Assembly (NCBI GenBank): GCA_951406725.2
Contig: OX597819.1
Span: 49,104,001 to 49,168,000 of the forward strand
DNA from: Octopus vulgaris
Lineage: Eukaryota
Direction: 5' to 3'
Length of the DNA: 64,000 bases
Positions 1 to 64,000 of the stretch are shown in pieces. A program made the translations under genes and the position numbers. The notes under the pieces were generated by a model. That model did not search any database, was not told the DNA's origin, and saw only the letters and a program-made list of their open reading frames with translations. Positions within the stretch are counted from its first letter, which is position 1, and each line of letters opens with the position of its first letter.

Positions 1-274
1 TCAACAAGTCTTGTATTTCTCCTTCCATACAAAGTGCTTTGAAACTTTTTAATTCCTTTGCTTTAGTAAATATGTTCGAGAGATTAAAGAATGGCTTTGA
101 GGATACTTCCTTAAATAATTTGTATAAGGTAATACAGTCTCACGAGATTTGGTTAGGGATAGAAGTTAAGAAGTTAAAGTGTCATGCTTGACAAATTGGT
201 AATGTGAAAACAGCAACCCTAACTCTAATCAAAAGTTTATCTTAAATGAGAAAAGAATAGGCCTACAACCTATA

Positions 275-1146
275 TGTGGTCTGATCAATATGTATCTGAA
301 CTGTTGCCATAGTAACGAAGCTAAAGCATGCAGAGTGAAGCCACTTGGCAAAGATTGACTTTGAACTCTGCTGTGCATGTGTGCGAAGTTTTAATGTTCT
401 AGCTCATATCCACTGTTTACAGCAGTGCTTGGAAGGAAGGTGTGTAACGTGTGATCATTGCATTGACCATGACAGAGAAAGTTGAGCAGAGAATCTGCAT
501 CAAATTTTGCCAAAAGCTTGGTGATTCCTGCTCAGAGTCCTACACAAAGTTTTCAAAAAGTTTTCTTCATTCTCAACACAATCAAGGAGATCTTGTGCAA
601 CTGAAACCCAAGTGTCTTTTTCGGCAGCTGAAAGCAGTTTTGGCACAAACTTGGCAAACATTCAACTCATACCCAAATCTTCAGTGATAATGGAGTGAAC
701 TGAACTGTAACTAATCAGCACATCCTCTGATAACTTATGGATGGTAATTTGACAATTTTCCCTCAGAGCTGCATGCACATCTGTGATGTTTTTCTCAGTT
801 CTGCTGGTTGTGGGTCTCCCAGAACGTTTGATACAATCAAAATTTTTTTGGCCATCACACTCTTGTGTGCAGCTCATACACTCCTTTCCATACACTTTCT
901 GCAACTTTGCACAAGCCTCTGAGCAGGTATCGTCACAACAACTTTCTCTGTCATGGTCAATGTGACGATCATGTTACACACCTTCCTTCCAAGTACTGCT
1001 GTAAACAGTGGAAATGAGCTAGAATGTTAAAACTTAATGTGCATACACAACAGAGTTCAAGGTCAATCTTTACTAAGCAGCTTCACTTTGCATGCTTTAA
1101 CTTCGTTACTATGGCAACAATCCAGATACTTATTGATCAGACCTTG
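275..1146. mobile_element. Non-autonomous fold-back mariner (Tc1/mariner) derivative made of two inverted transposon 5' ends
   Basis: The left arm ~275-550 (tgtggtctgatcaatatgtatctg...) is the reverse complement of the right arm ~900-1146 (...cagatacttattgatcagaccttg). TA precedes the left end. Both arms contain the transposase start (MTEKV...). Confidence 0.85.
560..954 (-). pseudogene. Decayed mariner transposase N-terminal DNA-binding region
   Basis: Translations EQRICIKFCQKLG (+ arm) and LQKVYGKECMS...RSGRPTTSRTEKNI...RENCQITIHKLSEDVLISYSSVHSIITEDLGM (- arm) match the mariner HTH pattern. Stops and deletions are present and there is no DDD catalytic domain. Confidence 0.85.
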
Positions 1147-1334
1147 TCAAAGATCTTTCTTAACACAGAATAGAGTAAAAGAAGTAACAATTAAATAGTA
1201 CCCATTTAAAATAGTAGAATGGTATAAACAGTAGTATACAGGACCATATATACTTTTTAGTATTTAGTTCCAGTCTTCTATATACTGAGTTCAAATCTTA
1301 TTGCAATTGATTTATCTTTCTGGATGATGTATTT

Positions 1335-1805
1335 ACATGCCACTGGAACAGGAGCCAGTCAGGGGGTACTGGCCAAAACCAAAATCGTAGCTGTGACCAG
1401 TGCCCCCTGAGTGGCTCCCATTCCAGTGGCATATAAAATGCATCATCTGAACGTGGTCAATGCCAGTTCCCACTGACTGGCTTCCATTCCAGTGGCATGT
1501 GAAATGTATCATCTGAACGTGGTCAATGTCAGTGCCCCCTGACTGGCTCCCATGCCAGTGGCACATAAAAATCACCATCCAAATGTGGCCAATGCCAGGT
1601 CTGCCTGATTGGCTCTTGTACCTGTGGCACATAAAAAGCACTAACTACACTCTCAGAGTGGTTGGCATTAGAAAGGGCATCAAGCTGTAGAAACATTGCC
1701 AGATCAGATCGGAGCCTGGTGCAGCCACTGGCTCTCCAGACCTCAGTCAAACTGTCCAACTCATGCCAGCATGGAAGACAGACGTCAGATGATGATGATG
1801 ATGAT
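1335..1805 (+). mobile_element. Family E retroposon: internal ~67-bp tandem units plus RTE-like 3' tail ending (GAT)n
   Basis: Repeated gtggcacataaaaa..cacc units, then gagtggttggcattagaaagggcatc...ccaactcatgccagcatggaa...(gat)n, shared with other copies in the window. Confidence 0.75.
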
Positions 1806-2379
1806 ATCTAGGCATAGGTGGATGACAAAATAAGTACAAGTATGGAATAAGGTCAATTCAGTCAAATATAGTACCTCTATAAATCTGTGAACTGATTATA
1901 TAAATACAGGATATACAGTGGTTGCTGAATGGAAGCAGTCACTCAGCAAAGTTTGAGTGACAAGTACCCTTGGATGTTGCACCTTCTCATACATCTCATA
2001 CATGTGGGAAAGGATTATTTGCTCAAATAGACTTTATAAGCTACCTACGAACTCACCAGACCTGATCAGACCAGACCAAACCAGTTCAGACGAGAACAGA
2101 CCAGACATACAAAACAATTCTGAAATTTGGTCATCTTTAACAATGAAGGACAAACAATATAATATAATATAATATAATATTAGTATGGGGTGAACAAAAC
2201 TAGTACATCAAATGAAATACCTTGTGCTTTTTAGTCTAACAGAATGATTTTCCTTTTATGCTACTGAGATATGTGGAGCATATCTACAATGTGGAGCATT
2301 GCTGTACTCAAGAAGACCCACCAACTACAATAGAATTGATATCTATTCTTAAACCAAGTTACCATGTAAAAAACATTGC

Positions 2380-2607
2380 TGTGAGTGCTGGTGCAACTTA
2401 AAAAACACTGGTGTTGGTGCCATGTAAAAAGTATGGATAATAGCGCAACAGAAAAAGCACCCAGTACACTCTATAAAGTGACTGGTGTTATGAAGGGCAT
2501 CCAGCTGTAGAAACCAAGCCAGAACAGACTAGTGCAGCCAATTCCTGTCAAGCTGTCCAACCCATGCCAGCATGGAAAATGGACATTAAATGTTGATGAT
2601 GATGATA
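2380..2607 (+). mobile_element. Family E retroposon, partial
   Basis: ggtgccatgtaaaaag units, then gaagggcatccagctgtagaaacc...ccaacccatgccagcatggaaaatggacattaaa(tga)n. Confidence 0.7.
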
Positions 2608-2859
2608 TTAAAGACAATTTGCCTTTTTTTTCATGAGATCAATACAATAAGTACCAGATAAAGTTTTGAAATCAATGTAAGTGACCAAAACCCTTGTGGA
2701 CAGTACACTAACTTGACTACAACCCATTGGCTGAAACCAGTAATAGAATAAGACCAATGTCTCTATATATTTTTATGGCATTATAACAAACATAAAATTC
2801 ATCATTACTATCGTTCAATTATTATATATTTACTGGAAGTAACTTGGTGACTCTGCCAG

Positions 2860-3190
2860 AGCTGTTGCCACTTAAAAAGCATCCATTCCACACTGTAAAG
2901 TGGTTGGTGTTTGGAAGGGTATCTAGCTGGTAAAAAAAAACTGACCTCGCCTGTGCTGGTGCCATGTAAAAAGCACTAAGTCCATTCTGTGGAGTGGTTG
3001 GTGTTAGGAAGGGCATCAAGCCTTAAAAATCCTGCCAAAACAGACAGTGAAGCATGGTGCAGTCTTCTGCTAAGCCAGCGCTGTCAAGCTGTCCAACCCA
3101 TGCCAGCTTGGAAAGTGGACATTAAATGATGATGATGATGATGATGATGATGATGGTGGTGGTGATGGTGATGATAATGACGATGATGAT
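2860..3190 (+). mobile_element. Family E retroposon with (GAT)n tail
   Basis: Same diagnostic 3' module and (GAT)n tail. Confidence 0.7.
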
Positions 3191-3236
3191 TAAATGAAAT
3201 TATTTTTTCCCAATTTCTGCATTAGAAACATTATAC

Positions 3237-3469
3237 GTATTTCTTTACTACCCACAAGAGGCTAAACACAGAGGGGACAAACAAGGATAGACAAACGGAT
3301 TAAGTCGATTACATTGACCCCAGTGCATAACTGGTACTTATTTAATCAACCCTAAAAGGATGAAAGGCAAAGTTGACCTCGGTGGAATTTGAACTCAGAA
3401 CGTAATGGCAGACGAAATACTGCTAAGCATTTCATCTGGCGTGCTAACATTTCTGCCAGCTCGCCGCCT
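3237..3469 (-). mobile_element. Family B tRNA-derived SINE, full length, with 15-bp TSD
   Basis: Head aaggcggcgagctggcagaaa... and B-box-like gagttcaaattcc. TSD ttagaaacattatac at 3222-3236 and 3470-3484. Confidence 0.9.
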
Positions 3470-3929
3470 TTAGAAACATTATACCAGAGTAAAGAAATGT
3501 TCATAAATAAAGTTAAATCTTCTTCTCTGTTATGTGATTAACAATCTTAATTAAATTTTAATCTTACAATTAAACACAACAGATGACATCTGGATTAATT
3601 TGTAGCTCAGTCGACTAATACTAACAGCTGAAAGGATTGACTACAGAATAACTCAAAGCAGTGCTCCAGCATGGCCTTGGTTGTGTGAAATAAAGAACTA
3701 GAGCTGAGCTTAGTTTAATAAATGAATATTCTTGAGAAAATGACATATTGAGGATTAAATTCTGATAAAGAAAATAGTCATTCTCAAAACCGTGGAAGAG
3801 AACCCTACAAGCAATTGAAAATGACTATTTTTAAACCAGAACACATTCCTCAGGTTACCTAGGTGACCTAATTAGCAGAGAAGGTGGATGTGCTGAAAGC
3901 ATAATAGCCAGTTTAAGGACAGGGTTGAA

Positions 3930-4465
3930 AATTTCAGGGAGCTACTAAACAAAGGATTTCCCTTTCCAAATGAAAGGCAGATAGTTTGATGCTTGTGTAC
4001 AAAGTGCAATACTGGAAGGTAGTGAACGATGGGCATTAAATGTAGAGTGTATATAAAGGCTGGAAAGAAATTTGGTGAGCACGTTCTGCTGGGTGTGTAA
4101 TGTTAGTGTAAATGAATAATGGAGCAAAGGTAAGTTAAGAGAAACATTGATTATGGGAAGAATTAGATGTAGTGGATAAGATAGAAAACTGGGTTGGTAC
4201 AGCCATACAATGTAATGTGTATGGTGCATGACAGTTGGATAAAGAACTGCCAAGTGATCAGACTGAAAGGAATGGGCTGAAGAAGGAGACTGATAAAGAC
4301 ATGAAAAGAAATGGAGTGATATGATCCCAGAATGTTGAACTTCATGAAGTAGATGACAAGAAGTGGCAGCAAACAAGCAGTGAGATGGTATATTGGAGAA
4401 GACCCACCCAGCCCATACGAGCATAAATAAAAGCAAAACAAGTACAGCTAAATCATGATGAAACG
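3930..4465 (+). pseudogene. Decayed RTE-clade LINE 3' fragment (C-terminus of ORF plus 3' UTR)
   Basis: Translates, with stops and frameshifts, to FDACVQSAILEGSERWAL...RLERNLVSTFCWVCNVSV, matching the RTE 'V.S.LLYGSETW' region. Ends in an E-like tail (cagcccatacgagcat...taaatcatgatga). Confidence 0.7.
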
Positions 4466-5594
4466 TCATTTAACATTGATTACTGCAAAACAGATAATAT
4501 GCATTATATATGGTTTCATTCATGAGGCTGTCACATAATAAAGTAGAAAATTCCAATTATGGGCTACTTAATTAAGACAGCTCTTCTAATAAATAACAGA
4601 AATGGAATGGAAGTAAATGCTGGCTCTTAAAATGTGATCAGATATTAATTATCTAATTAGTATAGAAAACTTATAACATCATTCTCATTTTCTGATTAGA
4701 AATTGCTGTATTCATTTCTAAAGGATTTTTCCTTATTATTTTATATAGAATAAGGGAGAATCAGGGTTGTTCTTTATGCATTTTCAATAAAAACAATTGT
4801 GTAGAATATTTTTGTAAATGTCGGGATAGCAACACAGAAAGAATATTTAATTAAATAAATCTATGTTTGCTGCAATATTTTGGAGCAGCTTGACACTCAA
4901 CATCTTCCAAAAACTGGTTCTTCAAATAAGAACATGCTTTGATGACAGAAAGTAGAATTAAAAATATAGCTTAAAATATTGATTATATAATGATATTTTT
5001 ATAAGAAATCACTTCTTTTCTCCTTCAACCAGTCCTATCAGATATATTTTAAAAATATTCTTTCATTCAGTTTTCTTAGAGTTGAAAGAATCAGTGCCTT
5101 AACAGAAGAAATTTATTTTAAAATGTCAAATTGATTGGTTAGATTGTGCAAATGAATCCAGGAAACTATTCACTTCTGATATATTGCCAGTAATTCCAAT
5201 TTATTTTCGATTCACTTAGTTTGTATTTTATTTTGATATCAGAACTTTACTGGATAAGAATTATTTCTAATTTTTAGTAAATTTGCTGAATATAAAAAGA
5301 ACATAAAAAACAATCACTGAAGACATTTGCTATTACATTCATCACCAAGATCTTCTCTCTCAACTATATCATTGAAATCAAAAATATTGCTATCAGCATT
5401 ATCTTTTCCCTCTTTTTATGTCATCAAAATTGAAATTGGAATTGGTGTCATCGTTATTTCTCTCTATCTTTATGGTTATTTTTGTTGTTCATTATTTCAT
5501 CAAGATGTAATGATACTGTCCTCATAATTATTACTTTTCATTATTTTACAGCTGTACATGCCAAAAAAAAAAAAGTGAAATACCAAGCAAATAG

Positions 5595-5648
<54 letters not shown>

Positions 5649-6205
5649 TCTCAAACATATTTTCAGTTCTATTTTGAGAAACCTTGAACGTGGTTGATTT
5701 CTTGCTCTTGTACACAAGTGTAGCAGTATCTAATGAAATGAAGTTCAAGATAAAAAGGGGTAGAGATGTGTCACATTTATTCATGAAAGGGATTCACTCG
5801 TTACATTTGTTTTGTTTTTTTTAGATGCATTAGGAAAGGTAGCTAGCTGTAGAAACCATGCCAAAGCAGACACTGAAGCCCAACACAGTCTTCCAATTCA
5901 TTGAATCCTATTGAAAGCATCTAACTCATGCCAGCATAGAAGATGAACATTATAAAATGGATGAGGGAGAGGAGTTATTCTGGTAATAATTCAAATTTTC
6001 ATACTTCTAGGTCAGTGGAAAATGTAACACCTCAGTATTGGGATCAATCTAAACAGTTGTATTCCTCTACCAAAATCTAAGGCCTTTACACCAATTTCAG
6101 AAAACTAACTTGAATTTTCAATCTATCTTCTGCTTATTTTAGGATTTACCCTGTATTTTAATTGGTCTCTGATCAACCTCAAGTACATTATTCCTATAAA
6201 CATGT

Positions 6206-6406
6206 AAGGTGGTGAGCTGGCAGAATTGTTAGCACGCTGGGTAAAATGCTTAGTGGTATTTCGTTCTGAGTTCAAATTCTGTTGAGGTCAATTTTACCTT
6301 TCGCCCTTTTGGAGTCAGTAAAATAAGTACCAATCAAGCAACAGGGTTGTTGTAATTAACTTATCTCTTTCCCCAAAATTGCTGGCCTTGCACTAAATTT
6401 TAAAAC
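6206..6406 (+). mobile_element. Family B SINE
   Basis: aaggtggtgagctggcagaattgttagcacg...gagttcaaattc...gctggccttgcactaaattttaaaacc. Confidence 0.8.
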
Positions 6407-6436
6407 CCTTATTCCTGTACATTTGACAAATAATAA

Positions 6437-6635
6437 TTGTTTCAAATTTCAGTACAAGGCCAGCAGCTTTATGGGGAGGGGTTTTATTGGTTACCTAAAC
6501 CCCAGTATTTGATTGGTACTGACCCCAAAAGATGCAAGGCCAGATGGACCTCAATAGGATTTGAACTCAGTATAAAAGACCTAGAAGAAATACCGCAAAC
6601 CACTTGTCCCTGATGTTCTATCAATTCTACCAGTC
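6437..6635 (-). mobile_element. Family B SINE, diverged
   Basis: tttcaaatttcagtacaaggccagcag...ggatttgaactcag. Confidence 0.7.
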
Positions 6636-8253
6636 TGCAGCAGCAGTAGCAACAATAATAGTAATAATAATAATAATAATAATAATTCATTTAATTTATA
6701 TATTATATCATTAAATTGATTTTGTGTGAGTTCAGTTGGACATTAGTAGAGTCTATGTAAAAAAACAGAAATGGTGGTTTTAGTTTTTGCTAATTCACCA
6801 AGATTTGTTATTAAATAACTACTACTAATAATAATAATGATACTTGTCTACAGTAATAAATATAATCAAATCAAAAACCAAATTGAAATCATATGAAAAA
6901 ATATTTAATTAATGCAATCATGAAAATGGAAATGATGATTATCTAATGACAACGATAACGGTTTTTATATTGATTAAAACAAAGTAAGACTTCGGGCAGA
7001 GAATTTGTAACTATGGAATATGAAAATCTATATGACAAAATGAAATCTGAAGCAATAGATAAATCACATTTTCAATTTTAAATGTTTTTATGACAACGGA
7101 TAAAGATTTTGTATCATAAAAATTATATTTATAATATTTTCAATTTGTTCAATAAAATTTTATAGAAATGTTATATTTCTTCTTGCAGGGTTTTTAAAGT
7201 TGAAAAAAAAAATTTTTTTCTAGTTATAAATAAATTTTACTGAATTGAAATAGTAAGGTGAGTGGACAGGTGGAGGGAAAGATGGTAAGTAAAAGATATA
7301 TAAAATTTGTGGTTTTGAAGACTAAAATAAAAAAATTTCTATGACATTTGTTATAATAAAGCATTTTAGTATTGGTAAATATTGCTCACAATATTTTATG
7401 ATTATACTTTCTTCCTATCATATTATGGATGATTTTTAGTTTCCACAAAATGGAGAAACAAAGAAATGGGGAATTTGTTCAAAAGTATACAATTCAGAAT
7501 TACCAATTCTAGATTAACAAAACCCAATATAGACGTAGGATAAAAGTTTAATATGTTTGCTGGCATTTAACTCTATGTCTTTTATGCAGGAATCTTTTTT
7601 AATGCCATAATTTTAAATAGTTTAGTCATTGAATAATTTCCATACAAAATCTATAATCTTTCAGTTGTTCTAAGACCTGTTAAGCTCATATTATACAATA
7701 CTTTGCTGAGAAGATCTAGTAAGAGTGAAACATGTCTGAAGTTGTTGTTTTAATAACCAAACACCAGACTTTACTGCATATCATCATTTAATCAATAAAA
7801 ATTTTTAATTTCTTTTCCTTGCTTTCCATGACTAGAATTGCGCTTAACATTGATGATTTTTCTTTTCATTATGAAATGTAATTTCAATTGATCAAAAATT
7901 CTTTTTGGATCACTTCCTTAAGTATGTTAGTATGCACTTAACTATATTTTACAAATGGAAGGAATTCATCTCTAGGAAAACTGGCCACCATTATTATATG
8001 TAGATATATCTCAGTAAGCATCCTAATGACATCTTTAACTAATTGCCAAAACATGTTAAAGTTTAGAAATACAGATACATTTCATGTGTTGTATGAAACT
8101 GCATTGTTAAAAATCTGCAATATCAAAAATGGTATTTTGGGAAACGCTTCATTATTCCTTAACTGAAAGACATGCTCTGTTTTATTATAAAAACATTTAA
8201 GGATAAAAGATTGAAACCGTAAGTTTGGTCAACTAAAATTGAAATGAAACTTT

Positions 8254-8640
8254 TTTGTCTTTTACTTGTCTCAGTCATTTGACTGCTGCCATACTAGAGC
8301 ACTGCATTGCAGGGTCATTCCATTGGGTTTTTTTTTTGCTGAACCACTATCTTAGAGATGTAAACAAACCAACACAGGTTGTCAAATGGGGAGGGGGGAG
8401 AAATAAACACAAAGACACTGACACATACATACATACATACATACATACATACATACACACTCATACACATACACACATCACAGGCTTCCACACAGTTTCT
8501 ATTTACCCAATTCACTCACAAGGCATTGGCCAGCCTGGAGCTATAGTAGAAGACACTTGTTCAAGCTGTTACACAGAGGGATTGAACCTGAAACCATGTG
8601 GTTATAAAGTGAGCTTCTTAGCCACTCAACCATAACTGCA
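8254..8640 (-). mobile_element. Family A tRNA-derived SINE with internal microsatellite
   Basis: Reverse complement of the A consensus (ttttacttgtctcagtcatttgactg...ctatagtagaagacactt...accatgtggtt). Confidence 0.85.
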
Positions 8641-9299
8641 TCTAGTAATAATAATTTCTTAGATGGGCAGCAGACCAGAAACTTTTTGGTGGTGATAAGG
8701 AACAGTTAATTTTATCAACCCCAGGTGCATGACTAATATTCTATTTTCTTATTGAATCCAGAAGGATGAAAAAGCAAAGTTGACTTTGAACTCGCAATGT
8801 AAAGAAACAATTAAATACTACAAGGTATTTTGTCTACTACTCTAATGTTATGATTCTACCAATCCATGAATAATATTTTCTTACAGAGACACGAGGCAAT
8901 AAGTACTGGCAAAGGTTGTAGATTTCCATTAGAATTCGATCTACATTTAGGATGCCCTATTGGAATATAAAATGAACTCAGGATGTTAAAGTATGTAATT
9001 GGTATGTCCTTTTTTATTGAGGATTTAAAAGATTTTTTTTAAAAAAAAAAGGGAAGCTGACCTCGGCGAGATTTGAACTCAGAAAACAAAAAGCTACATA
9101 ACAAAATGTTGCAAGACATTTTATTGGTGGCTCTAATGCTCCTATCAACCAACCACCTCATTACATGGGTGACAGTTTTCAACTGGTACTTACTTTATTG
9201 ACTGCCCGATCTCTACCTAATGAAAAGGCAAACTTACAATATAAAGGGACATAACTCTATCATGCTAGTTCTTTCGACTAGCGTTCTACGGATCCATAA

Positions 9300-9904
9300 T
9301 CCTTTACTGGAGGCACAAGGCCAGAGATTTGGTGGGGAGAGGACTAGTCGATTACATCGACCCCAGTGTTCCACTGGTACTTAATTTATCGACCCCGAAA
9401 AGATGAAATGCAAATGGTTTCAAATTTTGGCACAAGGCCAGCAAGTTTGGTAAAGGAGCTAAGATAATTACCTCGACTCCATTGTACTTATTTTATCAAT
9501 CCCAAAAGGATGGAAGGCATAGTCAATCCTGGTGGAATTTGAACTCAGAACGTACAGACGGACGAAATGTCGATAAGCATTTTGTCCGGCGTGTTAGCTG
9601 TTCTACCAGTTCGCCGCCTTGGATAATAATAACAATAATGATTTCTTTTATTTACCACCAGGGCGAAGGACGAGGGAGGACAATACAAAGACAGACATAA
9701 AGTGTTGGGGTTTACATATGATGGAATGATAAAATAAAAGGTATATTCAGTATACATTAGCAGAAGGGAATTATACATAGTATATGGCACTAGAAAAAGA
9801 GGTGGGGAAAAAAGTGATCGTGATGAGATCTCCTTAATCCAGGAGGACCTCTAGGGATGATCAAGGAAGCCCACCATCTAAGATCCTCTTGAATACCAAA
9901 GACG

Positions 9905-9946
<42 letters not shown>

Positions 9947-10170
9947 GCAATAGTAAAAATAATAACGGTTTCAAATTTTGGCGAAGGGCTAGCATTTTTA
10001 AGGGGAGGTGGAAGTCGATTATATCGACCCCAGCACTTGACTAATACTTGTTTCATCGACCTTGAAAGGATGAAAGGCAAAGGCGACTTCGGTGGATTTT
10101 GAACTCAGAACGTAAAGAGCCAGACGAAATGTCGCCAAGCATGTCCTCCGGCACAGTAACGATTCTGCTC
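9300..10170 (-). mobile_element. Cluster of family B SINEs (~9300-9415, 9416-9620, 9965-10170) around a LINE-like 3' end (~9635-9900)
   Basis: Repeated gaaaggatgaaaggcaaagtcgac/ggaatttgaactcagaacg blocks. The 9635-9720 segment recurs at ~19516 and ~52230. Confidence 0.75.
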
Positions 10171-10312
10171 AAATTTGCAACGGTTAAAGTGACCCCAGAA
10201 AGACTAAAGATAAAGTCGATCTTGGTGAAGATAAAACGTTATGAATAAATCACATTAAGGCATATCATCCGAATTTGCCATTACACTATAATAGGTAACT
10301 AACTAAAGTATA

Positions 10313-10770
10313 ACACAGTTCTATATTTAAGAGATGAGGAATTATCTACATTATTTACACTTGACGCATATTTGTCCTCATCTTGTTTCTTGTTAACACA
10401 ACGTTTCGGCTGATATACCCTTCAAGCTTTCATCAGGTGTCTTGAGGAAATTTCGAACCTGGGTTCTCATTCCTAAGGTATTTTTCGATGTTATTATTAT
10501 TCAGGTAACTACGCCACATGCCGGTGGACATATGGTGTAAAGGTTAAGAGCGCGGGCTACTATCCCCAAGATTCCGAGTTCGATTCCAGGCAATGACCTG
10601 AATAATAATAATAATAATAATAATAAACAACATCGAAAAATACCTTAGGAATGAGAACCCAGGTTCGAAATTTCTCCAAGACACCTGCTGAAGGCTGGAG
10701 GGTATATCAGCCGAAACGTGTTAACAACAAACAAGATGAGGACAAATATCCGTCAAGTGTAAATAATGTA
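10313..10770. mobile_element. Inverted (head-to-head) pair of family D elements (tRNA-like head plus hammerhead-bearing 3' module)
   Basis: 10348-10510 is the reverse complement of ~10595-10770. The + arm has a tRNA-like head (tatggtgtaaaggttaagagcgcgggctact...gagttcgattcc). Confidence 0.85.
10395..10441 (-). ncRNA. Minimal type I hammerhead ribozyme motif (family D)
   Basis: Minus strand reads gacac-CTGATGA-a-agcttgaagggtatatcagcc-GAAA-cgtt-gtgtt. The core is intact and stem II is slightly mutated. Confidence 0.65.
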
Positions 10771-11709
10771 ACTAATGCATATAAAAAAAGTATTAAAAAA
10801 GTTATCAGTTCATTTTCTGTTACTACCCCCCTCTCTTCTTTCTCTCTGTATACAAGTGCGAATACTCGGGTGAATAATTTTGTTACGTCTGCGGATTAAA
10901 TGATGTGTGCGTGCATGTATCTACCTCATCATATTTTGTTTCTCTGATGAACTGAGTTTATATTCCTCGAGGTTATCACCAATTATAAGAGTACAAAAGG
11001 TTCGCAAAATGGAATAAATTATTTCAAATTATCTTTCTATGGAGAAGTGAAATGTTATGAGTTGAAACCCTGAGAGAGAGAGGGGGGGAGGAGAAAGACA
11101 GGTCCTATACCTCGGGTGTTCTGCTTTCTCCTCACTATAAAATAATTCCATTTCACTTTTTACTAACAATGAGTTTTCTTAGATTTACTATGAGAGTTGT
11201 CTCCCCTAAATAAAAAAATTATCAATGGAAGATAACTTGTGACATAAATAGAAATCGTTTTCGATTTAATATCCATTTTAAATTAAAATGACGCTTTAAA
11301 AAAACAGTTCATATTGAAAGAGCTTTAGTATTTTGCATTATGTTAAATACAATCGATTAAAAGTCGTTGCTAATATTGTATACGAGAAAATAATTAATAA
11401 TTGATATTTTCTTGATAAGCTATTATATAGTAAGGGAAGTAACTTTGCTAAACTTTGTTTAATTTAACCTGTAATTTATCTCAACTTGGCACAGAAGTGA
11501 TGCTCTAAAGTTTTCCTTTTATATTTCGTCTTTTATTTATTTCTTTTGCAGTTAGGTGAAAAAGGGAAAAAGAAGAGAGAAGACAGAAATAAAAGAGAAA
11601 AAGATCATAGTATTGTTTTCTTAAATGTCCAGTTTTAACGATGAACTGGACATTTTAAACTACTTATTAATATCAGCCTTTTAAATTACTTATTAATAAA
11701 ATGGCCTAT

Positions 11710-12420
11710 AAACGGTCCCCTGATCCGCTAGAAATAACAGCCAAATTCCTTCATCTATTGTTACTGCCAAAAAAAAAAAAAAAGAATCCAATGGAAAGGA
11801 CATTTTGAACAATATATTCCTATATAGCCTTAAAAAGAGGGAATGTTAAAGTCTGGAATGTGTTCATCATAGATCTGCATAATTGGGACTGACATTGGGT
11901 TAAACAACAACAAAACAACTAAGCAAAGCAAAATATGTTAGTTAAGAAATCCCAATATGATCACTCAGTTGACTAGAAATAGCTGCCAATTCTGGTTCAG
12001 ACCTCACTTTATTACCTTAAAATGGACACACTGCATAATGTAAAATTCCTGAAAATAAGATGGAATGTCACAGTTGTATATTCCATCATATTTTGATGAT
12101 TTACTTGCTCAAGCTATTAGAGCTGATTCAGGGATTATGAACCAGAATAGCTTATGAAAAGAAGCTGAGGAAGGAACTGTGCTTGATTTTGGTAGAAACA
12201 GCAGCCAAATCTCCCTCAAATGCACTCTACTATCTTAAAAAAGATTATGATGCATCAGATAATGTGATTGTCTCAGATGCACCATATTCCATCTGTCGTC
12301 ACTCCACACTGCCCCAAAAGGATGGAATGGACATGACTGGAATGCCTGTGATTGTGGATTTGGTATGTCATGGTTGACCTGTGGTTCAACAACCACAAAA
12401 AACAAAAGCAAAAACATCTA
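11710..12420 (+). repeat. Tandem cluster of three old family F repeats
   Basis: Recurrent ctagaaatagcagccaaat...ctggaatg...gatcatagatctg...aaacaacaac. Other copies lie near 23940, 45000(-), 52000(-), 53640(-), 54630(-), 57660 and 63630. Confidence 0.6.
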
Positions 12421-13366
12421 AAACAAAAATGAATCATATCAAAAGAAATCATTCTCATTTCATCATTGTTATCCACAAAATGCAGCTTATAAATTTTGCT
12501 AATAACTTTTAAATAATGATGATGATGATGATGATAATGATCATCATCATCATTTATCCATTCATTATTTATTAAATATCAAATATTAATCAATTATTAA
12601 CACTGTGGTCATTATAGCAGAACTCAAGTTTTGGTCCCTATCAGATACAAGCTTAATCTATGAGACAAAAGCTACAGGTATTCAACATAGCAACATTTCA
12701 GCTACACCACATGACATCTTACAGATGACATGTCTTTCACATTAGAAAAAAATTTACCCATTTCTGATTTTAGAATTTCTCTGCAAAATTGACCAAATTG
12801 GTTAAATTCACTGCTTATCTCCTTGATTAGAAGCTTCCTGTCACACTCCACGATTACATCATGTATGTATAGAGCCCACTCTCTCTCTCACTCTCTCTAT
12901 CCAATATTTTGTCTCTGAGATTTAGTTAAGGATTCTAACTTTTATTTCAATGCATTAACTACTGTCTCACACACTTTTAAAAACAAACACTCATTCCTAT
13001 GTAGATAATAAAATCCCTTGCTCGAGCTTAACTTTCTGTATACAGACATCATCTTTTAAAGGTGACTTAAACTGATGTTTCTTCCATTATCAGTGATCTT
13101 TTACAGCATGAAAGAAAAACAAAACACACCATCCTGAAATATTATTCTTTCTACTCTACACATGAACACAGTCAAACCGTTCAAAACTGCAACTAATAGT
13201 AGGTTGCACAATCTTTGAGGGTCTTCCATTGTGAGCAAACAATTATAATAAGGCCTAAGGTGTATACTAGTCCTTCTCAAACTTTTTTTAACTATTTACC
13301 CCTCATCTTCTATTAATACTTTTTCAATGAGCCCCTGCCACCATGCCTAAATAAATTTTGTTCCTT

Positions 13367-13368
<2 letters not shown>

Positions 13369-13434
<66 letters not shown>

Positions 13435-13535
13435 GTACATGTATGTATGTATGTATGTATGTATGTATGTATGTATGTATGTACGTACATACGTACGTAT
13501 ACACGTACACACACACACACACTCACACATACACA
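13369..13535. repeat. (CA)n/(TATG)n compound microsatellite
   Basis: Seen directly. Confidence 0.95.
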
Positions 13536-14139
13536 GAGGAGAAAAGAGAAGGTAAATCCATGCTACATACATATGGAGTGAGGATTTACCTTGTCTATTC
13601 CTTACATCTAACACTCCATAATCACATAATTAGCAGTCTCCATTGCTAAACTGTGAATGATATAGTTACACTCATTTTATGGAGATCTCCATTAAATCCA
13701 ATATGGGGTAAAGTGTATATATATATATACACACACACACACATACACATGGTGGACTTGCAGCAAATTTTAGTGACAATGCTTTTATACACAGTGAGAA
13801 GAGGTCAAAGTTGGAATCATGGTGCTTTTGTTGTTGCGAAGCAAACTTCTTAACAGCACACAACCATTTTCCTGTTAATTTTATTAATTTGTTTATTTGC
13901 ATCCGAGCGACTTCTTCCTTTGTTCCATCTTTCTTTGTTCACCAGAGAATAGAGCAGAGATCAAGGTTTAAGGGCTGAATCCAACAAAGTACATTCTATA
14001 AACAAACAAATCAATAAAGCTAGAAGTTAATCATGGTCAGTGCATGTTACGTAAATTCTAATCTGGGATTGCAACATGATTGAACTAGACATGTGTAAAG
14101 AGAAAATCAACATCATTTCACAGACTGTGCTTCCATCTA

Positions 14140-14590
14140 GATTTTCTTTGTTATTTCTCTTCCTTCAAATTTTTCTTCTCTTTCTCTCTCTCTCTCTCTC
14201 TTTTATCCCCCTCCAAATCTTCTTATTCTTCATATTTTTTTTTCTATTTTTAACTCAATTTTTTACTCCTTTTTTCCTTCTCATCCACATTTTCTTCTTA
14301 CTTTCTCCATCTTCTTTGTTTCTTTCTTTCTTTTCACTCTTATATCCTCCCTTCTTTCTCTTCTTTGTTTTTCTTTCTTACCTAACCACCTTTTTCCTTC
14401 TCTCTTCTTTTCCTCCTCCCTTTCTCTTCTATTCTTCCCTTTCTCTCTCACTCTTTCAGGCCATAAAGATTAATCTCCCTTCCCCTTACATATTCTAGTT
14501 TGTTCTTATTTTATATTCCACCCCCTCTCTCTCTCTTTCCTTCCTGCTCTATCTCTTTTCACTCACTCACTTGTTTTTCCTTCTCAGCTC
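14140..14590 (+). repeat. Long polypyrimidine (CT-rich) low-complexity tract
   Basis: About 450 bp almost devoid of G. Confidence 0.85.
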
Positions 14591-14980
14591 TTTACCGGTT
14601 GTTTGATGTGACACAGATAACAGTCCATTTGCTTTTAGTTTTCGACTTTACTGAAGCAAAAACAACAATCTTTCTTGCCAGCCATCCTGCTTCTCTCCAA
14701 TGCCAAGTAGGATTCAGCTTGAAAAACTAGTCAATTGAGTTGTTTTCAACATTGCTATTTCAAAGTTTCAAGGCTTCTAACCTTGACAACAACTCACTCT
14801 GCTGTCAATGCTTGTCAAAAGTAGAAAGGTTGCTAAACCTCCATGCATGAAACAGAGAGATGGGGGAGGAAAAGATGGAGATGTGATAGAAAACAACGTT
14901 AGAGAAGAAAGAGAGTGATTACATGTGCATAAAGTAATACTTTTGTGCATACACACTTGCATGTGTATCTACACATATGT

Positions 14981-15209
14981 GGAGGCGCAATGGCCTAGTG
15001 GTTAGGGCAGCGGACTTGCGGTCGGAGGATCGCGGTTTCGATTCCCAGACCGGGCGTTGTGTGTGTTTATTGAGCGAAAACACCTAAAAAAAAAGCTCCA
15101 CGAGGCTCCGGCAGGAGGTGGTGATCCCTGCTGTACTCAAAAGGCAGTGCTCCAGCATGGCCACAGTCAAATGACTGAAACAAGTACAAAAAAAAAAAAA
15201 AAAAAAAAA
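14981..15209 (+). mobile_element. Young chimeric SINE: family C tRNA head, family A 3' tail, poly(A)
   Basis: ggaggcgcaatggcctagtggttagggcagcggacttgcggtcggaggatcgcggtttcgattccc (A and B boxes), then aaaggcagtgctccagcatggccacagtcaaatgactgaaacaagt and a poly(A) run. Confidence 0.9.
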
Positions 15210-15907
15210 TATATAGGTTTCCGCCTACACATGCATGGGTATCTATACATGCATCTGTATATCTACATGTGTATGTACACCAAATAAACTGATATATTCT
15301 TCAAATATTTGGTCAAAGTTTTGGCAAACTCTTAATCATTAACTTTTTGCAGTGAAGCAACTTCAATGTTCCTTGCAATTCACAGAGAAGCTTAGGAATT
15401 TGCATCTAAACTATATGTGCATGTGAGTGCATGTGTGTGTGCATGTGTGTGTGTGTGTGTGTGTGTGTTTGCGTGCTTTCACACCATTTTACACATGTTT
15501 AGAGGAAGAGCGTTAGTCTTGTTATTTGCAACATTTTAGTGTCAAAAGAAAATTGTAAAATCTTGCATGTTGCATAAATTTCCAATTCTTTACCATCATC
15601 AGCACCACTGCTGTTACTATTGTCACTACTACCGCTGCCACTGCCGCCACCACCACCACCACCACCACCACCACAGTCACTACTACCACCTCCACCTCCA
15701 CTATCATTCTTATTGTTTTATGTCTGCTTTTCCACGTTAGATCGACTGGATGAGTTCTCTCTGACACACCATCTCACCATTATTAATTACTTTGAAAAAA
15801 AAACATCTATGAATCTGTTTGTATGACTATGGTTTTTTTTTTCTATGCTTCTCCATATTTCAATATCATTTCTAACAATTTAATATTCTATATTATATAT
15901 TATAAGT

Positions 15908-16605
15908 GTGAAGGCACATGGCCTAATGGTTAGGGCGTTGCACTCATGATTGTAAGATTATAGTTTCAATTCCAGGATTGGGTGGTACATTGTCTTCTTG
16001 ACCAAAATGCTTAATTTCACATTGATCTAGTTTGCTCTGCTGTAAATGAGCTCCAAAATAGCTGGGAAGTCAACCATGTGACAGACTGGCTGAATTAACC
16101 TATGTTGTCAACAAGAACACTAACAATAACATAAACAAAAACGAGCCAAATAATTTCCAATTTAATCAAGGGTGGGGAGAGTGTTGTAATCTCAGTTATT
16201 TATATGCTATGGAGACTGGGTGCCACGATGGTACTTTAGGGTACCCAGTGATGGTACCTTAGGTAATTGAGGTAGGATTATTGTAATTGAAAATTATGGT
16301 ATCTTAGTGTAATTACTAATCGCAAAAATAATTTGCATGTATCTTTAATTACTGGGAGGAGGTGCATGGCTTAGTGATTTGGGTGTTGGACTCATGATCA
16401 TAAGATTGTTGTTTTGGTTCCTGGACACATTGTGTTCTTGAGCAAAACACTTCATTTCACATTGCTCCAGTCCACTCAGTTGCCCAAAGCGAGTAATCCT
16501 GTGAGGGACTGGCATCCCATCCAGGTGGAGAATTTATGCACCATGGAAACTGGAAAACCGGCCCTTATGGGTCAGCATGACTTGAAAAGGTAACTTTACC
16601 TTTTT
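15908..16605 (+). mobile_element. Two family G tRNA-derived SINEs (~15908-16090, ~16357-16605)
   Basis: ggcacatggcctaatggttagggcgttgcactcatgat...ttgtgttcttgagcaaaacacttcatttcacattgctccagtccactcag. Also at ~23530, ~45578 and ~50040(-). Confidence 0.75.
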
Positions 16606-17699
16606 TTTTAAGTATTAGCAGAAATTAGGAAAATGCAACTGTCAAAACTGATTTTGGTTACAGGAAGGAAAGCATGCTTGAAGCTAAATTCTCAGTCATG
16701 CTTAAAATATGACCTGATCCAACTGGTTTTAATTTAATTATGAGTCTAGTATATGACAAAATCAAATTCCTTTTCAAAATGAATGCAAAGGAAGTCAAAC
16801 CATAATTTTTTCTTTATTGTATCTCTGTAATCATCTATTGATATTAGCAGCTGTATAACTATTGGAATACAATCATAGTCCATGGGAAGAACATAATAAC
16901 AATTGGTAACAATTACTTTCCTTAAGTACTGATTATGTACTGATACATCCACATTATGTTAATACCTCACATGTCTTTCTTCCATATGACTTCAGTTATT
17001 AAAGTAGACGTTGAAGAATGGTTTGGAATGAACAGGAGATAATGTTCATAATAAATTATACAAGCCAACCTACCCTGTAGATTATAGTTCTACTTCACCT
17101 ACATCTATAGAATTATACATTGATTGACCTCACAGAACAAGAGAAAAAGAAAGAGTGAGAGAAGGAGAAGAGAAAAAGTAAGGGAAAGTACAATACAAAA
17201 ATGTCTAGAAACTCCAGGTGATATTCTCTGAGAAAAACTCACCATTATAATAAACAGTTTTTGCCTTATTTTATTTATTTTGTATAACAGCTGATGAACA
17301 ATAGAGCTGTTGGTTATATGCCTGTGACAAGCCAATCACTGGCTCACTGAATTTCTGGTAACAAAAGTGATAAGGGAGTGTCTGTAAGTTAGAGTGGAAC
17401 AACTACTGCAAAGGACTTTGTTCAAGAAGTACTAGGTTTACAATCTTCACACTGCTGTTTACACCCTTTAAAAAAAGATGTTTACATTCACATGTATATA
17501 TATGCAAACACATGCACATGCACACACATGCACATGCACATGCACACACATACATACGCTGCAAAAGTAGTTGCGATTAGGAAGGGCACCAAGTCATAGA
17601 AATCAGGCCAAAATAAAAAGTATGAATGAGACATGGGCCTCTGACCATATGTAGGAGTAAATCTGAAGACCTGTTCCGTCCATACCAATATGGAAAGCA

Positions 17700-17733
<34 letters not shown>

Positions 17734-18159
17734 AGTATAGAAAATGCACACACCAGTATGAAAAACTCAAACACACTCACACACACACACATGCGCGCAC
17801 ATACATGTGAAACGGTGCTACTCAATGGGATTGAACCAAAACCATGTCATTATGAAGCAAACTTCTTTTAACCTCACAGCCATGTCATACAGCTTTGACT
17901 TACAGAGAAATAAAACAGGGGACAGTGGTACATTTAACTATAATAGTAAACAAGCATCAACTAAATGGCAGAGAAAAATGGTAAATCATGAAATAACTAC
18001 AAAAGGAAAAAAGAATGAAAGGGATATTCCTTATACAAATAGCCACATGTATATGTAAACATGTGCATAAAAACATGCACTAATGCACGAATGTATATGT
18101 GTATACACTTGCATAAAGGTGCACATATATATTTTCATGATGTTGCTGTAAAAACAAGT

Positions 18160-18322
18160 AGGCGTAGGAGTGGCTGTGTGGTAAGTAGCTTGCTTACGAA
18201 CCACATGGTTCCGGGTTCAGTCCCACTGCGTGGCACCTTGGGTAAGTGTCTTTTTGCTATAGCCTCAGGCTAACCAAAGCCTTGTGAGTGGATTTGGTAG
18301 ATGGAAACTGAAAGAAGCCTGT

Positions 18323-18357
<35 letters not shown>

Positions 18358-19070
18358 GACGGTCAATCACACAGTAATTTCCCTTTGTATAACGGTCATT
18401 TTTCATAGCATTTTTCTGATGGCCAGATAACTGAAGAGATGGCGGCATGGATTTCCACCTTGGCATCCAAAACTTGGATTTTATCATGGCTACCGAAGAA
18501 TTGTCACATATTACATTTACAGATAAATTCCTCTATTTACATAATATCGAGGTCTCTTTCTTTCTTTTGTTGTTTTACCATTTTTATCAATATGTATATA
18601 TATATATAGGGAGAATTCACGAAAAAACAAAAGACGAAGGCAGGTGGTGTAGAAAACAAACAGATGTATTAGTATAATGCTCGGGAATTGAAAAGCCTTT
18701 AACGTTTTGAGCCTACGCTCTTCCACAGAAAGGAAAACAGAAAGTAACAAGGAGAGAAACAAGGAAAGAAAAAAAGGAGAGAAAAAAATGTGTGTAGTGG
18801 CTACCGATCTATCATGGTGAATATATATATATATATATGTTTGTGTGTATATGTTTGTGTGTCTGTGTTTGTCCCCCCCAGCATTGCTTGACAACCGATG
18901 CTGGTGTCTTTACATCCCTGTAACTTAACGGTTCGGCAAAAACAGACCGATAGAATAAGTACTAAGTTTACAAAGAATAAGTCCTGGGGTTGATTTGCTC
19001 GACTAAAGGCAGTGCTCCAGCATGGCCACAGTCAAATGACTGAAACAAGTAAATGAGTAAAAAAGAGTAA
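18160..19070 (+). mobile_element. Family A SINE interrupted in its (TA)n tract by a ~460-bp insertion
   Basis: 5' half at 18160-18355 and 3' half at ~18822-19070 match the intact copies at 26607 and 33622. Confidence 0.9.
18361..18820. mobile_element. Insertion with two decayed hammerhead-like modules (Penelope-like terminal fragments)
   Basis: + strand CTGAAGA-gatg...catc-cAAAAC at 18431-18473. - strand cttt-CTGTGGA-a-gagc-gtag-gctc-AAAA-cgtt-aaag at 18697-18732. Confidence 0.5.
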
Positions 19071-19674
19071 AGCACAAGTAGTTGAATCAATAATGTCTAA
19101 ATAGGAAGAGACAAATTAATTGTTAATCTACTTATGTACTGTTGGCATTTAGTAATTTTGGGTCAGGCTGGAAATTATGTTGGAGACAATGGCAAATCAC
19201 CCATTAGTATTTCTTATTACATGCTGTGAAAAATATTTCAACTGATGTAAATGTGCAGCAGTTGTAATAGATGTGCAACAAAAAGCCCCATGTAGTAGTT
19301 CACTTGGAGTTACACCATAAAAAATAAAAATAAGCAAGGCGTATGGGTGGCTGTGTGGTAAGTAGCTTGCTTGCCAACCACATGGTTCCAGGTTCAGTCC
19401 CACTGCATGGCACGTTGGGCAAAGTCAACCTCAGTGGAATTTGAACTCAGAATGTAGTGATGGGCGAAATGCCGCTAAACATTTTGTCCAGCATGCTAAC
19501 GATTCTGCCATCTCATAATGATTTCTTTTATTTGCCACAAAGGTGAAGGATGGGAGGACAATACAAAGGCTGACATAAAATGTAGGGTTTACAGATAATG
19601 AAAGGGGGAAAAAAATAGAAGTAAAAGGAAAAAAGAAGAGGAAAAAAGGATAATAATGATAATAGTAATAATCA

Positions 19675-20020
19675 ATTCTTTTATTAGCCACAAGGGCTCA
19701 CATAAAACAATATTAAATGACATGCAATGACATAAAAAACAAAAATAGGACGATACAATGGGTTTTGCCATGTGTAAACAAATTAAACAAATTAAAATTC
19801 CCAATAGAGGAGGTACTTTAAGGTCCTTGTGGAAAACCCCACAAAAACCACAGGTGCCTGATCAACAGAGCCTTTCTTTTATTTCTCAGAGGTGCATGCT
19901 CAGAATTGGTTCTTTCACACTAGCCATTCTTCCAACATTCACCCACCTTTCAACAAACTTGCTACAAAGCAAGAACGTCTTAGAGAGAATATTTGTAAGA
20001 GTCTGGTGGTTCGAGGCAAG
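19675..20020 (-). mobile_element. LINE 3' end fragment (ORF terminus ...KFVERWVNVGRMASVKEPILSMHL* plus 3' UTR)
   Basis: The minus strand has a short coding-like run ending in a stop, then a UTR ending gagcccttgtggctaataaaagaatt, similar to the family B tail. Clade not determined. Confidence 0.5.
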
Positions 20021-20179
20021 CTTTGAAATATTGTTAAGTTAGTGTTAACACATTTAACATGAGTATTTACAAAGCTAACTGTAAATAATTATTTCTAATT
20101 AGAGGGAAAAACATAACGACTACAGAATGATCTTTTACTGTTGTAAATTGTACTTTATTTGTTAGCTGAATTTCATTTA

Positions 20180-20575
20180 TCTTTTATCTTTTACTTGTTT
20201 CAGTCATTAGACTGTGGCCATGCTGGGGCACTGCCTCGAAGAATTTTTAGTTGAATGAATCGACCCCAGTACTTATTTTTGTTTAGTGCGGTACTTACAC
20301 TATCGATCTCGTTTGCTGAGCCATTAAGTTATGGGGACATGAACATACCAGCACTGGTTGTAAAGTGGTGGTGGGGGACAAACACACACACATACACACT
20401 CTCTCTCACAGAAACACACACACATACACAGATATATATGATGAGTTTCTTTCAATTACTGTCTACCAAATCTACTCACAAGGCTTTGGTTGGCCCAAGG
20501 CTATAGTAGAAGACACTTGACCAAGGTGCCATGCAGTGGATTGAACCTGGAACCATGTGGCTGGAAAGCAAGTCA
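20180..20575 (-). mobile_element. Family A SINE
   Basis: Matches the reverse complement of the A consensus. Confidence 0.85.
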
Positions 20576-21211
20576 TGCCTTGTAGTATGGATATATTATA
20601 TTTGTTATTATTTAGTCTAAGGAAAGTATTAGTTTAGTAGCAGTCTTAGGACCTATAAATGGAATGACATTGAAATAACTCTGTAAGGATTGCATAGCTA
20701 ATGATCTAATTCAATTCTTGATTGGCAGAAAGAGAATTTCAGAGAGATAAAGTTCTGGGAAAGAAATATTGGGTAATATTGTGTATAATGACATAAGTGA
20801 AAATGATGGAAGAAATGTGGGAAAATGGTTATTTTAAATGGATCTAGGTAGCGAAAAAGGGACAACTGAGTCAGATGTGACCTACTACAGCAATGTTTTG
20901 TCCAGGCTCTGGCTCAATTATATATATAAAAAAACAAATAAACTTACTTTTATTTTAAATTTTAAAATATTCTGTAAAATATATATTGCAAGCATACACT
21001 GAGAGTAAGAGCCCAACTAGAGTTGTGACTAACATTGGTTCTTATCAGTCAAATCACTGTTTCTGAGGAAATCTTTTGTTATTTCAATCAATGTAAAAGA
21101 GGTTTATGAATACACCTAATAAAGGACGTGATCTATTTCCCCTTCCCTTTGTATTTACATGCCAAGCCAAGCAGTAGTATTGACTCTATGTGGTTTAATT
21201 AGTTCAATACC

Positions 21212-21439
21212 TCAACCCTTGTGATGCTAACCCACTTGAGATCACTCTTAATTCTATGATACAAACTTCCCCTTTCAGGGTGGTCTAAATTTAAAACTTT
21301 ACACCAAAATTTCAAGTAAATTCATGTTCCAAACCCCAACTCAGTATGGTAATTATTTTACTGAATTCTTCATTGTTTTCAAAATTAATTAAAACCAAGG
21401 TGGTCTGTTTCAAAAGAAATATGGTAACGAAAGGGTTAA
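21212..21439. mobile_element. TTAA-flanked (piggyBac-like) MITE
   Basis: Ends tcaacccttgtgat / gtaacgaaagggttaa. The interior is homologous, in reverse, to 25721-25951. Confidence 0.55.
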
Positions 21440-22024
21440 GCTCTGAACCATATATGTACTAAAAGTTTTACAGATTCAACGTATCAATTTTTTTTGCACT
21501 TCATGTCTTGGGAGTTTTATAAATTCTGCACTATGGTCTTTAATTATAAAAGTTTAAATCTTGTCTGTAAAAAGTTTAAAATTAGAAAGCTGTCTCAGTT
21601 GCAAAAAACAACGAATTGTTTGGATAAGTAGGAAGTTGTAGTTTCTAAAGCTGATAAGAAAACTTACTAGAGTTGTTTGTACTGAACATGTCATAGAGAC
21701 ATTATTTTTTTTTTTGCTTTATTTTATTTTTTATTTTTACCTTTCATTTATTTATTCCTATGACTTTAGCTCTTGTTTCTTTACTGCTGACATAAGAGCC
21801 AACAACTTATTTCTGGGTGGGAAATATAAGTTTTACAATTTCCCTATCCTGTCACATAGCACAATTGAATGCTTACAAGCAATTGCAAACAGATGGGTAT
21901 TGGAGTATATAGCTATACTATAGATATTGAGTATTGTTAAAAGCAAGGAGTTATACTGGCCTATATTGTTAACAATGACTTATAACAACACACACACACA
22001 AAAAGGCTCTTTAAAAAAGATAAT

Positions 22025-22180
22025 AGCCTGGTTGTGTGGTAATAAGCTTGCTTCCCAACCACATGGTTCTAGGTTCAGTCCCATTGTGTGGCATCTTGGG
22101 CAAGTGTCTTCTACTATAGCCTCTGGGTCGACTAAAGCCTTGTGAGTGGATTTAGTAGACGGAAACTAAAAGAAGCCCAT

Positions 22181-22250
<70 letters not shown>

Positions 22251-22440
22251 TTTGTGTTTTTGTTTGTCCTCCCATCACCACTTGACAACCGGTGTTAGTG
22301 TGTTTTACATGCCTGTAACTTAGAGGTTCGGCAAAAGAGACTGACAGAATGAGTACTAGGCTTAAAAAGGGATTGACTTGGTTGGCTAAAACCTTTCAAA
22401 ATCACTGAAACAAGTAAAAGAATAACAGAATAAAAGAATA
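22025..22440 (+). mobile_element. Family A SINE
   Basis: Head, central (CA)/(TA)/(TG) microsatellite and tail are all present. Confidence 0.85.
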
Positions 22441-23125
22441 ATAGTTTCTAATATAACTCCCATTACGTAACCCTATATCTCTTTTTCCTCTTCTCTACTC
22501 CTACACCTTACAAGGCATTCTGTTACCTTCTGTTCTATTCTCCTTCCTGGGCCACTCCTATATCTCCCACCTTACCCTTCTACACACTGGTATTTCCCAT
22601 CATCTGCACCCTCGCCCTTGTTCATCCCTCATAACATTAATCTCTACCTCCATCCATTTACTCCCCCGCTCACACTCTTACGAAAGCACTTACTTTCTCA
22701 TTCCTTCCTGTGACCCACCTCCCATTTCCTATCTTACGCTTACCTTCTTCTTCCTTGAGAGTTTGCTCTAGCACAGTGGCAGACTGGTGTGTCACAAGAC
22801 GATGCTAGGTGTGCCACAGTGTAACCTGAATATAATTTTTTCCCTATACTTTTAGTTCAGGTATTCCACCGAATTCTGAAAAGGATATAAGTGTACCACA
22901 AGGGAAAAAAGGTTGCAGGGTACAGCTTGAGCACCTCATCACTTCCTCTTATCTCCTTCAGCCATATATCTCCTCTATAACAAGTTCCTTGTGCTTGTCA
23001 TTATCATACTTTACCCTTTCAATGCTTGGCATACAGCCATCCACCTCCACCTTCCCCTCCTAAATACTCCCTCTTAGTGGTGGGAGTTTTTTCTTTCCTT
23101 TCTCATCTTTCTCTGTTCTTTTCTT

Positions 23126-23356
23126 ATTTCTTTATTGCCCACAAGGGGCTAAACATAGAGGGGACAAACAAGGACAGATAAAGGGATTAAGTCGATTACA
23201 TCGACCCCAGTGCATAACTGGTACTTAATTTATCAACCCTGAAAGGATGAAAGGCAAAGTTGACCTCGGCGGAATTTGAACTCAGAACATAACGGCAGAC
23301 GAAATACCACTAAGTATTTCGCCCAGCGGGCTAACATTTCTGCCAGCTCACTGCCT
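23126..23356 (-). mobile_element. Family B SINE with TSD
   Basis: Full length, flanked on both sides by tctctgttcttttt. Confidence 0.85.
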
Positions 23357-24440
23357 CTATTCTCTGTTCTTTTCTATCTTACAAGTTACTAGGCAAACGC
23401 ACTAATGCCCATGGTGGCATGTGAAAAGCAACCCAGTACACTCTGTAACATGTTTGGTATTAGGAAGGGCATCCAGCTGTAGGAACCATGCCACTGATGA
23501 CGTTGGAGCTTGACACAGCCCAGCAGTTTGTTGTGTCCTTGAGTAAGACACTTTATTTCACATTGCTCCAGTCCACTCAGCTGACAGAAATGAGTAGTAC
23601 CTATATTTCAAACAGCCAGCCTTGTCTCACTCTGTGTCACATTGAATTTGCCAGAGAACTACATTAAGGGTACATGTGTCTGTGGAGTGCTCAACCACTT
23701 GCATGTTAATTTCACGAGTAGGCTGACCTGTTGATTGGATCAACTTGAACCCTTGTTGTTGTAACTGATGGAGTGCTAGTTTAACTATCACTGGAGTATC
23801 TTTGTTAATACTTAGATAAGTTTCAGCCAGAACTGGCCTAGGCCATGACTAACTTAATGGTTCGCATCTGTGGCTCAACAGCAGGACAGACCTGTGGCTA
23901 AACAGCAATATCCTCAATATTCCATCGAGGCGACAACAACATGGTTACTTGACCTGCTAGAAATAGCAACTGAATTTCCCTCCAGCCACAACCCCACCTA
24001 CCATCTTACATACACACAGGCCACATTCCATAATGTATGTCTATATATCCCTAAATAGAGGATGGTCCTGACTGAAATACTTTTAATAACACATCAACTT
24101 GATTAGGGAAAACATGAAGCCACGTACAACAACACTCTCAACACTACTACACTGCAGAATAGTTTGCTTGTAGATTGATTATGGTAGGAAAATTTATTAC
24201 TAAACATTTCTCACTAATTTGATATTCCATTTTCTCAAACACACACACTTGCTTTCTCTATTTGTTCTATTGTTCTCCTACCATTCCTACCATTCTCCTC
24301 TTCTCTTTACATTATATGTCCATTATTTCTTTTTATTCTCTTTCCATTCTTTACCATAGTTTTCCATCTTTGATTTGGACAGATGAGAGCAGAGGAGTAC
24401 ATGTCCACTTCAAGAGTTAGTAATTTACTGTATACAAATC

Positions 24441-24835
24441 AGGTGCAGGAGTGGCTATGTGGTAAGTAGCTTGCTTACCAACCACATGGTTCTGGGTTCA
24501 GTCCCACTGCGTGGCACCTTGGGCAAGTGTCTTCTACTATAGCCTTGGGCTAATCAAAGCCTTGTGAGTGGATTTGGTAGACGGAAACTGAAAGAAGCCT
24601 GTCGTATATATGTATATGTGTGAGTGTGTGTGTGTTTGTGTGTCTGTGTTTGTCCCTCCCAGCATCGCTTGACAACCAATGCAGTTTCGCAAAAGGAGAC
24701 CATTAAAATAAGTACTAGGCTTTCAAAGAATAAGTCGATTTGCTTGACTAATGGGGTCGATTTGCTTGACTAATGGTGGTGCTCCAACATGGCTGCAGTC
24801 AAATGACTGAAACAAGTAAAAGAGTAAAAGAGAGA
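24441..24835 (+). mobile_element. Family A SINE
   Basis: aggagtggctatgtggtaagtagcttgcttaccaacc...gactgaaacaagtaaaagagtaaaagag. Confidence 0.9.
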
Positions 24836-25720
24836 GAAAAACAGTAAATCACCAGTCTGCTTAAGTGGATTGACCTTGAAAAGAAATAAATAAACCATCT
24901 TCTTTACTGTCACACAGCTGTCCCTCAACACCTGGCATATATAAGTCTCAGAATCATGCATAGTCACAGATGCACATAAATATACTGGATTAGGAGACTT
25001 GAAATAATTTTTTCCAGCTAAATTCATCGTAAATGGCTTGCACAGTCTAACATAAGGAGCCATTTTGAATGTAAACAAAAAGATTATTTATTGTGATTGT
25101 GGCCATCACTTTGAAAAGCCTGGTGTTGCAATCATGAAACATCAATTATTAGCAAAGGACAAAGCACATAACACTGATATTCTCAATGGACATGCATGAG
25201 TGCACCAGCCAGTTATTGTTTTTTTTAATCTCCCCCTCCCACCTCTTCCACTCTTTCTCTAAGTATGCATCCCTATAATGGTTCATAGTGATAATTAAAA
25301 TTGATTGTAGGTTAGCTCTTTACATTTTATGGATATTTATATTATATGGAGACCTTTAAAAACTTCTGATTACACTGGCATTTTATTTGTTATCAAATAT
25401 TTATTCAATCATGTTTCTTTGTTACACGTGTTTATAAATAGTACACAAATCAATGAAAGTTGTCAAGGAATGTTCCATTTCATGTTCGACTTTTTAATTA
25501 CTGAAACACCATTCATATATATGCTATTCAACTGTTATATACCAAGCATTACTGTGTGATAGAAAACTACGTCATACCTTAGTAAATAAACACCAAAAAC
25601 AATAGGAGCTTGTAGGTATTTCTCTGTATTGGAACTACACTGATGAAACACGATAAACCTATAGATATCTTTTGCTTATAACAAGCCTGGAAGCTTCTTT
25701 CTTTTAATATATTTACCTGC

Positions 25721-25951
25721 TTAACCATTTTGTTACTGTATTTCCGTTGAGATGCTCTGTGTTTTTGTTTTTCAATTAATTTTATATATAACAAAGAGTT
25801 TAGCAAGATAACTTTGTAATCATTAAGCTAGTGTTAGGAACATAAATTGTGACTAAAGTTTGGTGGAAGATTTTAATTCAGAACTTTTGAAAACAAGACA
25901 TTTGTACTACAGAGCCAGAGGTGGTTTCAGGGTTGGTATCAAAACAGTTAA
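25721..25951. mobile_element. TTAA-flanked (piggyBac-like) MITE
   Basis: TTAA at both ends with imperfect TIRs (ttaaccattttgttac / gtatcaaaacagttaa). Confidence 0.55.
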
Positions 25952-26606
25952 GAGGGTGGAGAGAGGGAATTTGAAAATGCTCAGATTTAGTCATATACAG
26001 TTGTACAAGATTCAGAGGATGAAAGTGAAGGCTAGCAATTCTAAATATAGATAAACAGAGGTTTATTGAAGAGGTTGCGAGAAGCAACAAAAATTTTAGG
26101 AAAAAAAAAAATTAAGTAAATGAATGGAAATCAAACCAGCGAGTGTGTTAATTAATAAGGCATTAAAATAGAATGATTTTCTCCAGACACAACAAAATAT
26201 ACTCCAACACACGAATTCACATAAAGAATCTTGCAAACCAAATACAAAAACGAAGTAAAATAAACAAAAGTTATCAACAAGTTATATTCTGTGGATGTTG
26301 GCTGATAAATTGATGGTATATATTTATGTTGTTTTTTTTTTGCTACATTTTATGTTTTTTTGGCAGGATTGTTCTCTCAAGACACACCTGATGCAATTTT
26401 GATGCTTAAAAGTGTCTCTAATATTATCAGCATAAAAATACTTAGCAAATAAAATATAAAACTTATGAATCCTGGAAATATGTATACTGTAGAAAATAAG
26501 ATAGGAATGACAATGTAACATAAACTCATATGTTATTATGAGTTTGTGTAGTTCCATTCTTTGGGAGATAGTTGAGAAACAAATAAATAAATAAATGTTT
26601 AGCCAC

Positions 26607-27010
26607 AGGAGTGGCTGTGTGGTAAGTAGCTTGCTTACAAACCACATGCTTCCGGGTTCAGTCCCACTGTGTGGCACCTTGGGCAAGTGTCTTCTAATAT
26701 AGCCTCGGGCCGACCAAAGCCTTATGAGTGGATTTGGTAGATAGAAACTGAAAGAAGCCCGTCGTATATATGTATATATATATGTATGTGTGTGTATATG
26801 TTTGTGTCTGTGTTTGTTCTCCCCCACCCCCCAGCATCGCTTGACAACTGATGCTGGTGTGTTTACGTCCCCATAACTTAGTGGTTCGGTAAAAGAGACC
26901 GATAGAATAAGTACTAGGCTTCCAAAGAATAAGTCCTGGAGTCAATTTGCTCGACGAAAGGTGGTGCTCCAGCATGGCCACAGTCAAATGACTGAAACAA
27001 GTAAAAGTAA
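26607..27010 (+). mobile_element. Family A SINE, young
   Basis: Close to the consensus, with CpGs retained. Confidence 0.9.
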
Positions 27011-28007
27011 AAATAACATTGGTGCAAGGTGTGAAATTAACAGGGAGAAGGTTTGTTGGTGAAATTGACTCCTGTAAGATGAAAGTTAAGCTGACCTCAG
27101 CAGGGTTTGAACCCAGAATGTAAAGGGTTAAGACTAAACAAGGCTGTAATGATTCTACTAATTGACTGCTCAGTGTGAGTTTGTTTGTGTCTCATTGTCT
27201 TGACATTGCATGATGGTTGTAAATGATTGTCACTCTGATATGAGTTGTGTTGTTTGTTTCTGATATTCTGCCTGAACATGTCTGGTCATGAGGAAATATC
27301 TTGCTTGGAAACAGATGAGAGTCAGGAAGAGGAAGGTCATCCAGTCACAGAAAATCTGCTTCATTAAATTTTGCCCGATCCAGTGTATATATGGAAATGT
27401 GGACTTTAAAACAGTAACAAAGATGACGATGATGATGATGATGATGATGATGACGACGATGATGATGTTCAATGTGTCCTTCCCAACTTTAAAACAGCAA
27501 GTAGTGATTTGAACACGATTTGACTGCCAATTCTAGGAGGTCAAACAACCATACAGAGGATCTTTCAACTCATCTTTTTAGTGTCATAATTATAGCTGGT
27601 GTGAAATAAAGAAAAAAAGGATAATTTTTTTCCTTATTCCCTTCAAATTGTATAATAAGTCACTAGCTCCATAAGAAAATTATTCATTTCAGTATCTCAT
27701 TTACACAACTAAATATTAATTCTATTGGCCTTGAAGCTTATCCTTTGGGTTCACAACTCAATTCACAATCGATGATACTATGCATATTATTGATTGAAGA
27801 AAATTCTAGTTTTATTTTGTGCAGTTATGTAACGGGATATATTATAATGCTTGCAATTTATATCAAGTGTGCTATTCATAACAAGCTCATAACACTGATA
27901 TGTCATGTATATATTGAAAATCTATAATGTGTGTATCATATGTAGCCAACAAATGTGGATATCATTTAAACCCAAGATACCCATGATATGCACTTGTGTG
28001 TGCATTC

Positions 28008-28012
28008 ATATC

Positions 28013-28045
<33 letters not shown>

Positions 28046-28046
28046 G

Positions 28047-28078
<32 letters not shown>

Positions 28079-28103
28079 CTATCTATCCATCTCTCTCTCT
28101 CTC

Positions 28104-28147
<44 letters not shown>

Positions 28148-28228
28148 ACACACATACACACATATATACACACACACATACACACATATATACACACACA
28201 CATACACACATGCATATATATACATTTA

Positions 28229-28265
<37 letters not shown>

Positions 28266-28319
28266 TACACACACATATATACACACACACATATATACAC
28301 ACACACATATATATACATT

Positions 28320-28357
<38 letters not shown>

Positions 28358-28372
28358 TAGATATATAGATAT
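28008..28372. repeat. (CTAT)n/(CA)n/(TA)n compound microsatellite
   Basis: Seen directly. Confidence 0.95.
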
Positions 28373-28653
28373 CAAATGATGTTTTATAAAACTATTCTGC
28401 ACATACAATAACACCCACACCAACAATCCAACATACCTCCATCATCAGTTGCTCCGTGGATATCACTATGGTTTCAACACCTGGGCTGTATCATTCCATC
28501 TGGTGGTGTCAACAGCACTAAAATGAGTGTTGTTTGGGAACAAACATTCCTTAGATATCACCACATTCATTCAATCTTAATTCTAGGAAGGATTAAGCAG
28601 TAACATTATTATATATATATCTGTAATATATATATACATATATATATATAAAT

Positions 28654-29030
28654 CTCGCTCTGAGATTTATCATTGTTTGATTTCACTTTTTCAATATCAG
28701 TGTCGATTTGACACTGGAAAAAGTATATGTATTTGCGAAGGGATCTGACTTCTCATCGACAACCATGATTGTCACACGCTGATGAAAGATAAACACCTTG
28801 AAACTCGGGTACGTGTGTATCATGTGTTGAAGACGGGGAGGATGACTCCCCTTCACAAATACTGACAGGACACAGATAGTGTGTCTATAGCCAGCTGGAG
28901 GAGATATCTTCCTGGGGCTACAAACTACAGTAGCATCCACCCTTATGGGTTAGCCATATTCAAATGGCAAATATGCAACACAATGTGTTACCGCTACTGT
29001 TTATAACTCGCTCTGAGATTTATCATTGTT
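28654..29030 (+). mobile_element. Retrozyme-like element: 353-bp unit with 24-bp terminal direct repeat, inserted in (TA)n
   Basis: ctcgctctgagatttatcattgtt at 28654-28677 and 29007-29030. Internal hammerhead and many hairpins. (TA)n on both flanks. Confidence 0.8.
28756..28830 (+). ncRNA. Type I hammerhead ribozyme
   Basis: cacacg(28773-78)-CTGATGA(28779-85)-aag/ataaacac/ctt-GAAA(28800-03)-c tcgg g-TA-cgtgtg(28812-17). GUA cleavage triplet ends at 28811. Stem I extends via catgat/atcatg and tcgaca/tgttga. Confidence 0.88.
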
Positions 29031-29406
29031 ATATATATATATATATATATATATGTATTTGTGCATGTGTGTGTACGCGCATGTATTCATAGCACAAATA
29101 TGTTAGATTTAGCGGTTGTGATTTGGTCTCGACTGAAGTCAAGATTGAGAAGACTTATGATCAAAGGCATTATTTGAGGACTGGGCACATGAAAGTCACT
29201 GCATTTAAAGAAACCAGCTTAAAAACAAAACAAAATAAAATAATGATAATAATAACAACAACAGCTATATTAATCAAGTGATGCCTTACAACTGTGCAAT
29301 TGTTTCAATATTGTCTTAAATTTCTTCAAAGGCCATTGAAAGAATATAAGAAATACAGAACTGTCAAGTTGTATGGTTGTAAGGTATCACCTGGTTAATG
29401 TAAATT

Positions 29407-29717
<311 letters not shown>

Positions 29718-32477
29718 TTCTTTGGTTTTGCACATAGTATTGTTTTAGAGAATGTTTAAAAAAACATAAGAAAACTATGAGTTTGTTTTTAAATTTGAGA
29801 TTACATAGACAGTATTTTACATAGGATATGGGCAGTTCCCATAAGCGCTATCTTTTGAATTTCTGTCATTTTGGCATTTCCTGGTATCTGAGCTAGGTAG
29901 CAACAGCCCCTTTTGCTATCATTCCTATTATTATTATTATTTTAAAGTTGAATCTTCTCAAATAGCATTAAGCTTCATGTTCCCAATCTTCAAGTAATAC
30001 TTTTCATTATCAGTCTACTTGGCCTGAGACTAAACTTGAGACTAAACCATAGCAATATCCTGCTGTATCTAGCATAGTTGCGATATGTAGTAAAAATGGG
30101 GAAACAAAACTACAAGAAATGCAAGTTCTGGGGTTCAATTCCACTCTGTGATACCTTGGGTGAATATCTTTCTACACAATCTTTTGTTGACACCAATGTT
30201 CTATGAGTTAGAAATTTGGTGCAAGGACCAAATACTCTGTGTGTATGTGTGTGTTTGTGTGTGTGTGCAAGTACTAAACCATGTAGGGACCAATCAAGTG
30301 TGCATATGTGAGTGTGTGTGTGTGTGAGTGTGTGTATGTATGTGTGTGTGAGTGTGTGAGTGTCCATGTGTGTGTATGTATGTGTGTGTGAGTGTATGTG
30401 TGTTTATATATGCATGTGTATACTTCTTGTCTATCTCTGTAGTATTCAATTAACTCTGTCAAGTGTAATACTTATTTATTCACATTGTTATGAATTAATC
30501 ATGCATTATCTTGTAGCTTCAAGATTTCAATGATGTGATCATTTATTTTCAGAATGGTATTGTAGGGGAGGTATGAGAGGCAGGATCTGGCCAGTTTGAA
30601 CATAAAATAGGTTGAATATTTTGGCTGTGTTTGGTCAGCTTAAATGCTAATGGGTTACTAGCAGATGAAAACTTTGGTGAAAAAATTACTAAAAAATGTC
30701 CAAAGCTTTAACTATATAGAAGAACTAATTTTACCTTACTTTAGGATATCTGAAACAGGTATAGAATAATTCCAGTAGAGTTGAATTGTAGATTGTATTT
30801 ATAGAATCTCAGTTATAAATGGTGGAAAATGGTAGAAGTGGGAAATTAAAATGAAGAAAGTTAAAAAACTGGAAAAAATAAAAATTAAAATTAGGAATTA
30901 AAAAGTAAATAGGAAGAAATTCTTCCTCCCTCATCTACCTTGCCAAAAAATTATGCAAAAGACAAAAAAGAAAAAGAAAAATGAATAAATAAATAAATAA
31001 AATGGAATAAAAAAGAATTCAAGAAATCTATAAAAACTAACAATTTGAAAAAGAAAGTGAAATGGGAATTGCATCTGCTCACATTCAGAGAGGAACTATG
31101 ACTCAATATTTGGATATTTGAAAGATAAAGAAGAAGAAAAAGAAGAGAGAGAGAGGGGAGGGGGGAGAGAGGGAGAGAAATAATAAAGCAAGTAGGGAAA
31201 AAAATTCAGGACTTCCTACTCTTCCCTTTCTATTGGATAAGGAGTATATATGAAACAGAAGATTGTTATCAGTAGTAGTAGTAGTAGTAGTAGTCTTTTT
31301 TCTCTTTTTTTCTTTAATAGAGTTACTAGTGGAAACTGGCAAATCTGCTTACAGGAACTCAGCTCTATAGATTCCTGTTGAACAGGTTAGAAGTTTTTGT
31401 GGTTTTTTTCATAGAGCAAGGATGGGGATTTTTTTTTCCCCCTCATATTTTCGGCAGGATTTTTAAGCTTTTGTTACAGGGATAATTTATTGCTGTTGCT
31501 GCATCTGCTAAAATAATTAAGCGTTTAGAATCAATGGATAGCAGAGGGGAGCAGGGTGAGTGGTAGGTAGATAGATAGTTGGCAGGGAGAGAGGGTGGTT
31601 AGAGTTTGGTGACTTGTCTTTTTTGTTTGTTTTTTTTTCCTGGTTTTTATCTACAATTTTTTTTCCTTTTTTACAACTTCACTGTTATTATTTTCCTTTT
31701 TTATGTGATTGAGTCTAGAGATGAGGTAAAGAAAAATAGCAGGAGAAAAAAATAACAAAAAAAAATGGTTATATTTTGTAAGGGGGAAAAATGTTATATC
31801 ATTAAATAAGTGAATAAAATATAAGTATTCATCTCTCTTTTAAATGAATAAAAACAAAAGAAAAAAGCAACAGCCTTCTCCATAATTAATTCAATCTTTT
31901 GCTGATATCAAGTATAAAACAGTTTATGGGACAATACTAATATAGTTCTTTGATAAGATATCATAGAATATAGATTGGTTCAAAAGGATTAGGAAGATTA
32001 AACTAGGTATTGATGAAGCAGGGAGGCAAAATAAGCCAGACTTTGTGATTTCCATTATTGACTTGGCTACCTCATAATTTTGTATTCAAATTCCACAGAG
32101 ATTGCTTTTAACCTTTTATCTTTGGAATTGGTAAATCAGTATCAAGAACACACAGCAAGTCAAATGACTTTTTCCACTTAACTATTTATAAACAGACTCT
32201 TGGGCCCAGCCAAAAGTAAAAATAAAAACAAAAAATCAATACATGTTCAATAGCATAGTTGTGTTATAGAGAATGGGCAAGTTGTCTTACCAACTGGCTA
32301 TCTGCCTCCTACCGATTGGCATGAGGGGGGAGATAAGTAGTTGCACATTTGGGAGTGACTGACAGACCATGTTAATTGCATATACTCCTGGTTTGATTTA
32401 CTTCCGAGCCATGTCACATATATTCAGAGTCCTTTCTACCACCCCCACCCACCACTGACAAGAATAACCTCTTCTCA

Positions 32478-32870
32478 TTCATCATCATCATAATTTAAAA
32501 TCCGTCTTCCATGCTGACATGGGTTGGATGGTTTGGCAGGGGTTGGCAAGACAGGGGACTGCACCAAACCTCACTGTCTGTTTTGGCATGGTTTTTATGG
32601 TTGGATGCTCTTCCTAACACCGTCCACTTTACCAGGTATATTTTCAATTGATGCCAGTCCATTGCAGCATTACTCAAGAAGCAGGAAGAAAGAGTGAGAG
32701 AAAGTTGGGGCGAAAAAGTACAACAGGGGTTGCCACCACCCCCTGCCAGAGTCTTGTGGAACTTTAGGTGCTTTCGCTCAATAAATACACACAACGCCCG
32801 GTCTGGGAATCAAAACCACGATCCTCTGACCACCAGTCCGCTGCCCTAACCACTGGGTCGTTGCACCTCC
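32478..32870 (-). mobile_element. Family C SINE (~32645-32870) followed by a family E 3' module (~32478-32632)
   Basis: The reverse complement shows the same C head as 14981 and 40053 but a different continuation, then the E tail with (GAT)n. Confidence 0.8.
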
Positions 32871-33254
32871 ACATCTTTAAATATATGTAGAGTTTAATAG
32901 AGTTCAACACACTGCCTGTTACTAGCTGTTGTGTGAAGTTAAGCAATGAACCACCAGTGGTATATGTGGCAGTTTATATGTAAATATTGTTGAGTGCTGT
33001 ACACTGGAAGACCATTTATCATTTTTGTTTATTGTTTCATAATGAAGATGTAACATGGTCAATGGCTGTAACACGGGTGCTGCTTGTTTGTTAAATCAAT
33101 AAAGACTGGAATAAAGTTGTTTACAAACTAGTGGTATGTTATGATAGTAAGTTATTTATTCATCTTTGAATTTTGGTTCCTATTTTTTTGGTTAGGTTCT
33201 AGTAGATTCATTAACTTTCAACCTTTTGTTTGTGTGTGCATGTTTGCATAAGTC

Positions 33255-34125
33255 ACTGCTGGATTAACCATTAAGCAAAAATAAACACATGCTTAGGGCA
33301 TCAAGGGAAGTGGCACACCACAGAAATAGTAAAAGGTTTACAGTACAAAAGAAATCACTTTAAAATTGCTAAAATAATATTAGAAATGGTCCATATGATC
33401 AGAAATATAATTTCAAAGTGTTCATGGTATCACAGTGAGGATCTGATCAAAGACTTTGCATTTAATAAAAAAGTAGAAAACTTTTCAAATATAAATAAAG
33501 TGGAAAGATACAAAAATAAACATTATTTTCCCTCTTACTGTTAGTCTTGTTTCATTTTGAAAAGTAAAACTTTATTTTGTGGTTTATTATTGTTCCTATT
33601 TTGAATCACAGATATATATAGATGCAGGAGTGGCTGTGTGGTAAGTAGCTTGCTTACCAACCACATGGTTCTGGGTTCAGTTCCACTGCGTGGCACCTTG
33701 GGCAAGTGTCTTCTACTATAGCATCGGGCCGACCAGTGAGTGGATTTGGTAGACAGAAACTGGAAGAAACCCATCGTATATATGTATATATATATATGTG
33801 TGTGTGTGTGTGTATGTTTGTGCATCTGTGTTTGTCCCCCCAGCATCGCTTGACAACCGATGCTGGTGTGTTTACATCCCCGTAACTTAGTGATTCGGCA
33901 ACAGAGACTGATAGAATAAGTACTAAGCTTACAAAGAATAAGTCCTGGGGTCGATTTGCTCGACTAAAGGCGGTGTTCCAGCATGGCCACAGTCAAAATG
34001 ACTGAAACAAGTTAAAGAGTAAAGAGTAAAAGAGTATGGGACATGGAAATCTTTTAAATACTTAGGAAGCCCTATAAGTCTTAATCTGGCCCATAGGAGG
34101 CCCTATGGGTCTTAATCTGGCCCCG
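33255..34125. mobile_element. Probable MITE (hAT-like ends) hosting a family A SINE; right end duplicated
   Basis: gctggattaa at the left versus ttaatctggccc at the right, the latter present twice in a ~31-bp tandem. No clear TSD. Confidence 0.4.
33622..34035 (+). mobile_element. Family A SINE
   Basis: Near-consensus copy. Confidence 0.9.
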
Positions 34126-34184
34126 GAATAAGTGCATGCATTTGTGCATTGAATACATGCACATGTAAGAGGGGTTGAGACATT

Positions 34185-34750
34185 ATTCTTTTCTACTCAA
34201 GGCTCGAGGCCTGAAATTTTGGGGGAGGGGGCCATTCGATTAGATCGACTCCAGTACACAACTGGTACTTAATTTACCAACCCCAAAAGGATGAAAGGCA
34301 AAGTCGACCTTGGCAGAATTTGAACTCAGAACATAAAGACAGATGAAATACCGCTAAGCATCTTTTACTTGTTTCAGTCATTTGACTGTGGCCATGCTGG
34401 AACACCGCCTTGAATTATTAGTCGAATGAATTGACCCCAGTACCTACTTTTTCTTTTTTAAACCTGGTGCTTATTCTATCAGTCTCTTTTGCTGAACTGC
34501 TAGGTTACAGGGATGTAAACATACCAACACCACTTGTCAAGCAGTGTTGAGGGACAATAGATACATACACACACACACAATGCACATATAAAATGGGGTT
34601 CTTTCAGTTTCCATTTACTAAATCCACTCACAAGCCTTTGGTCAGCCCAAGGTTATGGTAGAAGACACTTCCTCAAGGTGTCATGCAGAAGGTCTGAACT
34701 TGGAATCACGTGATTGGGAAGCAAATTCTTACCACACAGCTACGCCTGTG
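34185..34750 (-). mobile_element. Family B SINE (34185-34361) abutting a family A SINE (34362-34750)
   Basis: Both match the reverse-complement consensus. Confidence 0.85.
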
Positions 34751-35329
34751 CCTATTGTTAATATGTTCTTCACAGAATCAAGATTCCAGTTTGCAAAGGG
34801 TTGGTATAAAGTTCTCTATGTTAAATTAGATGTGATGCTATCAATATAGGATGCTATGTGCATATTGTATAGAAGAATAAGGTTTTTTCTTTTATATATA
34901 TATATAAAGAGATTGAGAAAGAAAAGTCGTCATTTTTGGGACAAATCACATTTAGAAAACCATGGATATGGAAAATTTTATTTTATATGATTCCTGACAG
35001 ATTGTTGGCAGTCACTATGTGGCTTCTTATGCATGCTTCAAATAATATTTGATGTGTGGACAGTTGGAAATATTATTGAATTCTTTACTCATATATGTAG
35101 GATGGAGTATGAAGATAGCTTTCCTTTTGAAATAATCTAATATCTAAGATAAGACACAATAATTTAATGAATAGATGGAAGGCTGGGATGTTATGGGAAG
35201 AATGTGGCTGTTATGTTGAGTTTATGAATTATTTTTGGTAAAAGCAAGTATTAACATGCTATTTTTAAGATATTGTTTTGGCAGTGACTTGTTCTTTTAT
35301 AGATATCTTATATAATTTTTTATTGTTTA

Positions 35330-35660
35330 CCTTTTACTTCTTTCAGTTATTGGATTGTTGCCATGCTGGGGCACCACCATGAAGGGTTTAGTGAAGAAGC
35401 TGACCCCCAGTTTGGTACTTATTTTCATGAGTTCTTTTTGTTGAGCTGCTAAGTTATGGGGACTCATATAAACCAACACAGATTGTCAAGCAGTGGTGGA
35501 TACACATGCACGCATACAATGGGCTTCTTTCAGTTTCACAAGTCTTTGGTCACTCCAGAGCTATAGTAAAAGTCTTTCCCAAGGAGCTGTGCAGTGTGAC
35601 TGAACTCAGAACCATGTGTTTGAGAAGCTAATTTCTTACCTTGCAGTCACACCCTCACCT
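35330..35660 (-). mobile_element. Family A SINE, diverged
   Basis: Recognisable tail and head blocks. Confidence 0.7.
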
Positions 35661-35681
35661 CCATGTTAATTCTACATCATT

Positions 35682-35716
<35 letters not shown>

Positions 35717-36309
35717 TTTAATATTTTCATGTTTGCATAAGTAAGATGAAATTTGTTGAGGCAGATTTTCTATGCCCCTCCAAGTACTGACACTTGTTTT
35801 CAATCAAGGTAATATTTGTCATGACTGAACGTGTTTTTATGGAAACAAATCACTCTGCTTGTATGACAATGATATACGACACTGCTTGTATAACAAAAAT
35901 ATATTATGCTATGTGATTTCTATGTCATTTTGTCCTGTATGGGTACATAGTGGATGTAATTGATTTTATGGAAATATTCAATGAAATATCCTTTCTTTAA
36001 TATTGATCAACTGGAATATTGTTCGTTGTTATTGTAGCTCATGATTAATAAAACTTCTCTTAGAGTTTTTGATATTGTTAATTCTTTTATAACTGGATTT
36101 ATGAAAAATAGGAAGTTTATCATTTTATGTTTCCCTGTGTATAGTATGATCCATTTTTTTTGTAAAAGGATGGAAGCTGTTTTGAGAGAGCATCAATTTT
36201 TTTAACAATGTTTTCATTGTGTGGGATGAAAAATGAAATTAAGAAATAATCTGCAATGTATGTTCTTAAAGAATTTCTTTTACTTTATATTCAAATTTAC
36301 TATCGACAT

Positions 36310-36746
36310 AGAAGCGCTAAGAGCACCATCCAAGCGTGATCATTGCCAGAGCAGCTAACTGGCTTCCATGCCGGTGGAACGTAAAAAGCACCATTCGAGT
36401 GTGATCGTTACAAGTGTTGCATTACTGGTACTTGTGTTGGTGGCACGTGAAAATACATTCAAGTGAGGTCGTTGCTAGTGCCGCTGGACTGGCTCCTGTG
36501 CAGGTGGCATGTAAAAAACACCATTTGAGTGTGGCCGTTGCCAGTACCACCTGACTGGCCCTCGTGCCAGTGGCACATAAAAGCACCCACTACATTCTTG
36601 AACTGGTTAGCGTTAGGAAGGGCATCCAGCTGTAGAAACTCTGCTAGATCAGATTGGAGCCTGGTGCAGCCATCTGGTTCGCCAGTCCTCAGTCAAATCG
36701 TCCAACCCATGGAAAGCGGATGTTAAACAATGATGATGATGATGAT
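36310..36746 (+). mobile_element. Family E retroposon with diverged ~65-bp internal units
   Basis: ggtggcacgtaaaaagcacc-type units, E tail and (GAT)n. Confidence 0.8.
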
Positions 36747-37130
36747 AGAAGATCAATGAATAATAGTGTAACAAATCAACCATACTAACAGAAAGGACAT
36801 TTCAGTTTCAATCTAAATCCAGTTTCCATATACAAAATGTTTAGCCATCATATTGGTTTCAAATTTTGGCACAAGGCCAGCAGTTTTGGGGGAGGAGATA
36901 AGTTGATTACATTGACCTCAGTGCTCAATTGGTATTTATTTAAACAACCTCAAAAGGATGAAAAGTAAAGTTAACCTTGGCAGAATTCAAACTCAGAACA
37001 TAAAATCGGAAGAAATATAGCAAAGTACTTTTTTTGTCTGTTGTGGTAATGATTCTGCCAACTCACTGCCTTCCGCTCTGGGAAAGATAAGCTGATTACA
37101 TCGACCCTAGCGCTCAGCTGCTACTTATTT

Positions 37131-37450
37131 AACACTATTTACATTATTTACAATTGATGGATATTTGTCCTCATCTTGTTTGTTGTTAACACAACGTTTC
37201 GGCTGATATACCCTCCAGCCTTCATCAGGTGTCTTGGGGGAAATTTTGAACCTGGGTTTTCATTCCTAAGGTATATTTCAATGTTATCATCATCATCATT
37301 ATTATTATTATTATTATTAATATTATTATTAATATCATTATTATTATTATTATATTATTATTATTATTATTATTCAGGTAACTGCTTGGAATTGAATTTG
37401 GAATCTTAGGGTTAGTAGCCCACACTCTTAACCACTACACCATATGCCCA
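37131..37450 (-). mobile_element. Family D element (tRNA-like head, (AAT)n, hammerhead module) inserted in a family B SINE with ~12-bp TSD
   Basis: TSD tgctacttattt (37119-30) / tggtacttattt (37451-62). Minus-strand head gggcatatggtgtagtggttaagagtgtgggctactaaccctaagattccaaattcaattcc. Confidence 0.85.
37188..37233 (-). ncRNA. Minimal type I hammerhead ribozyme motif, intact core
   Basis: Minus strand reads gacac-CTGATGA-a-ggctg-gagggtatat-cagcc-GAAA-cgtt-gtgtt. Stems I and II pair, and stem III is reduced to the palindrome AACGTT. Confidence 0.75.
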
Positions 37451-38423
37451 TGGTACTTATTTTATCAACTTCAAAAGGATGAAAGGCAAAGTCAACCCTG
37501 GTGGCATTTGAATTCAGGACATAAAGTCGGAAGAAATGCCGCTAGGCTTTTTGTTTGGCATACTAGTGATTCTGCCGGCTCAATGCCTGAAAATTTGCTA
37601 TCAGGTTGACCACAAGTAAATGGCTCACAAATGGTACCACCATAATATATAGGTAGATGTCACAGCCTGCAGCACATTCAGGTAGGCTGATCCTCCAAAA
37701 CAAAGACAAAATAGTGCTGGAAGGGGCAAAATTTCTACCAAACAAGAGGGATGTCTAGAATTTCAGGTTTCTACTTCGATTTACTTTTTATGTTATATTT
37801 ATTTCAGACTGTGGCCTTGCTGGGGCACTACCTTGAAACATTTAGCTGAGCCAACTGGCCCCAGGGCTTATTATTAAGTCTTGTACTTATTATATTAATC
37901 TTTTTTGCTGAGCTACTAAGTTAATGAGATGTAAACAAATCAGTACTGGTTGTCAAGTGGTGGTGGAGGAGAGGGTACAAAGACAAAGACACATATGCAC
38001 ATGCACACACACAGAAGGAAAGAAAGAAAGAAAGAAAGACTGAGATAGAGAGAGTTGTAGGAAGGAGAGAGTTATGTTACTACTTGACATGTTGTCAATA
38101 TTTAACTTGTAATGTGTGTGAATTTAAGATCCTCTTCTCTGATTCTTTATAGAATTTAGTTGGAACATCAAAAATTGGAATATCATAAATTGCAGACTGG
38201 CCAAATTCACATTTCAAAATCAATATTTGAAGCTGCAACATGTTAAGATATTAATTTCAAATTTTGGCACAAAGCCAGTAATTTCAGGGGAGGGGTCAAT
38301 TGATTACATTTACCCCACTGTTCTACTGCTACTTATTTTAATCAAGGATGAAAGGAAAAAGTCAATCTTGGCAGAATTTGAACTCAGAACATAAAGACAG
38401 ATGAAATGAATTTTGTCCAGCAT

Positions 38424-38580
38424 CAGGGGTGGACTGAGCTGTCAGTCAATTGGGCACTACCCGAGGGCCCGGTGCTCTGAAGGGCCCAAGTTCTACATGT
38501 TAACTCTACTAAAATACACATTAAAGAGGCCCGATAAACAGTTATGCCTGAGGGTCCTTAATACTCCCAGTCCGCCCCTG
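38424..38580. mobile_element. 157-bp hAT-type MITE inserted in a family B SINE
   Basis: TIR caggggtggactg / cagtccgcccctg (12/13 match). 8-bp TSD tccagcat (38416-23) / tccagcaa (38581-88). Confidence 0.88.
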
Positions 38581-39024
38581 TCCAGCAAGCTAACAGTTCT
38601 GCCTGCTTACCACCTTGCAGCATCATTTTAAAGTATAACTGCTATTTAATGTCATTGTGAAGATTGGTTACATATAAACCTAATGTTTCAAAATGCTCAA
38701 CAATCCCAACATACATTTATAGTGATTTTGACAGGGAAGTTAATTTAGTGATAAAGATCTGTGTTCATGGTTTGACAGCTGATAACTGACAAGTGAGAAA
38801 GACAAGTATTTCACAATGTTTTGTCTTGTGTCATAACTCATAACTCCTGTCTCATCATTAAATGCATCAGAAAACTATTAGGCTGGTTCAGACACCTTCT
38901 CTAACTTACCATTTTCAACCTCCTGGGACCGTTACCTTCATGCTTCTCTCCTCCTGTTATTGATTTCTAATAATGGCATGAAGCTAGAAATTTTGTAAGG
39001 AAGGGGTATAGTACTTTAATTTTT

Positions 39025-39655
39025 ATCTTTTACTTGTTTCAGTCATTGGACTGCAGCCATGCTGGGGCACTACCTTGAAGGCTTTAGTTACTCTTTTACT
39101 CTTTTACTTGTTTCAGTCATTTGACAGTGGCCATGTTGGAGCACTGCCTTTAGTCGACCAAAGTGACCCCAGGACTTATTCTTTGTAAGCCTAGTACTTA
39201 TTCTATTGGTCTCTTTTGCTGAACTGCTAAGTTATGGGGATGTAAGCACACCAGCATTGGTTGTCAAGTGATGTTAAGGGGACAAAAACAGACACACAAA
39301 CATATACCCACACAAATCGATTTCAATTAATTTTTCTCTCATTTTTTTTTTAAAGTTTGGTACTAATTCTATAAGTGTCTTTTGCCAAACAACAAAGACA
39401 GGAATAAACCAACACTGGTTGTTAAGCAGTGGCAAGGGACAAACAACATAAACACACACACACAGACACAAACACAAACACACATACTCGCATCTGTAGG
39501 CTTCTTCACAGTTTCCATCTACCAAATTCTCTCACAAGGCATTTGTTAGCCTGAAACTATAGTAGAAGATACTTGCCCAAGTTACCATGCTGTGGGACTG
39601 AACCTGAAACCATGTGGTAGCAAAGCAAGCCCCTTAATCACACAGCCATGCCTGT
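39025..39655 (-). mobile_element. Two nested family A SINEs
   Basis: The tail block occurs twice (39025, 39090); the head ends at ~39655. Confidence 0.8.
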
Positions 39656-39937
39656 GGCTGTCATTTATACATTTGCATTTTACATTGCTATTTGTGAACA
39701 AAAACGTCATGGATCACATGACTCCAATGAACCAATCCCTAGAGTGAATTCATATCCTGGCCCGTATACAATGGTGGTGTAAAATATACATGTATAAAAT
39801 GTATCTAACACACAAAAACACACACACACACACATGTAATTATGATGAGCTTTCTCTCTCAAAGTTTCAATTTAGCCAATTCCACTCACAGAGAATAGGT
39901 GAATCTGAGGCTATTGAAGAAGATATTTGCTTGTTCA

Positions 39938-40012
39938 AGGTATATCAGCCAAAACATTGTGTTAACAACAAACAAGATGAGGACAAATACTTGTCAAATA
40001 TAAATAATGTAA
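39938..40012 (+). mobile_element. Family D 3' fragment
   Basis: ggtatatcagccaaaacattgtgttaacaacaaacaagatgaggacaaatac...aaataatgta. Confidence 0.75.
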
Positions 40013-40052
40013 AAAAAAAAGCACTGAACCCTCTTTTTATTTTATTGACATA

Positions 40053-40294
40053 GAGGCGCAATGGCCCAGTGGTTAGGGCAGCGGACTTGCGGTCGGAGGA
40101 TCGCGGTTTCGATTCCCAGACCGGGCGTTGTGTGTGTTTATTGAGCGAAAACACCTAAAAGCTCCACGAGGCTCCGGCAGGGGATGGTGGTGATCCCTGC
40201 TGTACTCTTTCACCACTCTAAAAGGCGGTGCTCCAGCATGGCCGCAGTCAAAATGACTGAAACAAGAACAAAAAAAAAAAAAAAAAAAAAAAAA
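40053..40294 (+). mobile_element. Young chimeric SINE: family C head, family A tail, poly(A)
   Basis: Nearly identical to 14981-15209. Confidence 0.9.
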
Positions 40295-40665
40295 TAGAAG
40301 AATTAACTATGTATGCAGACCATTACTTCATTCTTTACTGTCAGATGTGAAATACATTTGTGTTTATCTTGGCTTATGGATTATATTAAACCTTGTTATC
40401 TATCGGTGGTTGGGTTTAAGGTATTTTATCTTTTTAAGTCAGCTGAAATGAATATCTAAATTTATCTCGGCATTAACCAGGTGCTATAATCATTTAACTG
40501 AAACCAAAGACGGAATTGAAAACTGCAACAAAAGCTTACAAAAACCTAAAATAGTTGAGAGATAATCCTTGGCAAACATAATCTTTGACTATCTTCAATT
40601 AGAGAGGGGAAGTTGGGGAGGGAGAGAAGAGTAAACTGAAAGGCATTCTTTAAATACACCTACAC

Positions 40666-40707
<42 letters not shown>

Positions 40708-41417
40708 GGAGAGGAAGAGATATAGAGAAATAAAGGGATGGTCATACACTTGTACATACATGCATATATACATAATAAGATGATGAACTGTTCTGTTAGG
40801 AAGAATATATGAACATAGTTGTCCGATCAACTGAACTATGAGGCTCATTGAATTAGTGTGCAAGTGGTCGAATATTCCACAGACAAATGTACAATTAACA
40901 TAATTGTGATACAGCGTTATAAAGCTGGGCCTTTGACCTGTTGATACAATTCATCTTTATAGCTTCGACACAGTTTCCTCCTACTCAATATCACTCACAA
41001 AACTTAGATGAACTTGAGGTATTGATAAAAAAAAAATGCCCAAGATGCCATGAAGTGGGACTGAACCCATGATTTCATAACTGTAGCAAACTTCTTTACC
41101 ACTCAACTACATTGGCATCCATACTGAACATATACAGACACAAACAGAGCACACACACACATACAAAAAAAAAAAATTCCATAATTGTAATGAAGAGTTG
41201 TACATTCACTTTCATCATTAATTAGATAGTTTCCCCTATCTAATTATTAGAATATGTTTTCAAAAAGAAAGACAGGTATTTTTAGAAATTTACTGAAATG
41301 ACTTTAAGAACAAAGATATGTGTGTGTGTGTGTGTGGAAAGGAAGAATTATAGCTGCTTCAGAAAAGAAATACATTCACAGAATGAAATGAAGAGAAATA
41401 GACCAGATCAAATGAAA

Positions 41418-41735
41418 AATGATGATGATGATTGTGATACTGACGATGACGAGAACGACGATGATGGTGATGATGATGATGATAACGACGACGACGATGA
41501 TGATGATGATGATGATAGTGATGATGGTGATGATGATAATGATGGTGATACTAACGATGACGACAATGATGATAAAAGTGATGGTGATGATGATGACGAC
41601 GACGACGATGATGATGGTGATGATGGTGATGATGATGATGACAATTATGATGATGATGACGATGACAATGATGATGATGACGATGATGACGATTATGATG
41701 AGGGTGATGAGGATGATGATGATGAGGATGACAAT
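41418..41735. repeat. Degenerate (GAT/GAC)n microsatellite
   Basis: Seen directly; it explains the poly-Asp, poly-Met and poly-Ser ORFs. Confidence 0.95.
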
Positions 41736-42518
41736 TAAAAGATAATCACTTGGAAGACACAATAAGATGAGGCAATACTGCTTTCTACTAATTTTACTGA
41801 GTCAAAGTCTTCATACACGAACAGTTCAAATATGTTGCTTTGACCTTCTGAACTTACATAATTAACGGAGAGTTATGGAATGACATGGATTTGCTTGTGT
41901 AATATGGAATCGATAGATTCTTAGGCTAAGATTAATCAATTTAGAATTAGGTATTATCGATCTGATACTGGTATTGAACAATACTTCATTAATAGAAATT
42001 AATTTCCTTTCTACCACAGAATTTATTTGAAAATTGAAAGAAGGAAAGTTATTCACACAAGAAGAAAGACTGTTGAGAGAAAATATAATGAAGGACTGAA
42101 TGAATAAGTGAAAAACCGATTGAGTAAGTGACTGGATGGGAGGGTTAAATATACAAAGATATATAAATATTGACATTTACAATATTTATTAACATTGTCT
42201 TACGACTGATATATCTGATTTTAGCCTTTTGATCTTCTCTACATCTAAACATCAATTCTCAGATGGTTACCATATATGTGTATAAATAATAATACATCTT
42301 TGCTCTAACTTACTCAAAGATTTTTATGGTATCTATTCGTATATAAATTGGTTTTACACTAGACCTAAGTAGCTTTTTAAACTTGTAACCTCCAATTTAA
42401 TAATGAATTTCATATCATGTCTAAACAGTCTGCCTTGTTCATAATCTGATTTAGTCTAGTGGAAATAGACAGGGTGGAGTGAATGAATATTTGAAAATGT
42501 TTCCTTATTATGTTATAG

Positions 42519-42558
<40 letters not shown>

Positions 42559-45500
42559 TCTTACTTCACATACATATGATTGTGCACATCTGTGCACAAG
42601 CATGCAAGTTGATCATAACTAGTTTATAAAGTTAGGTGTCAAAACTATGGCACTGAAACAAAATCCTAAATGTCTAGACTGATATTACTTACTCATCCCA
42701 AAGGTCAGAGATATTTGGGAAGAAACAAAATGAAACCTAACAAAATAGACTTGTATGTAAAACATTTGGTTTGATGTGGTATGTTTTACGAAATACTAAA
42801 GAACTATTGAGGGACAGATGAAAATAGCTTCTATTATAAACACTAATATGATATCAGCCCAGCAAAAAAGTAGGTAACTCTATGGTAGCTCAACATGGAA
42901 GAAAAAGCAGCCAGATCTTCCTCATATCACATCATAATATTTTAGATTCAGTTAAGGTTAACAAGGAAATTGATTAAACAGGTTTTACAATTTAAATGAG
43001 AAAGAGATCTAAGGTTGACTGTGTTGGGACCTGTATCACTTCTCCACCTTGTTCAATATGATTTTTCCTTTAGAAAAGGTCAAACAGAAAGAGATAAGGA
43101 AAGCTACCTATAACTGGTTATGGGATTTTAGAGAGATACAACATCTGTAGAGAGAAGGATTCTGTTCAAAGTTGAATGAATGGTAAATGATACACAGGAT
43201 TGGAAGTGGAAAGACATCAAATTGGTTTTAACAGGGGAGAGAAGCATATGAGAGCAAAGAACATTATTGTTATGAAAGAACAAATAGAAACAGGAAGTAT
43301 GAGTTGGAGGCAGTTAATAAATGAAAGTTGGCTGGTGATCATAGAAATTGGCTTTTTTTTCAGATACAATGTTGAATGCTAGATACTGAGTAAGATACTC
43401 ATTTCCATACATCAGAGCAGTAAACACTGGTGCTTATTGCTAACAGCAATGGACTCGAAATGGATGCATATTTGTCAAAAGAATTTACACCGACAAAATT
43501 AATATGTAGTAATATTTATAAAGTACTTCTAGCAGGGGTAAATTTGAAAGAGAGAGTTTCCTCATTGACTGAAAATCATCATATATAGTAGTTGTTAAAG
43601 TTTCTAGCAAAAGCTACCAACTTGAAAGGACTTATACATTGTCAATAGAACTTATAATTACAACAGTTATGTGTAGTAAATATAAAAGGTCTAAGTTACT
43701 GATAACAAGTGTTACGGTTAACATAGTTATATTGTAAAGGATATTATGAGTGCTACCAGAAGCTGTGAACTTGAACATATCTATCACTGCACAGTTCTTG
43801 TGTCCTTGTATATGTATTTTCCTCATAAACAACAATGATCAATAATCTTCTGATTGATTTCTACTTTTTAAGTTGTTTTATGCTATAGTGTTTTATAGTG
43901 TTATGTAGGACATTAGTAAAATCCTATCCTGTACTGTTAGCAGAAAATGACTGATAAAGTGTCAGGTCAAGGTAAAGCAGAACAGTTAAAAATAACAGAA
44001 AGAATTTATAGTATTTAACTTGAGAAGGTGGAATGGTGGGTCTTCACTGAAGTAAATGCCAATGTGGATGCCAGGTAAGGAATCAGTACATAGTTCAAGT
44101 TCTGTCAATGAACTTTTTGTTCTTTCCTATCTTAAATTGTTGCTTATAATGATTAATACTGGTTTCAAATCAAATTTTAGCACAAGGCCAGCAATTTCGA
44201 GGTTGGGGATAAGTCACTTACATTGACCCTGCAAGGATGAAAGGCAAAGTCAACCTTGGTGGATTTTGAACTCAGAATGTAAAGACAAATGAAATGCTAA
44301 ACAGTTTTGCCTGGCATGCTAATGATTCTGCCAGCTCACCACCTTCTTACAATGATTAATATGATTTACATTAAACTTTTAGCAATTAGTTCCTAGCATG
44401 AATTATTAAAAGTTATACTTCTGAAAGCAACTGGACAAAATAGTGAGCTAAAATATCAAATTCAGAATATAGAGCAAGAATGGATGAAGGGGAGTGGGAG
44501 AGTTATTGAAGGACATCTGTACAAAAAACAAATAGTTAGGAGGACTCTGACATGTTTGATGTAGTGAGCCAAACCATTTTAACCAATAAAATTATACTAA
44601 TATTAATGAGAAAAAATTATTAGTGTAATGATTAACTCTCATTAAAAAGGGAGTGGGAGAAAACTTCAGAATTTTAATTAATCAAAATTGATTACAAACT
44701 TAATGGGGGAATGTAGTGGGAAGTGAAACTGATCTTTGGGAAATATAGGGACAACTTTGGAAATGTTTCAGCCTTTTGAGGGCTCTACAGCAAAATATTG
44801 ACTTATGGAAGTATACTCTTCTTGATCCTGTAGTAAGATTCTGGTTATATAGATATTTAGCCCCTGGGCAGCTTTGTGTTACTAATATTTTGATTGTAGT
44901 TCTGCTAAGCTGTGTGTGTGTGTGTGTGTGTGCACACGTGCATGTGCATGTGTGTTTCTATACATGATGTGTGGCTATAACTCTAAATTAGTCTTGAATG
45001 AGCAAATATATGATAAAGAACATTCTAGCTATGACCATCCCATCACTGTTTTTTTGTTAAACATACACAAAATATATAAGGGTGTGTCTTACCTTCTTTT
45101 AGAGTGATGAATGTAATGTGGGAAATTTTGCTGGTATTTCTAGCAATGTCAAGTGATCACACAAATACATGAGACCATACTCCTTCATACAGCTCACTTA
45201 ATTTCATTGCAAGTTAATAAAACAGAATGCTAATATAATAGCAGTGATCACAGTTTTATACAGATTCCAGTCATGAGAATTGTAAAACAAATTATTTTTA
45301 AGAAAAATAGCATCCAAGGAACCAAGAATTGGTCATTGTCAATAAATAGAGTTTAAATGGTACAACAGTGGAACTTAGTTTCTACTCCCAATTTTTCTTT
45401 TGGTACCATCAGAAAACATCTCTTTCCACTGATGGGTTCCTTACCTAAACATTAAATTATTAATCTTCTTCATACCAAATCAATTTATTTCACTTTTGAA

Positions 45501-45954
45501 GAAATTTAATCTGAAATCATGAAAGAGGGATTCACCCAGTTTTAGGATCTTAACTTTAGACAAGTCTTTATGAAATAGTGGAGGCATATGGCTTAGTGGT
45601 TTGGGTGTTCAACACATGATTGTAATATTGTGGTTTCAGTTCCTGGACTGGGAGACATAGTGTTGTTGAGCAAAATACTTCATTTCATGTTGCTCTGCTC
45701 CACTCAGCTGGTAAAAATGCATAATTCTGCACAAACCAGCATTCTATTCAGGGAGAAATATATATGCCAGAGAAACCATGCTCCTTACAGAGTAGTGTGA
45801 ATTAACCAAAATGAAATACTCAGGTTTCAAAGATTAAAGTTCTTTTATTTGTGTCTTTTAAGAATTTAGATATTTCACCCATCACTGAATAGAAAATTGA
45901 GCAAAATGTACATGTGTGAGTGTGTGTTATTACATAGTTATAAAGTCCATAGTT

Positions 45955-46550
45955 ATCATCGATTGGATCATGTGTAAGACCTCATCTGATAATTCCTAAG
46001 GATATCCAGTGAATGCATTTCTCCCATTTACAAAATCTTGACAATGCAGATGACCTGACAGCCCTCTCCTCAAGGAGAGAACATATATAGGAGAAAACTG
46101 ATGGGTTAAACAATTAGACAAAGCTGAGTGGTCTTAACATCAATGCTACAAAAACACAAGTCATGGATAAACTCCCATGACAACCCACACATATTACATT
46201 TGATTGTGAGCCACCAGATTATGCAGAAGACTTTACATATCTAAGAAAGCTTTATCAGTGAAGTAAATAGGACAAAATGAAAGTATATCTAAGCAGGGCT
46301 TACCAAAGTTCATGGAGAATTCCCAAAACTTCAGTCAATTTGGAAGATAAGGTGATCCAGTCTTAAGATTAAGATTCAGCTTTATAAGAGTAATATAAAA
46401 TCTGCCCTAATCTATGACTCAGAATACTGGCAAGTGTTAAAAGGTAAGATGATTAAGATCAATGCTTTCCACAATGGGTGCCTGAGGAAAATCTATCACA
46501 TCTTCTGGTCCAACAAAGCATCAAACGAAGAACTATACTGTGAGACCATT
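45955..46550 (+). pseudogene. Decayed RTE-clade LINE reverse transcriptase fragment
   Basis: IDWIM...LDNADDLTALSS (YADD box)...GLNINATKTQVM...FTYL...KSALIYDSEYW...NAFHNGCLRKIYHIFWSNKASNEELY, with stops and frameshifts. Confidence 0.85.
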
Positions 46551-46769
46551 GGGCCTTCAAATGGTTACACACACACACACACACACACACACAATGGGTA
46601 AAATACCAAAAGTAACATTAAGAAGGGGCTGAGACTTCTGGTGATTTGCTGTACTTGAGAAGACATGTCAATGTAAAACCATGACCATCCATAGATACAA
46701 CCATGTCCTTTATGGCCATGCCCTCAACTCCCTCTCTCAACTGAGAGGTCTTTGTCTTGCAGGTCTGTG

Positions 46770-47380
46770 GGTGCTGGTGCCACATAAAAAGCACCCATTT
46801 TGGTTCCACATAAAAAACACCCCTTTTGGTGCCATGTAAAATGCACCCGTTTTGGTGTCACATAAAAAACATCCATATTAGTGCCATGTAAAATGTACCC
46901 GTTTTGGTGTCACATAAAAAATATCCATATTGGTGCCATGTAAAATGCACCCGTTTTGGTGCCACATAAAAAATATCCATATTGGTGCCATGTAAAATGT
47001 ACCCGTTTTGGTGCCACATAAAAAATATCCATATTGGTGCCATGTAAAATGCACCCATTTTGATGCAACATAAAATATATCCCTGTTGGTGTCATGTAAA
47101 AGGCACCCATTTTGGTGCCATATAAAAACATTCATGGTGCCATGTAAAAAGCATATGGTACCATATGAAAGGCATTTGTGCTGGTGTCACATATAAAGCA
47201 CCTATGCTGGTGCCATGCAAAAAGTACCCAGTACACTCTGCAATGTGATTGGCATTAGAAAGGGCATCCACGTGTAGAAACCAAACCAGATCAGACATTT
47301 GGAGCCTGTGCAGTTCTCTGGCTTGCCAGCTCCTATCAAACCATCTAACCCATACTAGTATGTGAAACAGACGTTAAACA

Positions 47381-47414
<34 letters not shown>

Positions 47415-47462
47415 CGACGACGACGACGATAATGACGATGATGATTATGAGGATGACGATGA
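46770..47462 (+). mobile_element. Family E retroposon with expanded ~21/44-bp minisatellite and (GAT)n tail
   Basis: Many ggtgccatgtaaaatgcacc / ggtgccacataaaaaatatcc units at 46776-47230, then the E tail. Confidence 0.8.
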
Positions 47463-48077
47463 CCACCTGGGAAATCAAAGCCAGGATAGCAAAAGAACAG
47501 AAGGCATAGAACAACTGAAATGTGAGATGAGAGACATAGGACAAGGAACAGGCATTGCTGTCAGAAATCAAGGAACCAGAATAGTCGCTGAAAGATATCT
47601 TGTCTGATATTCTAGTAATTCTGTCAATTAACTGCTCTGGACTGGTATTTTATATATTAATCCAGAAAGGATGAAAGACAAAAGTGATTGCTGTGGGATT
47701 TGAACTCAGAGCACACAAGAGCCAGAACAAATACCACAAGATGTACTATCTAATGTCCTAATAATTGTCAGTTTGTTACACATACACACACACACGTATT
47801 AAGATCAACTCATATGAGCACTACTATGTTTTCTATATTTAGAATCTCTAGCTCGTAACTTTTGACTGTATACACATTTACATATATATTCTTTTCTACT
47901 CTAGGCACAAAACCTGAAATTTTGGGGGAGGGGACCAATTGATAAAATCAACTCCAGTACACAACTGGTACTTAATTTATTGACCTCGAAAGGATGAAAG
48001 GCAAAGTCGACATGTGTTCACACAAGTACATTTTAACTTGAATGGACTGGTGCATATGTGCATATATACACACATAG

Positions 48078-48214
48078 CTTGTTTACCAACCACATGGTTC
48101 CAGGTTCAGTCCCACTGCATGGCACCTTGGGCAAGTGTCTTCTACTATAGCCTTGGGCCGACCAAAGCCTTGTGAGTGGATTTGGGAGACGGAAACTGAA
48201 AGAAGCCCGTCGTA

Positions 48215-48254
<40 letters not shown>

Positions 48255-48472
48255 TGTGTGTGTGTGTCTGTGTTTGTCCCCCTAGCATTGCTTGACAACC
48301 GATGCTGGTGTGTTTATGTCCCCGTTACTTAGCGGTTTGGCAAAAGAGGCCGATAGAATAAGTACTGGGTTTACAAAAGAATAAGTCCCGGGGTTGAGTT
48401 GCTTGATTAAAAGGCGGTGCTCCAGCATGGCCGCAGTCAAATGACTGAAACAAGTAAAAGAGTAAAAGAGTA
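48078..48472 (+). mobile_element. Family A SINE
   Basis: Near-consensus copy, 5' truncated. Confidence 0.9.
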
Positions 48473-49451
48473 TATACACACACACATGGATCTGAATGGG
48501 ACTACAATTAAAGAATTACCAATACAACCCACCACCTTTTAAAGTGTCAAATTTTGCAGGTTCTGTCTGTCTGTCTGTCTGTCACTCTTTGATAACACAC
48601 ACATATACATATTACACACGATTCCAATATAAATAGGCCAACATCAACACCAACACCAGCACTAACGTTGAGCCTCTAACCTTACACTGTTCCTTTTAAA
48701 GTGTCAGATTTTTCAGGATTTTGTAAAAGAAAGACTTCAATTTTAAAGTGTATTTTATTGGAAAACATAATCAAATCATTTGAGATGTGTATATTGTTAC
48801 CAAAGACTTTACTAATATCAATACACTATTCCAGAATATTCTATTAAAAGAGTTACATATAAAAAAAGAATGTATGATTCTATGTCTGCAAATATATGTA
48901 CATATCAACACATCTGTGTACACAAAACATACACATATACACACATGTGATTATGTATGCTTGTATGTGTGTGCGTGTTTACAAAATCTATTTGAGTTGG
49001 ATACACATACACAAACACATTTACACACATACACTTATGTAAATGTATATATGAATACATGCACAGACAGAAGCCTACATAAGTGTACACATATGTATAT
49101 TACTTTTTTTTTTATACATTGAATTCTTCCAAAAAGAAGCTAGTCTCTAACAAAGAAACAATACCCTATTGTTCGAAGATAGAGAATAACAATAGTGAAA
49201 ATTTACATGCTGAATTTTAGAAAAATCTTAAATATTTTTTCTGCTCCAGTTGCAGACTGTATTTTCAAAATGCATGTCATTTGGTCACGTTGTTTGTCTA
49301 AAAAAGCATTCAGTCTTTCAAGATAACCATTACACATTTCGTAGCATAATCAAATGCTGCAATAAGTACGAATGTAAATATGTAGTACCTGGGTAGAGAA
49401 GTTAAAGGTTTTGTAGCAAATGTCCATATATATTCTTTTTCTCGCTGATTT

Positions 49452-50165
49452 CAAGGGTAAAGATTCCCTTCGGTCATGAATGACCATGGGATTGCACCTA
49501 GAAAGTTCCCTTCTGAGGCACAAGTCTGGGCAAGGTTGTTTATAGAAGACAAGCAGTTGCCCATGCATACCAGCCTCCCCTCTCTGCACCATTATATGTA
49601 CATAAGGTAAAGGGTAAAGATTCCCTTTGGTCACGAATGACCATGAGATTGCACCTAGAAAGTTTCCCTCCAAGGCACAGTCTGGACAAGGTTGTTATGG
49701 AAGACCAGCAGTTGCCCATGCATACCTATTTCTTTACAACCCACAAGGGGCTAAACACAGAGAGGACAAACAAGGACAGACAAAGGGATTAAGTCGATTA
49801 TATCGACTCCAGTGCATAACTGGTACTTAATTTATTGACCCCGAAAGGATGAAAGGCAAAGTTGACCTCGGCGGAATTTGAACTCAGAACGTAACGGCAG
49901 ACGAAATACCGCTAAGCATTTCGCCTGGCGTGCTAACGTCTCTGCCAGCTCACCGCCCATGCATACCAGCCTCCCCTCTCCACACCACCGTTGTTATCCA
50001 AGAGAAAGGCAAAGGCCAATACAGCTTGGCACTTGTGACATCAAAACTTATTTCCATGAAATAAAGTGTCTTGCTCAAGAACACAACACACAGCCCAGTT
50101 TGGGAATCGAATTCACTACCTCATGATTGTGAGTCTGGCGTTCTAACCACTCAGCCATGTGCACA
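49452..50165 (-). mobile_element. Family G-headed element with duplicated 3' segment, interrupted by a family B SINE (49727-49957)
   Basis: 49453-49590 is repeated at 49610-49726 plus 49968-49985. The B SINE has TSD catgcatacc at 49717-26 and 49958-67. Confidence 0.75.
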
Positions 50166-50409
50166 TATATACCAGCATGCTTGTATGTATGCACATAAAC
50201 TTGCATATATGTGCACATGTGTACATACATGCATGCAAACAGGCATGAATGTCATTGCATGTGTAGAGCTGTATGCCTAGATATATTTGTGCACATATGC
50301 CCACATCTGCATATTTACATGTGTGCAGACACACGCATGACTTGCTAAGCATCTGAAATGTATATACACAAGATGGATGGACAAATGTGCCTGGATGTAA
50401 GCAAATAGA

Positions 50410-50543
50410 TATTTTACTATTACTGCTATTACTGACAGCATTGCAGTATCTACTGCCAATACTGTTACAAATGCAGCTACTGCAGCCAACGCTGCAGCTG
50501 CAACCACCAAGACTTCATGCTACAGCTCTTGTACTTACTACTA

Positions 50544-50576
<33 letters not shown>

Positions 50577-50779
50577 TTGTTATTACTACTACTACAGCTA
50601 CTATGACTACTGATGCTGCTATTATTACAACTAGTACTACTGTTGCTGCTGCTGCAACTAAAACTACTACTACTAACATCACCACCAACACTACTACAAC
50701 CACCACTGTAGTACGATTCCTGCTGTTGGAGCAGACATGTAACATTTTACAACTGTCATTGCTTCTACTGTTGCTGGTG

Positions 50780-50820
<41 letters not shown>

Positions 50821-50930
50821 GCTACTGCTGCTGCTGCTGCTTTGCTGTTGCTGCTTCTGTTGCTGTAGTTATATCCAGTACTGTTATTATTTGATTATGG
50901 TTATAACAAATACTGAAGCTGTTTTCTAAC

Positions 50931-50969
<39 letters not shown>

Positions 50970-51103
50970 ATTATTACTATTATTATTGGTTCAGTCCCAC
51001 TGTGAGGCACCTTGGGAATGTGTCTTGGGAATGCCTCGGGCCGACCAAAGCTTTGTGAGTGGATTTGGTTGATGGAAACTGAAAGAAGCCTGTCATATGT
51101 GTA

Positions 51104-51139
<36 letters not shown>

Positions 51140-51638
51140 TGTATGTATGTATGTATGTATTTGTGTGTCTGAGTTTGTCCCCCCATCATCGCTTGACAAC
51201 TGATGTCTGTGTGTTTACATCCTCGTCACTTAGCGGTTTGGCAATAGAGACCAATAGAATAAGTACCAGGCTTACAAAGAATAAGTCCCGCGGTCGATTT
51301 GTTCGACGGAAGGCGGTGCTCCAGCATGGCCGCAGTCAAGTGACTGAAACAAGTTAAAGAACTACATGGTTACAACCCACTACCGTCACGTTAGCCGTAA
51401 ATCCAAACCCTGTAATGGAACAAGCCTGGATGCGTGTGCTAGTAATGCCATGTGAAGACCACATGTTGACAGTCGAGAAGCAGAACAGAGCAGAGCAGAG
51501 CAGAGCACATTGCTTCAGCAAAGAACCGGGGCTGAGCTACAGCTGTGTAGTGCAAACCTCACAATACTTGCAGCATATACACAAAATAAGACGATGCCAT
51601 ACATGCTGCGGCTACTACTACAACTACTGCAGATATTG

Positions 51639-51672
<34 letters not shown>

Positions 51673-52164
51673 AGCTGTCACTACTGCCAATGTTATTCTC
51701 ACTACTGATGTATTTTTTGTTTTTTGTTTTTGTTTTTCTTCTACTGCTGTTGCATATGTCTTCACTACTGCTATTACCGTTGATGACTGTCACGGCTACA
51801 ATTATTGTGTTGTTGTTGTTGTTGTTGTTGTTGTTTGCACTATTGCTACCATTGTTTCTCTGCATTCTTGTTGTTTACTGTTGATTCCTGCACCACCACC
51901 ACCACCACCACCACCACCACCACCACTACCACCACCTGCTTGTTAATGCTGTGTTGTTGTTGTTGCTATTGTTGTGTAGCCCCACCACACACCCCATGTC
52001 AGCCCTGATTGTGCAGGTCTATGATCAAAGGCATTCCAGCCACGACTATCCCATCTCGTCTCCAGATTGCAAAAAATGAAATGTGTCCATTAAAACAGGT
52101 CAAGCAACTGTACAGCAGACTCCTGCTTTGGTGCATTATCATCATCATCATCATCATCATTATT

Positions 52165-52195
<31 letters not shown>

Positions 52196-52355
52196 TTATA
52201 ATTAATTTTTGTTGTCATTTCATTCTAGGTATACCTCCCACACTTTCTGTCTGCCTTTGTATTGTCCCTCTCATCCGTTGCCCTGGTGGCAAATAAAAAA
52301 TCATCATCATCATCATTATCACCCCACCCCACCCCGCCACCATCACCCCCACCCC

Positions 52356-52386
<31 letters not shown>

Positions 52387-52418
52387 GTGTTTCTCATTAT
52401 CAGAGCATAGCAGCAGTT

Positions 52419-52461
<43 letters not shown>

Positions 52462-52806
52462 AAAATATTGTTGTTGCTTCTAATATGCTGAGATGGTGGT
52501 GGTGGTGGTGGTGGTGGAGGTGGTATCCCCCCCCCCCCCCGGTGGTGGCAATTGTTGTTTGTGCTGTCTCGTGTTTACATTGTTATTGCTGACTGTTTCT
52601 GCTGTCGTAATTGTTGTTGTCGTTGCTGTTGTTGTTGTTATTGTTGCATGGGATATCACACTGTTACTGCTATAACTTCTAACTAATGCTAATGTTGTAG
52701 TAGTAGTTAGTGCTACTACCACTATTGCCACTGCAACCAATACTGTTGCAACTGCACTTACAACTACTATGGTTGTTTTTACCGCCACCACCACCACCAG
52801 CACTAG

Positions 52807-52876
<70 letters not shown>

Positions 52877-52888
52877 ACTGCTGCTACT

Positions 52889-52953
<65 letters not shown>

Positions 52954-53050
52954 AATCAATGTAATTCCTGCTACTGGACACAGCAGACATGCATGAGCCC
53001 TTTTACCACCACTGCTGCAGCTGTTATTATTACTACAACAGCAACAACAA

Positions 53051-53090
<40 letters not shown>

Positions 53091-53951
53091 GAAGTTGTAT
53101 CCACAACTATTACAGTATAGTTACTGCTACTACCACTGTGGCAACGTGTTGTACTATTATGTGGTTATGATACTACTACTACTATTACTACTACATTTGC
53201 TGCTACTACTACTGCTGCTACTGTTGCTACTACTACTACTACTACAGTTGCTACTGCTGCTACTACTACTACTACTACTACTACTACAACAGTTGCTGCT
53301 GCTGCTACTACTACTACAACTACTACTACTACTACAACAACTACTACTACTGCTGCAGCTGCTGTTGTTACTACTACTACTACCACCACTACCGTAGCTG
53401 TATCCAGTTCTACTATTATGAATTTACAACCAGCACAGAAGCTGTTCTCCGTAGTACTATTATATGATGACAACAACTACCACAATAGCTGTAGCCAGTA
53501 CTGAAATTGTGTAGTTACAACAACCACTGCTGTATCCAACATCAAAAGAATATTCCTGGTGCTACTACTATTATTTCTGTTGCTCTTACTATTCCTTCTG
53601 TCACTGATGTTGTTGTTGTTGTTGTTGTTATTGTTATTAGGTCCCACGTGAGCCCTGATCAAGCAGTCATGAGCATTCTTTCTTTTTGTATACTAGAATT
53701 ACCATTGTCCAGTGTGTTCTTCCTCTGATAATTTGGTAGGGTTCAGTTTGAGGGTAATATTGGTTACTATTTCTAGTAGGAAAAATGACCACATAAATGT
53801 TCCCTGTTTTTTGTTATTTTGTTCCCTGAATATCTGTACACCTTTAATAATGAAACAGACAAACAGTGAAATAGCGGGAAGGTAAAGACACTGAAGCTGT
53901 AAATGGTGGTGGTGGTGGTGATGGTAGTTGTGGTAGTAGTGGAGGAGGAGA

Positions 53952-53991
<40 letters not shown>

Positions 53992-54615
53992 AAGGTGGTG
54001 AGCTGGCAGAACCATTAGCATGCTGGAGGAAATGCTTAGCGGTATTTCACCCATTGCATCATTCTGAGTTCAAATTCCACCGAGGTCGACTTTGCCTTTC
54101 ATCCTTTCGGGGCCGACAAAACAGGTACCAGTTGAACACTGGGGTCGATATAGTCGACTCATCCCCTCCCATAAAATAGCTGCCCTTGTGGCAAAATTTA
54201 AAACCATTATCATCATTGTCATCATCAACATCATCATTTAAATTTTTAGTGTTGTTGTTGTTGTTGTTGTTGTTAGTAGTAGTAGTAGTGACAACAGTTG
54301 CAGCAGCAATGGTAGAAGTAGTAATTGTATGTATGTATGCATGCATGTATGTTGTATATATGTATGTATGCATGTATGTATGTATGTATGCATACAGACT
54401 TACATGTTAGTAATACCATTGTCTATTGGTGATGCTGGTGATATTTTTGTTACAGTACAGTTATACAACAACAGTAAGTTGTAATAGAACGAACTTGTAT
54501 CATAATTATTATAGTAATCTTGCATGCAATAATATTGTTTATATTACAGCAGCAGTTGTTGCTGTTGCTGCTGCTGCTGCTGCTGCTAGTGCTGCTGCTG
54601 CTGTTGCTGTTATTA
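50410..54615. repeat. Dense island of mixed trinucleotide microsatellites (CTA/CTG/CCA/GTT/TAT/CAT)
   Basis: Seen directly. Contains a family A SINE (50988-51360) and a family B SINE (53992-54206). Confidence 0.9.
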
Positions 54616-54894
54616 ATTCCAGTCAAACACTGATTGAATACACTTATGATCAAAGACACTCCAGCTGTGACCATCTAAATGTCATTTAGTACCATGTCAT
54701 CTAAACAGTCCTTTCCCATTTTTTTAAGGAAGTGGAGCATGGTTTGAGGGAGATTTTGGTTGCTATATCTTATAAGTTGTGCAATCACCTATAGGCTCCT
54801 TGTTTTAGGAATAATAAGTAACAGGATCGCCACTGCATGTGTAGCAGTGGTGTTGGTATCTACTCTGAGGTGTATAACTATTTGTATGAATGAT

Positions 54895-55285
54895 CCGTGC
54901 TGGTGGCACGTAAAAAGCACCATCCGAGCATGGCCGTTCGCCAGCCTCGTCTGGCACCTGTGTCGGTGGCACGTAAAAAGCACCATCCGAGCATGGCCGT
55001 TCGCCAGCCTCGTCTGGCACCTGTGTCGGTGGCACGTAAAAAGCACCATCCGAGCATGGCCGTTCGCCAGCCTCGTCTGGCACCTGTGTCGGTGGCACGT
55101 AAAAAGCACCCACTACACTCACGGAGTGGTTGGCATTAGGAAGGGCATCCAGCTGTAGAAACACTGCCAGATCTGACTGGCCTGGTGCAGCCTTCGGGTT
55201 TCCCAGACCCCAGTTGAACCATCCAACCCATGCTAGCATGGAAAGCGGACGTTAAACGATGATGATGATGATGATGATAATGATG
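54895..55285 (+). mobile_element. Young family E retroposon with three identical 63-bp tandem units
   Basis: Units start at 54902, 54965 and 55028 (partial at 55091), followed by the E tail and (GAT)n. Confidence 0.88.
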
Positions 55286-56198
55286 CTGTTGTTCTTATCA
55301 TTGTATTACCATGGTCAGCTAGAATTAAGCAATCTATGACATAGGAGTACACCATTAAAATCTGAACAACTTTACACCACCATCACCACCACTACCACAA
55401 TCATTATTAAAGGTGTACAGAAATTATTATATTCTTGTTTTTAATAACTTAGGAAACAGAAAGTAGTCCCCACAACCCCTTATAGGGCCTCTAAGACTGA
55501 TTGGTAGAGAGGGAGTTATCTTCTAAATGGAGACCTCCTTTATACGTTTGCAACCACATGTACTTCAATAAAGACACCTCATGAGCCAAAAGGGGTGTTA
55601 AACGAGACAATGGATGAAATGCACAATTCAAAATTAAGAATGGTTTCTCCAACAGGTTTCTATAGTTTCTGTCTGCCAAATTTATATTATAAAGCTTTGG
55701 TCAACTTGAGGCTATTACAGAAGATTTTTGCTCAATGTACTATGCAATGAGAAAGAAACTGAAACCGTATGGTTGTGAAGCAAATTTTTTTTCTATGTAG
55801 CCATGCCTGTTGGAGATTATCAGACCTGAACATATGAAGCATGTCAGTCTATCAGAACTAAACACATCGGATCTAAACATGCAAAACGTGTTAGTCTGTC
55901 AAATCCATAGTCCGAAATATACAAAAAAATGATGGGAAGGTTAAAATTAAAATGTTAAGACATGTGGTAATGAAGTTAATGTAGTTGTAATGTTATAACT
56001 GTAGAAAATAAAGGATGGTTGTTTGTGACATGTGATGACAGTTGTGACACGTGATGGTAGTTGTGACATGTGATGCTAGTTGTGACATGTGATGCTAGTT
56101 GTGACATGTGACACCAGTTGTGACATGTTCGCTTACAAGATCTCGATGTATGAAACGTGTCAGTGTCTCAGACCTAAGCACACAAAGCATGCTATTCT

Positions 56199-56431
56199 TA
56201 TTTCTTTACTGCCCACAAGGGGCTACACACAGAGGGGACAAACAAGGACAGACAAGCAGATTAAGTTGATTATATCGACCCCAGTGCATAACTGGTACTT
56301 ATTTAATCAACCTCAAAAGGATGAAAGGCAAAGTCGACCTCGGCAGAATTTGAACTCAGAACGTAGCAGCAGACAAAAAACCACTTAGCATTTTGCCCAG
56401 TGTGCTAATGTTTCTGCCAGCTTGCCGCCTT
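56199..56431 (-). mobile_element. Family B SINE
   Basis: Full length, with gctattct repeated on both flanks. Confidence 0.85.
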
Positions 56432-56549
56432 TATAGCTATTCTATCAAACCTAATCACATAAAATGTGTCAGTCTATCAGAACTAAACACATCAGATCTA
56501 AACATAGAAAGCGTGATAGTTTGTCAAATCTATGTAGTCCAAAATATAC

Positions 56550-58245
56550 AAAAAATGATGGGGTGGGCAAAACTGGAATGCTAAGACATGTGGTAATGAA
56601 GTTAAAGTAAGAAAACTATTCTCCAATAAAGGGGCAGTAGCTGTTAGATTAATGTATACAAGGAACACTGTCCACATAATGGAACAATAGCAGTAAAGTT
56701 AAGATAAGTAGAAGCACTGACTACATAAAATGCATGGTAGTTGTAAAGTTAAAATAGTAGGAATACGGTCTGCATAAAGGTTCAGTAGCAGTGATGTTAT
56801 AATTGAAAAACTACTGACCATACATAAAGGTAGAGGAGTTGTGAGGTTATGATTATAAAAATACTGTTCACAAAAAAAGTAGAGTAGCTATGAAATTATA
56901 GTTGTAAAAATACCATTCTCTAGGTGGAGTAGTAGTGAGGTTAGAGTAACAGAACTACATCCAAGTAGTTGTGATGTTATAGCTGTAGAAAATAAAGGAT
57001 GGTAGTTTGTGACATGTGATTGTAGTTATGACATGTTAGTCTATCAGAAATCGACACATATCAAAGCTTTGGACCTAAACACACAAAGCATGCTATTCTA
57101 TGAAATCTAAACACATGAAGTATATCAGTTTATCAGACCTTAAACAAGTGAAGCATGTTAGATCCAAGCATATGAAGCTTATTATTCTAGCAGATCGAAA
57201 TGCTTGAAGCATGTTTGCCTGTAAGATACAAACACGTGATGTTATTCTATCGAAACTAAACACACATAAAGTGTGTCAGTCTATCAGACATAAACACATG
57301 AATCATGTTAAGTCTTGCAGATCCAAACACATGTCAGTCACATCGAACCTGTGAGGGAGATTCCTGTTTAGTCACTCAATTCTCCCCTTACCATCTTTTA
57401 AATAGGGACCACATCTTAGGACAGTGTGCCTTACAATAAAGACAGGTTAGTCATGGCTGGATTACCAATCAAATTGTAGAAGGGCAATATTGACCAATGG
57501 GCAAGATACCCTATAATCATGACACGTCAACCTTGTGCACCTGATCAGTGGGCTGCTCTACATTGGTTTGTGCCATAGATCTACTTGAACAGAGATGCCT
57601 GGACCTCTTAAACAATCATAACAACAACCATGGCAGCAACTGTAACAACAGCAAGCCAGTGACACAGTTGCTCACTCTGCTAGAAATAGCAGCCAGTTTT
57701 TCTTAATTCACACCCTACCAATTTGAAACAGGAAAGATATATTAGACAATGTAGTCCAAAATACACACACGCACACACACAAAAGAAGATGGGGTAGTCA
57801 AAACAGGAATGCTAAGACATGTGGTAATGAAGTTGAAGTAAGAAAACTATTCTCTACATAAAGAGACAGTAGCTGTTAGATTAATGTATACAAGGAACAC
57901 TGTCCAAATAATGGAACAATAGCAGTAAAGTTAAGATAAGTAGAAGCACTGACTACATAAAATGCATGGTAGTTGTAAGGTTAAAATAGTAGGAATGCAT
58001 AAAGGTACAGTAGCAGTGATGTTATGATTGAAGAACTACTGACCATATATAAAGGTAGAGGAGTTGTGAGGTTATGATTATAAAAATACTGTTCACAAAA
58101 AAAGTAGAGTTGCTATGAAATTATAGTTGTAAAAATACCATTCACAAGGCGGAGTAGTAGTGAGGTTAGAGTAACAGAACTACTGTCCAAGTAGCTGTGA
58201 TGGATGTTATAGCTGTGGAAAATAAAGGATGGTAATTTGTGACAT
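56550..58245 (+). repeat. Local direct duplication of ~460 bp (56550-57015 and 57783-58245)
   Basis: Colinear and highly similar from ggaatgctaagacatgtggtaatgaag to aaataaaggatggta.tttgtgacat. Confidence 0.9.
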
Positions 58246-61200
58246 CAAGCTACAAGACATCTGACCCTATTGTTTCAACAGATCATAATCTTAACATCCA
58301 GGTCTTTCTCACCTTTTAACAACTATCAGAGGAATACAACTGTACATCTCAGTCAAAAGCATAAAAATTCATTATTGACACATAAATTAATTACTTTAGT
58401 TAACTAAATATAATGTCCTTCATACAGAACTAATTTTCTTCTGAAATCTCTTAAATTTTGTAAGTGAAGGTGGGGGGACAGTAATGGTGATGGTGATAAC
58501 AGGTTATTCTTTGTGCTATTATGGCTAAAGTTGATGGTGAGCTATTACAAATAGTGAAAGGCACTGTAGGTACTTGAAATATTCCTGGAAATTTAAAGTA
58601 TTTTTTAAAAATAGGTATTTAAAATACATAGGTTGAGACTGCTGCAGCCTTGTCTCCTGTTTTACATTTTTTCCACCCCCTCTTTATTACTGTCCCTATT
58701 CCTTACAAATGAACTCCTCTTACTTCATTCATCTCATCAACTTTTTTCTCTCCCATCTCCTCTGCTCTTTGTCGTCTTTTTATTTGTCTCGTTTACTTAT
58801 CATTTACATATTCCTCCTTTTTAATTCATTCATGGCACTGTCTCTCTGCCTGTCTGTATGTATCTCACTCTCTTTCCTTCTAAAAGCCTTTTTTGCTTCT
58901 AAAAGGTGACAGGCTACCATTTCAATTTCTTCCACACATTAGTCTAACTGCAGTACTCTTAATGTAGTCCTTTTACGAAAGGAACAAGAATCTTTTATTA
59001 ATAAAAGGGATGAAAATGAAGGTGAAAAGAAAGCAACAACTATGAAGAAAAATGACAGACAGACATGAAAAGGTAGAATATTACAAACAACAGAAGGAAA
59101 ATGAATTTCAATAAATTTGTCCATCATTAAAAGTAAATAGTTAATCAAAACATTTATAGATAGTTTATTCAAGAACACCTTGAATAAACAAATATCTTTT
59201 GCTAGATATCAAAGCTAGTTTTCCTTGCTTTACACTCTTTTCCCGTCTTAATAAAAGACAAATTGATAGACGATAGTCTTGATATTTTTTTCTATCAATA
59301 TGATCTTTTGATTAGACTTAAAGAGGCAATATGGTCATTTGAATAAACAAAAGTCTTTTTATGTTGTGTTCATTTTATCAACACAGTAATGATGAAAAAC
59401 AGAATTAACTGAATTCTTGAGTGATTCAAAATCTGAAATGTAAAGTTACCAAACTGGACACAACTTTATCATTTGCACCAAATGAACTGTTATCATTTTC
59501 AATCATTACAACAAGTTTATCTAAAACTATATTTTCATAGGCAATACAGCTATTTTCATACTTGATATCTCTATTATACATTTGAATGTATGGCTATTTT
59601 AGGGCTTAGTAGCTTTTTGTTTTCATATTTAACAACATGACTATCTGAAATATATGATATGGATATTCTAAAATTTGATAATAAAACTATTTTGTTTGAT
59701 TTCATCTATTTATTTGTCTAGTCCTGTTTCATGCTGTCATCATGGTGGCTTCTGTAAGTAGTCACATGTTACCCCTGCCGAAATATCTGTTATACATAAC
59801 CGGTGTAACTCAATATTCTCTGGCAATAAATCATATGTATATATCATTTTTAATCATATACACAATAAACAGACATCACATTATATAAATTGATTATAAT
59901 ACTGTTATACTATTGTATTCTGGAGTTTTATATTTAACCTTATAATCCATATATGAAAAAAAATTTCTACAGAAGAATTGAATTAATTTCTATTCAACAA
60001 CTTCCTACTCTTTCTCTGTTATTTCCAATAATATTTTGATTAAAAAAGTGAAGGGAAAAGTTTTTAAAAAAATCTTGTATTATTTTCTTTATCTGACACT
60101 TAATATCTCCTCAAAAAAAGTTTTTGGAATTTACAGAAATGTCACACTAAATAAAAATGTCAGTCTGGGGAATGTAATTATAAAAACAATCATGAAATCA
60201 CCATCATTGTTAAATTTTTGAAAATATCAGATTGGAAAACAGTTGATAATAATAATAATAACAATAATGATGATAATAATGATAAAAATAATTGGAATGA
60301 TGGAAGAAATTGAGTTAAAAATAAAGTAATTAAAAATCTTGAAGAAGCATTATTGAATTTCAGTAGTTCCTAGACATTAACTTTATAATGTCATCTACAA
60401 ATCAATAGGTAATATTTGAGAATGTAATACAAACAGAATGGGAATTGATGACCTTTAAGAAAGCTAATTGAATAAAAGAACCTCTTAAAAAAGAGCATGA
60501 AATATTGTTTTAAGGAAAGGGCGAGAAATGTCTATATAAGATGTAATAAAATAGTAAAAACATACACTGTGAAAGTAGAGTAAAAATGCAGGAAATGATT
60601 TGAAATTCCTTAACAGTCACATGTTGAAGAATCAAGGCTGTCAGAAATGGAAGCATGTAGTAGGATGCCTGTTGAAATATTCTTCTGCTTTCAGTTACAA
60701 CAAGTAAACAGAAAAGAATGAAGGGGGAAATTCCTAATGTAAAAATAGATACAAATCTATCAAAATTCTAAGAGAATTTTTTTTTTTAAGTTGAAATTTT
60801 AAAAAATAAATTTCAAAGTAATTTTCATGTTTAGCTGTAAATTTAGTGTGAAATACCATTGGAATTCAAGAATATTAGCAGACACCCACCTGATAGCAGT
60901 TTGAGGGGATTCCATTCAATTGTTGATGTCACTGCATACCGGCAGAAATTTACTGGAGCAAAGACTGATAGGAAAGGAGTGTAGTAGATGTGTATGTGTA
61001 TGTGCATGTGTGTGGTGTGTGGTGCAGCTGTAGTGACAGAAAATAGGGAGTGGGAACCCAGATGTATATAGTCTTAAAGGAAGCGAAGGATGAGACAGCA
61101 GCCGAAACCCAGCAATTAGTGTAACAGCAACTCCATTACCCTTCTTGAGAATATACTGTGTCATAAACATGCAGACATTTGAAAATCTATATTTGTGCAC

Positions 61201-61913
61201 AGACACACACAAATTCACCTCCTCTCTCACCCGCAAATACATGCACAGATGGAAGCAGCCACATTAATATCATACATACACATTTAAATGCATACATTCA
61301 TTTACAGTGTGAAATGGGTGGGAGTAGCCTGAACCTTCTCTTTTATCTCTCCCCCTTCACACATGCTAAATTCCTTTCTTTCCCTACTTCCCTGTTTATG
61401 CCTGCAATGGATTTTACACTGTCTAAATGCTTCTACTCCCTCACCATTCCAGCAACAGCCCGGCTATGGAGATACTGGCTGCTGATTGGCTGAGCAGAGG
61501 TGGTGGTGGTGGGGACAAAAAGAAAGTGAAAGTAGGGCTTTGCTCGTGCCTCAGACTTATTACCAAGCATCAAGTGACTATTACTCTATCCTTTTATGAC
61601 TATTATTTCTTCTGCTCCCTCTTCCCCGCTTCTTCCAATATTCCTTTATCCTACTGCTATGCACATTGAAATGTTTCCTGTCTATTCCTTCAAGAAGCTA
61701 TGGCTATAATAAAATAATAATCCACCACTCATCATAATCCCTGTTGTTGCCTTCATCAATGATGCTATTCAACAGATTCACCCGGCATTGATTCTGGGTT
61801 GTTCTTGTGTTAATATTCTCTGAAGGAATGTTCGCTGCTTGACTGAGCAACTGGCTGACATGTTAAATAACTGAATAACGTTAGTTCCACTATAAATCGC
61901 TATATGTGTTTAT

Positions 61914-61981
<68 letters not shown>

Positions 61982-62507
61982 TACACATACACACTACAAC
62001 CACAAGTAAACATGCATGGTTGATAGACAACTAGATAATATCATTGAAGTGTGTCTATGTTATTATACTTGTGGAAACGGGGGGGGGGGGGGGGGAATCA
62101 TCTTTACAAAATTTATTTAGTGTTTCGGAAAGTCTAGACACCTAATTAGGGATTATTCCAGACATTTCTTTTCAAATATTCTCAGGGTTTGATTTCTCAT
62201 TTGTCAGCTTTGTCATAGCTAAAATATTCATGAGACTCTATTTTCCAATATCTAAAGAAGCCAAACAAAAATGTATTTTCAATAACCAAAAGCAATGTAC
62301 AAAAACTGTTGTTCTTCTTGCCATTGTTACTGTCATTATCAGCTTTATTATTTCAGTTTTGTATTTTCCTTGCATTCCAAATTACTTTCACTACCTGTAA
62401 CCTCACCATTTTCATACAAACAAGATGTCTCAATGTGGTTGATCAATTTGCTAGATATATCAGCAAAATTTCCCTTAAATCACAACTCTGTGAGCATGGT
62501 TTATAGG

Positions 62508-62690
62508 TACAGGCATGGCTGTGTGGTTCAGAAGCATGCTTTGTGATCATGTGGTTTCAGGTTCAGTCCCAATGTAAGGCACCTTGGGCAAGTGACTTCT
62601 ACTTTAGCTCCAGACTGACCAATACCATGTGAGTGAATTTTTGTAAATGGAAACTGTATTGAAGCCTGTCATTACACACACACACACACA
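62508..62690 (+). mobile_element. Family A SINE 5' half
   Basis: ggcatggctgtgtggttcagaagc...ggttcagtccc...gcaccttgggcaagtg. Confidence 0.75.
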
Positions 62691-64000
62691 CAGGTACTGA
62701 CTCTCTTTCTCACATACAGACATATTGAGTTATAAGCCTTTAACATACTGGTTGTTTATTATAGTTGCATAACAAAACACAGTGTCCTTGCCAGCAATTA
62801 ATATGTACATACCAGTTGCTGGGAATGTGTTAAATATGTAGAGTTGGTAAATCTAACTGTGTTACACTGCTATATTTGGTGGCTATTTAAGCAATGTGGT
62901 CATGGATGGTTAATGTGTTGCTGAAGAAGGAGCAAAATCTCCTGATGCATTCATAAACATCTTTTACCTATTTTTCTATCTTTGATAGCATTGCTTACAG
63001 AGATATATTTGTATATGAAATGTAACTTTCACTACTAGCTATAATTTCTATAGAAAATCTGTGGAGATAACTTTAAAAAGTAATCTATCTGAAGAGAGCA
63101 GTAGACTGCACTTTATTTCTTAAGGCATTTCAGTTATTTAACATTTCCCCTCTCTGTATCCTGAATTGACGAAACACATGACATCTGGAAACCTCTTTAT
63201 AATGAATGCAATTGACTGTGAGATTTTACCAGAAGGGAACAGAAGAACAGAAGTTACCATTCTTGTGTAATAATATCTATGAGTTTACATGTATCTTTTC
63301 TTTCTTTTAAATGCAATGTGAAGAAACAGCAGGAATGAGTAAGAATTGTTAGGGTGTCATAAAATACTTTCCAGTATTTAGTTACGGCTCATTACATTCT
63401 GAGTTCAATTCCTGCTGAGGTCAGCTTTGCCTATGAACCTTAAGTGTTGAAAAAATAAAGTACCAGTCAGATACTAGAGTCAGACTAATTGACGGGTATT
63501 CTACCCTGAAATTGATGCCTTGTACCTATGATAGAAACCAATGCAAAATTAAAATATCTGCCTCACTTATTACACAAAGTATTATTGAATGTGATCACAT
63601 GAGCTAACAAGGAAGCAACTATGTGGTTCATTAAGTTGCTAGAAATAGCTGCCAAATCTCTCTCAATTTACACCTTACTTTCATCTAAAAAGCTACATTG
63701 AATAGTATTGTCTAAGGTACACCTGACCAGACAAATTTAGTAGAGATGGTCATAACTAGAATGTATTTTGATCATAAGTCTGCTCGATATGAACAGACTA
63801 AGGTCAAAACAACAACAACAATAAAGGAGGAATTCCAACCACGTTTCATGGTTTGCTACCTCACCAGCTCCTTTGTAGGATCCAGTGGCTAATGACATCA
63901 TCAGGAGGAACCATGTCTGGTTTCTGCCCCTACTCCTCAACTTTTTTCAACATGGTGTCCCCACAACTTTCGGATGTGAATCAACTCTGGTGTTGAGTAT

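Follow-up and report, generated by a model that had tools for sequence, protein, structure and literature searches.

The stretch of Octopus vulgaris DNA analyzed here (64,000 nt, hereafter the window) carries on its forward strand a full 353-nt non-coding unit of a dispersed repeat, subfamily A (28654..29006), the 5′ end of which is a variable truncation point. The first 24 nt of this unit (28654..28677, unit positions 1–24) recur directly behind it (29007..29030), and direct comparison bore out the description in an earlier note of an exact 24-bp direct repeat with a period of 353, the identity extending no further on either side; the 24-mer is absent from the four families of an automated repeat listing and was verified by direct check. 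The second 24-nt copy ends at what is, in family terms, a fixed 3′ site, termed site A (29027 or 29030, unit positions 21 or 24), and a further fixed 3′ site of the family, site B (unit position 331), corresponds to 28984 and is read through by the window copy. The 43–46 nt lying between the two sites (28985..29030), delimited by mapping of family ends, are compared below with the "tail" described in the accessible text of PMC11167929 and PMC8557442. A TA-rich sequence on the left (28609..28653) and a (TA)n run on the right (29031..29055) represent the target, the latter at the primed end. As had been claimed, the segment, with a unit GC of 0.416, is richer in GC than the surrounding DNA (about 0.31–0.34) and lies between TA-rich runs. 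It is not unique, as was also claimed, since exact cores of its family occur 175 times in the genome and a reversed control gave none.

The unit has little coding capacity, with the longest stop-free frame in a concatemer being 55 aa (+) or 88 aa (−) and the longest frame from Met 45–46 aa. A frame search of unit and concatemer found no RT + GIY-YIG ORF, and no tRNA gene or tRNA head was found in the unit. Nine positions of the window copy deviate from the majority in subfamily A, and the exact core of this copy has only 2 genomic matches because of a near-private base discussed below.

The Hammerhead Motif and Its Predicted Folds

A type I hammerhead motif (28773..28817, + strand), identified by pattern match and by covariation in the family, consists of a 6-bp stem I (28773-28778/28812-28817), the core CUGAUGA (28779-28785), stem II (28786-28799), GAAA (28800-28803), and a GUA site, which follows a very short stem III; cleavage is predicted to occur after 28811. 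The stems, CUGAUGA, GAAA, and GUA are therefore as described previously, but the "3-bp stem II" of that description is a defect of this particular copy. Stem II of the family is 5 bp with a 4-nt loop, and the base at 28789 is G in 136 of 138 passes and A in 2, the A of the window copy giving an A-C mismatch that breaks a stem II pair. Judged from sequence, this near-private A weakens stem II, and the window copy is an ordinary single insertion that is probably impaired. It contains one hammerhead where other family loci contain two or more, and lies outside the definition of an active retrozyme locus in the accessible text of Li et al. (2026).

Taken by itself the motif is hard to distinguish from chance. 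An Rfam scan, which had been suggested earlier, gave no hammerhead match at the gathering score or even at E ≤ 10, and a loose hammerhead pattern had 8 matches at 4 places within the 64-kb window, a number reached by 9 of 100 shuffles and thus at chance level. Hence support for the motif has to come from its relatives. In an alignment of 22 distinct sequences from three subfamilies, five of the six stem I pairs have changed on both sides, both stem III pairs are kept in all 22, and both pairs of the loop III palindrome change on both sides, in step across subfamilies, with 95.5% of cells paired. The covariation score was reached by 0 of 500 shuffles, a significance that the relatedness of the sequences inflates and that depends on few events in three related subfamilies. 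The base preceding the cut is A or C in 40 of 40 units, with one G among 131 arm-level observations. Counting against the preferred explanation, 19 of the 22 aligned sequences leave the first pair of stem II unformed. The compensatory changes and the conserved base before the cut, although few events are involved, support a ribozyme that is likely to be under selection.

The 377-nt segment folds far more stably than its shuffles (z = −6.25; 0 of 100 equally low), and the opposite strand gives z = −5.92, as expected of long helices. A long rod with the hammerhead at its tip is predicted at 28729..28858 (+), and this would keep both ends of a cut monomer together. The lowest-energy fold of the monomer, which likewise counts against the preferred explanation, is an inactive form in which the core is paired with loop III. 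The stem III/loop III octamer (28803..28810, +) is self-complementary and could form an 8-bp duplex with a second copy (−10.9 kcal/mol), giving a predicted dimeric hammerhead. According to these models, the palindromic stem III duplex and the core-hiding monomer fold fit the already published idea that multimers are cleaved while monomeric circles are not (Cervera and de la Pena, 2014, PMC4209133, accessible text).

The Family and Its Subfamilies

The genome searched comprises 2.8 Gb in 227 contigs. A search with the element returned 102 matches at 92–100% identity, from 40 scored of 2588 candidates, and the subfamily A core has 87 forward and 88 reverse exact occurrences, so that the other genomic copies anticipated in the earlier note exist, partial tandems among them. 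Two older subfamilies were found, B (83–86% identity to A), which was traced via variants in public contigs and has 760 motif matches genome-wide, and C (about 61%), which was noticed as a chance neighbor. Their periods are 350–353 (350 in C, 353 in A), the 33-nt core is of equal length in A, B, and C, and the copies are spread over many chromosomes in at least three age classes. Several B copies (L068, L074, L075, and L080) have in common that U4 of the hammerhead core is changed to C, a variant that has apparently spread. A more distant relative of the unit at L111:25-270 (profile E 3e-15) has a hammerhead core and a different palindromic stem III and constitutes a fourth subfamily.

Close relatives of the unit are also present in sequencing runs of four organism labels; contigs over the unit are also found in four runs that are only guessed to be RNA, and these contigs show neither strand, ends, level, nor circles. 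At window positions 28855-28965, public contigs are about ten times deeper than over the hammerhead, and loose ends keep hairpins there by means of changed sequence. This depth likely reflects a part common to many truncated copies and to distant subfamilies, and the region is a candidate site of enzyme binding. An A-to-G (ADAR-like) bias in subfamily A, suggested by raw counts (81 A>G vs 41 T>C), was rejected by distinct sites (36/93 vs 31/97, p = 0.36), the excess in counts being driven by two recurrent sites.

The size, strong predicted folding, and hammerhead of the unit resemble those of viroid-like or satellite circular RNAs, and an endogenized RNA of this type, of outside origin and replicating from RNA to RNA, was considered. 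Viroids and viroid-like satellites replicate from RNA to RNA with no DNA stage, and ribozymes are often found in both polarities. In the unit the hammerhead motif is on one strand only, the base changes show no strand bias by distinct sites, close relatives occur under four organism labels, and the copies, of at least three age classes on many chromosomes, are chromosomal insertions with transposon footprints. Among viral contigs, two matched the loose pattern and neither gave a profile hit to the unit. Nothing points to an infectious RNA of the viroid-like type raised as a candidate in the earlier note, and we consider this origin very improbable.

Neighboring Repeats in the Window

Two copies of another hammerhead-bearing repeat are located at 37100-37270 (−) and at 10394-10530 (−), the latter accompanied by a partial copy in inverted orientation near 10640-10770. 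Its long stem II and short palindromic stem III are those of the minimal type found in Penelope-like elements (PLEs). On a first look there were 1838 candidates, 92–98% alike, several of them with inverted partners, and no RT-like frame was apparent by eye among the long frames of 12 loci. Just upstream of the retrozyme is a different, older repeat (28372-28610; 86–90% identity to 40 scored of 1540 candidates). A fixed left-hand end adjoins a TA run, and on the other side this repeat breaks off at the start of the retrozyme's TA-rich target; other copies run past the point corresponding to 28610. No hammerhead was found in it, and it was rejected as part of the retrozyme insertion as it belongs to another, older family with TA-rich DNA between the two.

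Anatomy of the Insertions

A total of 107 subfamily A loci were mapped onto the unit, 85 of them taken from among the 100 cores that head the list of 175, and the remaining 22 from a best-score list or from the search with the core of the window copy. Twelve loci representing the same insertion twice were removed before mapping, and one segmental duplicate was then dropped to leave 106. Because each locus had been picked for its length or for having an intact core, long arms are over-represented in this set. Read in the sense of the hammerhead, 157 of the 165 outer 3′ ends fall within two intervals that make up 9% of the unit, with 64 exactly at site A (41 at unit position 21 and 23 at 24) and 55 exactly at site B, the two being separated by 43–46 nt, and 141 of the 165 adjoin TA runs. 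The 5′ ends are scattered across the whole unit. Head-to-head inversions are present at 59 of the 106 loci; where both outer ends are at fixed sites, one A is paired with one B in every case (52/52), and the 7 further inverted insertions have one end away from the fixed sites.

Arms of subfamily A have a median length of 312 nt (10th percentile 116, maximum 823 nt) and contain up to 2.3 units, and those of subfamily C up to 3.1 units, the longest measuring 1085 nt. The proposal that copies arise by going slightly more than once round a circle from a permuted point does not describe the family as a rule, because the 3′ start is fixed at two sites and only the stop varies, and because only 12 of 79 arms from site A are 354–400 nt long. 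The 24-mer redundancy is likewise not a family rule. We infer that synthesis of the window copy, a single arm, began at site A and came to a halt 377 nt later, so that 24 nt are present twice. At L028:2205-2278 the 21–24 nt end piece occurs three times after the last unit, as if priming at site A had restarted.

Subfamily C similarly has two sites, about 51 nt apart, and as its insertions are often located outside microsatellites, target-site duplications (TSDs) are visible; those of at least 7 bp flank 10 of 19 inverted insertions and 3 of 342 mismatched pairs. In subfamily A, TSDs were seen at 2 of the 8 loci checked (12 and 14 bp). The window's 24-bp repeat could in principle be a TSD around a 329-nt insert, or a chance repeat, given that direct repeats stand at both ends of one insert. 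This can for practical purposes be dismissed, as the 24-mer occurs inside tandem copies genome-wide, followed by unit sequence or TA, and the true TSDs are 7–14 bp of flanking DNA lying outside the element. Since it is internal to other copies, the 24-mer is element sequence, as had been argued in the earlier note.

A Probably Uncut RNA as Template

The arms of an insertion are copies of one haplotype. Polymorphic sites are discordant in 15 of 309 comparisons within arms and 17 of 414 between arms, against 9454 of 24324 between random loci, and shared rare changes per kb number 2.2 within arms, 3.6 between arms, and 0.24 for random loci. Successive passes and both arms of one insertion thus carry a single haplotype, and an origin of the two arms from different RNA species was rejected on this basis.

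With a monomer cut at both ribozymes as template, no arm could be longer than 173 nt when starting at site B or 219 nt when starting at site A. This limit is exceeded by 125 of 158 arms, a share inflated by the selection of loci; 64 of the 158 are longer than 353 nt and continue into another unit, and 11 span two cut sites. The 5′ ends show no enrichment at the ribozyme cut site, where 5 of 143 passes stop (p = 0.36), and both arms pass the cut site in 23 of 50 inverted insertions, where selection required only one to do so. The long arms and the missing stop indicate that the template was not cut at the ribozyme and was either a circle or an uncut multimer.

Between these two, the evidence leans modestly toward the circle. 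In the linear alternative, the same family would be copied by the same PLE-type enzyme from uncut multimers transcribed from two- or three-unit loci (or by jumps between linear monomers), so that a circle can be dispensed with and the hammerhead may seldom be active; it differs from the preferred explanation in the template step alone. Two- and three-unit loci do exist, the sharing of haplotypes fits a circle and a multimer equally, and in vitro the anole PLE enzyme works mainly on uncut RNA (PMC11167929, accessible text). On the other hand, the first 100 of the 175 cores include no long array, even the longest arms do not exceed the 823 nt (A) and 1085 nt (C) given above, and the 350–353 period has been kept over about 40% divergence despite 5′ truncation, which would otherwise erode the family and calls for a length-restoring step. 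The predicted rod would hold the cut ends together, and mussel repeats of the same size (350–390 bp) have been shown to be circular in the accessible text of PMC7229834. For these reasons the circle is favored, and the linear template is the less probable of the two though it retains a substantial share of our credence.

Penelope-Like Elements as Candidate Helpers

Insertions of PLEs are known to show truncation at the 5′ end, partial tandem copies, a 5′ partner in inverted orientation, and a 30–40 bp tail, in many cases on just one of the ends (Craig et al., 2021, PMC8557442, accessible text). Subfamily A has the 5′ truncation, partial tandems, inverted 5′ partner, and AT-rich target, and the retrozyme insertions have the PLE layout of two fixed 3′ ends, a tail at one end, and an inverted partner. 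According to the accessible text of Frangieh et al. (2024, PMC11167929), the anole enzyme, a predicted dimer, nicks and extends both strands of AT-rich DNA in vitro, its two internal start sites on the RNA bound the tail, and uncut RNA is its dominant substrate; cleavage is dispensable for insertion of the anole element, and there are no reads ending at the cut site.

The octopus genome encodes many intact RT + GIY-YIG frames of 781 aa, mostly 97–99% alike, with a C-x4-C-x2-C motif before the nuclease, which the accessible text of PMC8557442 assigns to Neptune/Nematis (and Naiad). Copies of this element end at two sites 38 nt apart and adjoin (TA)n; in one inverted copy the two ends are of different types. 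In this young intact family (L123-L133, e.g., L130:1843-7010), a 479-aa frame lies upstream of, and overlaps, the 781-aa frame in another reading frame, and there is a 456-nt pLTR and a 38-nt tail. Its pLTR contains, by eye, a hammerhead-like motif with a U-A core change, a variant that also appears in the accessible text of PMC4209133. A second RT + GIY-YIG family (L134:3321-6483 and L137) occurs in a perfect 766-nt inverted arrangement, one end of which bears a tail of ~30 nt; its pLTR has a hammerhead-like motif with a CCGA core start. No relatives of the 781-aa protein were found in the PDB.

Mobilization of the Penelope type, as suggested in the earlier note, is therefore supported by the 157 of 165 fixed ends, the 52 of 52 A + B pairings, and the same layout in RT + GIY-YIG elements. 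A search of 16 long and 30 short GIY-YIG loci (150 of 6136 GIY-YIG candidates were scored) revealed no autonomous parent whose end is homologous, and four RT/GIY-YIG families score against the unit within the range of shuffles. Relatives of the unit beside three of the 16 long loci were discounted as separate insertions or as lying outside the coding element. By age and target, the 781-aa elements are the best helper candidates, and they share no sequence with the unit.

The common end anatomy also raises the possibility that the copies are simply 5′-truncated stumps (pseudo-LTRs) of an autonomous PLE, much as many Xenopus retrozymes are homologous to PLE ends (bioRxiv 10.64898/2026.07.22.740005, accessible text). 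The arms longer than 353 nt (64/158) run into another unit rather than into coding sequence, however, and no homology was found to the four coding families tested. This reading is already disfavored for the present copies and is improbable, whereas a more distant origin of the unit from a PLE end is plausible.

Proposed Mechanism

Taken together, the segment in the window is most probably a 5′-truncated insertion of a dispersed 353-nt non-coding hammerhead retrozyme that was likely copied in trans by a PLE RT-endonuclease. In such a mechanism, the enzyme would nick both strands of TA-rich DNA, and each nick would prime cDNA synthesis at an internal position of the RNA, one nick using site A and the other site B. 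From there the enzyme would copy backward along a circular monomer (or a multimer left uncut), reading across the uncut hammerhead and stopping after a distance that varies. The hammerhead would cut as a pair by means of the palindromic stem III, such that two-unit transcripts release monomers, which a host ligase would close, and a lone circle would stay uncut.

A more specific version, which we offer tentatively and hold to be less likely than not, has a two-headed PLE enzyme priming both nicked (TA)n strands on one circular 353-nt RNA, always with one head at A and the other at B, and rolling through the uncut hammerhead. If this is true, the 52 of 52 pairings of one long with one short end, with a shared haplotype, would be a genomic record of two-headed priming, and the 353-nt RNA would be a minimal natural substrate with which to settle who mobilizes animal retrozymes and would also show how the Penelope tail and inverted repeat arise.

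Comparison With Known Systems

By its sequence-level features, the family appears to be a metazoan non-LTR retrozyme. This is the kind of element, a non-coding type I hammerhead repeat, that the earlier note had proposed, and the proposal gains support from the copy number, the partial tandems, and the short frames from Met (at most 45–46 aa). In common with the retrozymes in the accessible text of Cervera and de la Pena (2020, PMC7229834), it is multi-copy with a non-coding unit of 150–450 nt and a GC content below 50%, and it has a type I hammerhead with a 6-bp helix I and a short helix III, TSDs longer than 4 bp, and co-existing autonomous PLEs. The octopus copies are scattered and comprise one to three units, frequently accompanied by an inverted partner, and no long arrays were seen, whereas coral repeats reach 62-mers. 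In those systems circles and cleavage were demonstrated, while in the octopus family both are predicted, and where that study proposes PLEs as helpers, the octopus insertion footprints point to them.

With the EN+ PLEs described in the accessible texts of PMC8557442 and PMC11167929, the family shares a tail bounded by fixed 3′ ends and confined to one end, 5′ truncation, partial tandems, a 5′ partner in inverted orientation, insertion into AT-rich/(TA)n DNA, and a hammerhead located upstream of the priming sites. It differs in that the unit has no ORF, the tail is 43–46 nt (51 in subfamily C) rather than 30–40 nt, and the hammerhead is of canonical size rather than the minimal PLE type. The octopus junctions match the TA target by 1–2 nt, whereas the anole enzyme starts without homology (PMC11167929).

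The vertebrate pLTR-derived retrozymes (Li, Clavereau and Pollet, 2026, bioRxiv 10.64898/2026.07.22.740005, accessible text) resemble those of octopus in their proposed PLE dependence and in occurring as monomer, dimer, and multimer copies. Its authors linked them to PLEs through co-occurrence and homology to pLTRs and describe local amplification by unequal crossover, while for octopus the link is drawn from insertion anatomy, no pLTR homologous to the unit having been found in the four families tested. The words "tail" and "mollus" are absent from the main text of that preprint, as are "octopus" and "cephalopod" from that of PMC7229834, and no paper on an octopus retrozyme or on tail and inversion footprints in retrozymes came up in literature searches, although supplements, Repbase, or Dfam may hold the family.

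The dimeric type I hammerheads of PMC4209133 (accessible text) likewise have a 1–2 bp helix III and a palindromic loop III; in octopus the palindrome changes in step across three subfamilies, and activity is a prediction. The same paper already proposed more-than-unit copying of a circle for PLEs. Retrozymes are therefore known, as is the case for PLEs as their helpers, argued from co-occurrence and pLTR homology. What the octopus family adds is a quantitative footprint argument, consisting of fixed dual start sites, strict A/B pairing in inverted insertions, and no stop at the ribozyme, in a genome where a non-coding substrate of young age occurs alongside PLE ORFs that are young and intact. 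Two questions thereby become testable, namely which enzyme moves animal retrozymes and whether the tandems and tails of PLEs come from copying a circle.
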